This document shows positions 1 to 64,000 of a DNA stretch of 64,000 bases, in pieces (the stretch's first letter is position 1; each line of letters begins with the position of its first letter). The translations under genes were made by a program, and so were the position numbers. The notes below the pieces were generated by a model that was not told the DNA's origin, ran no database searches, and worked only from the letters and a program-made list of their open reading frames with translations. The stretch is from Ruditapes philippinarum (lineage: Eukaryota), in the NCBI RefSeq assembly GCF_026571515.1, contig NW_026853736.1:1-64000 (forward strand). Direction: 5' to 3'.

Positions 1-631
1 AAAAAGCCACCGCTCCCCCTAATAATTGATAATATGAAAAGTTACAGACAATAAACTACATTATTCATTTCTTTTACATTATTCAGTTTTTTAAATTTAT
101 ATTACATATTATAACTTTTTATTTATGATTTTTAAAAGTGCATATTTAATAGTCTAAACATTAAAGATGTATTGAATAATATACAATTTTATATCATCTA
201 TTGTCAGTAAATCATTAATATTGAATTGATAAAAGGAAACCCTATTTATTTCACTTTATCATTTTCAGCAAACCAGATAACAGATTATAACAGTATGATG
301 TTCATATTTACCCACCATACTTTTATCATGGACTACTTTATTTTGACAGCTGATTATGTTATAGATAAAAACCAGTGTTTTTAAATCTTAATTTTTGGAT
401 TGAAAACTTCAGGAAATTGGCATAAAAAAAGACACTTCTTGTACAAGGTAACACTTCAAAACATTTATATTCTTATTATTTTATTTTTTCCTTACAAATG
501 CTGTACAATGTACTTGTTACATTTAATAGGTTAAAAAAGTTGAGTTTTTTATCTCAAAGAAACCAGGAAGAAAAAAGTGAATAACATTTTTTTTACACAG
601 CAGCCATTTTGTTTTGGTCAAGTTACCTTAA

Positions 632-1230
632 TTGCAGCGTGATACCCGAGTATTCCGAAAGATTGAAGCGTGCTCCATTATTTTGAAAGATTGTAGCTTA
701 CATCATTTTTGAAAGATTGTAGCTTGTGCCATTATTTTGGAAGATTATAGCTTGCACCATTATTTTGGAAAATTTTAGAGTGCAGGGGAGTTCCGGCAGA
801 TTGTTGTAATTTATGGAAAATTGTAGCGTGCAGGGGTGTTCCGGCAGATTGTTATAATTTATGGAAAATTGCAGCGTTTAGGGGTGTTCCGGCAGATTGT
901 TATAATTTATGGAAAATTGTAGCGTGTAAGGGTGTTCCGGCAGAATGTTGTAATTTATGGAAAATTGTAGCGTGTAGGGGTGTTCCGGCAGATTGTTGTA
1001 ATTTATAGAAAATTGTAGCGTGTAGGGGTGTTCCGGCAGATTGTTGTAATTTATAGAAAATTGTAGCGTGCAGGGGTGTTCCGGCAGATTGTTGTAATTT
1101 TTTGAAAATTGTAGCGTGCAGGGGTGTTCCGGAAGATCGTAGCTGGCACCATTATTTTGGAAAATTGTACCTTGTACTGTAACATTATTTTTAAAAAGAT
1201 GTAGATTGCGCAATTATTTTGGAAAATCTT
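632..1230. repeat. Satellite array: 28-bp units plus about 7 copies of a 48-bp (28+20) unit
   Basis: Repeats of GATTGTAGCTTGCACCATTATTTTGGAA, then TTGTAGCGTGCAGGGGTGTTCCGGCAGA-TTGTTGTAATTTATGGAAAA; same family as 22130-23790. Confidence 0.9.
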
Positions 1231-1526
1231 ATTACTAGTTTGATAACTGTACCTTACATTTGTTGTTGTTGTTATTGCAACATTATTATTAAAGTAAACC
1301 GTATTTCTGAACGAGTGCAACAGCATTATTGTAGGAACGATTGTTTATATACAATGTATTACTATTTCGGAAATCAACGACTAACATAAATATTTGAGAT
1401 ATTTGGATGTCACTTTTATTGGAAAGAAAAATTGTCTACGCCTGTAAGATCAAATCTTATTTATTCTTAAAAGTATTCAGTGTTGATATACCATTTTTCA
1501 TTATTTGACAAGATTAATATAAATGT

Positions 1527-2898
1527 TTAATTGTTTGATATCAAAACCCCTGTAAAACTTGTCAATCGTTCACCCCATAAACTTCCATCTGGAGGATATA
1601 TATGTTTAACCCAAACTTCATCTCCAATATTCATTTGAGTTGTCACAGTAACAGAACCTTGTGCATTCATTACAGTATTTCCTAGACCAAAGGCTTTCGC
1701 AAGGGGGGCACCATTTTTCGTTATCCGTGCATAGAGCTTTGTTCCAGACGTCACCACTGAAGTGGAAAAAAGATATATTCCGGCTTTTGGTGCAATAAAT
1801 AAACCATGTTGACTGTGGTAGCCTCCACCAACATTCAGAAGAATTGTCTCAAATTTGATATTTTCATTTGATCCAAGATGTGTAATATTGTGCTTATCAG
1901 ACACTGCATGGAATGCTACTGGACCTTCTATGTTTGCTACAAAACGTCCCTTACTCCGTCCTAATTGCTCATTTCTGTTTTGTATGTTCCATTCTCCATT
2001 ATTACCTGTTCTTTCGATGGATATAGACATGTTTTTAACCATTTGTTCACTAGATTTCTTGAATTCTAATGACTCTTTTTTCGTTTGTCTTTCATTTGCA
2101 TAAAAACTTGAGTAACTGGATGGTTTTCGGGTTTTATCAGATACTGTTGATTTAACTTGTAACAGTATTTTGTCTTTATCATTACTTGTAAATTGTAGTA
2201 AATTTCTGTTTTTCTCTGGCAACTTACTTAGGTCATGTTGAAGCTTAGTGGATCTTTTGTACTTTTCTTGTTGTGTATAAGAAAATTGTGTCGCGTCTTT
2301 CATGATGTTTTCAATAGTTTGATCCATGACTTGTATCTTTCTCTCCTGGTCAGCAATTGTTTTCGTCAAACGGTCAATTACTATGGATTTTTCTTTGTCT
2401 GAAATGTAAGTCATGAAGTTCTTCAGAGTAAAGGTAAATTGTGTAGGTGTATACATACAGCAAATTACCCTATCGACACTTAAATCTGTTGTCTATCTTT
2501 TTTATGTACAAATTACATTAATAATGATATATATAAATTTAAGGAAGCATTTCATAGACATTACAGTAGCATAGTGGGAAAATTCTGTCGCATAGGGGAA
2601 AAAAATTCATACATGTACTAAGCACTTAATCATGATCGTATTAAAATCATCCTCCATATTCAATTCACTTAATATGGCTATGAATGGAATCTAATTCTCC
2701 ATATGTAATCAAAAGATTTACTAAACAAATGAAAAAGATAATATGAAAACTATAAGTTAAATGTACCAATTTACCTCTTTTTTCGAGAGTTTCCATCCTT
2801 TGAATCAGAGTAATTGTTTCGGAGCCGTCATAACAAAAGGAAAATGGAAACAGCAAAAGCATAAGCAGAAAGGAGTTGATGGCGTTATTCGGTGCCAT
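1527..2898 (-). CDS. Secreted C1q-domain protein, copy A1; exons 2775-2898 and 1527-2398; 331 aa
   Basis: Exon 1 MAPNNAINSFLLMLLLFPFSFC (signal-peptide-like) ends AGA G|GTAAAT. Acceptor TTTCAG|AC restores the frame (phase 1). Coiled-coil heptads follow, then gC1q motifs VAFHA, FETILLNVGGGY, GLFIAPKAGIYLF, GDEVWV, TSFTGVLI. Confidence 0.92.
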
Positions 2899-3299
2899 TT
2901 TCTTGCTTGTATTGAAGTGGAAAAGAACACTTATCAATGCCATTTAATGTACAAGCTTTAATTCTATGTCTGATAAGACAATCTAAATTTGGATAAGTAT
3001 GAACTTACGTCGTGAATATTACGCCTACGACATTTTGTAATATGTCAAGAGAAGCAAATTTAAAAGAAAGAAATAAAAAGATAGTAAGAAAAATTAAATA
3101 AACAAAGAGATAATTATCTTCATGTATATATCACATTTTCAAATTCTTCGTTATGTTGTTGTTTTTTTTAAATTTCAATAAGACAATAAAGGAGCTGATT
3201 CAAATGTAAATATTGCAAGTGTAAAGTATTACACGTTCGTTTGTAATTAAGTATTGTTAATTAAACTAGACTGTGGTATCGTGTAATATAATTATGTAA

Positions 3300-4200
3300 A
3301 TCGGATTATGATGCAGCTTCGGAAATGTATCGTCTTTCTCTTGGCGTGTACTGGAAAGTTTAGCTACGTCTTTCGTGAGGTTTATAATAGTGAGTTCCAT
3401 GACTTGCATTTTTTTCCGCCTAGTCACCAAGTTGTTTAGTCAATCGCTCAATTACTATGGATTTTTCTTTGTCTAAAAAGTAAGCCATAAAATCCTCTAT
3501 TAAAGATAGGTAAATTGTCTAGTTGTTTACCAAAGTTTCTTAGTTTAAGCAAATTTATTTTGGCTCGATTGCTAAACAAGTTCTTGCAACTTATATTAAG
3601 CACAGTTGAGTCCGCTTCCTGGAACCAACCAGTAATGGTGTCATATGAGAAATCATAATCGTTACCCGAGTAGGGCTCGAATCCATGATCTCTGGGTTGA
3701 CAGGCAGACAAATTAACCGCTAGGCCACCCCTGCCATCCACAACTGCTTGTTCATGTCACCTAAAATGAAAATTGTATAAACTGCATACTTCACCAGGAG
3801 TAAGTCGCTTTAATTTGTTGCAATCAAATTTAAGACAGTATTTCATTAACAAAATTGTTGCTTAGTGGACAATGCATGTCACTGACATTTTAGTAATTTA
3901 TGGTAGCTATTGATGCTTTTGTACTTGATTATAATTATATTTAAATCCTCCTTTCAATTAAACTATATGGTTTACTTAAAATCTGACACTCAATATGTTA
4001 ACAAATTCAACACAACAGATACAAATGTTCTTCTAAGACGAAATAAATTAAACTTAAAGAATTGAACGTATCAACATACCTCTCGTTTCTAGGGCTACCA
4101 TCCTTTGAATCAAGGTCAAGGTCACGGGGTCGACATAGGAATAAGAAAATGGTAATATAAGAATCAGCAGAAAGAAGTCTAGAGTCTTACTTGGACCCAT
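3300..4200 (-). pseudogene. C1q-domain pseudogene, paralog of the gene at 38736-40296; exon 1 at 4080-4200, exon 2 remnant ~3300-3472
   Basis: Exon 1 is intact (MGPSKTLDFFLLILILPFSYSYVDPVTLTLIQRMVALETR|GTATG). Exon 2 reads DKEKSIVIERLTKQLGD, then TAG and a frameshift. Homology stops at ~3300, so the gC1q domain is absent. Confidence 0.85.
3543..3739 (-). mobile_element. tRNA-derived SINE in the intron of the C1q pseudogene
   Basis: Minus strand shows A-box TGGCCTAGCGG and B-box-like GGATTCGAGCCC, then body CTGGTTGGTTCCAGGAAGCGGACTC (resembles the bivalve Meta-SINE core, from memory). A second copy sits at the equivalent intron position, 39644-39839. Confidence 0.75.
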
Positions 4201-6025
4201 TGTCTTACTTGCGTGAGACAGTAGTTTAATAGATATGAATGGTTCGTTTCAAAATTGTTACAGATTTACCCTTTGGCAAGGATTCTCTTTTATGTATTTG
4301 ATGTTATTATGTGATTTTGAACATTTATAGCTAAACTGTTTTGGAATTATATACACAAAGTAAATTGTAAATGGATAGGTTATTTCTTTTCAGTGGACTG
4401 ATCATTTCAATTTTGTTTAATTTAACTGCAACATTTGTGACACGAAACTAGTTAACTTGATCTATAGTTTTAATTTTCAGCATGCTTCAGAATCTACCCA
4501 CGTGACCAGTGCATACCAAGATCAGCCGGTACAACATTATTGTTTGATAATGGTCTGCACTGTTTTTTATTTAGCCAGTACTAATTAAAAAAAATTCCCT
4601 GAAAGTGATTTTTGTACGGATACGTCAAAAACATTACATGTAGTGTTTAAAAACACGCAACAAATACAACTTCCAGTAAAATAAAGCTGCAGTTGTCAAT
4701 TAAAGAAAATGGATTGTAAAATGATTATACCTCGCCTTTCTTATATTCCTCTTTTTGCAGGACTACCAACAAGAGAAAAAACAAAGCAAATTTAAAAAAA
4801 AAACGTACATTGCTTTTCTAAGATTAAATGATCGCATTATATGGATTATTATATTATACTTTAATGAAAATTTCGAACTTCTAATATAACATACTTCAAT
4901 GAAGTCACATTGTCATTTAAAATTTATTTTCATATATCATGAGTGAAATTTCATTTTAACACTCATACAATGTAAGCTGTGAGAATAATAAATTTATACA
5001 AGCTTGTAACCAATTCTGAAAACTGCTTTAAACTGTAGTTCAAATTTTTGGCTTGAAACTGGCGCCATAATTGTCAATTGAAGAAAAAGTTCAGATTTAC
5101 GCCAAAATAATTGCAATATAAACATATTTAAGTAGGATTTTGCCTTCCGTACTCCCGGTTGATGTAATAACGACTTTTAAATCATGGCGTAGGTCAGGTT
5201 ATATAAGAAAACGAAATAGCTTGCAAATGAAGTCCGCTCGTATACAAGCAACTTTCAAGGTTATGCAAAGTCTTTGATGAAACGGCTCATATACTGAAGG
5301 AAAGACACTATTCTATGACAAGCTTATATTTTTCTTCAAAGAATGGTGCATATCCCAAAGAAATCGGTGCAGAAATAAAGTACTTACTGCTTTTTTCCTT
5401 TTCGAATCGAGCAATATTTGTCTTGGAAATGATGCCGAAAATGACGTCCAGGTCACGTGATATTGCTACACTGTAATTATGACATTCAAACTTTAAAATA
5501 TTTTGTGTGCAAGCGACTTAAGTTCATTCAACGTCAGCAGCCATTTTGAAAGTCACTAACAGTTGATTACGTCATTCTGCACGTGCGCTCATTCACTCGC
5601 CCATTGTGGAAAAATAATGCCGAGTATCAATGCGGCCAAAATTGCATAATGACATAGATCTTGCCATAATGGCCCTGAAATACCCTAGATTTTGTTACTA
5701 TATATAGTAACTTAATATCTAAGTATGTAATTTTGCTGTTTTAATGGTTCTGATATGGATCACTTTATGCCCATTAATGTATATATATGAGTTTTCAAGT
5801 TGTGATGCTTTGTCAAATATGTACGTCGTATTAGGCTCCACCTAAATATTTCACGCATAGTGAACTGCTTGGCAGACTACGGTCAAATTAAATCAAGTCT
5901 TAATCTATACAATCTTAAAATATTTACATGTATAAAGTAGGGCCATTCACTGACCATTTAACCAAAAGTTTCTTACAGCAGTAGTCATAAAATGCTAAAT
6001 GCACTTGTGTTCATGTTCGATTACT

Positions 6026-6168
6026 GAACGTTGGTGGTTCTACTCTGGTGCCCGTTTGTGTCTGAATTAAAGCACAGAGAAAAACCTGAGGTCTTTTTCC
6101 ACCAGTAAAACTTGAAAGTCGCCATATGACCCATACTGTGCTGAGTACAAAGTAAAAACCAACCAAAA
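6026..6168 (+). mobile_element. 5'-truncated SINE body
   Basis: GTTGGTGGTTCTAC..GTGCCCG..CACCAG..GAAAGTCGCCATATGACC..AAAACCAACCAAAA; duplicated at 11710-11853. Resembles a common mollusc SINE (recalled, not searched). Confidence 0.6.
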
Positions 6169-6860
6169 GAAATCTCGAAAATAACTTTACTTCAATCATA
6201 TTTGATTATATTATAATGAATCGGCACAGTTTATAAAACGTTGATCGTACAATATAGTATTTATTTATTAATAAAGTATCATCTTTACATTATACATATA
6301 TATAAAACATTAAAAGACTGTTTATTTCTAAGGGGGGCAATTCCACATTTTGCAGATTTGTCTCCCTAAACTACACGCATTGCATATATCAATATCATTC
6401 CTCATTGTTATATTTAAAAACATGACATCAATAAATTGTAAAAGATAACAATGATTTGGCAAATCAATCAGTCAGTAAACATAGAAAAACAACAAAAATA
6501 AACAAACAAACAAGAATAAATGCTGCGTTAATGTTAGAAAGGGTTATTCAATATTATATACATATTCGAAAATGATTTACAAAAAAGCGTCGTTTTACAA
6601 GACGATGTTTAAAAAATTACACCAAGGGTTTGCAAAAATATATACATATTCAACTGAATACATAATTCTACACCTTACATGCTACATTTGAATATGCAAA
6701 CAACAATTGGCCCTTTTAATGACAGCGTATCAACCCTGGTACTAGCGGATTAAGGGCCATTTTTCAAAATGTGCAAAAATCAAGGTTGTTCAGTTGGAAT
6801 TTTAGTGCCATTTATTCCTTAGTTTACTTGGGGAAACTATTCGACAAACTATGTATTTTC

Positions 6861-6932
<72 letters not shown>

Positions 6933-6952
6933 AATGATGATGATAATGATAA
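6861..6952. repeat. (AAT)n microsatellite
   Basis: About 23 perfect AAT units followed by a GAT/AAT mix. Confidence 0.97.
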
Positions 6953-8302
6953 TAAAAAGAAGTAAAAAAAAACATGTACATACAAACATAACAAAACTAT
7001 ATACAGAGCTTCCAAAAAACTAAGTTTCAAAACAAAACAAGAATCGGCCAGGACCTATATTTATATATTTATATACACAGCGATTCAAGTATTGTTTAAA
7101 GTTTAACATAGATAATATAATGTGTAGACATTAGTTAATAAATTAAAACTTAAAAATATATTCAAAAAATTTGAAGCAGCTTTGCTTTTAGTTTTAAATA
7201 ATCTTTTCAAGAGAAGCAAATATGCATATTGCCGTTTCGTGGCTTAGTTTCGTTGTCTCCCTTAAGTCATAGATGTCATGAAAATAAACATGCTTATGTT
7301 TTCTTTCATTCCATTAAGCCAATCATAAATATTGTAAATCATAATTAATATCCTTCATGGATAATAGATAAATAAGCACGACAATATAGTATTGGCTACA
7401 ACAGGTTCACTTTAATGCATTATTACATGAATATACATTCATACATATCGACGACACTCAAAAAGTCACTTTAAACTAATGTGAAGTGTATCTGTCTTCA
7501 TATCAGCATATAATCATTTAAAAAGTCCCATGTCGTCGATCCGAATATTCCAAAAATTGTGGTTCCATGTAAATCCAAGTCACTGTATGGCACACACAAA
7601 TAAAGGAATAATCTCAAAAACTTATTCAAACTTAGCATTCTTCTCGCAATCGTAATCAAATGACAACAAAGTAGTAAAGACCAATGATAAAACAAATTAC
7701 ATTAAACCAGTAATGGACATAATAAGACCTAATTACGGATGCATTAAATAAATGGGGACATTATGGGAAATAATTTGACATCAAAGTAGCAAAAATAAAA
7801 AAATCCGAAAATTCCGATAACATAACTGTGAAAAATAGTTAGGGAATCAATTGCTTAGACATCACTGTTATGTAAACTAGTAGTACAAATATACGTATGC
7901 ACATGTACAAACATGCATGTACACTGAGTATATACCCAGTTTGTATTTTCTATTCACTAGGTAAAATGTGAAATGCAAATTAAGAAAATTGCTGTTTTTA
8001 AAGCTATGGATATCATAAAATTTCTTTAAATGTATGGAAAAACAAGAAAGAGAAGAATTTCATAAGACACTATTCTTTCATTCCTTCATTCTAATTCTGT
8101 TTTAAAGACATTTGAAATGCTTTACTTTGTGTATATTGTAAATTGAAACAGTCATGAATATACTCTGAGATATAAAATATGCTTAAACTAACAACAAGAA
8201 CAACACTATGATGTAATCATCAATGCACAGTATCTGTAATATGCAATGCTTTAATTTAAGCTAGTACAATACAACAATGAAAAAACTCAATGGCGAAAGG
8301 TA

Positions 8303-10093
8303 TCAAGTATTCACATATAATTTCCAACGTTTTGTATTTTTTCTGTTTACAACTGCAAATTTTGCGACTCCGGTTATTATGATTTGATATTGCTTAACTT
8401 TGAATTTTTGCAGTTTTCGATCACCTTTTAACGAATTTGTAATAGCAACAAACGAGTAAGATCGTGAGACACAGATTTGCCAGGGCGATTCCATACCTAT
8501 CTTGTGCGATGATAAGATTTGGCCTGTTAGAGATATTTGAACAATGCCGTGTGTCCCTCCACAGCAAACCAAGATAGTGTCAGAAGGACCAGTCGCTACA
8601 CCACATGGTCTCTGTATCTGATCATCCTTCACTTCGACTCTCGTTTTTGTCTTGATATCATATATGTTCACAGTATTTTCATATCTTTCTGTAATAATAA
8701 TCTTGTTGCAAGTTTCTATAAACGTACAAGCACTTGCGTTTATAGAAAACATTTTGTTCGGAAAGGTAACATTTAAGTCTTTTTCTTCACCCGAAGAAGA
8801 TACAATGCGAACATGCCTCAGATCTTTCAAAGTTCCTGCAATAAAGTGATTCTTGTCTTTAAGACATATAGAGTAATACATTGTGTTAACTTTACAAGTT
8901 TTGTCTAAAGTTATTTCATTTTCGTCACTTACTTTCAAAAAATCTATTTTGTAACAATCACCGCTTGTTACTGCCACAATATCTTCAGATATAGCAACAA
9001 CATCCTTAGGATGATATGATAACTGATATGATCCTACTTTTTCAAGGTTCTCATTGTACACTAAGCATTTCTTGTTTTTATTATCCACGGCAACTAGTCT
9101 ACCATCGAGTAGAAAATCAAATCCTGTACACAATGGTTTCTCAGCTTCATCCTCATTTTGCTTCAAATCTATGGAAATGACTGGCGTAAGCTTCATTTTT
9201 TTAGCTTCTAACTTCAAGGTGAGTTTACCTGGTACATAACCAGAAAGCGGCAGTAGTGACACATTCAATGTGTCATCAAATTCGAAAGAAATAATCACCG
9301 TTTCTAAGTTCTGACACTCTGCATTGACTTTGGTGACGAGATTTTTGGCATCTTCCTGCATTTTCTTTTCTACAATAAATTGCTGGACAGACGTTCCATT
9401 TTTATACACGTTTTTAATGATTTCAAGGTTTTGTGTTGCGTCAACTACGTATCCCTCATTCTTTGTTTGCTTCTTATCAAATTCTGCAATAGTCTCTGTC
9501 TTAAAATCCTCAACTTTCTCAACAATAGAAGCCTCCAAATCTTCAAACATTTCAATAACTCTGTCTCGCATATGCCTTATCGTTCCGTGTATTTCTTTAG
9601 CATCAAGTTGAACTTGTCCTTTTGACGAGATAATCGATTTTACAAGATACTCAGCATTCTCTTTTACTTCTTGCCATTTTCCCTTTAAGCTTGAACCTTG
9701 AGAGGTAAATTTTCCGGCGATTTTCTGTACTTCTACAACACTGTGACATTTACGGTGATCAACAATAGCACAAGTACTGCAGCAAAGCTGGTCATCATCT
9801 TCACAGAAGAATTCTAGAAGTTTGTGATGCTGATCGCATTGATCTAATCCTTTCATATCAAACATGCATTGTTTCGCTTTTATTTCTTTAGTGTTCACTA
9901 ATTTGTGACTTTTCAAGATGGGAAGTATGGAATGTACATTTGAACAATCTGTACACTGGTATTCATTGCAAGTTGAACAAAATTTATCTGCTACAATATG
10001 TTTATCCTTATTTAAACATGGCTGACACAATATTTCCTCTACGCGCCCAGGGACTGCATCATGCCGTGTATTTTTATTACCACTTTCCGCCAT
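8303..10093 (-). CDS. Intronless RING-less TRIM-like protein: two B-boxes, coiled coil, NHL-like beta-propeller
   Basis: Likely start MAESG (AAAATGGCG, shared with the paralog). B-box1 CQPC..FCSTCNEYQCTDCSNVH..H; B-box2 CDQHHKLLEFFCEDDDQLCCSTCAIVDHRKC; helical region; propeller blades DGRLVAVD, PCGVATGPSDTILVC. Confidence 0.88.
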   Translation of the reverse strand: MAESGNKNTRHDAVPGRVEEILCQPCLNKDKHIVADKFCSTCNEYQCTDCSNVHSILPILKSHKLVNTKEIKAKQCMFDMKGLDQCDQHHKLLEFFCEDDDQLCCSTCAIVDHRKCHSVVEVQKIAGKFTSQGSSLKGKWQEVKENAEYLVKSIISSKGQVQLDAKEIHGTIRHMRDRVIEMFEDLEASIVEKVEDFKTETIAEFDKKQTKNEGYVVDATQNLEIIKNVYKNGTSVQQFIVEKKMQEDAKNLVTKVNAECQNLETVIISFEFDDTLNVSLLPLSGYVPGKLTLKLEAKKMKLTPVISIDLKQNEDEAEKPLCTGFDFLLDGRLVAVDNKNKKCLVYNENLEKVGSYQLSYHPKDVVAISEDIVAVTSGDCYKIDFLKVSDENEITLDKTCKVNTMYYSICLKDKNHFIAGTLKDLRHVRIVSSSGEEKDLNVTFPNKMFSINASACTFIETCNKIIITERYENTVNIYDIKTKTRVEVKDDQIQRPCGVATGPSDTILVCCGGTHGIVQISLTGQILSSHKIGMESPWQICVSRSYSFVAITNSLKGDRKLQKFKVKQYQIIITGVAKFAVVNRKNTKRWKLYVNT

Positions 10094-11709
10094 TTTGTTT
10101 AGTATATACTGACAATTATTAAATGTACACCATAACAAGACCTATATGATAATAACTATGCTACATAGATTTAACCTTTAAAGATTAACTATTTGACTGA
10201 TAATACCGATTTTGTTGTACTTTACACCCGTGATAAAATTTATGCATTCATAAGATTTGATTAAGATTCAGGTGCGGATACCCATTTTATTTTTGGCCAG
10301 ATAATGGGTAGATTTAACAAGTTCTTACATTAACTTCGATTCTCGTCACGCGGATCATATACATGTACATTATTGTACCCTGTAATATATAGTATGATTT
10401 TTGTTCCGTCGTATTGTTTTAAAGAAGATTATTTATGTATTTTGTTTCAAAAGAAAGATTGCATTTGTTCAAATAATTTACAGATACAAATTAAGAGACG
10501 GATAATGAAGTAGTTCCAAAAATGACATACCAAATGCATTTTTATACGTTGTCATATTCAGACAGCTTGATCCATTTGTTTGTGTAATTGTACTATTTCA
10601 CTAAATGATAACTTATTCCTAGTGCAATGTGCAAACTCATTTCGTGCGTATTGTTACTCGACTGGAGAAAGCTATTAAATAAAAGGTGCCGAGAAAAGCT
10701 TTCAATTTTGAAACATTGTTGTAATCCAGTGCATTCTCGCCCATTAACTAGTACATATACTAAAAAATCGACAGTTTTACTTTGAATGTAGATTTTTCTG
10801 CGAAAAATTATGATGTATAAATGAATATAGACAAGCCTTACAAGGATTCATGATAATCTAATGGCATTAAAGAACTACCTTCCTATTGGCGTTGAAGAAC
10901 AACCTTTTTCTTTCTTATCAATTCCTTATAAAAATTCACGACACCGATCTATGTAATAACTTTCCTTGATATTATTACATATAATACGATTTCAATTGCG
11001 CCTTTCTCATTGCGATATTGAACTTAGCTCAGTTATCAATGTGTTGCAGTGGACAGGCAAAGAAGTGATTTCTGCGCGGATACGCCAAAACATTACATGT
11101 AGTGTTTAAAAACTACGTAACGAATACAACTTCCAGTGAAATAAAGCTGCAGTTGTAAATTAATAAAGATGGTATGATATTTTGTATTGTAAATTGATTA
11201 TATCTCGACTTTCTCATATTCCTTCTTTTGCAGGGCTACCAATAAGAGAACAAAGCAAAACAAATTTAAATGCTAAAGTAAACATACATTGCTTTTCTAA
11301 GATTAAATGATCGCATTATATAAATTATAATCTTATACTTTTATGAAAATTTCGAACTTCTAATATAACATGCTTAAGTTCAATGAAGGCACATTGTCAT
11401 TAAAAATTTATTCCCTTATATAATGTGTGAAATGTCATAGTAACACACATACAATGTAAGCTATGACAATGATAAATTTATACCAGCTTTACCCCTGTAC
11501 TCTAGGCATTTTCTGTTCCACCTAAATATTTTGCTAATCGCAAAGTGAACTTCTTGGCAGACTACGGTCAAATTAATGCAAGTCTCAATTTATACAATCT
11601 TAAAATATTTACATGTATAAAGTAGGGCCATTCACAGGCCATTTAACCAAAAGTTTCTTACAGCAGTTGTCATAAAATGCTATATGCACTTGTGTTCATT
11701 TTCGATTAA

Positions 11710-11853
11710 TGAACGTTGGTGGTTCTACTCCGATGCCTGTTTGTGTCTGAAATAATGCACAGAGAGGCACCTGAGGTCTTTCTCCACCAGTAAAATTGGA
11801 AAGTCGCCATATGACCCATACTGTGCTGAGTACGACTTAAAACTCAACCAAAA
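11710..11853 (+). mobile_element. 5'-truncated SINE body, duplicate of 6026-6168
   Basis: Same motif string, including GAGGCACCTGAGGTCTTTCTCCACCAG..GGAAAGTCGCCATATGACC. Confidence 0.6.
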
Positions 11854-12319
11854 TAAATCTCGAAAATAACTTTACTTCAATCATATTTGATTATATGCAT
11901 ACTATAATGAATCCACGCAGTTTATAAAACATTGTTCGTACAATATAGTATTTATTTATCATTAAAATATCATCTATACATTACACACATATATATAAGA
12001 CATAAAACACATGAATTCTAAGACTGTTTATTTCTAAGGGGGGGGGGGGGCAATTCCACAAACCTTACCACAGCAGTTATTTAAAAACATAACATCAATA
12101 TTTTGTACAAGATTACAATAATACGACAAATCAATCAGTCAGTAAACATAGAAAAACAACAAGAACAAAGGCTGCGAATTTTCAAAAGGGTTCTTTAATG
12201 TTACATATTCGAAAATTATATACAAAAAAGTGTCGTTTACAACAGCAGTACCCCCGACGAAGTTTAAAATATACACCAATGGTTTGCAAAAATATATGCA
12301 TATTTACAAAAATATATCT

Positions 12320-13031
12320 TGTTGTAGTTTAAGCAAGGCACCTGGTTAAGGTTTGATTTAATGATTAAGTTTGTATGGGGATTGAGACCTCATTTGTTGT
12401 AATTATTTATTACTATAAATCTGTTGGGGCTAGACTGTGTATCAGTCTGGGAGATTTTAGTTTGGTAACTCTGTCAACAGTTACTTGCATAAATAATGGA
12501 CAAGAGGTCTGCAATTGTTGTGTTTAGGGAACTCAATCATTGGTTATCATCATAAATATTCCGGGAATCAGTCTGTTTCTCTTGATCAACACTTGTCGTC
12601 ATAAATATATAGAAGGCTTAGATTTGTCAATTAACACTAAGGTAACCTCCAAATATGGAGAGTCAAGGTATTTCATATAAATACTGGGACAAGATTTTCT
12701 AGGGGCAGTCTAGATTGAAGATTGAAGAACAAGATTCAATATGCAATAGTAAGATTGTAAGAGTTAGAGTCAAGATTCAGGATTCGAGATTGAAGTTTCA
12801 AGAATGAGATCTTAAGAGTTAGATATAAAATTCTCAGTGACTTATCACCAATGTGTGAGGAAGAAAAACTCTGTAACTTTAAATATTAATTGTAGATTAG
12901 AAATTTAGGACACTTTCAAATAAATAAATGGTGAAATGAAACGGAAAACAGTTATTGTTTATTTTATGCAAATATGTGAAATTACGGAACTAGTAGAAAT
13001 TATAAATTACAAGAGAGAAGAATTTATAACA
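12320..13031. mobile_element. Probable solo LTR (~712 bp)
   Basis: Absent from the paralogous block near 6650. Termini TGTTGTA...TATAACA (TG..CA with short inverted repeat); internal AATAAA; flanked by a ~26-bp direct repeat. Confidence 0.6.
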
Positions 13032-13963
13032 ATATGCATATTTACAAAAAATATATAAATCTAACGCCTAACAATGCTCTATTTGAAAATGCAGACTTAT
13101 TAACGACCGCGTATATCAACCCTCGAACGGATTAAAGGTCATTTTTCAACATTTGCAAAAAAAAAATAAAAAAAAAAAAAAAAAAAATAGATTTTTCAGT
13201 TGGAATTTTAGTGTTCTTTGAAACATAATTTTTTTTTTTTTGGGGGGGGGGGATATTTATTATTCTATATATTATGTAACTGAAAAATATATATAAATAA
13301 AAATTAGCAAAATAAATAAACAATAAAAAACAACAACAAAAAAAACAACATTAAACTGAGGTGTGTTGCTTTACATTGAATATCTAGATACTATATTCTG
13401 ACATGAACATGATTTTCTTTCTATAAATACAGGATTTTTTTCATCGAGTTGTATGAAATTATCATTTCATGAGCGGCGTAAGTTTCATACCACAGAATTT
13501 TCTGTTTATTATATACAGCTTTTTGACATTACAATTTCAAAGACATCCCTAATAACATGCACATTTTAGAAGAAAGTAGTCTGACCATACACTAGTGGGA
13601 AAAAAACTGGAAAAGGGGCAATAACTAAAGTAATAATGGTAAATATATCTTGTGTGCATAGCACGCGACACCGGGTCTCGGAAGATCATATTTAAAATCA
13701 AAGGGCTGCAACCTCTGTGGTATTTTCTGATCTTTGCATTCTAAATCATACTGACTAGTATGTATTTTCCTATATAAGTTTATTTTTATATACAATAATT
13801 AATCTTACGCAGCGACTGCGTCTATAACAGTTTGAGATTGATACATATGGAATTGTGCATGACTAGAGTTGCCATCAAAAAATCATTTTCATTTTTATGA
13901 CGGCCATACTTTACCCTTGCATATCGTGGCTACTTCCTTAAAAAAAGACACTTCAAAAAAAAG

Positions 13964-14036
13964 TTGCCTCGACTAGGATTTGAACCTTGGGCCTTTCACA
14001 CCCTAAACGAGCGCGCTACCTCTGCACCACGGTGAA
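13964..14036 (-). pseudogene. tRNA-Pro(AGG)-derived pseudo-tRNA
   Basis: Minus strand CCGTGGTGCAGAGGTAGCGCGCTCGTTTAGGGTGTGAAAGGCCCAAGGTTCAAATCCTAGTCGAGGC followed by T8. Anticodon loop TTAGGGT and T-loop GGTTCAAATCC match tRNA-Pro, but the acceptor stem does not pair. Confidence 0.55.
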
Positions 14037-14941
14037 GTAATACATATGTACCTTGAATAATAACAAATACATTGTAATTCTAAATTGAGAATTTCCATTC
14101 CGTGTTTGTAATCCTTACTAATTTTGAGGTATTTTCTTCACTATAAACCTGTTGTTTAACACTGATGAAAATAATTTAGCGAAAATCTTCTCGCCAAAAC
14201 AGTACGACATGTATATATTCCACTACTCGACAGTCAGATTTATTTGTGTACTACGCTCTGGAGTATTCGGTAATCGACATCGCTAAAAATAGCATTTTCA
14301 TTGATTAAGCTTTACGAAAATAGCCGAACATTTTTCATTGGGTAAAAAAGATATTCATCCGCGAAATTTGTGATTGTAACCTCATATTTCTATTGACTAC
14401 TCTAAACTTTTAATGCACTGTAATTCGTTAAATCGAACATTAAAAATTATTCTTTATTTTAAATTGCTGGTTTTTAAGCAGTTCTGAATACTGCTTATAA
14501 ATTTGTGTTAGACCGTGGATGTTAGCTATGTATTTACTGATCTTGCGATCAGAAAATACAAAAACAACTACGGCAATTCGAAGGATAACAATTAAAGCAT
14601 ATTCTCATATAAAGAAACGCAGGCTGACACCTATCGTACAAGTTCATCGACAATTCTCTTCCTAACCAGAAAAAGGTGATTTTATGGTAAAATGTTTTCG
14701 AATTATTCTTTACGGACCGAGTGTCGAAATAATCGACCATAAAAATTTTACTCATATATAGGTTTTAATTAAGAATATATAATGGTAATAATCAATGTCA
14801 ATTCAGTTGAATCATTTTACTTCGACACTAGGAAAAATTATACTAATCGAAGTTTGATACTCATTGAAGTTCTACTGTATTTACATATAATTTCAAACTA
14901 TTTGAAAATTTCTGTTTTGTGAACATAGTTATAAGATCATA

Positions 14942-16637
14942 TTATAATATTTTGAACTTTTGCATTTTTTTATCACCAGTTTGAAACAACACAAAACGAA
15001 TTACATGGTGAGACACAGATAAACGTGGGGTATCTTATATCTACCTTGAAGGTTGATAAGATTTCGCCAATTCGAGATATTTGAACAATGCTGTGTGTCC
15101 TTGCACTGCAAACAAGGATAGTGTCAGAGGGACCAACTGCTACACCACGTGGTTGCTGAATCTGGTCATCCTTCACTACTACTTGTGTGTTTGTCTTGAT
15201 ATCATATAAGTAGACAACGTTTTCATACCTATCTGTGAGAACAATCGTGTGTGCACTTTTTACATATGTGCAAGCACTTGCACGTTCAAGATATTTTGTG
15301 TACGGGAAATTGACATTGAAATCGTCCTCTTCTCCAGAAGGTGATACGATGCGAACGTGCCGTACATCATCAAAAGTCCCTGCAACAAAATGTTCTTCAT
15401 CTTTCAGACATATAGAGCAGTACTTTGTCTTCACCTGGCAAGTTCTATTCAATGATATCTTATTATTATCGCTTATTTTCAAAAAATCTATTTTATAACA
15501 TTCACCGCTTGTCACTACCACATCTTCATTAGAAACAACAGCAAGGTCTCTAGGTGTGTAAGAAAACTGATATGAACCTACTTTCTCAAGCTTCTCATTG
15601 TAAACTAAGCATTTCTTATTATTACTATCAACGGCAATCAGTCTACCATCAGGTAGAAGATCTAATCCAGCATACAGTGGTTCATTAGGTTCATCCTCAT
15701 TTTGCTTCAAATCTATGGAAATAACTGGTGTTAGTTTCATTGGACTCAAAGTTTTTAAAGGTTCTAACTTCAAAGTCAGTTGACCCGGCACATAACTAGA
15801 AGTCGGCAGTAGGGACATGTCCAATTTGTCATCAAATTTGAAAGAAATTACCACGGTCTCTAAGGCTTGACATTCTGCATTGACTTTGGTGAAAAGATTA
15901 TTAACATCTTCTTGCATTTTCTTTTCTACAATAAATTGCTGGACCGACGTACCATTTTTATACACGTTATTAATGGTTTCAAGATTTTGTGTTGCGTCAG
16001 CTACGTATTCCTCATTCTTTGATTGCTTCTTATCAAGCTGTGCAATAGTCTCTGTCTTAAATTCCTCAACTTTCTTTACAACAGAAGCCTCCAAATCTTC
16101 GAACATTTCAATAACTCTGTCTCGCTTTCGCCTTATTGTTCCGGGTATTTCTTTAGCATCAAGTTGAACTTGCCCTTTTGCCGAGATAATCGATTTTACA
16201 ACATGCTCTGCATTTTCCTTAACTTCTTGCCATTTTCCCTTTAAGCTTGATCCTTGAGAAGTAAACATTCCGGCGATCTTCTGTACTTCAACAACACTGT
16301 GACATTTACGGTGGTCAACAATGGCACAAGTACTGCAGCACAGCTGGTCTTCATCTTCACAAAAGAATTCTACAAGTTTTTGATGCTGATCGCATTGATC
16401 TAATCCTTTCATATCAATCATTCCTTGTTTCGCTTTTACTTCACTGACATTGACCAATTTGTGCGTTTTCAAGATGGAAAGCATGGCATGTACATTTGAA
16501 CAATCTATACACTGGTATTCATTACAAGTTGAACAAAACTTATCTGCTACAATATGTTTATCCTTATTTTAACATGGCTGGCACAATATTTCCTGTACGC
16601 GCCCAGGGACTGCATCATGCCACCCACTTTCCGCCAT
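14942..16637 (-). pseudogene. Second TRIM-like (B-box/coiled-coil/NHL) copy with an early stop and a C-terminal frameshift; 503-aa residual ORF 14973-16484
   Basis: ATG at 16637 gives MAESGWHDAVPGRVQEILCQPC, then TAA (16569-16571) where the paralog has TTA. Near the end, an ~8-bp deletion shifts GDKKMQKFKIL* out of frame. Confidence 0.7.
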
Positions 16638-17046
16638 TTTGTTAAGTATATATGACTAGTCAATACGTGTACACAAAGATAATTTGTGTTTACATAGATT
16701 AAAGCTTTAAAAGAATGCGCACGTGAGTTAAGTAACACATATTCAAACACATGCTCTAAACCTTAAATTATTAGACTGGTAATATCAATTTTGTTGTACA
16801 TTACACGCGTTGTTAAATATACGCATTTATATAATTTGATAAAATATATGAATATACATATATAATTAATGTACATGTACATTAATTTCTAAAAGGAAAA
16901 TGTCAAGTAGTTAAGGTTACCAATTTTTTGAAAACGAACTTACTGTTTCTGTCCAGAGAAGGAAATCGACCAAAGTATGTGCATTTTTTTGTTAACACCG
17001 ATTAAATAAAAGTTATTATTTCATCTTGACATTATGTGTTCATTAA

Positions 17047-17349
17047 AGGGACTCCATTGAGGTTTAAAAGCCTAAAAATGTAACATTTGAATTTCTTACA
17101 TAAATGAGCTGGGGCATTTTAAACAGAAATATATGCAAAAAATAGTTAAGAAATATACTTTGAAATAAATTGAAAATCGTATGTTTATGCTTTTCTTAGC
17201 CCAATTTGAATTATTCTGGTAAAACGAAGTGCACAAATGATCTGAAATTTTGCACAAAGATTAGTGGTCTAAACCTACATCAAATGGTTCATTTACCTGG
17301 AAAAAATATTTTCAGTCCCATCATGTCAAAAAACCACAGTGGAGTCCCT
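17047..17349. mobile_element. MITE with TTAA target duplication (Kolobok-type termini)
   Basis: TTAA|AGGGACTCCATTGAGGTTT ... AAACCACAGTGGAGTCCCT|TTAA. Confidence 0.8.
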
Positions 17350-17426
17350 TTAACAAAAAGGTGAAAAAAATCTGAGTGTCGGGTTGTAAAGCAATGGTTT
17401 TGCACTTACCCGAAATAGATATGTTG

Positions 17427-17765
17427 TTCTTGCATACCAGTCTGGCGTTTCCGTTAGTTTTACTCATGCCTGAAATTTCGTTTGGCATTGGGGCCGGGGT
17501 GCCAGATGAGTCGCATGCCGTACAATGGCACGCTTAGGATGACGTGGTTTTTCCGTTATGAATGAAGTTGTAATTTTATACGCTGTTGTAAGAATATAGT
17601 ACGTCACATTTCCATGGAAAATTGTTTTACTAAGGTTAAGAGTTAAAAATATAATGGAATATTGTAGAATATGCAATATAGAATATTGGCAAGCCTCGTT
17701 AGGGCTGGTTCCCTCGGGACGATATTCCGATCTGAACCGCAGCATATGACAGATATTATTATTCT
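17427..17765 (-). mobile_element. Non-autonomous interspersed repeat; inverted copy of 21033-21445
   Basis: TTCTTGCATACCAGTCTGGCGTTTCCG..TTTTAC.CATGCC.GAAATTTC and ATGACAGATATTATTATTC match the reverse complement of the 21-kb copy. Confidence 0.75.
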
Positions 17766-19715
17766 GCATAAAAGGCCCGTTTACGAGGTTGCATAAAGAA
17801 CATCTTTCGCTATACATGTATATCTCAATATCTCAATTACATTTTTCTCACTTCTCAGTTTGGTATATAGAGGACGTTGAATGAGTTTATGTTAAGTACC
17901 GATTTTTTAACAAGTTGAATAAAGTTTTCTTGCATAACAAACATCTCTCAACCTCACTCCTGTACAACAACTTGCGGTCTTTTATAAATGAATGGCTCGC
18001 CCAGGATGACGCCATATCGCCATTATGAATGAAGTCAAAAAGTACTTTTAGAAAACGTGTAATTTCGCCATTTTTTCCCGAACTAAACGTAATATACAAG
18101 AAAAAGAATCACTGTATGTCGTTACAAGAGGTTCTAAATTTACATCTGTTTTAATATAATCGATCGCAAAAATATGAAAAAAAGCAGCAAAGCTCTATTA
18201 AATCTAATGTTTTTATGGTTTGGATTTGTAAAACATGTGCAAACAGTTAATTGTGTATATAAGTAAGCACTGGCTAGAATGACGCCAACGAATGAATGCT
18301 TATATGACGAATGTAGCTAAATATAATATATGGCTACAATGAACAGAATTTGATATCTATTTAAACCCCATATCCGAAACAATGATTTATATGATGACTT
18401 CTCCATAGTGTTGAGGTTGATTGCTGGCGACATCCATTTTTGCGTATTAAATTGAGTTTAATGAATCTCATTTACAGCCTTAATACATTAGAACCAGTCT
18501 ACAAACATTGTTATGCGCATGCTTCACTTTTAATTACGACTTTACTAAAACGAAAAATTAAGACCGACTGTGAAATTTGAAAAGGCGTATTGTTTTTAGG
18601 ATAGTATATCTGGTCAACATTTTTACTCATTTCGTTGTAAAACAATTGGGTCATTAACAGCCCAGGTCATTAGCACAGTTCAGTTATTTTTGGATATGAT
18701 CATTCTACGTCACGCGGCAAGTAGAGGTCTTTCCCGGGCACACTTGTTCTAATTATAGCAAATTTGCACACTTTAAGTACTATTTTTTTAGAAAAAAATG
18801 TCAGATTTTATGAATGAAATTTCTGCTTTGTCTATATACAGGTTGCATGCACTTGATTGAAATGTTGAGCTATATAAAAGAGATTTTCTCAATTTATTTT
18901 TCTGCTGTTGACAAGTTTAAAGAATAGTTAATCAAAAGTTAGTGTACCAATCTTGTAAACCATAAACAGTACAAATATATTTCCTTTTTGCAAGTTTATG
19001 CTGCACTATGTTGCAAAATTGAAATGACTTCTTAAGCGAAGAATGACTGCAAAATCAAAACATGCAAAAGGTCAGATTTCAATTTTGAATCATCGTTCAT
19101 TTGGGGTTTTTAGTAGAGCTAGAATACTGAAAAACAAAGCATTACCCAATCATTTTTCAACAATTCATGTTTGTATTGAGCACATTATTGATCCGCGCAC
19201 AGGCACGGAGCTATTTGTGTTAACTATCTTTTTTGCCCATGGGCCCGGATTTTATCAATTAATCCCTTCGATTTACAGCTAAAAATAAATTCGGATTCAA
19301 GAACTCCTTCCGATTTTTATTATATTGGTTTCCCCTTCAGTGATTCGCAGCATGTCATATTAATGAATGAGAACCGGAAAGCAGTTCTGCTGTACATGAA
19401 TTCGAAAGCTATAAATAGCTGTATATAAATAAATGTTCTGATTTTTGACACTTATAAATTTGTTATTTCCCTTTTTTAGTAGTACATGAAATTATAATTT
19501 GTTACATTTTGAATTACATATACACACAGCATATCAAGTATACTATTAGTGATTGAATTTGTCAATATAAAGAAGATTTCAGGCATAAGACTGTAATAAT
19601 TTTGCTTTTGATAATTATTCTTAATTTATATTTATGAAACTAAATGTTTAATAATAACATGTTGATATATTGGTTGTTTTGAAATAATTATAACTTTAGT
19701 ATATAACGTTATAGT

Positions 19716-19824
19716 CTTCCGACTTCCCTTCGTGGCGTGCACGTCGCTCGGAAGGCATAGGTAACACCAGATGGGTGACCTATTTAGGTCATTTAGCTGG
19801 TGTGACCTAACCAACGACGAAGGG
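19716..19824 (+). ncRNA. Putative HDV/CPEB3-like self-cleaving ribozyme
   Basis: P1 CTTCCGA/TCGGAAG; P2 CCCTTCGTG/C(G)ACGAAGGG; P3 GCG/CGC; L3 TGCACGT; P1.1 GC/GC; long P4 hairpin 19758-19809; J4/2 CCAA. All elements occur in the canonical order. Confidence 0.68.
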
Positions 19825-20100
19825 TGTGGCCCTAAAGAGAGCTGCTGCTCCCGGAAGAGGTGCCTTTCCTCTTTTGTCAACCTTTGTTCAAGAAGCGAGG
19901 AATTGAGTCCTAGAGAAGGTCTACGACGAACGACAGCATGAAAAGACCTCCGTCGCGGCTCTACGACATCGACGACGTTGCAGGCGAATAAGTCCTCCGT
20001 TGCAGGCTCTACGTTACCAGCAATCGTAATAGAGGCCGACTAGTCTGGGACATATGGGAAACTGGCGCCCAGTATAAATAAAACCTAAAACAACAACAAC
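19716..20100 (+). mobile_element. Candidate ribozyme-headed non-autonomous retroelement
   Basis: Sharp GC-rich island in very AT-rich DNA that starts at the ribozyme fold, has no long ORF, carries an internal CCTCCGT.GC..GCTCTACG duplication, and ends AATAAAACCTAA(AAC)4. Confidence 0.5.
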
Positions 20101-21032
20101 AGCATCATTAGTATTGCATTGAGGAAAAGTAAATTTACACCACTTTGTGCTTCAAAATTAACTCTTTAAGGGCATGACTGGTGACATGTCAGGGTGACAT
20201 GTACTCGACAGCGAAAGCTGCAATTCGTGCCCTTACGATCAGATGGACCCTCATTAAGCATATGTTAAAGATAGATTGAAAGCATCATTGGTAACAACAG
20301 AACTTTGATCTGCAGTTTGAACATGAGGTGCAATGTTTTTTTATGAATGGTTTTAAAGCAATTCAACAAAAAGTATATTGATCTCCCAATAAATCAATTA
20401 ACAATAGTTTTTTAATATATCACCAATGTCAAGTAGCTTTTATTCTTTGACTCGCACGAACATGATGTTAGTGAATTTCCTCATACCTGCCTAAAATTCT
20501 ATTATAATCACCATGTAACGCGTGTATAACAAACAAAAATTCCTGAATTTGGTCTTTTTAAAATTAATCCCATTTTTTCATTCCTGTGTGTTCTACTTTC
20601 AGTATTGAAAGAAACCATTTTTTCTAAAATTTGACATGAAAAGAATGCATGTAATATTACTATATTAAAGTATATACATGTAGTCTCTTTTGTTACTATT
20701 TGTATATTTGTTACAATTATAATAATAAAAACACAGACTTTGATATTTTTATCATCTTATGTTACTGACTACAGTAGTTACACAAACAGGACACAGTACA
20801 GTCATGTCACATAACATTTACAAGTCTTGTAAGTATTGTTTGTATTCAATGGAATTACTTTCCTTACCAGGTAGGCATCAGTGAAAGCACTATTTTAAAT
20901 TAAATATCTGGCCCCTCTTTTTAATTATGGAAAGTGCATAAGATAAGTATAATTATGCAAAAAATGGTTTACAAAACATTCGGAAAAAATCTACAATAGT
21001 ACTTAATCTGAATATAACATGACCTGTGCGTA

Positions 21033-21445
21033 GGAATAATAATATCTGTCATATTTTGCGGTTCGGATCAGAATATCCGTCCTGAGGTGACCCGCCCATT
21101 GGGCTGTAACGAGGCTTGTCGAGTTACCGCCCATGGGCGGGTGACCGAGGGACGGATATTCCGATCCGGACCGCAAACATATGTCAGATATTTTTTCTTG
21201 CATATTCTACCATATTCCATTATACTTTAAATTCTTTATCTTTATTTTCAATGAAAATTAATATCATTACAACCATAACTACTTTCTTACAACGGCGTAT
21301 GAATTACAACTTCATTCATAACGGTAAAATGACGTCATCCTAATCGTGCCATTGTACAGCACGCGACTCATCTGGAACCCCCATGCCAGATGAAATTTCC
21401 GGCATGGGTAAAACTCACGGAAACGCCAGTCTGATATGCAAGAAT
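21033..21445 (+). mobile_element. Non-autonomous element with an internal ~165-bp palindrome
   Basis: AATATCTGTCATATTTTGCGGTTCGGATCAGAATATCCGTCC ... GGACGGATATTCCGATCCGGACCGCAAACATATGTCAGATATT; second copy at 17427-17765. Confidence 0.75.
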
Positions 21446-22129
21446 AATTTGGTAAGGTATCTGGTAAGGTATAATGAGCGCATTCTCAATTGAACATTGT
21501 TAAGCGCAGCATTCAGGTAGTGCAAGGAGTCCTGCAGACTGGTTTCCGCAAGTGGGTCACGCACCAATCCACTTTTGCAGCTGTATGCGCTTTTTGTTGG
21601 GGTTCATTGAGTTTATTGGAGTTGAAGAGTGGTTGTTGTTGAGTTGTGTTGTTGTAGTTTAAGTGTTTACTTTGCTTTTAGACTATTGCTAGTATACAAT
21701 TATGATGCATAATTTTATTTTAATTGATTTTGTAATCATGCTTTTACTTGGACTGAATCTTTACAAGCATATAGTTTTAAATGATAGACATTTTCAGTGA
21801 AAATGTGTTAAGGCAGATTTCTGTTAAAACAGAGTAATTTCGTAACAATATCACAAGCACTATTTTATGACCTTATGAACCGTATATGGAAATTGGCTGC
21901 TTCTTTAACTTCGGAACACCTCGCTGATTTTTCCTAATCTGAGAGACTGACGGAAATAGCCGATATTTTGCTTTTGTTTGCAGATGCCATTCGACTAATC
22001 AGAAGTTCTTACTTTCCCGCTATTTGAACAATTAAATAATCTCTTCAACAGCTGTAAATAGACATCTCGCATGCTTCTTTTTAAAGAAGCAAACTTGTAT
22101 GAATTGTCGTCAGTATACCTGTAGATTAT

Positions 22130-23790
22130 AGGTTACACTGATATACCGGAAGACTGCATATTGCACCTATTTTTCCGATGACTGGAGTTAACACCTGAAT
22201 TCCGAAAGATAGTAGTGGGCACCAGTATTCCGTAAGAGTGTTCCTTTTACCAGTATTCCAGAAGATTGTCGCGTGCAACAGTATTCCGGGAGATTGTAGC
22301 GTCAACAGTATTCCGGGAGATTGTAGCGTCAACAGTATTCCGGAAATTGTAGCGTGCACCAGTATTCCGAAGGAGTGTTGCTTTCACCAGTATTCAGGAA
22401 GATTGTAGCGTGCACCAGTATTCCGGAAAATTGCAGCGTGCACCAGTATTCCGAAGGAATGTTGCTTTCACCAGTATTCCGTCAGATTGGAGCGTGCATC
22501 AGTATTCCGTAAGATTGTAGCGTACACCAGTAGTCCGTAAGATTGCAGCGTGTACCAGTATTCCGGATGATTGTAGCGTGAACCATTATTCCGGAAAATA
22601 GTAGCGTGCACCAGTATTCCGTAAGAGTGTTGCTTTCACCAGTATTCCGGTAGATTGTAGCATGCACCAGTATTCCGTAAGATTGTAGCGTGCACCAGTA
22701 TTCCGTAAGATTGTACCTTTTACCAGTATTCCGGAAAATCGTAATCTTACTAGAAAACATGTTTTGTTTAAATGGACAAGAGATTGTACCTTTTACCAGT
22801 ATTTCGGAAAATCGTAGCGTGCACCAGTATTCCGGAATAGTGTTGCTTTCACCAGTATTCCGTAAGAGTGTTGCTTTCACCAGTATTTCGGAATAGTGTA
22901 GCGTGCACCAGTATTCCGAAGAGTGTAGCGTGCCACAGTATTCCGTAAGAGTGTAGCGTGCACCAGTATTCCGGAAAAGTGTAGCGTGCACCAGTATTCC
23001 GGAAGAGTGTAGCGTGCACCAGGATTTTGGAAAATTGAAGCTTGCACAAGTATTTCTGAAGATAGTAGCTTTCAACAGTAGTTGGGAAGAGTGTCGCTTC
23101 CACCAGTATTCCGGCAAATTGTAGCGTGAACCAGTATTCAAAAAAATTTAAGTTTTTATTAGTATGCTTGAAAATTGTAGGGTAATCCTTTAGTATTCAA
23201 GAAGTTTGTAGCTTGCAACCTTATTTTGAAAGATTGTAGTGTGTACCATTATTTTGAAAGATTGTTGCTAGCACCATTATTTTGGAAGATTATAACTTGC
23301 ACCATTAGTTTGGGGGATTGCAGCGTGATCCCTGAGTATTCCGGAAGATTGTATCTGGAAAGATTGTAGCTTGTTCCATAATTTGGAAATATTGTAGCAT
23401 GGACCATTATTTTTGAAGATTATAACTTGCATTATTTTGGAGGATTATAGCTTGCACCATTATTCTGGAAAATTTGTAGCGTGATCTCTGAGTATTCCGG
23501 AAGATTGAAGCGTGCACCATTATTTACAAAGATTGTAGCTTGTTCCATTTTTTTTAAAGATTGTAGATTGCGCCATTATTTTGAAAGATTATAACTTGCA
23601 CCATTATTTTTGACAATTTTAGATTGCAGGGGTGTTCTGGAAGATTGTTGTTTTTATGGACAATTGTAGCGTGCAGGGGTGTTCCGGAAGATTGTAGCTG
23701 GCACCATTTTTTTTTGAAAATTGTAGCTTGTACTGTACCATTATTTTGAACAATTGTAGAATGCGCCATTATTTTGGAAAATTGTATTGC
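22130..23790. repeat. 28-bp satellite array (~1.65 kb)
   Basis: Units GATTGTAGCGTGCACCAGTATTCCG(T/G)AA grading into GATTGTAGCTTGCACCATTATTTTGGAA. Confidence 0.93.
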
Positions 23791-24085
23791 TATTTTGATA
23801 ACTGTACCTTACATTTGATGTTGTAATTATTGCAACATTATCATTCAAGTAAACTGTATTTCTGAACGAGTGCAACAGCATTATTGTAGGAACGATTGTT
23901 TATATACATGTACAATGTATTACTCTTTCGGAAATCAATAAGTAACATAAGTATTTGAAATATTGGGATGTCACTTAATTTGATTGGAAAAATCATTGTC
24001 TAGGCCTTTAAGCTTTAAGGTTATTTATTTCTTTAATGTTTTCAGTGTTGATATACTATTTTTGATAATTTGACAAAATTAATGT

Positions 24086-25447
24086 CTAATTGTTTGATAT
24101 CAAAACCCCTGTAAAACTTGTCAATCGTTCACCCCATAAACTTCCATCTGCAGGATATATATGTTTAACCCAAACTTCGTCTCCAAGATTCATTTGAGCT
24201 GTCACAGTAACAGAACCTTGTGCATCCATTACCGAATTTCCTAGACCAAAGGCTTTCGCCAGAGGGAGACCATTTTTCGTTATCTGAGCATAGAGCTCTG
24301 TTCCAGACGTCAACACTGAAGTGGAAAAAAGATATATTCCGGCTTTTGGTGCAATAAATAAACCATGTTGACTGTGGTAGCCTCCACCTGTGTTAAGAAG
24401 AATTGTCTCAAATTTAATATTTTCATTTGTTCCAAGATGTGTAATTTTGCGCTTATCAGACACTGCATGGAATGCCACTGGACCCTCTATGTTAGCTACA
24501 AAACGTTTCTTACTCCGTTTTAATTGTTCTTTTCGATTTCGTATATTCCCATCCCCATTACTACGTGTTCTTTCGATAGATATAGGCATGTTTTTAACCA
24601 TTTGTTCACTAGATTTCTTGAATTTAAATGCCTCTTTTTTCGTTTGTGTTTCATTTTCATAAAAACTTGAGTTATTGGATGGTTTCCGGCTTTTATCAGA
24701 TACTGTGGGATTAACTTGTAACAGCATTTTGTCGTTATCATTACTTGTAAATTGTAGTAGATTTCTGCTTTCCTCTGACAACTTACTTAGGTCATGTTGA
24801 AGCTTGGTGTATCTTTTGTACTTTTCTTGTTGTGTATAAGAAAATTTTGCCGCGTCTTTCATGATGTTTTCAATAGTTTGATCCATGACTTGTATCTTTC
24901 TCTCCTGGTCAGCAAGTTGTTTCGTCAAACGATCAATTACTATGGATTTTTCTTTGTCTGAAATATAAGTCATGAAGTTCTCCAGAGTAAAGGTAAATTG
25001 TGTAGGTGTATTCATACAGCAAATTACCGTATCAAGACTTAAAACTGTTGTTTATCTTTTTTATGTACAAATTCAATCAATAATGATATATACAAAATTA
25101 AGGAGGTATTACATTGACATAACAGTAGCTTAGCGGCAAATTTCTGTCACATAGGCGGAAAAATTGCAACATGTACTGAGGAGCACTAAATCATAATAAT
25201 ATCCACATTCAATTTAGCAAATATGGCTTTGAATGGTATCTAATTCTCCATATGTTATCAACAGACTTAATAAAAAATGAAAAAGATAATATAAGAACTA
25301 TAAGTAAAACTGTACAAATTTACCTCTTTTTTCGAGAGTTTCCATCCTTTGAATCAAAGTCATTGTTCCGGAGCCGACATAACAAAAGGAAAATGGTAAC
25401 AGCAAAAGCATCAGCAGAAAGGAGTTTACGGCGTTATTCGGTGCCAT
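24086..25447 (-). CDS. Secreted C1q-domain protein, copy A2; exons 25324-25447 and 24086-24957; 331 aa
   Basis: Same exon lengths (124 + 872 nt) and phase-1 GT/AG sites as copy A1; complete gC1q domain. Confidence 0.92.
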
Positions 25448-27199
25448 TTTCTTGCTTGTATTGAAGTGGAAAAGAACACTTATCAAGTTTAAATGTACAA
25501 GTTTTAATTCTATGTCTGATAAGACAATCTTAATTTGGATAAGTATGAACTTACGTCGTGAATATTACGCCTACGACATTTTGTAACATGTCAAGAAAAG
25601 CAAATTTAAAAGAAAGAAATAATAATATAATAAAAACAATTAAATAAACAAATAAATAATTATCTTCATGTATATATCACATTTTCAAATTCTTCGTTAT
25701 ATATATTCTTTTTAATTTCAATAAGAAAATAAAGGAGCTGATTTCAATGTATTTTGCAAGCGTAAAGTATCACACGTTCGTTTGTAATTAATGATTGTTA
25801 ATTAAACTAGCTTGTGGTATCATTTGAGGAGTCGTGTAATATAATTATGTTATTGCTTAAATATATTAATATATTATTAATATATTATTGTTTAAAGAAT
25901 AATTATACAGAAAATGCTGACTGCAGACTATAACATACAACACTTTTCTGGATTTGGCAAATTGGCAGCATAATTAGAGAGGGTTTACATATCAGGCCAT
26001 AATTAAGATTTTTATTACTGGCATCCGTTAATTTCTCTGACCTTCAGTTGCACTATCTATCATACGGTGGTGCACTGTTTAGTACGTACATTATAGCATG
26101 TAGTTTACCTTGTTAAGTAAGCTGCGGAAGTTAATTCTATTTCCGGTGTTATTTTAGAAATGCTTTCAAAATTAAAACTAAGAACTATGTAATAAGAATA
26201 CAATATAGCTAAAGATATTGTTTTCATTTAAATCATGGTACAAAAAGCCCCATATCACAGGTTTGTTTATATTAAAACTCCTTTGATAAAACGAAAATCA
26301 CGTTATTTTAGACAGAAGCCATTGATGTTCCAATCCGGACAAGAGTTTCATTTTAAACATAAATATCGTATCGTGGTTTTTCTTTACCGCATGCTCTGGC
26401 AAGATCCGAATCATTTTTAGATATTCAAATCACTTGGCAATACACGAGGACTGTCCTTAAAGTACGCGGAATTGTTCTTAAACATTGTTATTCTAAGTAT
26501 CTTATGGCTCTTGAATAATGAATGTATTAAACAAATACGATAAAAAATATAGAATTTTAACAAAAAACAAAACAAACGTGCCACCAAAATCTTCCGAAAC
26601 ACACTAACAGTTTTAGCAATGTTCAAGGACGTCAGTCAATTCTAAACGCACTCGAAGTTCAGTGAAGGATTACCTTAAAAAAAGAAGTCGACACTTATTG
26701 CAACACATTTACGCTATCTCTGAATTCATTTGTTGAACATGTAAATATAGAAAATATAATTATAGTCAATGACAGCGTTCTGTGTCAATTTTAAAGTCAA
26801 GGTGATGGCCGCGTAGCATATTCTTTACCTCAAGGCTGATCCACATTTTTTATAGTATTCTATGAGCTTCCTCTCAATCTTTCATGTCATTTACACACTT
26901 TGAACGATTTTCAACACTTTGGTAAGGATGGACATATCATTTAGAATATCTTCGCCTCATTCTCCCGTTTCTGCCAACGTCATTATTTTAGCAGTTTTTC
27001 TTGCAGCTCAGTTGAATTTAAAAACAAAAATAAACTACTACAACTGAGTCTAGGATAGATTTTGGATAAAGAAGTGACCATTCTATTGTTTGCCTTATAC
27101 TAAAAAGTAATACCATCAAACGAAATAAACTCTTCGGGAAATTTAATAATTTTTTATTGAAAGACATTAAACACATCGTTTAAATTAAAAAAGTAAGAA

Positions 27200-29452
27200 A
27201 AGATACAAAACAAAATTATTCGGAAGAAAATCAAAACTTAGAGATTATTCCTGATACTGACATAAAATTTAAAATAAACGATCAACTATTTTTCGAAACA
27301 TTACTCATGGAAATACGCGTTAAATCTATTTCATGCTCCAGATTTTTAAAAAGCAATCCAATAAAAGAGAAAAAGAAAGTGTTGAAAACCTTAACAAATT
27401 ACAGAGAAACGAACAAATTAACAAGGAATAAATTTAAACTAAAACAACGGAGCTGAATAAAACAAGAGAGAGGAAACAAGAGGGTTTTAAAATAAGGTCA
27501 AAGGCAATTTGGGTTGACAAAGGAGAACAACCAACACAATATTTTTGTTCTCTCGAAAAACGAAATTATATTTAATTTAGCAAATGTACGTATGCCAAAT
27601 TTAGTAAAAACCTAATGGGGAAACAACAAAAACCGAAGAAGAAATTATAAAAGAAGTTCGGAATTTTTACAAAGATCTTTATTCTGAAAGAAATGTCATA
27701 GATATTAACCTTCATGAACATTTGAACATCAATGGTATTCCCAAACTTTCTGTTAATCAAACGAATTTGATGGACGGTAAAATTTCAAAAGAAGAAGAAT
27801 CTCTCGCTCTTTCAAATATGAAAAAAATCTAAAAAAAAAAAACCCGGTTCAGATGGATTAACAGCTGAAGGAAAAAACACAATAAGTTTATATGATATTT
27901 TTCATTACACAGAAAAAAATGAAATACCAGACTTATTATTGTTCATACTCTGTGCAGAAATATTGGCCCTCATAATACGTAAAAATGAAAATATTACTGG
28001 TATCAAAATAGGCGATAAAGAACACCTTGTCTCACAATATGCAGACGACAAGACTTTGGATGGTAGAAAAAATCTTTGAAAAATGCGCCTTTGGTATTGA
28101 AATTCTATGCCAATGCCTCCGGCTTTCGCATCAATATAGATAAAACTAAGGTTATTTGGTTTGGAAGCATGAAGGGTAGCGATATTAAATTTCAAACAGG
28201 AGAAAATATTTCATGGGAAAATGAAAATTTCAATGTTCTTGGAATTAAATACTCGCTCAATCTGAATGAGATAATCAATCTTAACTATAATGAGAAATTA
28301 GCAGATATAAAATCGTTTTTACAGCAATGGTCGAAAAGAATGGGAAAATACCTGTTATTAAAACATTGACTTTATCAAAAATCAATCATCTACTTATTTC
28401 TCTTCCAAAATAATCAAAGAACTAGAATCTCTATATTTTAATTTTCTTTGGAATTACTCAAGAGACAAGATTAAACGAGAAGTTTTTATTAAACCGATTT
28501 CAGAAGGTGGCTTAAACATGATTAAACTAAAATCCTTCATTCAATCTTTAAAGTTGGATCAGACGTATGTTCGATGAAAACAAAAAATAGAAAAACATCA
28601 TCGAACATTCTTTTCAAGATATATATAATCTTTCAAAATTGGGTCCTGACTTTGTAAAAAATCAGTTACATAGAATCGATAACCCGTTTTGGAAAGATAT
28701 TTTCTTAACATGGATATATTTTATCCGAATGTTCAAATAAAAGGTATAAAAGGTAAAGGTCTTGTTAATAATGGTGTCATCCCTTCTTAAAGGGCCAGCC
28801 ATTTCTGACTTATGAGACACCTTTTGTTGTATACCAAGTACCTCCCAACTCCTACCGCTATGCCAGGCGCCCGGCGGATAGAAATCGGTAACCATGCATT
28901 TCAACGAAGCGGCCATTTCGGAACGAGTCCCACGAGAAACATTCATCCTTCAATTAACGCTCCCCGTGGGGCTCGAACCTTCGACCTAGCTCCTGATCCG
29001 AAGGTGGACGCCTTAACCTGTAGGCCAACGGGGGGAATATCATTAGCAACCAATCTGGTTTAATCCAACTGAAGGTCGGAGGCTCATCGATTTTTTATAA
29101 TAATATGTTTCAAAAAGGTATTACATTTGTTGCTGATTTGACAGATAATGATGGTCAATTTCATAGTTTACAAACTATACAAAATATTCTACAATTAAAC
29201 ATACATTTCCTGCAATATAAGGGACTTTTAAGACCCTTAACACATTTTAGAGTTAAACTTGAAATATATACTGAACAGTTTAATACGTTGAAACCAATCA
29301 TTCCCAAACAAATTCAAGTAATCACACAAAACATAAAAGGCCGTCATCCTATTTATGAAATTTTAGTTGACAATAAAAACACCCAACATCTCAAGATAAA
29401 TGGAAACATGAACTATTATAACCCGAAACTTTCGAATGGAAAAAAGTATACA
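27200..29452 (+). mobile_element. Decayed L1/Tx1-type LINE ORF2 (reverse transcriptase region), 5' part
   Basis: Fragmented motifs INDQLFFETLLMEIR, PGSDGLTAE, LCAEILA, SQYADD, SGFRINIDKTKVIWFG, EGGL, QPIWFN; many frameshifts. Confidence 0.85.
28739..29035 (-). mobile_element. tRNA-derived SINE inserted in the LINE
   Basis: Minus strand A-box TGGCCTACAGG, B-box GGTTCGAGCCC, tRNA-Arg(TCG)-like loop, (ACCTTT)n tail; GC-rich block interrupting the LINE frame. Confidence 0.8.
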
Positions 29453-31690
29453 CAACTCGTCGCTTGAAAAACGTTTTGTTCTAAGTGCCAATTTGTTGTT
29501 TTTGAGAAAAAAGCATGTAAAGATTTAGTATTGCATAACTTTTTTATTTATTGTCGGATTTTGAAAATTTAAAAACAAATAAACGTGGTGTCAGGAAAAC
29601 AACTCAGTATCGTTAAAGATATGTGGATTTTAATATTTCCTTGCTTAAAAACCTAAAAAAACATTTGGAGATAGAACAGTCCTTGTAACTTTTTTTCAAA
29701 AAATGTTAAAATCAGAGTGTTCAATGTGACTTAGAACATTATGTCTTTTAAGTTGAATTGATTTATATCATATAAAACAATATGTTTTATCTTTAAAAGG
29801 CTGCCAAAATGCTCTCGGCTAATTATCCCTTGATTAGTTGACTTTGACACTACACTATTTCTTAGACCATATGTATCTAACTACATGAACTATGACATTC
29901 GAAATCTTATTAAAATCCTTAAATCCATTACATTATTAAATGACATTTAAACAAATAATTTAAATAAATAAAGATAAAATACCCACATAAATTTTGTAGA
30001 CATTTTATCTATTTTTATAACTTTGGCCACATTCAAAGTGATTCAATGTCTGGAAAAAGAAAGTTATAGCCGCAAACGGGAAAAGAAAACTTTCAAATTT
30101 TCTAGAATGCTGGGAAAATCTTTCAAGATTTTTTTTATGAAAATTCAAAAGATGGTCAAATTCAAATTCCTTCCAAAAGTATGAAATAGTAGTAATTATT
30201 TTGTTATGCGCTTTACACGTTCTGTGTGTTGGTAAGAAGTTCTTATAATTGAAGGTATGTAAAAAAAATGTTTCTATAACTTAAATAGGCAATGAAAACA
30301 TATCTGCTAGAAAAGACCTTAAAGGTGGAGCAGGCATGACTTATATTTGAAAAATGTCATATTTAAAGATTGTTCGTGTACAAAAACATTACAAACATAA
30401 TGCTATATAAATATTCATTTAGAAATTCAAAGTCAAATTACAAGACAAACAAAATATACGTATAAGAATATTTTTCTTCCTTCTGTCTTTGGTATAAAAT
30501 GTGTTTACTTTAAAGCAATCTATTAGTTATATAACATTAACGCATTCGAAAACATATATTATATGTAAACGTATAATATCTATAAATTTTCTTAAAGGCC
30601 TTTTTTGCCCCAGAAATGCTTTTATCTTAATCTCTCAAAAGCCTGATATTTGGAGTTCTGTTATAGTTTCCAAAATATTCCACATTGGTCAGTAACCTAA
30701 ACCATCTTATGCTTTTGTTTCATATTGGCAATGAGTACAGTCAATTTTTTAAACTCATATGTGTCTGTTATAAAGATAAATAATTGGTTTCTGAGACAGA
30801 ATGTACCTTACGTTAAAGAAACTTTAGAACATATAACAAATTTTCTTTTTTACGAATTTGTTTGATGAAATTGTATGATCACAGTTGTTTCTATCCGAAA
30901 ATACACATCCGAAATTACTTTCAAATCATGATCAGTTTTGCTTGTTGTTTAATCACATGCAGTAAATTTACAGGACTTAATACTAAAATGTCAATGATTG
31001 GAGGGAATAAATGAATACATAATATCATTCAATACTTATATTTAGTATTAATATATTAAATAAACAACAAACCATCTAACTCAAAATGTTTCGTACAACA
31101 TGGCGGGTGTCCTGCTATCACGTGATTTGATGCTATGTTTTGATACGATACTTTTGGATTTAGAACAGTATGTTGCATATATCCCACAGCCCAGCAAACA
31201 AAAGACGTTGTACCAACATTGTACTGACGTTAGACCCTGACGTTGGGTAAACGTTGGCAGAAGGTTGGATTTGAAAGTTTTTTAGACGTCAGAAAACCGA
31301 CGTCTATACAACGTCATATAATGACCTTTATCCAACCTTTTCTGACCATAATCCAACTTTTTCTGACCATTATCTGACCATAATCCAACCTTTCCTGACC
31401 ATTATTTGGACATAATCCGACCTTTTCTGACCATAATCCAACCTTTTCTGACCATTATCTGACCATAATCCAACCTTATCTGACCAAATTTTCTGACCAT
31501 GATTTAGACTTTAACCTCATTCAAAACTTTTGGAATACGATTTTTTTAATAATAGGGTAAACAAATAAGCATTCTTTTAAATTTAGCAATTTATTTGCAT
31601 ACTCGGAATCACAAGTTCCAAACAAGAAATGTGGTACGATAACAAATGCAAGATTTACATAATATTTTTTGAAACTATTAAACTTGAAAG

Positions 31691-32620
31691 TACGAGGGTT
31701 GATCAATAAATTCGTGGACACACTCCATAAATTGTTTTTTTGGGGAAGGAAAGTTAATATAATTATATTTGACATTTATTCAATTATTTATCAATTTGAT
31801 GTGTAAGTTTCAGATAAATAATCCATATATTTTATCCGAAATGACAGTTTTCAGAAATACATGTAAAGCTGATCGCCGCAGCTCATTTGCAACTTACGCT
31901 ACGTCGTGACGTCGGCGTTACATCTTCTCAAATACAATGCAGCACCAACTTTTACACATCGTTCATACCTGTGTACCCACCGACTGAAAATGTTCTTATA
32001 CAATGAAGTATCAAATAAACGCAACACAGACAATGCTATGGACTGCAAATCATGGAACCCGGTTAACTTGTGTCCCTTTAACTCTGCCTTCAATTTCACT
32101 CGCATAACGTTCGCATCGCAACAAGTTTTAATTGGTCTGCCGCATCTCTTATCATCTTAAAGTTCTTCTCTACCCTCACAGAAGTGTATGTGTCACTTAT
32201 AAACTAACGAATAAGACACTTTTTTTGTTCCAGATACAATTTCCATATTTTCTTTAGTTTGCTTTGGCGTCATACCAAGATTAACACAGAACTTAATTAC
32301 TGCCCTCTGCTCCAACAACGTCGTGCTCCTCTCTGGTGACACACCCCTGTCTCCATTAACATCTCCAACAAACAAAAAAAATAGTAGCGACGCTTGTTTT
32401 TTTAAATGTTCTATAAACGATATGAAAGAACGTTGCCGTCATTTTCATATTTTAAAGAAGCACGCCAAAATAAGGACAATTTTTAAGTATTTCAAAATGG
32501 TAAATATAACTTTTTTTTTAGCTGCGGCGTTCGTATGGTATAGGGTTGCTATGGCGATACATATAATGAACAAAATGAGATTTGTTTTTAAAAAATCACA
32601 ATATATTTGAATAGTATTAA
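31691..32620 (-). mobile_element. Internally deleted mariner element
   Basis: TA|CGAGGGTTGATCAATAAATT terminus. N-terminal EQRAVIKFCVNLG..VYK and RCGRP are fused to C-terminal KLKAELKG..FSRWVHRYERCV; the DD34D core is missing. The opposite end is uncertain. Confidence 0.8.
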
Positions 32621-33867
32621 ATTCTTCTCCTAAATAGCAAAAAATCTTTATAATATCTTAATATCTATAATATCTTCTCGTAAGTACTTTAATAACGCTT
32701 TATGTATTAAATAAGCATGTTTTAGAAATTAGATACACACAATCCTTCTTGAATATTACCACTGACATTTTGTATAGTAAACATCCATGCATGTGTTTTT
32801 TTTTATTTCACCACTGATCATGAACTGATCACCCTGATTTTGGGATTTTCCAATCATCTATCCAGTTCACTGATTGTATATTTGTCTTTGTATTTTATAA
32901 CTGAATCTAGATCTGAATGTAAAATGGAACAATATTCTGAATATTTTGTTATTATTATAAATAGCAATGTTTATGTATCTTCTTTCGTCGTCCTCCACTG
33001 TGTCGATCTGGGGCATACTGTAAGCGTATCATTACCGTCTCCAACCTAAATCTCATCACACTTTCTGAAAATAAAAAAAATAAAATAATCAATTACAAGT
33101 GCAAGAAATAAATCACTTTTACATATTACAATTAAACGAAATTCTGATAAACTCTCCAACTACTTAAAAAAGATATTTATTATTTTCTATCTAGTTCAAA
33201 CCATATGTAGTTAAGTGTACCTATATATCTATTGATTTTGATAAAAATGGCTTCGTGAATTTCATTATATAAAATCAAGGGTAATAAGATCACTGTATTT
33301 TCTATAATATTTTGAAATATACCTGTCACAAAATCTTGGTAAGTTTTCGTTTTTCTTTTCCTCTTAATACTTTCATCTTCCTCCTGAACTTTTGCCAGAT
33401 GTTGAATTATCATAATTTCCACAATCTGAAAGACGAAATATAATCATTTTAGAATTTAACCATGTGGTGGAAGGATGTTTGTCTAATACAATAGGCAAAA
33501 TCCAAATACTATTAATCTTAGTTAACTCATAAGGGCATGAAAAACTTACATAACAAATACCAAATTAATTCTACTCCCGCAAAAAATTGATATTGTTATT
33601 TTTTATATTCAATGTAATTTATACAAATTTTCAAACAACATCAAAGAAATTCACATGTTACTGTCATTTTTATAGATATCATCTCTGCCCAGCATGATCC
33701 GATCTGCTAGGTGTATATAGGACAGACTGGCTTAGTGTACAAACGTTTTATGATACGAACATATAACTTGTTGATAAGCAGGCTAATTAACAAACTATTA
33801 CTTTTATTGATTTATAACTATGATAATGTGTTTTCTGATTTATAATATGTTGTTTGATTACATTAAT

Positions 33868-35464
33868 AACAAGAGCTGTCAGTAGGACAGCATGCTCGAC
33901 TATTCTAAGTGCTTGATAGTAAAAGAGCCTTCATAATGTTAAATTTTTTAAGTTCACTAAAGGGCCAATTTTTTTTTATAAATTCATGTTATAGGCCAAT
34001 TATACAGTATTGGCTTGACTATTCGGAAGGTAATGTCACAAGGGTGTTTTATTGAGTATAATAATACTAATAACCTATGAATACATAAATTTGACAGAAA
34101 AGGTACAAAGGCTTGTTATTAAGATGTTTTATCAAGTAAATCACTGCTTTATTATTATGAATGCATAAAATTGTCCCAAAAAGGCACAAACCCTTCAGTA
34201 GTTATTGAGATAACACTCACTGCTTACAAGCAAAACTTTACCATGAATTTCTAAGTTGAAAAAGGGGAGAAAAATCAGCCTAAATGCAAGATAGAATTAT
34301 GGATCTTTGTCAGTGACCTACAATTATGACCCTAAATGCATATGTGAAGTTTTAAATAAATATCTTTAATTGTTATTGAGATATGTAAAACTTGCATGTT
34401 AACATTAACCAAGAGACTAAGTAGAAAAGGGAATATGAATCAGCCTTAATGCAAGATAGAGTTATGGAACTTGGTCAGTGACATACAATTATGACCCTAA
34501 GTGCATGTGTAAAGTTTCAAGTAAATATCTTTGAAGACCTTTAACCTTTAACCAAAATTTCTAACTTTCAAAGGGGCAAATAATTCTGCAAATTTTGCAG
34601 ACAGAGTTATGCAATTTTGCAAACTGATGTACATTGTTACTATAAAAAAGTATTTTAAATTTCAATTGAATATCTCAAGCAATAATTGAGATATTTGACT
34701 TTATAAATAAAACTTTAACCAAAATTTCTAAGTTCCAAAGGGGCATAATTCTGTCAATATTGTAGGCAGAGTTATCCAACTTGTCAATCTGATGTACCTT
34801 GTTACTATAAATAAGTATTGTAAGTTTCAATTGAATATCTCAAGCAATAATTGAGATATTTGACTTTACAAAAAACTTTAACCAAAATTTCTAAGTTAAA
34901 AAGGGGCATAATTCTGTCAATATTGTAGGCAGAGTTATCCAACTTGTCAATCTGATGTACCTTGTTACTATAAATAAAGTATTGTAAGTTTCAATTGAAT
35001 ATCTCAAGCAATAATTGAGATATTTGACTTTATAAAAAAACTTTAACCAAAATTTCTAAGTTAAAAAGGGGCATAATTCTGTCAATATTGTAGGCAGAGT
35101 TATCCAACTTGTCAATCTGATGTACCTTGTTACTATAAATAAGTATTGTAAGTCTCAATTGAATATCTCAAGCAATAATTGAGATATTTGACTTTACAAA
35201 AAACTTTAACCAAAATTTCTAAGTTTAAAAGGGGCATAATTCTGTCAATATTGTAGGCAGAGTTATCCAACTTGTCAATCTGATGTACCTTGTTACTATA
35301 AATAAGTATTGTAAGTTTCAATTGAATATCTCAAGTAATAATTGAGATATTTGACTTTACAAAAAACTTTAACCAACGCAGACGCCGACGCGGACGCTGA
35401 CGCCGACGCCGACGCCGGGGCGACTACAATAGCTCTCATATTCTTCGAATAGTCGAGCTAAAAA
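33868..35464 (+). mobile_element. Helentron/HINE-like non-autonomous element with a 163-bp central satellite
   Basis: AACAAGAGCTGTC..GCTCGACTATTC 5' end; about 5 near-identical 163-bp units plus diverged ones; (GACGCC)n microsatellite; 3' end GAATAGTCGAGCTAAAA. Confidence 0.8.
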
Positions 35465-36889
35465 GAGAGCTAGTCAGAAACAATGTGCTTTCAGATATAT
35501 CTTACCAAAGTCGTATCATTTACATGTATCAAATGCCATGAATCATTATCATTATATAAGAAACACATGGTATGCTTACAGTATTGGTAAAGTACTTCAA
35601 TTAACAACGAGTAGTTTAACAACTACACAGATATCAAAATCAAACTGTGCAGCTGATACATGTGTAAATGACTGGCCCCTTATGTAAGGGAAATTCATGT
35701 TGATTAGAAATAAGAGGGAATTTTATTTACCAGCATTTGAATAAATTATAAGAGTCTAACGTACTGCATTTAACTTTTTATTGATTTCAATTGCTAGGAT
35801 ATTTCCTACCATTGTTTGTGCATTTATTTGGCTTGGCGATATAGTGCGGGGAAAATGATCCGATGATACAGACTGTTCTATAGTAAATAATATAGTGCTC
35901 TTACGAGGAAAAAAAAAATTTTATCTCGTGAAATCACGTGACATTAGGTTTTACCAGTCAAACATTACAATGATCAAATAGCCATCGAATCCATGCAAAC
36001 ATGCGGTAAATAAGCATTGAAAAACAATATATAATGTTTGCCTACCTTTTCATTTTGTTTGGAATATTCAACTTTGTCTGTCAGCTCGTTGTTTTTTTGT
36101 CCGCCAATACAACTGAATTTCAAATCCGATATAGGCCTATGTCGCCAATTCGAATTTACTAAATTATTTACCACTATAAAATAAAGCCCTCAAAAATGAT
36201 AACAATTTCATTGTAAATTATATAAACACTTCTTAGACTAATTCGAGGAGATAAGATATTATTTAAACGAAAATAGAGCAAATATATTTCATACTGATCT
36301 GCGACTATCCGTTTACCGAGCGCCACCTATCAAATATCGTACGTAGCCACCCACGTGATACTGTTATTGTTTTGATGGATAAATAAATATATAATTTTCC
36401 CTTTCTAAACTTAAATTTAAAATTCTAGCTGTTTATGCTTTCATTTATATATATATTGGTTTCATAAATTAAATTCACCTATTGTCAGATTACCGACCAA
36501 AACCCGACGTCGAGTCGACGTCAAAATGAAACGTCTGTTAGACGTCGGAGATTCAACGTCGGTTTAACGTTGTATGAAGGTCACCGACGTCGCGACCAAA
36601 ATTCAACGTTGATCCAACGTTGTGTCAACGTCGGGTGTTTGCTGGGAGGTCACGTGACATTTATCGATGATATGATTAGTCCAGTAAGTTAGAACAGTCT
36701 ATTTATCAAGACATAGTAAATTTGTGGAGATAGAACAGGATGGTTATGTTGTAATTTATTTATGAAGCTCTGAAGCCCTAATAGAACATGCCAAGGAGAT
36801 AGAACAGTCCATTACAGACAAAATTGTGTATTTAACTTGTTATTGGAAAAATTGGAGATAGAACATTACAGTTTTCAAACGACGAACTG

Positions 36890-37100
36890 TTCACAAAATT
36901 ACGTCAGATACTAACTTAAGATACTTCCAGTACAAATTAATAAATAGAATCCTAGCAACAAATACTTTTTTAACTAAGATTGGAATAAAAGATGACAATA
37001 CGTGTTTTTTTTGTAGGGAAAATAACGAAACACTCTAACATCTTTTTTATGAATGTCGGTATGTTAGTCAATTTTGGCAGACTTTAAAAATTTTCATTAA
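36890..37100 (+). mobile_element. 3' continuation of the LINE ORF2 (CCHC zinc-binding region)
   Basis: HKITSDTNLRYFQYKLINRILATNTFLTKIGIKDDNTCFFCRENNETL*HLFYEC..VSQFW. Confidence 0.85.
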
Positions 37101-37345
37101 ATATTTTCTTATATTCTTCTTTCATTATAATGTAATACATATATTTTGTGACACATCATAAAAAAAGCTTCGGGCCACCAGTACATCGTACACTTCCAAT
37201 AGAGATGATATTTACTCTCTTTAGGCTTTTTTTAGAATCGTGTGGTAGAAAATGTTTTAATTTCAAACAATTACAGGTATGTTGTTTTTACATCAACATA
37301 CACAATTATTTAGATATTAAGATTGATGGAGCGCATACATGTTTG

Positions 37346-37515
37346 ACTCATCGTGAAGTCGGGGGTACTCCTGACTCCCGATCTTCATTAGCATGTTAGG
37401 GGTCGATGGTTGGGAGTGCAACTGGCACGGCCTGGGGCGCGCGTTGCCAAAAGACCGTGTTGGAGCTTCTATGCCCCAGGTCGTGCTCTGGTTGAGTTCA
37501 GGTCCACGATAGAGT
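37346..37515 (+). other. Unidentified highly structured GC-rich island
   Basis: A closing stem ACTCATCGTG/CACGATAGAGT encloses two hairpins; several G-U pairs on the plus strand. Confidence 0.45.
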
Positions 37516-38735
37516 AGGTGTTTGTTTAAATCTTTTTATGCAATATTTGAAAAATTACCTTAAACTAGGAAGAAAAACTAAGCAATTTTGTTCTTCTCAT
37601 ATAGGGAAGTAAATTTAGTAACATATGTTAGGTAAATTATAGCAGTTATCCTTCTTTATGAGACACGACTTTTAGAAACATTGAAATGCGGTTTTTCTTT
37701 ATACATTTCTATAAATACATATAAAGATTCTGTGATAATAGAAATATGTTGATAAACTATTCCGTAATGAGACATGGATTTGTGGTTAATTTTAATTAAG
37801 ATAGTCCTTGTCCTTGGTGTTAATAACTCTTTCTACCATGTAATTAATTTTGTGAACTTTACATAACATAATACTTTCATATAAAACTTTTTCTAAACCA
37901 TAATCCACGAGAAGACCTAATCTGTTTTTCGTATACACTTTTCGTTTAGGTTTTTTCTAGCTGGGGACACTATAGTGACAAGGATGAGAAAATAACAATA
38001 TTTAAATGAATGTAAAAACTATCTCACAAAATTATCTGTGTATAAATATTATATAATATAATAATTAAACCACTGTATTACAATGTTCTCCTAACGAATA
38101 TTTATATGATCGCTATTCAAAATTATATTATAAATGTAATGTGAAAATTTTGAAACTGTATCATATCACATGTTACCTTTTTTAAAGTTTTTTACTGATC
38201 TTCTTTATATATTTGTAGGACTATGCATACTTGTGTGATTGTATGTATGTCTTTCCAATAAATGGGGTTCCAAATTTGTGGACCCGAAGCTGAAAAAAAA
38301 TGTTACTCATAATAATGTCCGGACTAATTCTTGGAACGTCCATGACAACTTTCGTATCTTCAATAAAATATATGACACTCGGAAGAAATTAATTGACGTT
38401 AATTAACTAATGCCTTTTGAGTAAAATACGATGACATCGTCACATCATTTGACATGACGTCGACTTGATACTCACATTTTATATAGTATACATATAAGCC
38501 ATTTATTGCATATTATTCATCAGATAATTCTTGTATATCCTAGCAGAATACAAGTTAATATCTACGATAAAATATCACAAAAGTCAACTTACTAGGATAA
38601 AATATAAAAACAATATTAATTTTTTAACAATTTTAGTTCAGCTGTAATTTGACATTGCCGTCAAAAAATAAATTCAATTGAAAATGTTTAGCATTGTAAT
38701 TAGACAATCTTAATGCTGCCAATTTTGTTTAAATA

Positions 38736-40296
38736 TCATGACGATATCAACACTCCTGTAAAACTTGTAAATCGTTCACCCCATAGATTTCCATCCGCTG
38801 GGAATGTATGTTTCACCCATACTTCATCTCCAACGTCCATTTGTGTTGCCACGGAAACAGATCCTTGTGTATCAATAGTTTTAGATTGCCCACGACCATA
38901 TGCTTTTGCAAGGGAAGCACCATTCTTTGCTATTTCGGCGTATATCATCGAACCAGCGGAAAGAACTGAAGTAAAAAATAGATATATTCCAGCTTTTGGT
39001 GCAATAAATAACCCATGTTGAGTGTGGTATCCTCCGCCAGCGTTCAGTAAAATTGTCTCAAATTTTATGTTTTCATCTGTTCCAAGATGATTTATCTCTC
39101 CCCTATCAGACACCGCGTGAAATGCTACTGGACCCTCTATATTTGCTACTAAACGTTCCTTACTACTTTTTAGATGTTTCTTATCCTTGATAGGAATTGA
39201 TACGCCCTTGACCACTTGTTTGCTATATTTAGATTTCTTGGCTTCCATTGTCTTATTCTTTGGTTGTGTTTTATTTAGGTAAAAATGCAAGTCATTTGCC
39301 TGATTGAAGATTGTTTCAGATATGCCTGTGTCAGCTTGTAACAACATTTTTTCTGGATGATTATTTGGTACCTGTAGTCGATTGCTTTCTTCTGACAATT
39401 TACTCAGATTATGATGAAGTTTTGGAAATCTTTCGTCATTTTCTTGCCAAGTACTGGAAAGTTTAGCTACGTCTTTCGTGAGGTTTTCAATAGTGAGTTT
39501 CATGACTTTCATATTTTCCTCCTGGTACCCAAGTTGTTTAGTCAATCGCTCAAATACTATGGTTTTTTCTTTGTCTAAAATGTAAGCCATAAAATTCTCT
39601 ATTAAAGATATGTAAAATTTTTAGCTGTTTACCAAAGTTTCTTAGTTTAAGCAAATTTATTGTGGCTCGATTGCTAAACAAGTTCTTGCAACTTATATTA
39701 AGCACATTTGAGTCCGCTTCCTGGAACTAACCAGTAATAGTGCTATATGAGAAATCATGATCGTTACCCGAGTAGGGCTCGAACCCATGATCCCTGGGTT
39801 GAGAGGCAGACACCTTAACCCTTAAGCCACTGCTGCCATTCACAATTGCTTGTTCGTGTAACCTTAAGTGAAAATTGTATATACTGCATACTTCACCAGG
39901 AGTAAGTCGCTTTAATAATAATTTGTTAAAATTTAAGGCAGTATTTCATTAACAAAATTGTTGCTTAGTGGACAACGTATGTCACAAACATTTTGGTAAT
40001 TTATGGTTGCTATTGATGATGTTGTACTTGATTATAATGATATTTAAATCCTCCTTTCAATTAAACCATATGGATTAATTAAAATCTGACACTCAGTATG
40101 TTAACAAATTAAGCACAACAGATACAAATGTTCTTCTAAGATCAAATAAAATAAAGCTAAAACGTATCAACATACCTCTCGTTTCTAGGGCTGCCATCCT
40201 TTGAATCAATGTCAAGGTCACAGAATCGACATAGCAATAAGAAAATGGTAATATAAGTGTCAGAAGAAAGAAGCTTTTTGTCTTACTTGGTCCCAT
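38736..40296 (-). CDS. Secreted C1q-domain protein, copy B; exons 40176-40296 and 38736-39574; 319 aa
   Basis: Exon 1 MGPSKTKSFFLLTLILPFSYC..ETR G|GTATG; acceptor TTTTAG|AC (phase 1); complete gC1q domain. Confidence 0.92.
39644..39839 (-). mobile_element. tRNA-derived SINE in the intron of C1q copy B
   Basis: A-box TGGCTTAAGGG, B-box GGTTCGAGCCC; same intron position as 3543-3739. Confidence 0.75.
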
Positions 40297-40482
40297 TGCC
40301 TTACTTTCATAAGATAGGAGTATAAAGACGAAATCATCAACGATTTCATTCACTTACACTGATAAGGCAATCTAATTTAGATAAGTATGCATAAACGTAA
40401 CTTTGTGATTTTTACTACTACATTGTATTAGTAGAAGAAAATACTTACATGTATATATGATATTTGCAAAATATTTGTATTA

Positions 40483-41424
40483 TTTTTAGCTCGACTATTC
40501 GATAAGAATAAGTAGAGCTATTGTAGTCACCCGAGCGTCGGCGTCGGCGTAACCACTTATGTTAAAGTTTTTGTAATAGTTCAAATATTTTCAAAGTCCA
40601 TTGACATATGGCTTTGAAACTTTGCACACTTGTTCACCATCATGACCCCAACCTGTGAACAGGAGGAGGTAACTCTATCAAGCATTTTGACAGAATTATG
40701 CCCCTTTTTCGACTAAGAATTTACATTAAATTTTTAGTAATACCTCAAATATTTTCAAAGTCCATTGACATATGGCTTTGAAACTTTGCATTCTTGTTCA
40801 CCATCATTTTGACAGAATTATGCCCCTTTTTCGACTAAGAATTTACGTTAAAGTTTTTGTAATACCCCAAATATTTTCAAAGTCCATTGACATATAGCTT
40901 TGAAACTTTGCACACTTGTTCACCATCATAACCCCAACATGTAGACAGGAGGAGGTAATTCTATCAAGCATTTTGACAGAATAATGCCCCCTTTTCTACT
41001 TAGAATTTACGTTACAGTTTTTGTTATATCTCAGATATTTTTATAGTCCATTGACATATGGCCTTAAAACTTTGCATGTACTTGTTGACCATCATAACCC
41101 CAACCTTTAAACAGGAGGAGGTAACTCTATCAAGCATTTTGACAGAACTATGCCCCTTTTTCCGACTTAGAATTTACGTTAAGTTTTTGTAATACCTCAA
41201 ATATTTTCAAAGTTCATTGACATAAGGCTTTGAAACCTGTTGAAATCTTATACTCTTCTTGAAGAGCATAATAAGACTCTCTCCAAGGCCTATAACTGTA
41301 ATATGGATTTAAAGAAACATTTTGCCTTTTTCTTTACTGAGAAAGTTTTACCTTTTAATCAAGGCTTTTTTACTATTAAGCACTAAGAATAGTCGAGCGT
41401 TGCTGTCCTACCGACGACTCTTCT
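40483..41424 (-). mobile_element. Helentron/HINE-like element with ~160-bp central repeats, upstream of C1q copy B
   Basis: TTTTAGCTCGACTATTC, (GCGTCG)n, tandem units with TTTTGACAGAATTATGCCCCTTTT, other end GAATAGTCGAGCG.TGCTGTCC. Confidence 0.8.
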
Positions 41425-43328
41425 TTGTATTAGGCAAAACCTAAAAACGTAAGATGCATTTTTTTAAAGGATGTCACAATAATAATTCTGCTTAAACTAT
41501 CTAAGATTTCTGAATCACGTGATACGATATGAATATTTTACTGGAAGAATAGACAAAGAGTGTTGAAACACAAGTTTACTATAAAAATGTTTAGAACGAT
41601 TTCTTTGTTTCCTGTCCACGTTTGACCATAAACGTGTGTGTGGATATTCAAATTGTTCTTGGTGATCATACCTCGAATTTTTCACTGAAAACACTTCGCA
41701 ATAACAATAACAAATAACATTAGTCCCAGACACTTTGAACGATATTGTCACGTCTTCATATCTCCTAATTTTAATCATGGACACATCTAGCTAAACAATG
41801 GTAGTTAGTCTGCCCCATTTGCATGATAAGGATTCATTAGCCCTCATACATATATGTTTGTTAAATAAATACTTAAAACAGTGTCATCATTCTTTTTCTA
41901 TTGCGTTCGACTCAGAAAACTATGAGTATTGTACAAAGCATGCATGAGAGTGAACGTTTTTATTCGGAAACATAGCAAAAACACGAATAAATATCAGTAA
42001 CAAGTATACAGCGATATTAGGAATGACTATCATTTTAGGAATGTTAAGACACGAAGGCATTGGAACAGTTTTATCTCATTTCAATTGTTGATTAAAGAAT
42101 GTCCTAAACGACCTTTGGCAGCTTTTATATCAAGACTAGTTCATTACAAATTATTTAGTTGTAGCAAGATAAACACTTGAAAATGTGTTACATTCTGGAC
42201 TTATTTAATTGATTTACTGGCTTGTCGGGTGACGTTGGCTGACCACCATTTTAAAAATCCCAAAACAGATTTTATCAGGGTATTAATGGTACGCTGAGAA
42301 AAACACTTTGTTATTTTGAACAACAATTTTAGACATTTTATTTGTTTTAAGAATGATAATTAAAACATTATAAAAAAGATAAAAATCGAAATATTCTATG
42401 TATTTTATTATCAATAGTACGATATTTAACAATGTGAATAAAAGCAATTGATTAAAAATTAATCATAAATCGATGAATAGACATATGAGAAAAAAAAACA
42501 TCTAAAAAGGTATATACATTCAATGTTATTTTAGTACACATGAAAAAACAAGAATAGAATAAAATGAAAAATACTAGTACAGCATTTTTACGCATGAAAT
42601 TCAAGAAAGGTTAAAAAAACCAACATTTTACAAATAAAATACCAAACGTTGATATTTTAAGATAATAAAAAGCAAAACACATAACGAAAAAAAAAAACAG
42701 CTACATATATACTGGCCTAAGCTACATTGCCAAATTATAAAGAACATTTACAATGCACAAAGATTTTACAATTTACACGTTTTTCCCTCTAAAATGAGGC
42801 AAAAATTAATGTTAAAAATAAAAATATACATTTTGTATTTTAAAATTTACAAAATCGTATATGATAATAAGAAACAATAATTGCGAAGATTTATCATAAA
42901 ATGGCGGGTAAATGCAGACGACACTAACAATTCACATCATTTTTTTGTGCAACGGATGCTTTTTTGCTTTAAAGTTTGGACTATAATTTTCCAACTTTTA
43001 AATGTACAATATTATATTTCGGGCGGATCGTGCAAATTTGCAAACTAACTTATTTCGGCTGCTGATTAACTATGCATTATTATTGTTCTATCATGAAAAA
43101 AGTGATGACGTAAGCATAGAAGTAACGTGACCTCGGGTTCTCTATTAAATCAACTGTAACAGAACCAGTTAAGGAAATTTAACAATCAAGTCACAATATT
43201 TTACTGTAGACTTGTACATACTACTGCATTTTTGAAACGTTCATTTCATAGAATAATCGGTGACATATAACCCAGTGTAAAATGTTGTACGTTTATATGA
43301 CCAAAGTCGTAAGGTTATGTATAATTAA

Positions 43329-43663
43329 AGCTGCACGCCTGATGAGCCAAAATATTTCAGGGAAATAAATATTGAGAAAAATGTACTAACTTTTTTAAGA
43401 AAGGTTACTAGATTTAAGATCCAAGTGATTTTTTACATGTTATAATATTATGCGGTTTAAGACTGATTTGCAGTATTTTATCACCGTATTTCTACTGCGT
43501 TACTAAGGGCTGTTTTTTGCATATGTTGACCACTATTTGGTAAATTTCTTGGATTGTAAGTACCCATTGCAATATGGAAATTGCTTTATTTGTTCATCTC
43601 ACAATATTTTACTTTTAAATACATTTCCAAAATTTTCATGAAAATTAACATGAGCGTGCTGCT
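43329..43663. mobile_element. MITE with TTAA TSD (Kolobok-type termini)
   Basis: TTAA|AGCTGCACGC ... GCGTGCTGCT|TTAA. Confidence 0.65.
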
Positions 43664-43832
43664 TTAATAAATATGTAAAATAATAACAACTACCCCAAAA
43701 AAATCATTTTAAATCAGGATGTCTGCCCTTAATCAAGGCACAGTCCTTGCTAATTTTCGCCTTCAAACTAATGAATCATTTCCCTGTCGTCTGCCGTATG
43801 TTGAAATTGTCTAACGGTCTGGACCCTGACTT

Positions 43833-45011
43833 TCAACCATCAATGTCTACTGTTGGTGAATCTGGGCATGGTACAACACCAGAACAGTCCCTGGTTTCAA
43901 AGTAATCACCTGTCAATCAACAAAAATACGCAACCACTGTAAATTATAATTATTATTATTACTTCCTTAGATTATGACCAACACTAATAATGGTGAATTT
44001 TTACGATTAAGAAGCCTCTGTAAAAGCATCGCATTGCACTTACAGTCAGAGGCCTCGGAAGGTTTAAACAAGACTTGTTTTCCCTTTGTCATCAGAACTG
44101 TCTCGTGGGTAGTAGAAAGATAGTCTGGTGCATACAAGTTTTGTTTCAAATAATATTTTTATTACATGCGATATGCATGTATATAAAAAAATATTAACAC
44201 AGTTTGAATTTAAAGTTAACTGACTGGTCTGTAATGGAAGGTTTGTAATACAATAAATGTTCATAATACATGTATATCATTTCGAAATTTCCCAACATAT
44301 TTTTTTCTGCAAGCAATATTTTATTACAATATCCAATTGTTAAATTTCAATTGTTGTTAGTTTTTATAAATTATTGAAATACATATGACAAAATGCCCGT
44401 AGAGGACATGTCCACTTTAACGATCCATTATAACATCATAAAAAGACATAATTTATATCACATGGTCAGCAAGTACATGGAAATAGCATTGGCTGATATT
44501 ATTTTGTATTTGCATACTTTAAATGTTATATAAAAATGACCAAATGCAAGAATATTGCTGACTTACGGGAAAAGTAAAGACATAAATTTTATCTATATTC
44601 TTTAGTACTTTATATATAGTCAACTTATTAAATAAAAATCGCACTTAAAACTTTATAATTATGAATCAAAGAAATGTATTTTACGTACATTTTTATTATA
44701 TATGGACATTATTCATTTCTTTAACAAATAGTGTTTATATTATTTTCATTATTATTAATGAAAGTTTACCTTCGCATGTTTTGCCGCCATTTTTAGACGC
44801 CGGACAATGGCATGCACGTGAGCGTGTTTGTGTCGATGTATAACCTAAACAGGTGGCGCTGCACGGAGACCATAGTCCAAAATCACACCAAGCACCATCA
44901 ACTTTAAGTAAATATACAGTAGAAATATCATCCATGATTACGTTTATACACAGTTCATATGTATAGCGATACTTATGATAATGAAAAAAAATGATTACGA
45001 TGATGAGACTT

Positions 45012-45043
<32 letters not shown>

Positions 45044-45150
45044 ATTCATCATTCATATAGAAACATTATCATAGGGTTTAATACATTTGAAGATGTTCTT
45101 TAAAGTGAATATCAGCAGAAACAGTGATATTGCTGTTGCTAATAATGATA

Positions 45151-45189
<39 letters not shown>

Positions 45190-48100
45190 TAACATAATTT
45201 CTGACTCAATTTTTCTTAATGCTGATTTATACATTGCAATTACTACATAAACACCTTTTTTGTCATTGAACACGTTACATCATGACAAGATGCCGAACTC
45301 ACCTGGACATCCCTCCTCATTCTTGCACGGAACACGTTCCACGCTGCGACCTCGACACATGCGCCCTCTATATTGAGGTCTAGGATTATCGCAAACACGT
45401 GTTTTTATACGATGACCATATTGACAAGGTCCGGCCCGACAACTTCCGAAATCTGACCATTCTGACCAACCTCCATCGACTGAAAACAACAACAACAATC
45501 ATACTTATATGAAGACAAAGCTAAACTTAAAAAATGAAGACAAAGCTAAACTTATAATATGAAGACAAACCTAAACTTATAATATTATGAAGACAAAACT
45601 AAACTTATAATACGAAGATAAAGATATACTTATAATATGAAGACAAAACTAAATTTATTATATGAAGACAAAGCTAAACTTATAATATGAAGACAAAGCT
45701 AAACTTATACTATGAAGACAAAGCTAAACTTATAATATGAAGACAAAGCTTAACTTATTATATTATGAAGACAAAACTAAACTTATAATACGAAGATAAA
45801 GATATACTTATCATATGAAGACAAAACTTAACATATAATACGAAGATAAAGCTTACTTATAATGTAATATTTACACTTTCGTGTATACAGCTTGCATCAT
45901 CACCATTTAATTGTAACCATCGACACCGTAGGACGAAATGGAATTGTTAATATACTGAGCATTTCTTTTACCTGGGCATGGTGTTCCAATATCACAGATA
46001 TCTGTATCTAATTCTGATCCATCACAGTGACGTCCACCAAAGCGAGGCATCGGTCTATTACACGCACGTGTTCGAGTACGTGCACCGGAGCCGCATGTGA
46101 CCGGACAACTGCTCCACCCTTCCCACATTGACCACCCTCCATGAACTGGAAAAAGTATAATGAGCCACGTCACGACAAAACCAACATAATGGGTTTGCGA
46201 CCAGCATGGATCCAGACCAGCCTGCGCATCCGCGCAGTCTTATCAGGATCCATGCTGATCGCTTACAAACCATATTACAAGTACAGAAACTGATAGCGAA
46301 CAGCATGGATCCTGATCAGACTGCGCGGATGCGCAGGCTGGTCTGGATCCATGATGGTCGCAAACCCATTTTATGTTGGTTTTGTCGTGACGTGGCTCAA
46401 ATGATAAGTTTGAATTTAGAATGAAACATAAGTTTATAATTGATACTTACTTGTATCTACATATGAAATATCTCAAATTAAACTCTTGTGTTATCGGTAG
46501 AGCCGAAAGATATGCGGTGTGAATAAGTAGTGGGTTTGAATATTACAGTGTCCGTAACAAAATGCAAAGATTTGAAGAAAAAAAAACAACGTAATTTTAA
46601 GATTGAATATTATATGAGGTCTGCGTTTTTTTACAGAAATATTAAGACTAGAAGCCACCTTTACTTTGTTGGTACCATGTACTGCATTAATATAGAGGAT
46701 ATTCATTTTTTTTCAATAAATACAAAGCTTATATTCATTGAGTGGTTTGAAAATAAATGTTTCATGAGTGGCGTTAGCCATGAATTAAACAAGATAAATT
46801 TTATAACATGAGATGAATTGTTTCCTGTATAGTAAAAGGGTTATATTTTCTTTTATATACTTTTTCGTTTTACGAAATACGAATGGTTACATTTAAACGC
46901 TCATCTTCAAGCATTCTTTCAAAATACAGAATTCACTAATTCACGATTTAATGAATTCACGTTTTCAGCTTCCGCAAATTCGTGATTTGAACTTCGTGAA
47001 GATGCATGAAATTGAAATCGTGCAGTTCAAAACATGAATTTATGAAGTTAAATTGATAAAGCTGAAATCGTGAATTTGATATCGGAAATTCATGAACCTG
47101 AAATCTTGAATTCATAAATTTATTTTTACTTTTTTGACCTTATGACTCCAAAATCATCCCCTTTAACTTTGTGTATTGGCTGAACCGCACATGCAGAAAG
47201 TAGTGAAAATATAAAAATATGTTTCACTGCAGCGAAAAATACTTTTTACAGTGAAAATACGGGGGAGGGGGAAATATGCATTTTATTGTATTATTGTATT
47301 ATATTTCACAATATTTCATTTATATGTATATAATAAACGTTTCTTTTGTTTGCCTTTTCTTGCAATCCAGATCTCTTTTCGTTGCTGCATGCTTAGCCAT
47401 ATTATAATTTAGGCAAAAATATGGACATTAATTTTATATAAATGAAAATGAAATGCTTTTATTCTTACTTGCACATTTCCGTCTTTCACAACGCCTTGTA
47501 TCAACGCTCCTCCCTCGACAAGGTCTGCCACCACCAGCAGGGGCGGGGCTGTTACATTCTCTAGTTCTTGTCATATCGCCACGCCCACATGTTCGTGAAC
47601 ACATACCAAACCGTGTCCACAGGCCCCAGTTTCCATCAACTATTTAAAGATATTATACTAAATCAAAAGACGCAGACAAAATAAATCAAAAGACGCAGAC
47701 GCAATAAAACAAACAAAAATTTACATCAATAACAAGTATTCGGCGGGGGATATAAATTCAACGTTTTTTAAATTTAGATATTTTCAAATAAACGTTAAGT
47801 ATCGTGATATCATAGAACCCTGGGCTAATACTTTCTAATAAAGAGGTAGGCAATTACTTGCGCTTACTTCTTTTTCTTTTCTTTTTTTGCTGAATCATTA
47901 CGTTTTTTAAATACGTATAGGTAAAATAGAGTACTTAAATGCCTATTGTCTGAAGTTAAAAAAAAACAACATTGATCAAGATGTACGTATTAACACACAT
48001 TTAATATAAAACCACAATTCCTATCTAAATCAATAACATGTAGCATTACAAGGTATGTTTATCATAAAATATGATTAGGAAAGAATGTTTTCGATTATGT

Positions 48101-49264
48101 AATATCGTAAAATTATATACACGTGAACTTCAGTGAAGTTAACTCATAGTAAATAATACGGTTCATTAAAAAAAATGTCTGTATGAAAATGATCAGTTCT
48201 TTCATTTTTGTTTGAAGTTATGAGATTTAATGCTCACAAAACGTTTTATAAACAGCATAAATTTTACCTGACAGTAGATAAAACTCAGGTGCGATTTTTT
48301 CATAAATCTTACAATTGCCATTGAGATGTACGATAAAAATACACAACAAGAGCTGTCCGTAAGACAGCGCGCTCGACTTTTTTATTGCTTGCCAATAAAA
48401 AAAGTTTTTGCAGTAAAAGGCAATACAAGAATCTCTGTATTTTTAAAGTGAACTAGTTGTTTGATACCCTTGAATATTACAGCAATGTTTATATGACATA
48501 ATTTATGGTAAAGTGAACAAGTGGATAGGAATGAATTTTTTTAGATTTTTTAAGTTTTTTAGTGCTTGCCTATAATACAAAACATTGACAGTTAAGGGCC
48601 ATAATTCAAATAAAATCTTTGACAGAATTACCTTCTCCTGGACATGTTTGGGAATCATGATTGTAAACAAGTATTCCAACTTTCAAATTAATATCTCAAA
48701 CAGTTCAGTCAAAAAGTGGACTGGTACTAAAAACTTAACCAAGATTCTAAGTCGATAAAAGGCCTTAATTTTTAAAACAAATCCTTGACAGAGTTACCTT
48801 CTCTTGCGTACAGATGGGGTAATGATGTGAAATAGCATTAAAAGTTTCAAAGCAATATCTCAAAGGTTAAGGCAATAAGTGGATTTTACCCATATTCAAT
48901 GTATTTTCTAAGTCAAAAAGGGGCATAATTCTGTCAAAAACCTTGACAGAGTTATGTCCTCTTGTCTGTTGATGAAGGTCGTGATGGTAAACAAGTATGG
49001 TCAGTTTCAAAGCAATACCTCCAATGGTTTTGAAATAAAGTGAGGTGGTACAAAAAACTTAACCAAGCTCAATACACTTTCTAAGTCAAAAAAGGGCCAT
49101 AATTCTGTCAAAAACCTTGACAGAGTTATGTACTCTTGTCTGTAGATGGAGGTTATGATGGTGAACAAGTATGGTAAGTTTCAAAGCCATACTTGTAATA
49201 CTTCTGAAATAAAGTGGGGTGGTACGAAAAACTTAACCAAGGTGTGACGCCAACGCCGACGCTA

Positions 49265-49295
<31 letters not shown>

Positions 49296-49954
49296 GGCGA
49301 GTAGGATAGCTCCCCTTTTCATAGAAAAGTCGAGCTAAAAATTGCTTAATTTAACGCAATTCAAACTCCGTATGTTTTTGTTTGTTTGTTGTTTTTGTGA
49401 GGGGTAGAAAGGGAGGGTGTTATTTAAAATAGTAAATTTAAGGAATTTGCAATATCACAAATTGCTGACGAGATAAACGGGACAATATAGCATTCTGGGA
49501 TCTATATCAACTCTGGTTCGTATATTACTCAGGTCAAATAAGTCTCGTTTCGTGTATTATCCTTCCAGGAATATAGTATACGGATGCTGTCAGTTTTTAG
49601 AAAAGTGTTCATGTTTCCTTAAGTAGATCTATGATAATTTTGGTTACTAAGATTTTTGACAGGTTATATGACTGTATAAAATAGATTGTTTGCAGTCATA
49701 AACGCTTACAACCATATATACTGGGCCATAATTATATAACATGTGAATAACCTTTATAACTAATACGTTAATTTCAGTGTTACCTGCACATGGTTCCTCA
49801 TTACACGATTCTTCGTCCAACATTGGCCCCTCACAATTCTCACCGCCGTGCATTGGTCTCGGCCTATTACAGAACCGCTCCCGCCGCCGGATTCCGACCC
49901 CGCACGATACCGTGCACGTCATCCAAGTCATCCATTCTCCCCAGTTACCGTCGA
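43833..49954 (-). CDS. Thrombospondin type-1 repeat protein, 3' part; exons 49784-49954, 47469-47639, 45972-46145, 45303-45479, 44770-44901, 43833-43909
   Basis: Five TSRs (DG/HGxWxxWxxWxxCxxTCG..RxRxC..P..GG..C), all joined by phase-1 GT/AG introns. The last exon is GDYFETRDCSGVVPCPDSPTVDIDG*. The 5' exons were not resolved. Confidence 0.9.
45138..45189. repeat. (ATG/GAT)n microsatellite (second tract at ~45013-45044)
   Basis: Direct reading. Confidence 0.95.
45500..45862. repeat. 25-bp intronic minisatellite
   Basis: About 14 copies of ATATGAAGACAAAGCTAAACTTATA. Confidence 0.92.
46161..46399. mobile_element. Palindromic MITE (~240 bp)
   Basis: TGAGCCACGTCACGACAAAACCAACATAA ... TTATGTTGGTTTTGTCGTGACGTGGCTCA with ~100-bp arms; copies at 59006 and ~59800. 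Confidence 0.9.
46690..47340. mobile_element. Degenerate interspersed repeat, possibly non-autonomous Crypton-like, with internal GAAATCGTGAATT-type repeats
   Basis: TTTCATGAGTGGCGT motif shared with 13460-13480; family assignment is from memory only. Confidence 0.35.
48345..49340 (+). mobile_element. Helentron/HINE-like element in a TSR-gene intron
   Basis: AACAAGAGCTGTCCGTAAGACAGCGCGCTCGAC start; central repeats with GGGCATAATTCTGTCAA..GACAGAGTTA; (GACGCC)n; AAGTCGAGCTAAAA end. Confidence 0.8.
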
Positions 49955-50193
49955 CTTAAATAGTGTACATGTTTCCAAGATATATAACAGAAAATGAACA
50001 GTGCATTTTGGGTAAAAACAGAGAATTGTGACAACTGAAACGGTTTAAATAGTGGCAGGCATTAAAAACTTAATTGTGTAGATACAGAAAGGGGCGAGTA
50101 AATAAGGCATATTACGACAGTATGCTATTCTAATGGGTTGCGTTCATTGATTTAGCAAATTATTATTTACACGAGCCAAAATACTACCTTAAG

Positions 50194-50478
50194 CAGTCGA
50201 CTTCAGCGATACAATCCACAAGAATAGCACACTTATGTGATATACCTTAAAAAAGTAAAATGATGCGTACAAAAATCTGAAGGAAATACACAGAAGGAAA
50301 TATTTTCTTTAAGAATAGAAATATGAATATAGCGTTAATACATATTCGTGACACCAGCATTCGAGCAATGTCAAGTGTGTAATACGATTATTCGCATTAG
50401 TGTACATTTTCGAGATAACGAATTTCGAGATAACGAAACCATCTAGAAAAGCGATGTCGAGATAAAGAAAGTTGACTG
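50194..50478. mobile_element. Degenerate pogo/Tc1-type MITE
   Basis: CAGTCGAC.. left end; repeated TTCGAGATAACG and GTTGACTG|TA right end. Confidence 0.4.
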
Positions 50479-53400
50479 TATTTCTTCAGTTGAAAATGAC
50501 TAAACTTATATCAGATATGTACAGTATGTAACAAAGACATAATTAACAATGTACATTGAATAGTTAAGAAAATGGGTAAAAAAACCTATTCAAGAATTTT
50601 TATCATGGGTTTTGGGAAATTTTTTCCTTTTTACTTGGAATTTTTGGACCTGTTTTTCAAAAAATAACCGAAAAATTTTTTAAAAAGGGCATCACTTCCG
50701 TTTTTTTGGGGAAAAACCAAACTTTTTGAAAGCAAAAAGTAAAACTTTTAAAAATTTTTCCAAAGGAGAATTTCTTTTTATATTTAAAAAGGAATGTAAA
50801 ATAAAGACATCAAAATTTTAAAATTTTTTTCAATATTCTTTTCCAAACAAAACACAAATATTAAATTTTTCCCCCCAACGGGGGGTAAGATCCATTTGAT
50901 AAAATTTTTGGAAAATTTTCGAAAAATAAGGCGTTAAAAGAGCGGGTTCGCTTTTTTTTTCCTGACACCCGAAAAATTTTTTATTATCGGTGATGCAAAT
51001 GAAACCGATTCCCCTTTGGTTTGAAACCCCCATTAAAGTCTTTTTCCTAAAACCCGTTTTGTTTGTATGATTTGAAGTTTAGCAAGGGGAATCTAGTTAA
51101 CGGACGCTTGGAGGGCTATCACTGTCCCTTTCTTTTGTTAATTAAGCGCTTGTTGTTTTTGGAAACCTGAAAAAAGACCACGTATTGGTGGGAAATTTGG
51201 GTCAAACAAATTTGCAAGATTTATTTGCATGAAAAAAAAAATTTATTTATCTTGTATTGGAAATGAATTTTTAAAATCAACGAAACACTCGTGTAAAAAC
51301 AAGGGAACATGAAAATGTCTGCCATCACATGGTAAAAAATTTTCCATTTAAGTTTTTTTTTAAAAAGAAAAACAAAAAGGGAAAAATTTATTTTTAGTCG
51401 TCGTTATTAAAATTTTACTTAATGTTGCTTCATATTTAAAACCCGAAAGAATATTTTCTCATAAAAATTTTTGAAAAAAAACCCCCAACTTTTTTTAAAA
51501 ATTTTTTTAGAAAGAGAAACCTGGACGGGGTTAAAAAATTTTAACCCCTTTCAAAAAAATTTTGGTTCTTGGGATAAAAGGGTTTTAATCCCCCGGGTTT
51601 TCGCAAGGAAAAATTGCACTTTCCTTTACCGTAAACCCCAAAACCCGGGGTCCCCAAAAAACTACTAAAAAAATTAAAACCCCAGGGGCCCCCAAAAAAC
51701 AATTTTTTTCCCGAAAGAAAAACAAAAACCCTTACCTTTCCCGGAAAAAAAAACTTTTATAATATCAACATTTTAAAAGTCCAAATTATTGGCAAAGGAA
51801 ACTTTTTAAACAAAAAAATATAATTTGCCCCCAAATAAAAACCCCAATTTCAACAGAAAGGCTTTAAAAAAGGGAAAAATTTTTTAAACAGCAAAAAAGG
51901 GGAACCCCCCCAAAAAAAAAAGGGGGGCCCCCCCAAATAACAACTTTTGGTTTAAATTCCAAAAACAATTACTAAATTTTTTATTTAAAAGGGCAAACCT
52001 TTATTTTCCCGGAACCCCCAAAATTTAAAATTTTTAAAAAAATAACCAGGTTTAAATTAAAAAACAATTTCCCAAAAAAGCAAAAAAACAAACCCCATTC
52101 TAATACCCCAAAGGGATAAAAAAAAATTTTTAAAAAAAATTATCAAATAAACAATTTCCTTAATTCCCCCCCCAGCTTTTAAACCCCTAAACAAACCCCC
52201 CCAGGCCCAAACCCCCAAAAAAAACATTTAAAAAAGCAAACCAAAAAACCAAACTTTAAAAAAAAGCAAAAAAATTAAATTCAAAAAAATTCAACCAAAA
52301 AAACTTTAAAAAAAGCAACACAAAACCCATAAAACAAACTAAAAAATTAATTTTAAAACATTTACCAAATAAAACATTTTTTTAAAAAAAACTAACATTT
52401 GAACCAAACCTTAAAACCCTTTTTAAAAAAATAAAGTCAAAAAACCAAAAACGGCTTAAAACAAAACTTTTACAGTAAAAAATAAAAAAAATTTCCCCTT
52501 TTCCCAAAAAAATTCAAAACAAAAAAAATTTAAATTTAAAAACATAAAAAACCTAAAAAGCAAAATATCTCCAAAAAAATTTCCCGTAAAACAAAGAACA
52601 AAGTTAATTTTAAATTTTTAAACTTTGGTATAGAACCTTTTAAAATTTTCCATTTGATTTTCCTTCCCTTCCCTTTAACAAATTAAGGTATTATTTCTTT
52701 CCTACTTTGGGTCCTGGGAAAAAATTTAAAAAAGATTAAGAAATTTAAAATAAATAAAAGTACCAAAATTATTTTGGGGAAAAGGAGAAACTTATTTTTG
52801 TCGCTCCCGAAAAAGCCTTCTTTTTCCCCCGTTTTCCCTTTTAATTTTCAGGGGATTTCCCAACAACCCCCAATTTGTAAATATAATTTCGAAATTTCGG
52901 TGTAGATTGGCATTTTCCTGTTAATTTGAAACATAAAAAACACATTTTTAAGTTTTTTAATTAATTAATGTATATTGAAAAAACTTTTTAAATTGGGGAA
53001 AAAATGTTTCACAAAATTTAAGGGCAAATTTTTAAAAAATTTACCAAACCCAGTTGTGTGGGGCCTTTTCTTTGAAAACAACCATTTTTTGGGCCCGTTA
53101 CTTTTTTTTATGGTCCCCCCCCCCTTTGTTGGATGTTTTTTCGTTACCCGAAAAATAAATTTTGTGGGAAATTTAAATAATAAGGGGGGGGGGTTTATTA
53201 TAAAAACGGGGCAGGAAAGGGGCTGATATACTATTTGGTATGTTAATTATTTCCTTTTTCTTTGACAGATTATCTTAAATGAACCTACATATCAGTGCGC
53301 TTTTTATGAAATCAATTAGACGGAAAACTATTTATTTAATGGAAAACAAAACAATAAGGTGTGGTGATTAAAAGTACCTATTTATAAATCTTAAGCTTAA

Positions 53401-56400
53401 TCATTAATTGTGAATGTCTTTAGCTTTTTATGAACGACACATTTAACCTCAGCCATCAAGGTACTGCGTTTTCTAATCAAGAAACCTAGGCAATTAGTCC
53501 AATTAGGGTTTGGAACCTACAGTCCATTGCGTTGAGAGGCAGATACCGTAAGCACTTTGTAAAAAAGTTATCTTACACTCTTGTGTGTTCGTACAATACT
53601 ACACATTTACATGATTTGCTTTAGGAATTAAACACTTACTATCCATTTACATGTACATCGAATTCATTTGAAGATCCAAAACCCAGTACGGAAAAGACCT
53701 TGGTCGATTTTTGAACATGCAACGTTCTAAACACCCCCTTTGGCCAATTTGGGTTCCCCTCTAAATTGGAAAAAAACCATTGATTGGACAGGTTTAAAAA
53801 TTTTTGGAAGGAGGCATTTAATTTTGAAAATTTTAATAAATTGTATAGACCGAAATGTGTTTTGTTTTTGTTTTTTTTTCGGGCCCTTTTTTCTCTAAGT
53901 TTCACGGGTTAACAAAATTTTTAATTTTTTGGGGTTGTTTCCTTTTTAAAGTTAGGCTTTCACCAGGCAAAGATTTGTAGAAAAAGCCCATTTTGGGTAA
54001 ATATAGGAACCCGGGTCTACCAACTTTTTTTAAAATTGAATTTGGGTTCGTTCTAGAAGGTGTCCCCAATATTTTTTAAATTGTTTTTTTTTTCAGGAGT
54101 ATATTTATGTAAATAAAAAAAGGGGAATTACAAGCAAAGTGTTTAAATTAAAAGAAAATAAGGACATTTTTAAAGGGGGGACTACATTTTTGCCAAAAGA
54201 GAAGATAGGAATTGTTTAAAATGAAATTTATTGACGCCCTTTTTTAAATAACCTTTAAAATGAGGAAAATTTTTATAAACCCTTGAACGTTTTGGGTAGG
54301 GGGATATTTTTTTAATAAATTTTAAATTATTGTTTTTTTGATTTTTCTTAACTTAAAAACCCCGGGGAAAAAAAATGTCATTTTCCGCCCTTTTTATTTT
54401 CCAATGTTTATTTTTTATTTAATTAAAAGGTGTTTTTATAAAAAACCGTTATTATAAAGCTTTCTACCCCGGTCGGGCCTTAAGGGGAAAACATTAGAAA
54501 CCGGGAAAATTGTTTTGAGTTTCAGGTATTAAATAAGGGACCCCTTTAAATTTATAATTATTATATTTTAAAAAAATTTTACTTTCGTAAAAGTAAGGAA
54601 AGAAATTATTTTTAAAGCCTGTAACCGGGATTTGGTATTTTTTCAGGGTGAAACGAAAAGGGGAAAAAAAGAAAAAATTAAATATTAAAGAAATTTTACG
54701 GAGGGAGGCCTAAGGGGCCTTGGGGTTTTTATATGTTAAAAAAAGGGGAATAATAATTTGGGTTTTAAATTTTTTTGGAAAGGAAATACTGTTTAAATGT
54801 GGGGCATAAAAAAAAGGGAAACAGGTCCCCGTTTTGGTTTTTTCACGAATCGTTTTTTTGGGGGGGCCCGGTAAAAACCCTTTTGAAAAAAAACTCTTTT
54901 TTCGAAAAATTTTAAATCTGTTTTTTTTTTAAAAATGTAAAATAAAAAAATTTAAAAAATTACCAAGATTTTTTTTTTTATTTTTCTTTGTAGATTAATC
55001 TTCATAAAATTAAAGGGATCCCCTTTAATGGGTGGGCTTTTAAAATTCCTTATTAGTTTCCAAAATAATTTTAAAGTTTTACCAGGGAAAATAAAGGCGG
55101 AAAGCAGGAAAATTTTAATATATTTTATTTTAAACCCCGGGGTTTGTTAATTTCCGAAAAAAAGCATTATTTTTAAAAGGTTTTTGTTCCAAAAAACAAG
55201 AATTTTTAGGAAAAAGGGGAAACCGCCCTAAAATTTAGTTTAAATTTTTTTCAGAAGTTTGAAAAGATTCTTCCCCATAGAAAAAGGTCAGTGGGAAAAA
55301 ATTAAGTAATAAAATAGTTATTAGCGGGCCCAGCTTTTTTATTAATGTAAGGGGTTATGTAAAAAACGAAATAAAAAAAAATTTTGGGCGTTTTTCTCCG
55401 GGTATTTTATTTTAAAAAAGGGGGGCCCTAAAACAAAATTCCCCGGAAATTTAAAATAATCACATTTTCAATCTTTTTTCAACTTTGAGCAGAAAAAAAT
55501 TTGGGTTTAAAGATTGGGGCGGTTATACATCAAAGGGCGCGTGAATCTCTCGAGAGGAAAATCCAAGCGTCTCCGCGACTTAATTGATTTATATTCATTA
55601 AACAAAACTTGTTCGATTCCAGAAGATTCTCGGTGTCTAAATGAATCATGTTTTTGAAAATAGAGTAGCTACAGAAGGTTGTCAATAAGCAAATATTGTA
55701 GCTAAATCATCATATTTTGAGGACGAAAATTTACAAACGCACGGTTCCTCGGACGGTCAAATTAAAATTTTTTGCAAAAATCTGATGAACGAAGATTTTT
55801 TTTTTAAAGATATCAAAACATCATATCATATTAGCGAAATAAAAAATTTAGGAAGAAACTATATTTATTTTTGTTGATAATGCGATGTCTATAATAATGT
55901 TAGTGTGTCTGAGTTAAACTCCAAGAGGAATTATAAAATTATGATTAAAGTAAGATTAAAAAAATGTATTAAATCGCATGATGCTGAAAAAAATATATAT
56001 TGTTCACATGACAATTTTAATTATAAATCTTCTTAATGGCGATTTTTTTTCAACTTAAATCATAGCCAAAGTTGTTTATATATTTGTCTTTTTTTGTATT
56101 CGGAAAAGCATGATGTAAAAAAACCTAGACACAAGACAAATTCATAAAAAAGAAGAAAAGATATAAAGTGAAGTGGTTTATTTCCGGCCGGGTCGAAAAC
56201 AGCTCCTTATAGTGATGACCTATTGACGAATTTTAAATTTTACAGCAGCGAGCTGACTGACTTAAAACAATATTTTAAATTTACAATATACAAAAATGCA
56301 ATATAAAAAAGAAATTATGGCATGAACAGCAATGTGAAATCTTTCTTATGAATCATTAGGCTTACGCTGAATCCTCAGATTTCTTAGTCCTTAAATTAAA

Positions 56401-59005
56401 GCTTCTTTCCTGGTCAGTGTAAATACATTAATAAGTTCATCTGCATGTTTTCATTGTAATGATCAAACACGTGTTCTACAGATAAAAGTTAATTGAGAAA
56501 AGCGTAGATCTATATGACATGACTACTTACAAAAACCGTTAATTTCATTGTTTACCTTGTTTTACATATTTAAAGGTTTGTTAAAATCACACTATGACAT
56601 GTCATTCCCTATCTTTATCAAAAATATGACTCATTTTTAAAAGTTTATTTTCGGATGATGATGTAAAACATGAAAGATGAAATAACGTGGCATGCGAAAC
56701 TGAAAGTCAGATATTAAATGTCAATTGGTTTGAAAGTTAGGGTTATTGGTACCTGGCAGATTTCCATAAAAGTTCTGAAAATTCTCAAAAATTTGAAGAT
56801 TTCTCCAAACCAGTCCAACTGTTAGGCTGTTTCTGAGAAAATGTGATTTTAAATTAAATGTTTAATTCTTCAATGTTTTTACAGCAACAGCGGTTACACT
56901 CCACAACCCTGTCTAGAAAATCAGAAACATATTTATAGCCAATGACAATCTGGGATATGTACTTAAAAGCAACCTTTTGTGTAAAACTTATAGTTTAATA
57001 TGGATAGAATTTATAAATGATCTTTCGTTTGACGACGTGCCCTTTAATTTTAATGTGAAAAGGAACAAGTCTGGTTTTCCTGAAAATTACAAAAAAAATG
57101 GTTCTAACTTTTTTTAAGTGCTTTACATGAAGGGGGCCCTAGTTTTTTTTAAACTTTTTAAAGTCAGTTTTTTCCATTTTATCTAAATAATATTGTGTAA
57201 CATTAATATTTAAAGTTTTCAAAATTTTCACCTATCAGTTCCCATTTAAATTGGGCTTTTTAATTTTTTAAATTTACATGGATATTTTTAAACCCTTTAA
57301 ATTTTACACAAAAAATTAAACCTTTTTTTATGAAAATTATTGGCTTTATAAGTGTAAAGAAGATAAAAGATTCTTTATAAAAGGGGTTAAAATTTTTTTT
57401 TTTAAGCCAAATGGTTTTATCGGACAGATTTTTTCCATGAAAAAAACCGCCAAAAAATTTCAAGAGGGGGTCTTTAATTTTATTAGTATTATAAGAGGAA
57501 ATTTTTAAAACTCAAATGAAACTCCACCCTTTGGGCAAATTAGCTTGTTAATTCCTAGGTTATTTTTTCGGAAATTTGTAAATTTTTTAATTTTTAATTG
57601 TAAAAAGGGAAGCATAAAGGGAAGGAAATGCCTTTTTTTTATAAGGTTTATGGGAAAAAGAAAATAAACAAAAACAAAAATTTTAAAACCTCTTTTATAT
57701 AAATCGTTTCAGAATACGTAAAAAAGGGTTTTAATTTTTTTTATTTTAAAATTTTTCCCGTTACAAAAGAAAGAGTCTTTTTTTTAAAATTTTAGTTTTT
57801 GTTAAACAGAAACGTATAATTTTGTCCAGAAATAATTTTTTAACCCCTTTTAGTTAAATTTGCTTTTTTGTCTTTTTTTAAATTTTTTATGTAAAGTTAA
57901 TATATAATTTTTACTTTAGGGGTTAGTAAAAGGGGGGTCAAAAATTCAAAACGCCAACTTATTTTCCCCCGTGATGGTAAAAAAAGTTATTAAGTGCTCT
58001 TTTAAAGGATTTTGGGGCCCCGGGTGAAACAAAAACCACTTGTAAAAATCGAAAAATATCTCTGAAAAAACATTTTACAATTTTATTTTTATAGTTTTAT
58101 ACTGTTTTTTAGAAAACCATGACTTTTATTGTTGTTTTTCCCAATGAAAAACCCATGTTAAAAACATACCCTTTTTTAAAATTTTGGATAAAATTAAATG
58201 TTTTTAACAAAATTTGAGTTTTCCCTTTAAAATCCCTGAAACTGAAATTCCCGCAAAAAAACAGAAAACAAATAAATCCAGTCCCATGCTTTATTTTTAA
58301 ATGATATGTATTCCTCGAAAAGAAATGCACGTTTTTTTGCAAGGGCGTTATAGCAATAGTTTTTTTACTTTAAAATTTTAAAGACGTTCATGTGTTTTGA
58401 AAAGTAGAGCACGTTTCACTTAGTTTTTGTTAATTTTTTACATGCGGTGATTATTAACGCTCCCGCTTTTAAACAAAATATATGTATTTATTTAGTAGCT
58501 GCCCACCACCGCCCCTTGTGTGAATCATTCCTCGGGGTTTCCCCAAAATGGATAGCCGGTAAATTTACTACAAAAAAAATTTAATGCCCAAAAATCCCCT
58601 AGATAAATGAACTGAATTTTTAACAGAACTCTGCTCTGGGTAATCACGTCATTTTCATTGGTTTTTTTTTATTTATAACATTTTTTCTGAGTAATTTTCT
58701 GTTTTGTAAAATTTAAAAAAAATTCCTGGTAAAAAAACTTCCAGACAAAAAAGTGCAATTTTTTCTAAAAATTAAAAGGGTGGAAATTTTTTCAAAATTT
58801 TCCCTTTGAAGCGCTATACTAGCGCGAGGATTGTTTAATTGCTATTCGATTTCGGTTATTTTTTACGAAGATCAGTACAAATATTCTAATTCCGTTAAAA
58901 AATATGTGAAAGCGTTAAAAGTGTCAAGTATGATTATTTCCATGCATTTGCCTTTTTAAAAACAAAATTTTTAAAGCGTCTCGTCTCTAGATAAGTAAAC
59001 ATATT

Positions 59006-59250
59006 TGAGCCGAGTCATGACAAAACCAACATAGTGTTAGCTGGTTTGCGACCAGCATGGATCCAGACCAGCCTGCACATCTGCGCAGTCTGATCAGGAT
59101 CCATGCTGTTCGCTATCAGTTTCTCTACTTGTAATAGGGTTTGTAAGCGAACAGCATGGATCCTGATCAGATTGCGCGGATGTGCAGGCTGGTCTGGATC
59201 CATGCTGGCCGCAAACTCATTATATTGGTTTTTGTCCATGACGCGGCTCA
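59006..59250. mobile_element. Palindromic MITE, same family as 46161-46399
   Basis: TGAGCCGAGTCATGACAAAACCAAC ... TTTGTCCATGACGCGGCTCA. Confidence 0.9.
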
Positions 59251-59799
59251 TTTTCAAATATTCATCTAAAACAAACATTAATATATATTCACTTTGATAG
59301 TTAAAACAGTATTCATATAAATATAGCAAGTGACACTTTGCATGCATTATTCAAATGTAACATAAATTACTTTTTAATAACGAAATGTGTACCCCGTTAC
59401 AAATGAAGTAATGATATTCTGCATATGTTATAATATGTAGTTCGTTTGATCAATTTATTTGCACAATTGACAACGCACAGTCTTAAAAATAAAAATTCTT
59501 AAAATTAACAGGAATCTGGGAGTTCAAAGCATCTAGCTGTAAAAGAACAAGATAGAACTATATAATTCACTGTAATTTATCAAAATATAGTTTCACTCTC
59601 TACAATAAATGAAGGACTTTTGTTTGAGTGAAAAATGGAAAATCACCAAGAAAAGACAAAAAATTATTTTAAAAGGTTTAAAAATTTGGGTGGGAAAATT
59701 TTTTTATTTGTTCGAATTTTTTTAATTTTTTTTGGAAAGGGTTTTTTCACACATGCCCAAAATTTGTCTTTTTTTTGTATTTTCATTAGTAAAGTATAT

Positions 59800-60049
59800 A
59801 AACCGCGCCTAACAAAAAACCAAAAATAAAAGAGTTTTACCACCCGCCTGGATCCCCGACCCGCCTGCGCATCCGCGCAGGGCTATCAGGGTCCATTTTC
59901 CCGTTCGCTTACCAAAACCCCATAAAAAAGTAGAGAAACGGAAAGTGAAAAGCATGGATCCTGATTTAGACTGTGCGATGCGAGGCTGGTCTGGATCCAA
60001 GCTGGTCGCAAACCCCCTTATGTTGGGTTTTTTTCATGAAAGGGGCTCA
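59800..60049. mobile_element. Third, garbled copy of the palindromic MITE
   Basis: Retains GCCTGCGCATCCGCGCAG, AGCATGGATCCTGAT, GGCTGGTCTGGATCCA, GGCTCA. Confidence 0.8.
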
Positions 60050-61330
60050 ATTTTGACTAATTTTTTCATTAAAAACGAAAATTTCAACGAAAAAAGGATT
60101 TGGGGGTACATGTATAAGATGGAATGCACTAAAATGGAAATGAGTCTAAATTTCTTACCAAAAAAAATACAAGGGCCCATTTCTTCTTTTTGTTTCAAAC
60201 CCTTATACCATTTCCAAACAAGAGAGAAAATAAAATTTTTTTTCCTTTCCAAAAAAATTTTAAAAATTTAATAATTTTTACATTTCCCCCTGCCTCTACG
60301 GAGGAAACCCCTGTTTTAAAGGATAAAAAAACAGTGTGGTATTTTATGCCCTAGTGTACTTTTTTTTTCCCTACAGTTAATTTGAAGAGCACGACTTAAA
60401 AGATCCGTATCTATGTAATACAATGTGCTTCCATATCATGAAAACTATCAATCAAACGAAAACTTATGGATTCACCAGAGATTAATGATCAGTCATAAAT
60501 AAGAAGAAAAATAAACTACATGTCTTCGTATGCATTCATGCAATATAAATTCCAACTAAACTAAATTGTTAAGCGTAACCGGTACTGTAAGATATTCTTT
60601 CCGGATAATCAGGCTCAGTTGAAATAGTAAAATGTAATTTTTGTATACTTTAAAACTCGATAATAATGTTAATATTGAGAGAATGAAAAATAATATGGAA
60701 GAATTAAAACAAAACCTTTTATTTGATAAAATATATAATTTAGACAATGGAAGTCTTGAGCAACTCTATTCCAGTCCCTGGTTCATAATATGCTAAAAGA
60801 TTGTACCAAATTTTATAACCATAATGAATTAATTAAATAGACAAGACAAATTACTGAAAATGCCGGAAGTTTAACCAGTTCAACTGTACTTTAATTTCTG
60901 TCTATGAGCCTATTACAAAAAGCACCTTGTCACTGTCAGGGCATTATATGTTTGTCTCATTTGAACCGGATGTGACCATAGCTAGGTTAATAAACATCAT
61001 TCATTTTAAATCACCGAGGATGTAATATAAGATAGTTTCGCAATGTTCACTGTTCGCATTATTCGGTATTATATCAGTACAGGATGCAATCCCTTGATTT
61101 TATGGTCAATAAAAATTCTATTAGAATCAATGTGAGAATCGGATTCCCTTGTTTATTGTATGCGTCAACAATTGTTACGTACAATGCGAGAGTTTTCACA
61201 TCAGTTAGCAAGTACATGTAGCTGTCAAAACGAAGAAAATCTTAGGTTCCTTGTATGTTTGGAAAATATAAAAAATATATCTGAAAGTAAATGACTGTAC
61301 ATTCATTGCTTTAGTCAATCATTACTTCAT

Positions 61331-61626
61331 TCCTGAGGTCCAACAGCCTAAAAAACCGATTTTCAAATGCGATCGGCTGGCAGAAAGATATGTCTTCAAT
61401 AATTAAGAAATATACTAAGAAATAAATTGAAAAAATTTGCGCTATTCTTGCTTCATTTTTGGGTGAACATATCGGTCATTTTTCACAATTAGTATAATTA
61501 TTCTGGATAAGGAGTGAGCGAATGTTCCGAAATTTGCACACATCAAGTTATTATCAAATAAAACATTAATAATCTGGATCAATTATTGTGTGTCCCGTCA
61601 TGTCAAGAAAACCTCAGTGGTTCCCT
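61331..61626. mobile_element. Partial relative of the TTAA MITE at 17047-17349
   Basis: Right end TCATGTCAAGAAAACCTCAGTGGTTCCCT|TTAA and internal GAAATTTGCACA match; left TIR eroded. Confidence 0.6.
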
Positions 61627-62785
61627 TTAATCCAAATGTATATAGTGAGTGAACAAATGAAAGTCAAAATGATTTTTCATTTTGCCAGAATTCCTTTCAA
61701 TTTTATAATTTACTTCGCATAAAAGATAAATAACTCATATGGCCCAAAGGGATTTCTGTAAATGTTCATCGGAATTACCTGGTACGTTCAATTAATTAAG
61801 AGTGGGACAGCTTTTTAATATTTTAGGCAGTTGTATTTTTTTATCATAAACATTGTCAGACAATCACCATTATTATTGGCATTAAATCTTTTTAATATAT
61901 AGTCAATTCAGCTTAAAACTGGACCACAATGTCACTTTTCTGGCGATTTGATTTTCTCGACTTCATCTAAGTTTTAAAGTGACATTCTGCTCATTCTTTT
62001 ATTGTATAGTTAGGCTGAATAAGTGTTATATTTCAAAACAATGCCTATTATAATGCTGATTGGACAATGATTGATAATGACCAATGATTAGGATACAGGA
62101 AAGACTGCCCCATTATTTTTATCAAGTGAACATTACAGGTAAACAACAAGTTAAACGTTGATGCTGCAGATCAAAGACGCCACCAAATGATGCGAACAGT
62201 CACACGTAATCTTGGTAATTGTTGATGAATATCCGAAGCACTGACCAATTTTTCTTGGTATGTGACCGTTGTTTAATAAGTTGCATATTTTTGTGAAAAA
62301 GTAGAACCTAATGCATAAATTCACAAAGTAATGTCATGTCTGAATTTAATTCTGATATGTTTGTCTGTTGCGAAAAAGATTGAAAGATCTGGTAGAAGCA
62401 AAATAAATCGGTTAACAAGTAAAAATGAAATGATTGGTATACTTTAAATAAATTCAAGACAAAGACAGATGTAAAGAAAATATCTCTGTTGAGCCGAGAC
62501 TATGTCCATTTTGCCGGCATATTTAATCCTCTTCAAAACATTTTAAAAAATCCTATAGAATTTTAAAACAAATTTCCATAATGATATTATATTCAATATA
62601 TAGAATAAATTTTAGTTTTATGATCATTTATTATGCTCTGAGAGTCCTAATAGTCAATTTCGTAGGCATGTTTAACCTTCCGATCATTAAAGGCACATTA
62701 TGCTTCAGAAGCAGTTAAATTTTTACTTCTTTAGAGAAGGCAAACTTAAATCATGGTTTAAGAATGTGTCAAATGCTTGTTACCT

Positions 62786-63374
62786 GAGTAAAGTAGCATC
62801 AAAAGCCCCCCCCCCCCCCCCAATGTAATTTACACATAGGACAAAAGCCCCCCCCCCGCCTAAAAAAGTAAAGGTAGGACAAAAGCCCCCCCCCCCCATT
62901 TTCAATCAAATTTACATATAGTGTATTAAAGTTGTGTTTTTATGTGTTTAAAAGATATGTATGGACATCACATGTAGGTGACATAGTGCTAAGGATATTA
63001 ATTTGATCCCAAGTGATTGAACATTACTACTCTTCTGACCCTTGTTGTGTATATAAAAATCTATGAATTCAGTTTCGCATGCATGCATTATTTCATCTGT
63101 TATCATATACTTTGATATCACTTCAATATATACATTTTAAATAAACATCAAAACAAATTCTTTTCTTTTTCATTTAAAAGTTTGTGTTAAATTTGATGTA
63201 TTTGAGCACCTGTGCGTGTGAAAAAAGATGGGGGAGGGCTTTTGTCCTACCTGTATTTTTGATTGGGGGGGGGGGGCTTTTGTCCTATGTGTAAATTTCA
63301 TGGGGGGGCTTTTGTCCACCTTGTCATTTTTAGAAGGGGGGGCTTTTGTCCGGGGGGGCTTTTGTCCTACACTC
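62786..63374. mobile_element. Foldback MITE with repeated GGACAAAAGCCCCCC subterminal motifs (GAG..CTC ends, Sola-like)
   Basis: Three motif copies on the left are inverted relative to five on the right; no clear TSD. Confidence 0.65.
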
Positions 63375-63518
63375 AAATATTTACAGTAACATTTCTACAT
63401 TTCTTCATCATTACAGAAGCTAGCTAAGTGTACGTCAGATAGAGTCTAAACAATTTTTTATACAAGAGTAACTGAAGACATTTTGACATTTATTTATTTA
63501 TTTTTCCATGACTTTTAG

Positions 63519-64000
63519 ACATTGAAAAAACCATAGTTATTGAACGTCTAACAAAACAACTTGGTGAGCAGGAGAAAAAGATACAAGTCATGGAACTCAC
63601 AATTGAAAACCTCAGGCAAAACTTGGTCAAACTTTCTAATCCACAACAAGAAAATATGATAAGTGTTCCAAAGATTGATCATAATCTAGATAAATTGTCA
63701 GAGGAAAGCAATCTACTACAATTTTCAAGTAATGATCCAGACAAGGTGGTGTTACAAGCTAGCACAACTATATTTGATACAATGTTCAATAAAGCAAATG
63801 AATCAGAGGTTTATGTCAATAAAACAAAGCCAAAGAATGTGTCATCACAAGCCAATGGTTCTGAATTAAGTAAGCCAGTGGTTAGAAATGCACAATTGTT
63901 ATTAAAAGGAACAGCGAATAATAAGGAAAGCGAAAAAGAACAACTCACACGGAGAAAGAAACGCTTTGTACCAAACATAGCAGGCCCAGTAGCTTTTCAC
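63519..64000 (+). CDS. Fifth C1q-family gene, exon 2, truncated by the window end
   Basis: Acceptor TTTTAG|AC, then open frame IEKTIVIERLTKQLGEQEKKIQVMELTIENL...LTRRKKRFVPNIAGPVAFH, homologous to the other copies. Exon 1 was not found. Confidence 0.85.

Follow-up and report, generated by a model that had tools for sequence, protein, structure and literature searches.

The window, the 64,000-nucleotide stretch of Ruditapes philippinarum DNA that was analyzed as a whole (contig NW_026853736.1, positions 1 to 64,000), carries a non-coding repeat of 386 bp on its plus strand (19716-20101). The repeat is located between two open reading frames of the opposite strand. One of them (503 aa, 14973-16484, minus strand) encodes a B-box zinc finger and an NHL repeat and is TRIM-like, and the other (309 aa, 24086-25015, minus strand) encodes a C1q domain. 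TRIM-like B-box/NHL and C1q families are expanded in bivalves. Two further repeats are found in the same interval. An inverted repeat (21055-21177) with 48-nt arms that are 85% complementary and 27 nt apart looks like a small foldback or MITE-like element. A tandem array of a 28-bp unit (22192-23628), with about 34 copies in the best row and degenerating towards 23628, overlaps an open reading frame (22482-23141, minus strand) for which no Pfam match was obtained.

Results

Predicted ribozyme fold at the 5′ end of the repeat

The first 109 nt of the repeat (19716-19824, plus strand) were assigned as a putative HDV-like ribozyme domain with a predicted cut 5′ of C19716, on the basis of the fold, a structural descriptor, and covariation with two sister families, B and D. 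All pairings that had been proposed in the initial annotation are present, and P1, P2, P3, P1.1, and P4 follow one another in the canonical order of a nested double pseudoknot with a 7-nt L3. P1 consists of seven Watson-Crick pairs between its 5′ strand, CTTCCGA (19716-19722), whose first base C19716 is position +1, and its 3′ strand, TCGGAAG (19748-19754). Beyond J1/2 (19723-19725), the 5′ strand of P2 (19726-19734) forms nine pairs with the 3′ strand (19815-19824), in which G19816 is bulged. P3 (GCG/CGC, 19735-37 and 19745-47) encloses L3 (TGCACGT, 19738-44), and G19739-C19740 within this loop make up one strand of P1.1. The other strand is J1/4 (GC, 19755-19756), giving two Watson-Crick pairs, G19739-C19756 and C19740-G19755. 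The P4 hairpin (19758-19809) contains 5 + 7 + 10 = 22 pairs in the minimum-free-energy fold. J4/2 (ACCAA, 19810-19814) displays the C-N-A-A arrangement as C19811-C-A-A, with the candidate catalytic C19811 three bases before P2.

The ribozyme region had a fold energy of -48.1 kcal/mol (z = -5.4 compared to shuffles). Using a relaxed descriptor that asked for a 7-bp P1, a 3-bp P3 around a 7-nt loop, a 2-bp P1.1, and C-N-A-A followed by a 7-bp P2, the site at 19716 was the sole match on both strands of the 64-kb window, and 100 dinucleotide shuffles yielded one match, corresponding to about 0.01 expected per window. Taken without comparative data, such a motif is suggestive and no proof; it is the comparative evidence described below that makes the assignment as a putative ribozyme solid. 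Searching Rfam at the gathering threshold gave no small-RNA or HDV-type match in the whole window. The search with HDV-like models that had been suggested earlier was unproductive for this copy, as the Rfam models gave nothing relevant in 19600-19950 at E values up to 10, and family B produced only a partial CPEB3 match of 9.9 bits against a gathering score of 35.

A repeat of the P1 3′ strand, CCGGAAG, was observed 3′ of the ribozyme (19851-19857), and in the minimum-free-energy fold of 19686-19860 its partner is the P1 5′ strand. Judging from this folding model, an alternative structure competing with the ribozyme, like that described for L1Tc, is possible.

The repeat is a short element with a uniform 5′ end

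The 109-nt head was used to search the 1.4-Gb assembly, and at least 40 copies with 96-97% identity over the head were found (from 210 candidates). Thirty loci of this family, family A, were fetched and aligned. In 30/30 loci the homology starts exactly at the base corresponding to C19716, and the DNA upstream is unrelated between copies. Across copies the element is about 380 bp long, and the window copy, with a sharp homology boundary at 19716 in the 30-copy alignment, ends near 20101. No open reading frame of at least 100 aa was found on the plus strand of the element.

Target-site duplications of 11-12 bp adjoin C+1. In nine copies no base separates the duplication from C+1 and the base next downstream is other than C, which makes C+1 the unambiguous first base of the element. 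Seven other copies carry 1-3 extra bases at the junction, among which G was not in excess in this small sample.

Close to its 3′ end, the element contains a stem-loop, CTGGG ... CCCAG (20045-20072), which in family B is found at the same place as CTCGG/CCGAG, a change on both strands. The start of its loop, ACATATGG, is conserved (window 20045-20083; B copies L039, L059, and L038). It is followed by TATAAATAAAA (20073-20083), a TATA-like box overlapping an AATAAA signal, and by a short A/C-rich repeat tail (20084-20101), which is (ACA)n here and (AC)n, (AAC)n, or (CTGA)n in other copies. At the 3′ end of some B copies, CTAAAATAAAC replaces TATAAATAAAC. The stem-loop is likely to be a handle for a partner reverse transcriptase. 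All 51 such 3′ stem-loops in the fetched DNA (51/51) belong to short elements, and none in that DNA was without a ribozyme about 330 nt upstream. In four 10-kb stretches, no long open reading frame was found downstream of B- or D-like ribozymes.

Like other ribozyme-headed non-autonomous elements, the repeat starts at the predicted cut, has no open reading frames, is flanked by target duplications, and ends in a 3′ tail. The boundary, the tail, and the duplications form the signature of a non-autonomous non-LTR retroelement, whose template would start at the predicted ribozyme cut. ARAGORN found no tRNA at 43 loci, there was no Rfam small-RNA match, and a TTTT run within the element (19872-19875) would terminate transcription by polymerase III. 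The repeat therefore does not correspond to a canonical SINE, which has a tRNA, 7SL, or 5S head and an internal polymerase III promoter.

The ribozyme was 100% identical among 29 A copies, but this identity is a sampling artefact, and it was dropped as a sign of selection because the copies had been picked by their similarity to that very 109-nt query. Logan contigs from three presumptive RNA runs, whose RNA status was guessed, contain the element with family-typical letters; they continue into the flanks of other copies and thus cannot show the 5′ end of an RNA. A metagenome scan for the core gave at least 120 stretches, which were GC-rich microbial chance matches, and a fully paired P1 (7/7) was present in none of the matches listed. 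At locus L002 (minus strand, about 1480-1900 as oriented), an A copy was found inside a B ribozyme, after the P1 and J1/2 of the latter, with the duplication TCCAAATCCCT.

Sister families share the core and differ in P1, P2, and P4

Related families were found by pattern searches of the genome, families D and C being read from the strings printed by the search. Because a MAFFT alignment did not bring the P1 strands of families A and B into register, pairs were counted by script and by eye. A pattern capturing mostly B gave 538 matches, compared to 0 for its reversed control, and a pattern capturing mostly D gave 191. Families A, B, and D have in common the core GCG-TGCACGT-CGC, with identical P3 and L3, the dinucleotide GC in J1/4, and A-C-N-A-A in J4/2, which is ACCAA in A and ACTAA in B and D.

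The helices around this core have been exchanged. P1 is CTTCCGA/TCGGAAG in family A, CTTCTCC/GGAGAAG in family B, and CTTCTCA/TGAGAAG in family D, so that positions 5-7 are changed on both strands between families and the pairing is kept. P2 is formed by CCCTTCGTG and C-(G)-ACGAAGGG in family A and by CCCCTCGGA and T-(G)-CCGAGGGG in family D, the G in parentheses being bulged in both; three two-strand changes separate them. Family B has a different P2 of 10 bp, CCCTCCAGAG and CTCTGGAGGG, which is fully paired. The basal stems of P4 comprise 13 bp in A and B and 14 bp in D; their sequences differ and all of them pair. In addition, the older A copy L050 has C-G for a T-A pair of P2, and a compensated P1, CTTCTCT/AGAGAAG, was seen at locus L046 only. 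The AGAGAAG and CGAGAAG variants, considered as further covarying families, were mostly B or D copies that had decayed through an uncompensated change, and were set aside.

Examining genomic copies for covariation, as had been proposed, gave a divided outcome. P1, P2, and P4 covary across families, whereas P3 and P1.1 are invariant in families A, B, and D of this genome, and these two helices therefore rest on analogy and not on covariation. In intact homologous copies, L3, J1/4, and the J4/2 cytosine are retained. The HDV/CPEB3-like reading of the initial annotation is thus supported by the coincidence of the predicted cut with the 5′ end of the repeat, by the two-strand changes in P1, P2, and P4 of families B and D, and by the constancy of these three core segments. 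Three sister families with one catalytic core and exchanged P1 and P2 constitute a natural covariation set.

Upstream sequence shared by 16/30 B loci was considered as a conserved promoter or a LINE and was rejected in both roles, since it derives from one B insertion that lies in a multicopy host repeat (about 2.3 kb) and was later multiplied passively. This insertion has the duplication TTTTGTTGAAA and lies 33 nt behind TATAAATA of the host repeat. Family B counts therefore overstate the number of retrotransposition events. The loci concerned are L033, L035, L036, L040-42, L044, L045, L047, L049, L051, L055-58, and L060, together with L061-L063. Within this multiplied group, the end pair of P2 shows a G-to-T change and then, in some copies, a C-to-A change on the other strand.

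P1.1, the base at +1, and the upstream flank

The initial annotation had described P1.1 as compensated. This holds relative to HDV (two C-G pairs) and CPEB3, in that one pair is flipped to G-C and both of its partners differ, and has no internal covariation support, the helix being invariant in this genome; a base other than G at position 2 of L3 was found in only 9 genome matches among A/B-type copies. The flipped pair was correctly recognized, yet it is less remarkable than was thought, because the composition of P1.1 varies among active HDV-like ribozymes. Solved structures of active members include P1.1 helices with U-A plus C-U or U-U (PMC13635239).

Position +1 is a C paired to G in families A, B, and D (C19716-G19754 in the window), and the G at +1 that would form a G-U wobble at the cleavage site is absent. 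In a review, G1 was called invariant and the G-U wobble essential (PMC8495972). In trypanosomatid HDV-like ribozymes, however, the GC pairs of P1 are reversed in orientation (PMC4035085), which makes G+1 typical and not universal in this class. C+1 had been noted as atypical, with L1Tc as a precedent. The C is real, as the target-site duplications show, and it is family-wide; the precedent is backed indirectly, through the reversed orientation of the P1 GC pairs (PMC4035085). If RNAs with C+1 cleave well, this would bear on the role of the G-U wobble in catalysis.

Just upstream of the predicted cut, G19714 and T19715 are able to pair with C19756 and G19755, as had been read from the sequence; this would lengthen P1 at the cost of P1.1, to which both J1/4 bases belong. 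Upstream bases that extend P1 reduce cleavage in L1Tc and R2 (PMC3185411; also PMC8495972), and by analogy a dampening of the window copy by G19714-T19715 is plausible.

State of the window copy and its host repeat

The core of the window copy is intact. Its three private substitutions all fall in P4, where A19763 creates a mismatch, T19792 produces a G-U wobble, and T19783 is a loop base. Over the whole element, the mean identity to other A copies is 95.6%; the copy is old.

The upstream flank is part of a very high-copy host repeat. The repeat was recognized at 19640-19711 and 20102-20262, and its copy number is above that of the element, with a word depth of up to about 360,000 in run X15, which was taken as DNA. 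A TATATAA box of the host repeat (19700-19706) starts 16 nt before +1. No clean duplication was seen around the window copy. In other copies of the host repeat, seen as loose contig ends in the large run X15 (taken as DNA), position 19711 is followed by 17 nt that are absent from the window and then by TGGT. The TAGT of the window (19712-19715) is therefore the remainder of the upstream duplication, and with the 17 missing nucleotides restored between 19711 and 19712 the box would start 33 nt before +1. The downstream copy of the duplication is GCATCATTAGT (20102-20112), and the uninterrupted host repeat at this place reads ...GGCATCATTGGT.... As a source of full-length RNA, the window copy is probably dead.

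Positions 20128-20262 of the window are 81% identical to the DNA that follows a D-like ribozyme element at L046:1934-2076 (= L064:5372-5514), and the similarity at L046 begins close behind a TATAAAG. Judging from this alignment, distinct ribozyme elements, the window's and the D-like one, may have inserted at an identical position in separate copies of a single host repeat.

Copies lie at a fixed distance from TATA boxes

Among 39 independent flanks of families A and B, 20 contain a TATAWA motif starting at -38 to -29, and 18 of these 20 start at -35 to -31. Control bins of 10 nt contained the motif in 0-1 of the 39 flanks. The A+T content of the same flanks peaks at 0.93 at -32 to -29, and TATAWA was found 20 times in forward orientation compared to 9 times in reverse. 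When TATAAA was allowed 18-48 nt upstream of family D copies, 33/41 matches were located at 31-36 nt, and genome-wide the commonest TATA spacing of family A is 33. The spacing of about 33 bp itself is established. tRNA genes were rejected as insertion targets, as there are none near the 43 loci.

The element also carries such a box at its own 3′ end. At locus L050 and in three D copies, the insertion is located 34-41 nt downstream of a TATAAATAAA at the 3′ end of a different element, and this motif is visibly a landing pad for further insertions. The end of the downstream target duplication follows the element's own TATAAATAAA after 33-45 bp (median 37), and the motif may provide a replacement TATA box for the host sequence that was displaced.

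The usual distance from a TATA box to the transcription start is 30-31 nt. Combined with the observed spacing, this puts the expected start of transcripts 2-5 nt ahead of the predicted ribozyme cut. A run of T4-5 soon after the ribozyme in both A and B makes polymerase III unlikely. The spacing could be set by a DNA-binding domain of the partner LINE, by tethering to TATA-binding factors, or by something else.

Discussion

We consider it very probable, from the comparison of sequences, that 19716-19824 is an HDV-like self-cleaving ribozyme module with a nested double pseudoknot, which trims the 5′ end of a 386-bp non-coding, non-autonomous non-LTR retroelement. In support of this reading, the repeat begins precisely at the predicted cut in 30/30 copies. 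The predicted topology, the covariation, and the coincidence with the 5′ end strongly support its inclusion in the HDV-like class, with C-G standing at the place of G1-U.

In the scheme that we propose, a copy would be transcribed from whichever promoter lies upstream, mostly a TATA box about 33 bp away, which would leave a leader of a few nucleotides. The ribozyme would then fold and cut 5′ of C+1, so that the host sequence is removed and any cap is lost as well. The RNA starting exactly at C+1 would be copied by the reverse transcriptase of a partner LINE, which probably recognizes the 3′ stem-loop and the short repeat tail, and insertion by target-primed reverse transcription would generate the target duplication of 11-12 bp. 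Cleavage, the polymerase, the partner LINE, and promoter capture are the parts of this scheme that we infer. On the further proposal, that integration at a fixed distance of about 33 bp 3′ of TATA boxes amounts to insertion at polymerase II start sites, such that each copy captures a promoter and the ribozyme removes a leader of a few nucleotides together with any cap, the considerations for and against are evenly balanced.

The TATA boxes also allow the uniform 5′ end to be explained differently. The structured head might not cut at all, and the end could be set by initiation of polymerase II some 30 nt beyond the captured box, with the pyrimidine-rich CTTCC or CTTCTC acting as the initiator and the fold serving stability, reverse transcriptase binding, or an internal promoter. 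With boxes that start 31-36 nt ahead of +1 in all three families, the start would fall within a few bases of +1, which alone could account for the uniform end; moreover, all families begin with C followed by pyrimidines, and the G1 regarded as invariant is missing. However, the conserved and covarying positions map one-to-one on the HDV topology, with L3, J1/4, and J4/2 unchanged and P1, P2, and P4 swapped on both strands. A distance of 30-31 nt from the box also predicts a start 2-5 nt upstream of +1, whereas the copies uniformly start at C+1, and the extra 5′ junction bases, a small sample, show no excess of G such as copying of a cap would give. We therefore regard an end set by transcription initiation as unlikely.

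It is still less probable, and in our opinion quite improbable, that the fold is a relic of a ribozyme that once worked in an ancestral LINE and that the present copies spread independently of it. The fetched DNA yielded no autonomous partner, many copies contain uncompensated changes, and the B insertion in the 2.3-kb host repeat was multiplied passively, all of which would fit a relic. Against this, three families with different helices have the same core, which points to a structure maintained through diversification, and in the young, near-identical A copies the core is intact and the 5′ end precise throughout. Chance resemblance to the HDV fold, for which a descriptor expectation of about 0.01 per 64-kb window, or about 200 per 1.4-Gb genome, might speak, is effectively refuted by the coincidence with the exact 5′ end of a repeat, the cross-family covariation, and the GC-rich conserved core.

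The closest systems known to a ribozyme-headed element of the kind proposed are L1TcRz in L1Tc/NARTc and the R2 ribozyme with the SIDE derivatives. An active trypanosomatid HDV-like ribozyme heads L1Tc and NARTc (PMC3185411, PMC3383444, PMC4035085). There, as here, the ribozyme occupies the first bases of the element with the cut 5′ of +1 (predicted in the present case), a short non-coding derivative retains the ribozyme and a conserved 3′ end, the lengthening of P1 by upstream bases comes at the expense of P1.1, and the orientation of the P1 GC pairs is reversed compared to HDV. L1Tc differs in having an internal promoter, Pr77, in the same 77 nt, whereas the present elements are found behind external TATA boxes. 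It also has one P1.1 pair instead of two G-C pairs, occurs in another host phylum, and has no detectable sequence relation to the bivalve elements.

In R2 and SIDE elements of insects and other animals, the 5′ end is cut out of a host co-transcript by an HDV-like ribozyme, as is predicted here, and the short derivatives likewise keep the ribozyme and the 3′ end, with a conserved core and a covarying P1 (PMC3774820, PMC3414825). Unlike the present elements, which occupy dispersed sites defined by TATA boxes with duplications of 11-12 bp, R2 resides at one 28S rDNA site and depends on polymerase I read-through.

The P3-L3-P3′ segment of the CPEB3 ribozyme (RF00622) is GCG-TTCACGT-CGC. The corresponding GCG-TGCACGT-CGC is nearly identical, the C-N-A-A of J4/2 is shared, and the weak partial Rfam match of family B covers just this segment. 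CPEB3 is, however, intronic and has a G at +1, compared to the C+1, the two Watson-Crick P1.1 pairs, the long P4, and the multicopy mobile element observed here. With the HDV ribozyme itself, the domain shares the order of helices, the catalytic cytosine three bases before P2, the L3 positions of the U...G reverse wobble, and a two-pair P1.1. It differs in the pair at the cut (G1-U37 in HDV, C-G here) and in one flipped P1.1 pair (C-G in HDV, G-C here); the sequence is otherwise unrelated, and here it is located in a cellular retroelement.

As to the choice of target, Ty3 inserts at polymerase III start sites and TRE5 upstream of tRNA genes, with integration guided by transcription factors. 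Ty3 and the Dictyostelium TRE5 elements resemble the present elements in inserting at a tightly set distance from a promoter element (PMC6673722, PMC5911963). Both differ in that their targets are polymerase III genes, and Ty3 is an LTR element without a ribozyme, whereas the elements described here are found behind a TATA box in DNA that has nothing else in common.

Retroelements headed by HDV-like ribozymes occur in insects, trypanosomes, and a few other animals. Trimming of a retroelement 5′ end by an HDV-like ribozyme is already known, and the present elements add a probable bivalve case. Unusual in this case are the exchange of P1 and P2 around one core in three sister families, the C-G pair at the predicted cut site in place of the supposedly essential G-U wobble, and the link to TATA boxes. 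An element that removes everything upstream of its first base has no promoter after cleavage, and the solutions known are residence in rRNA genes (R2) and an internal promoter (L1Tc). If it is true, insertion at a constant spacing from TATA boxes would add a third to these and represent a new kind of target choice for non-LTR elements.
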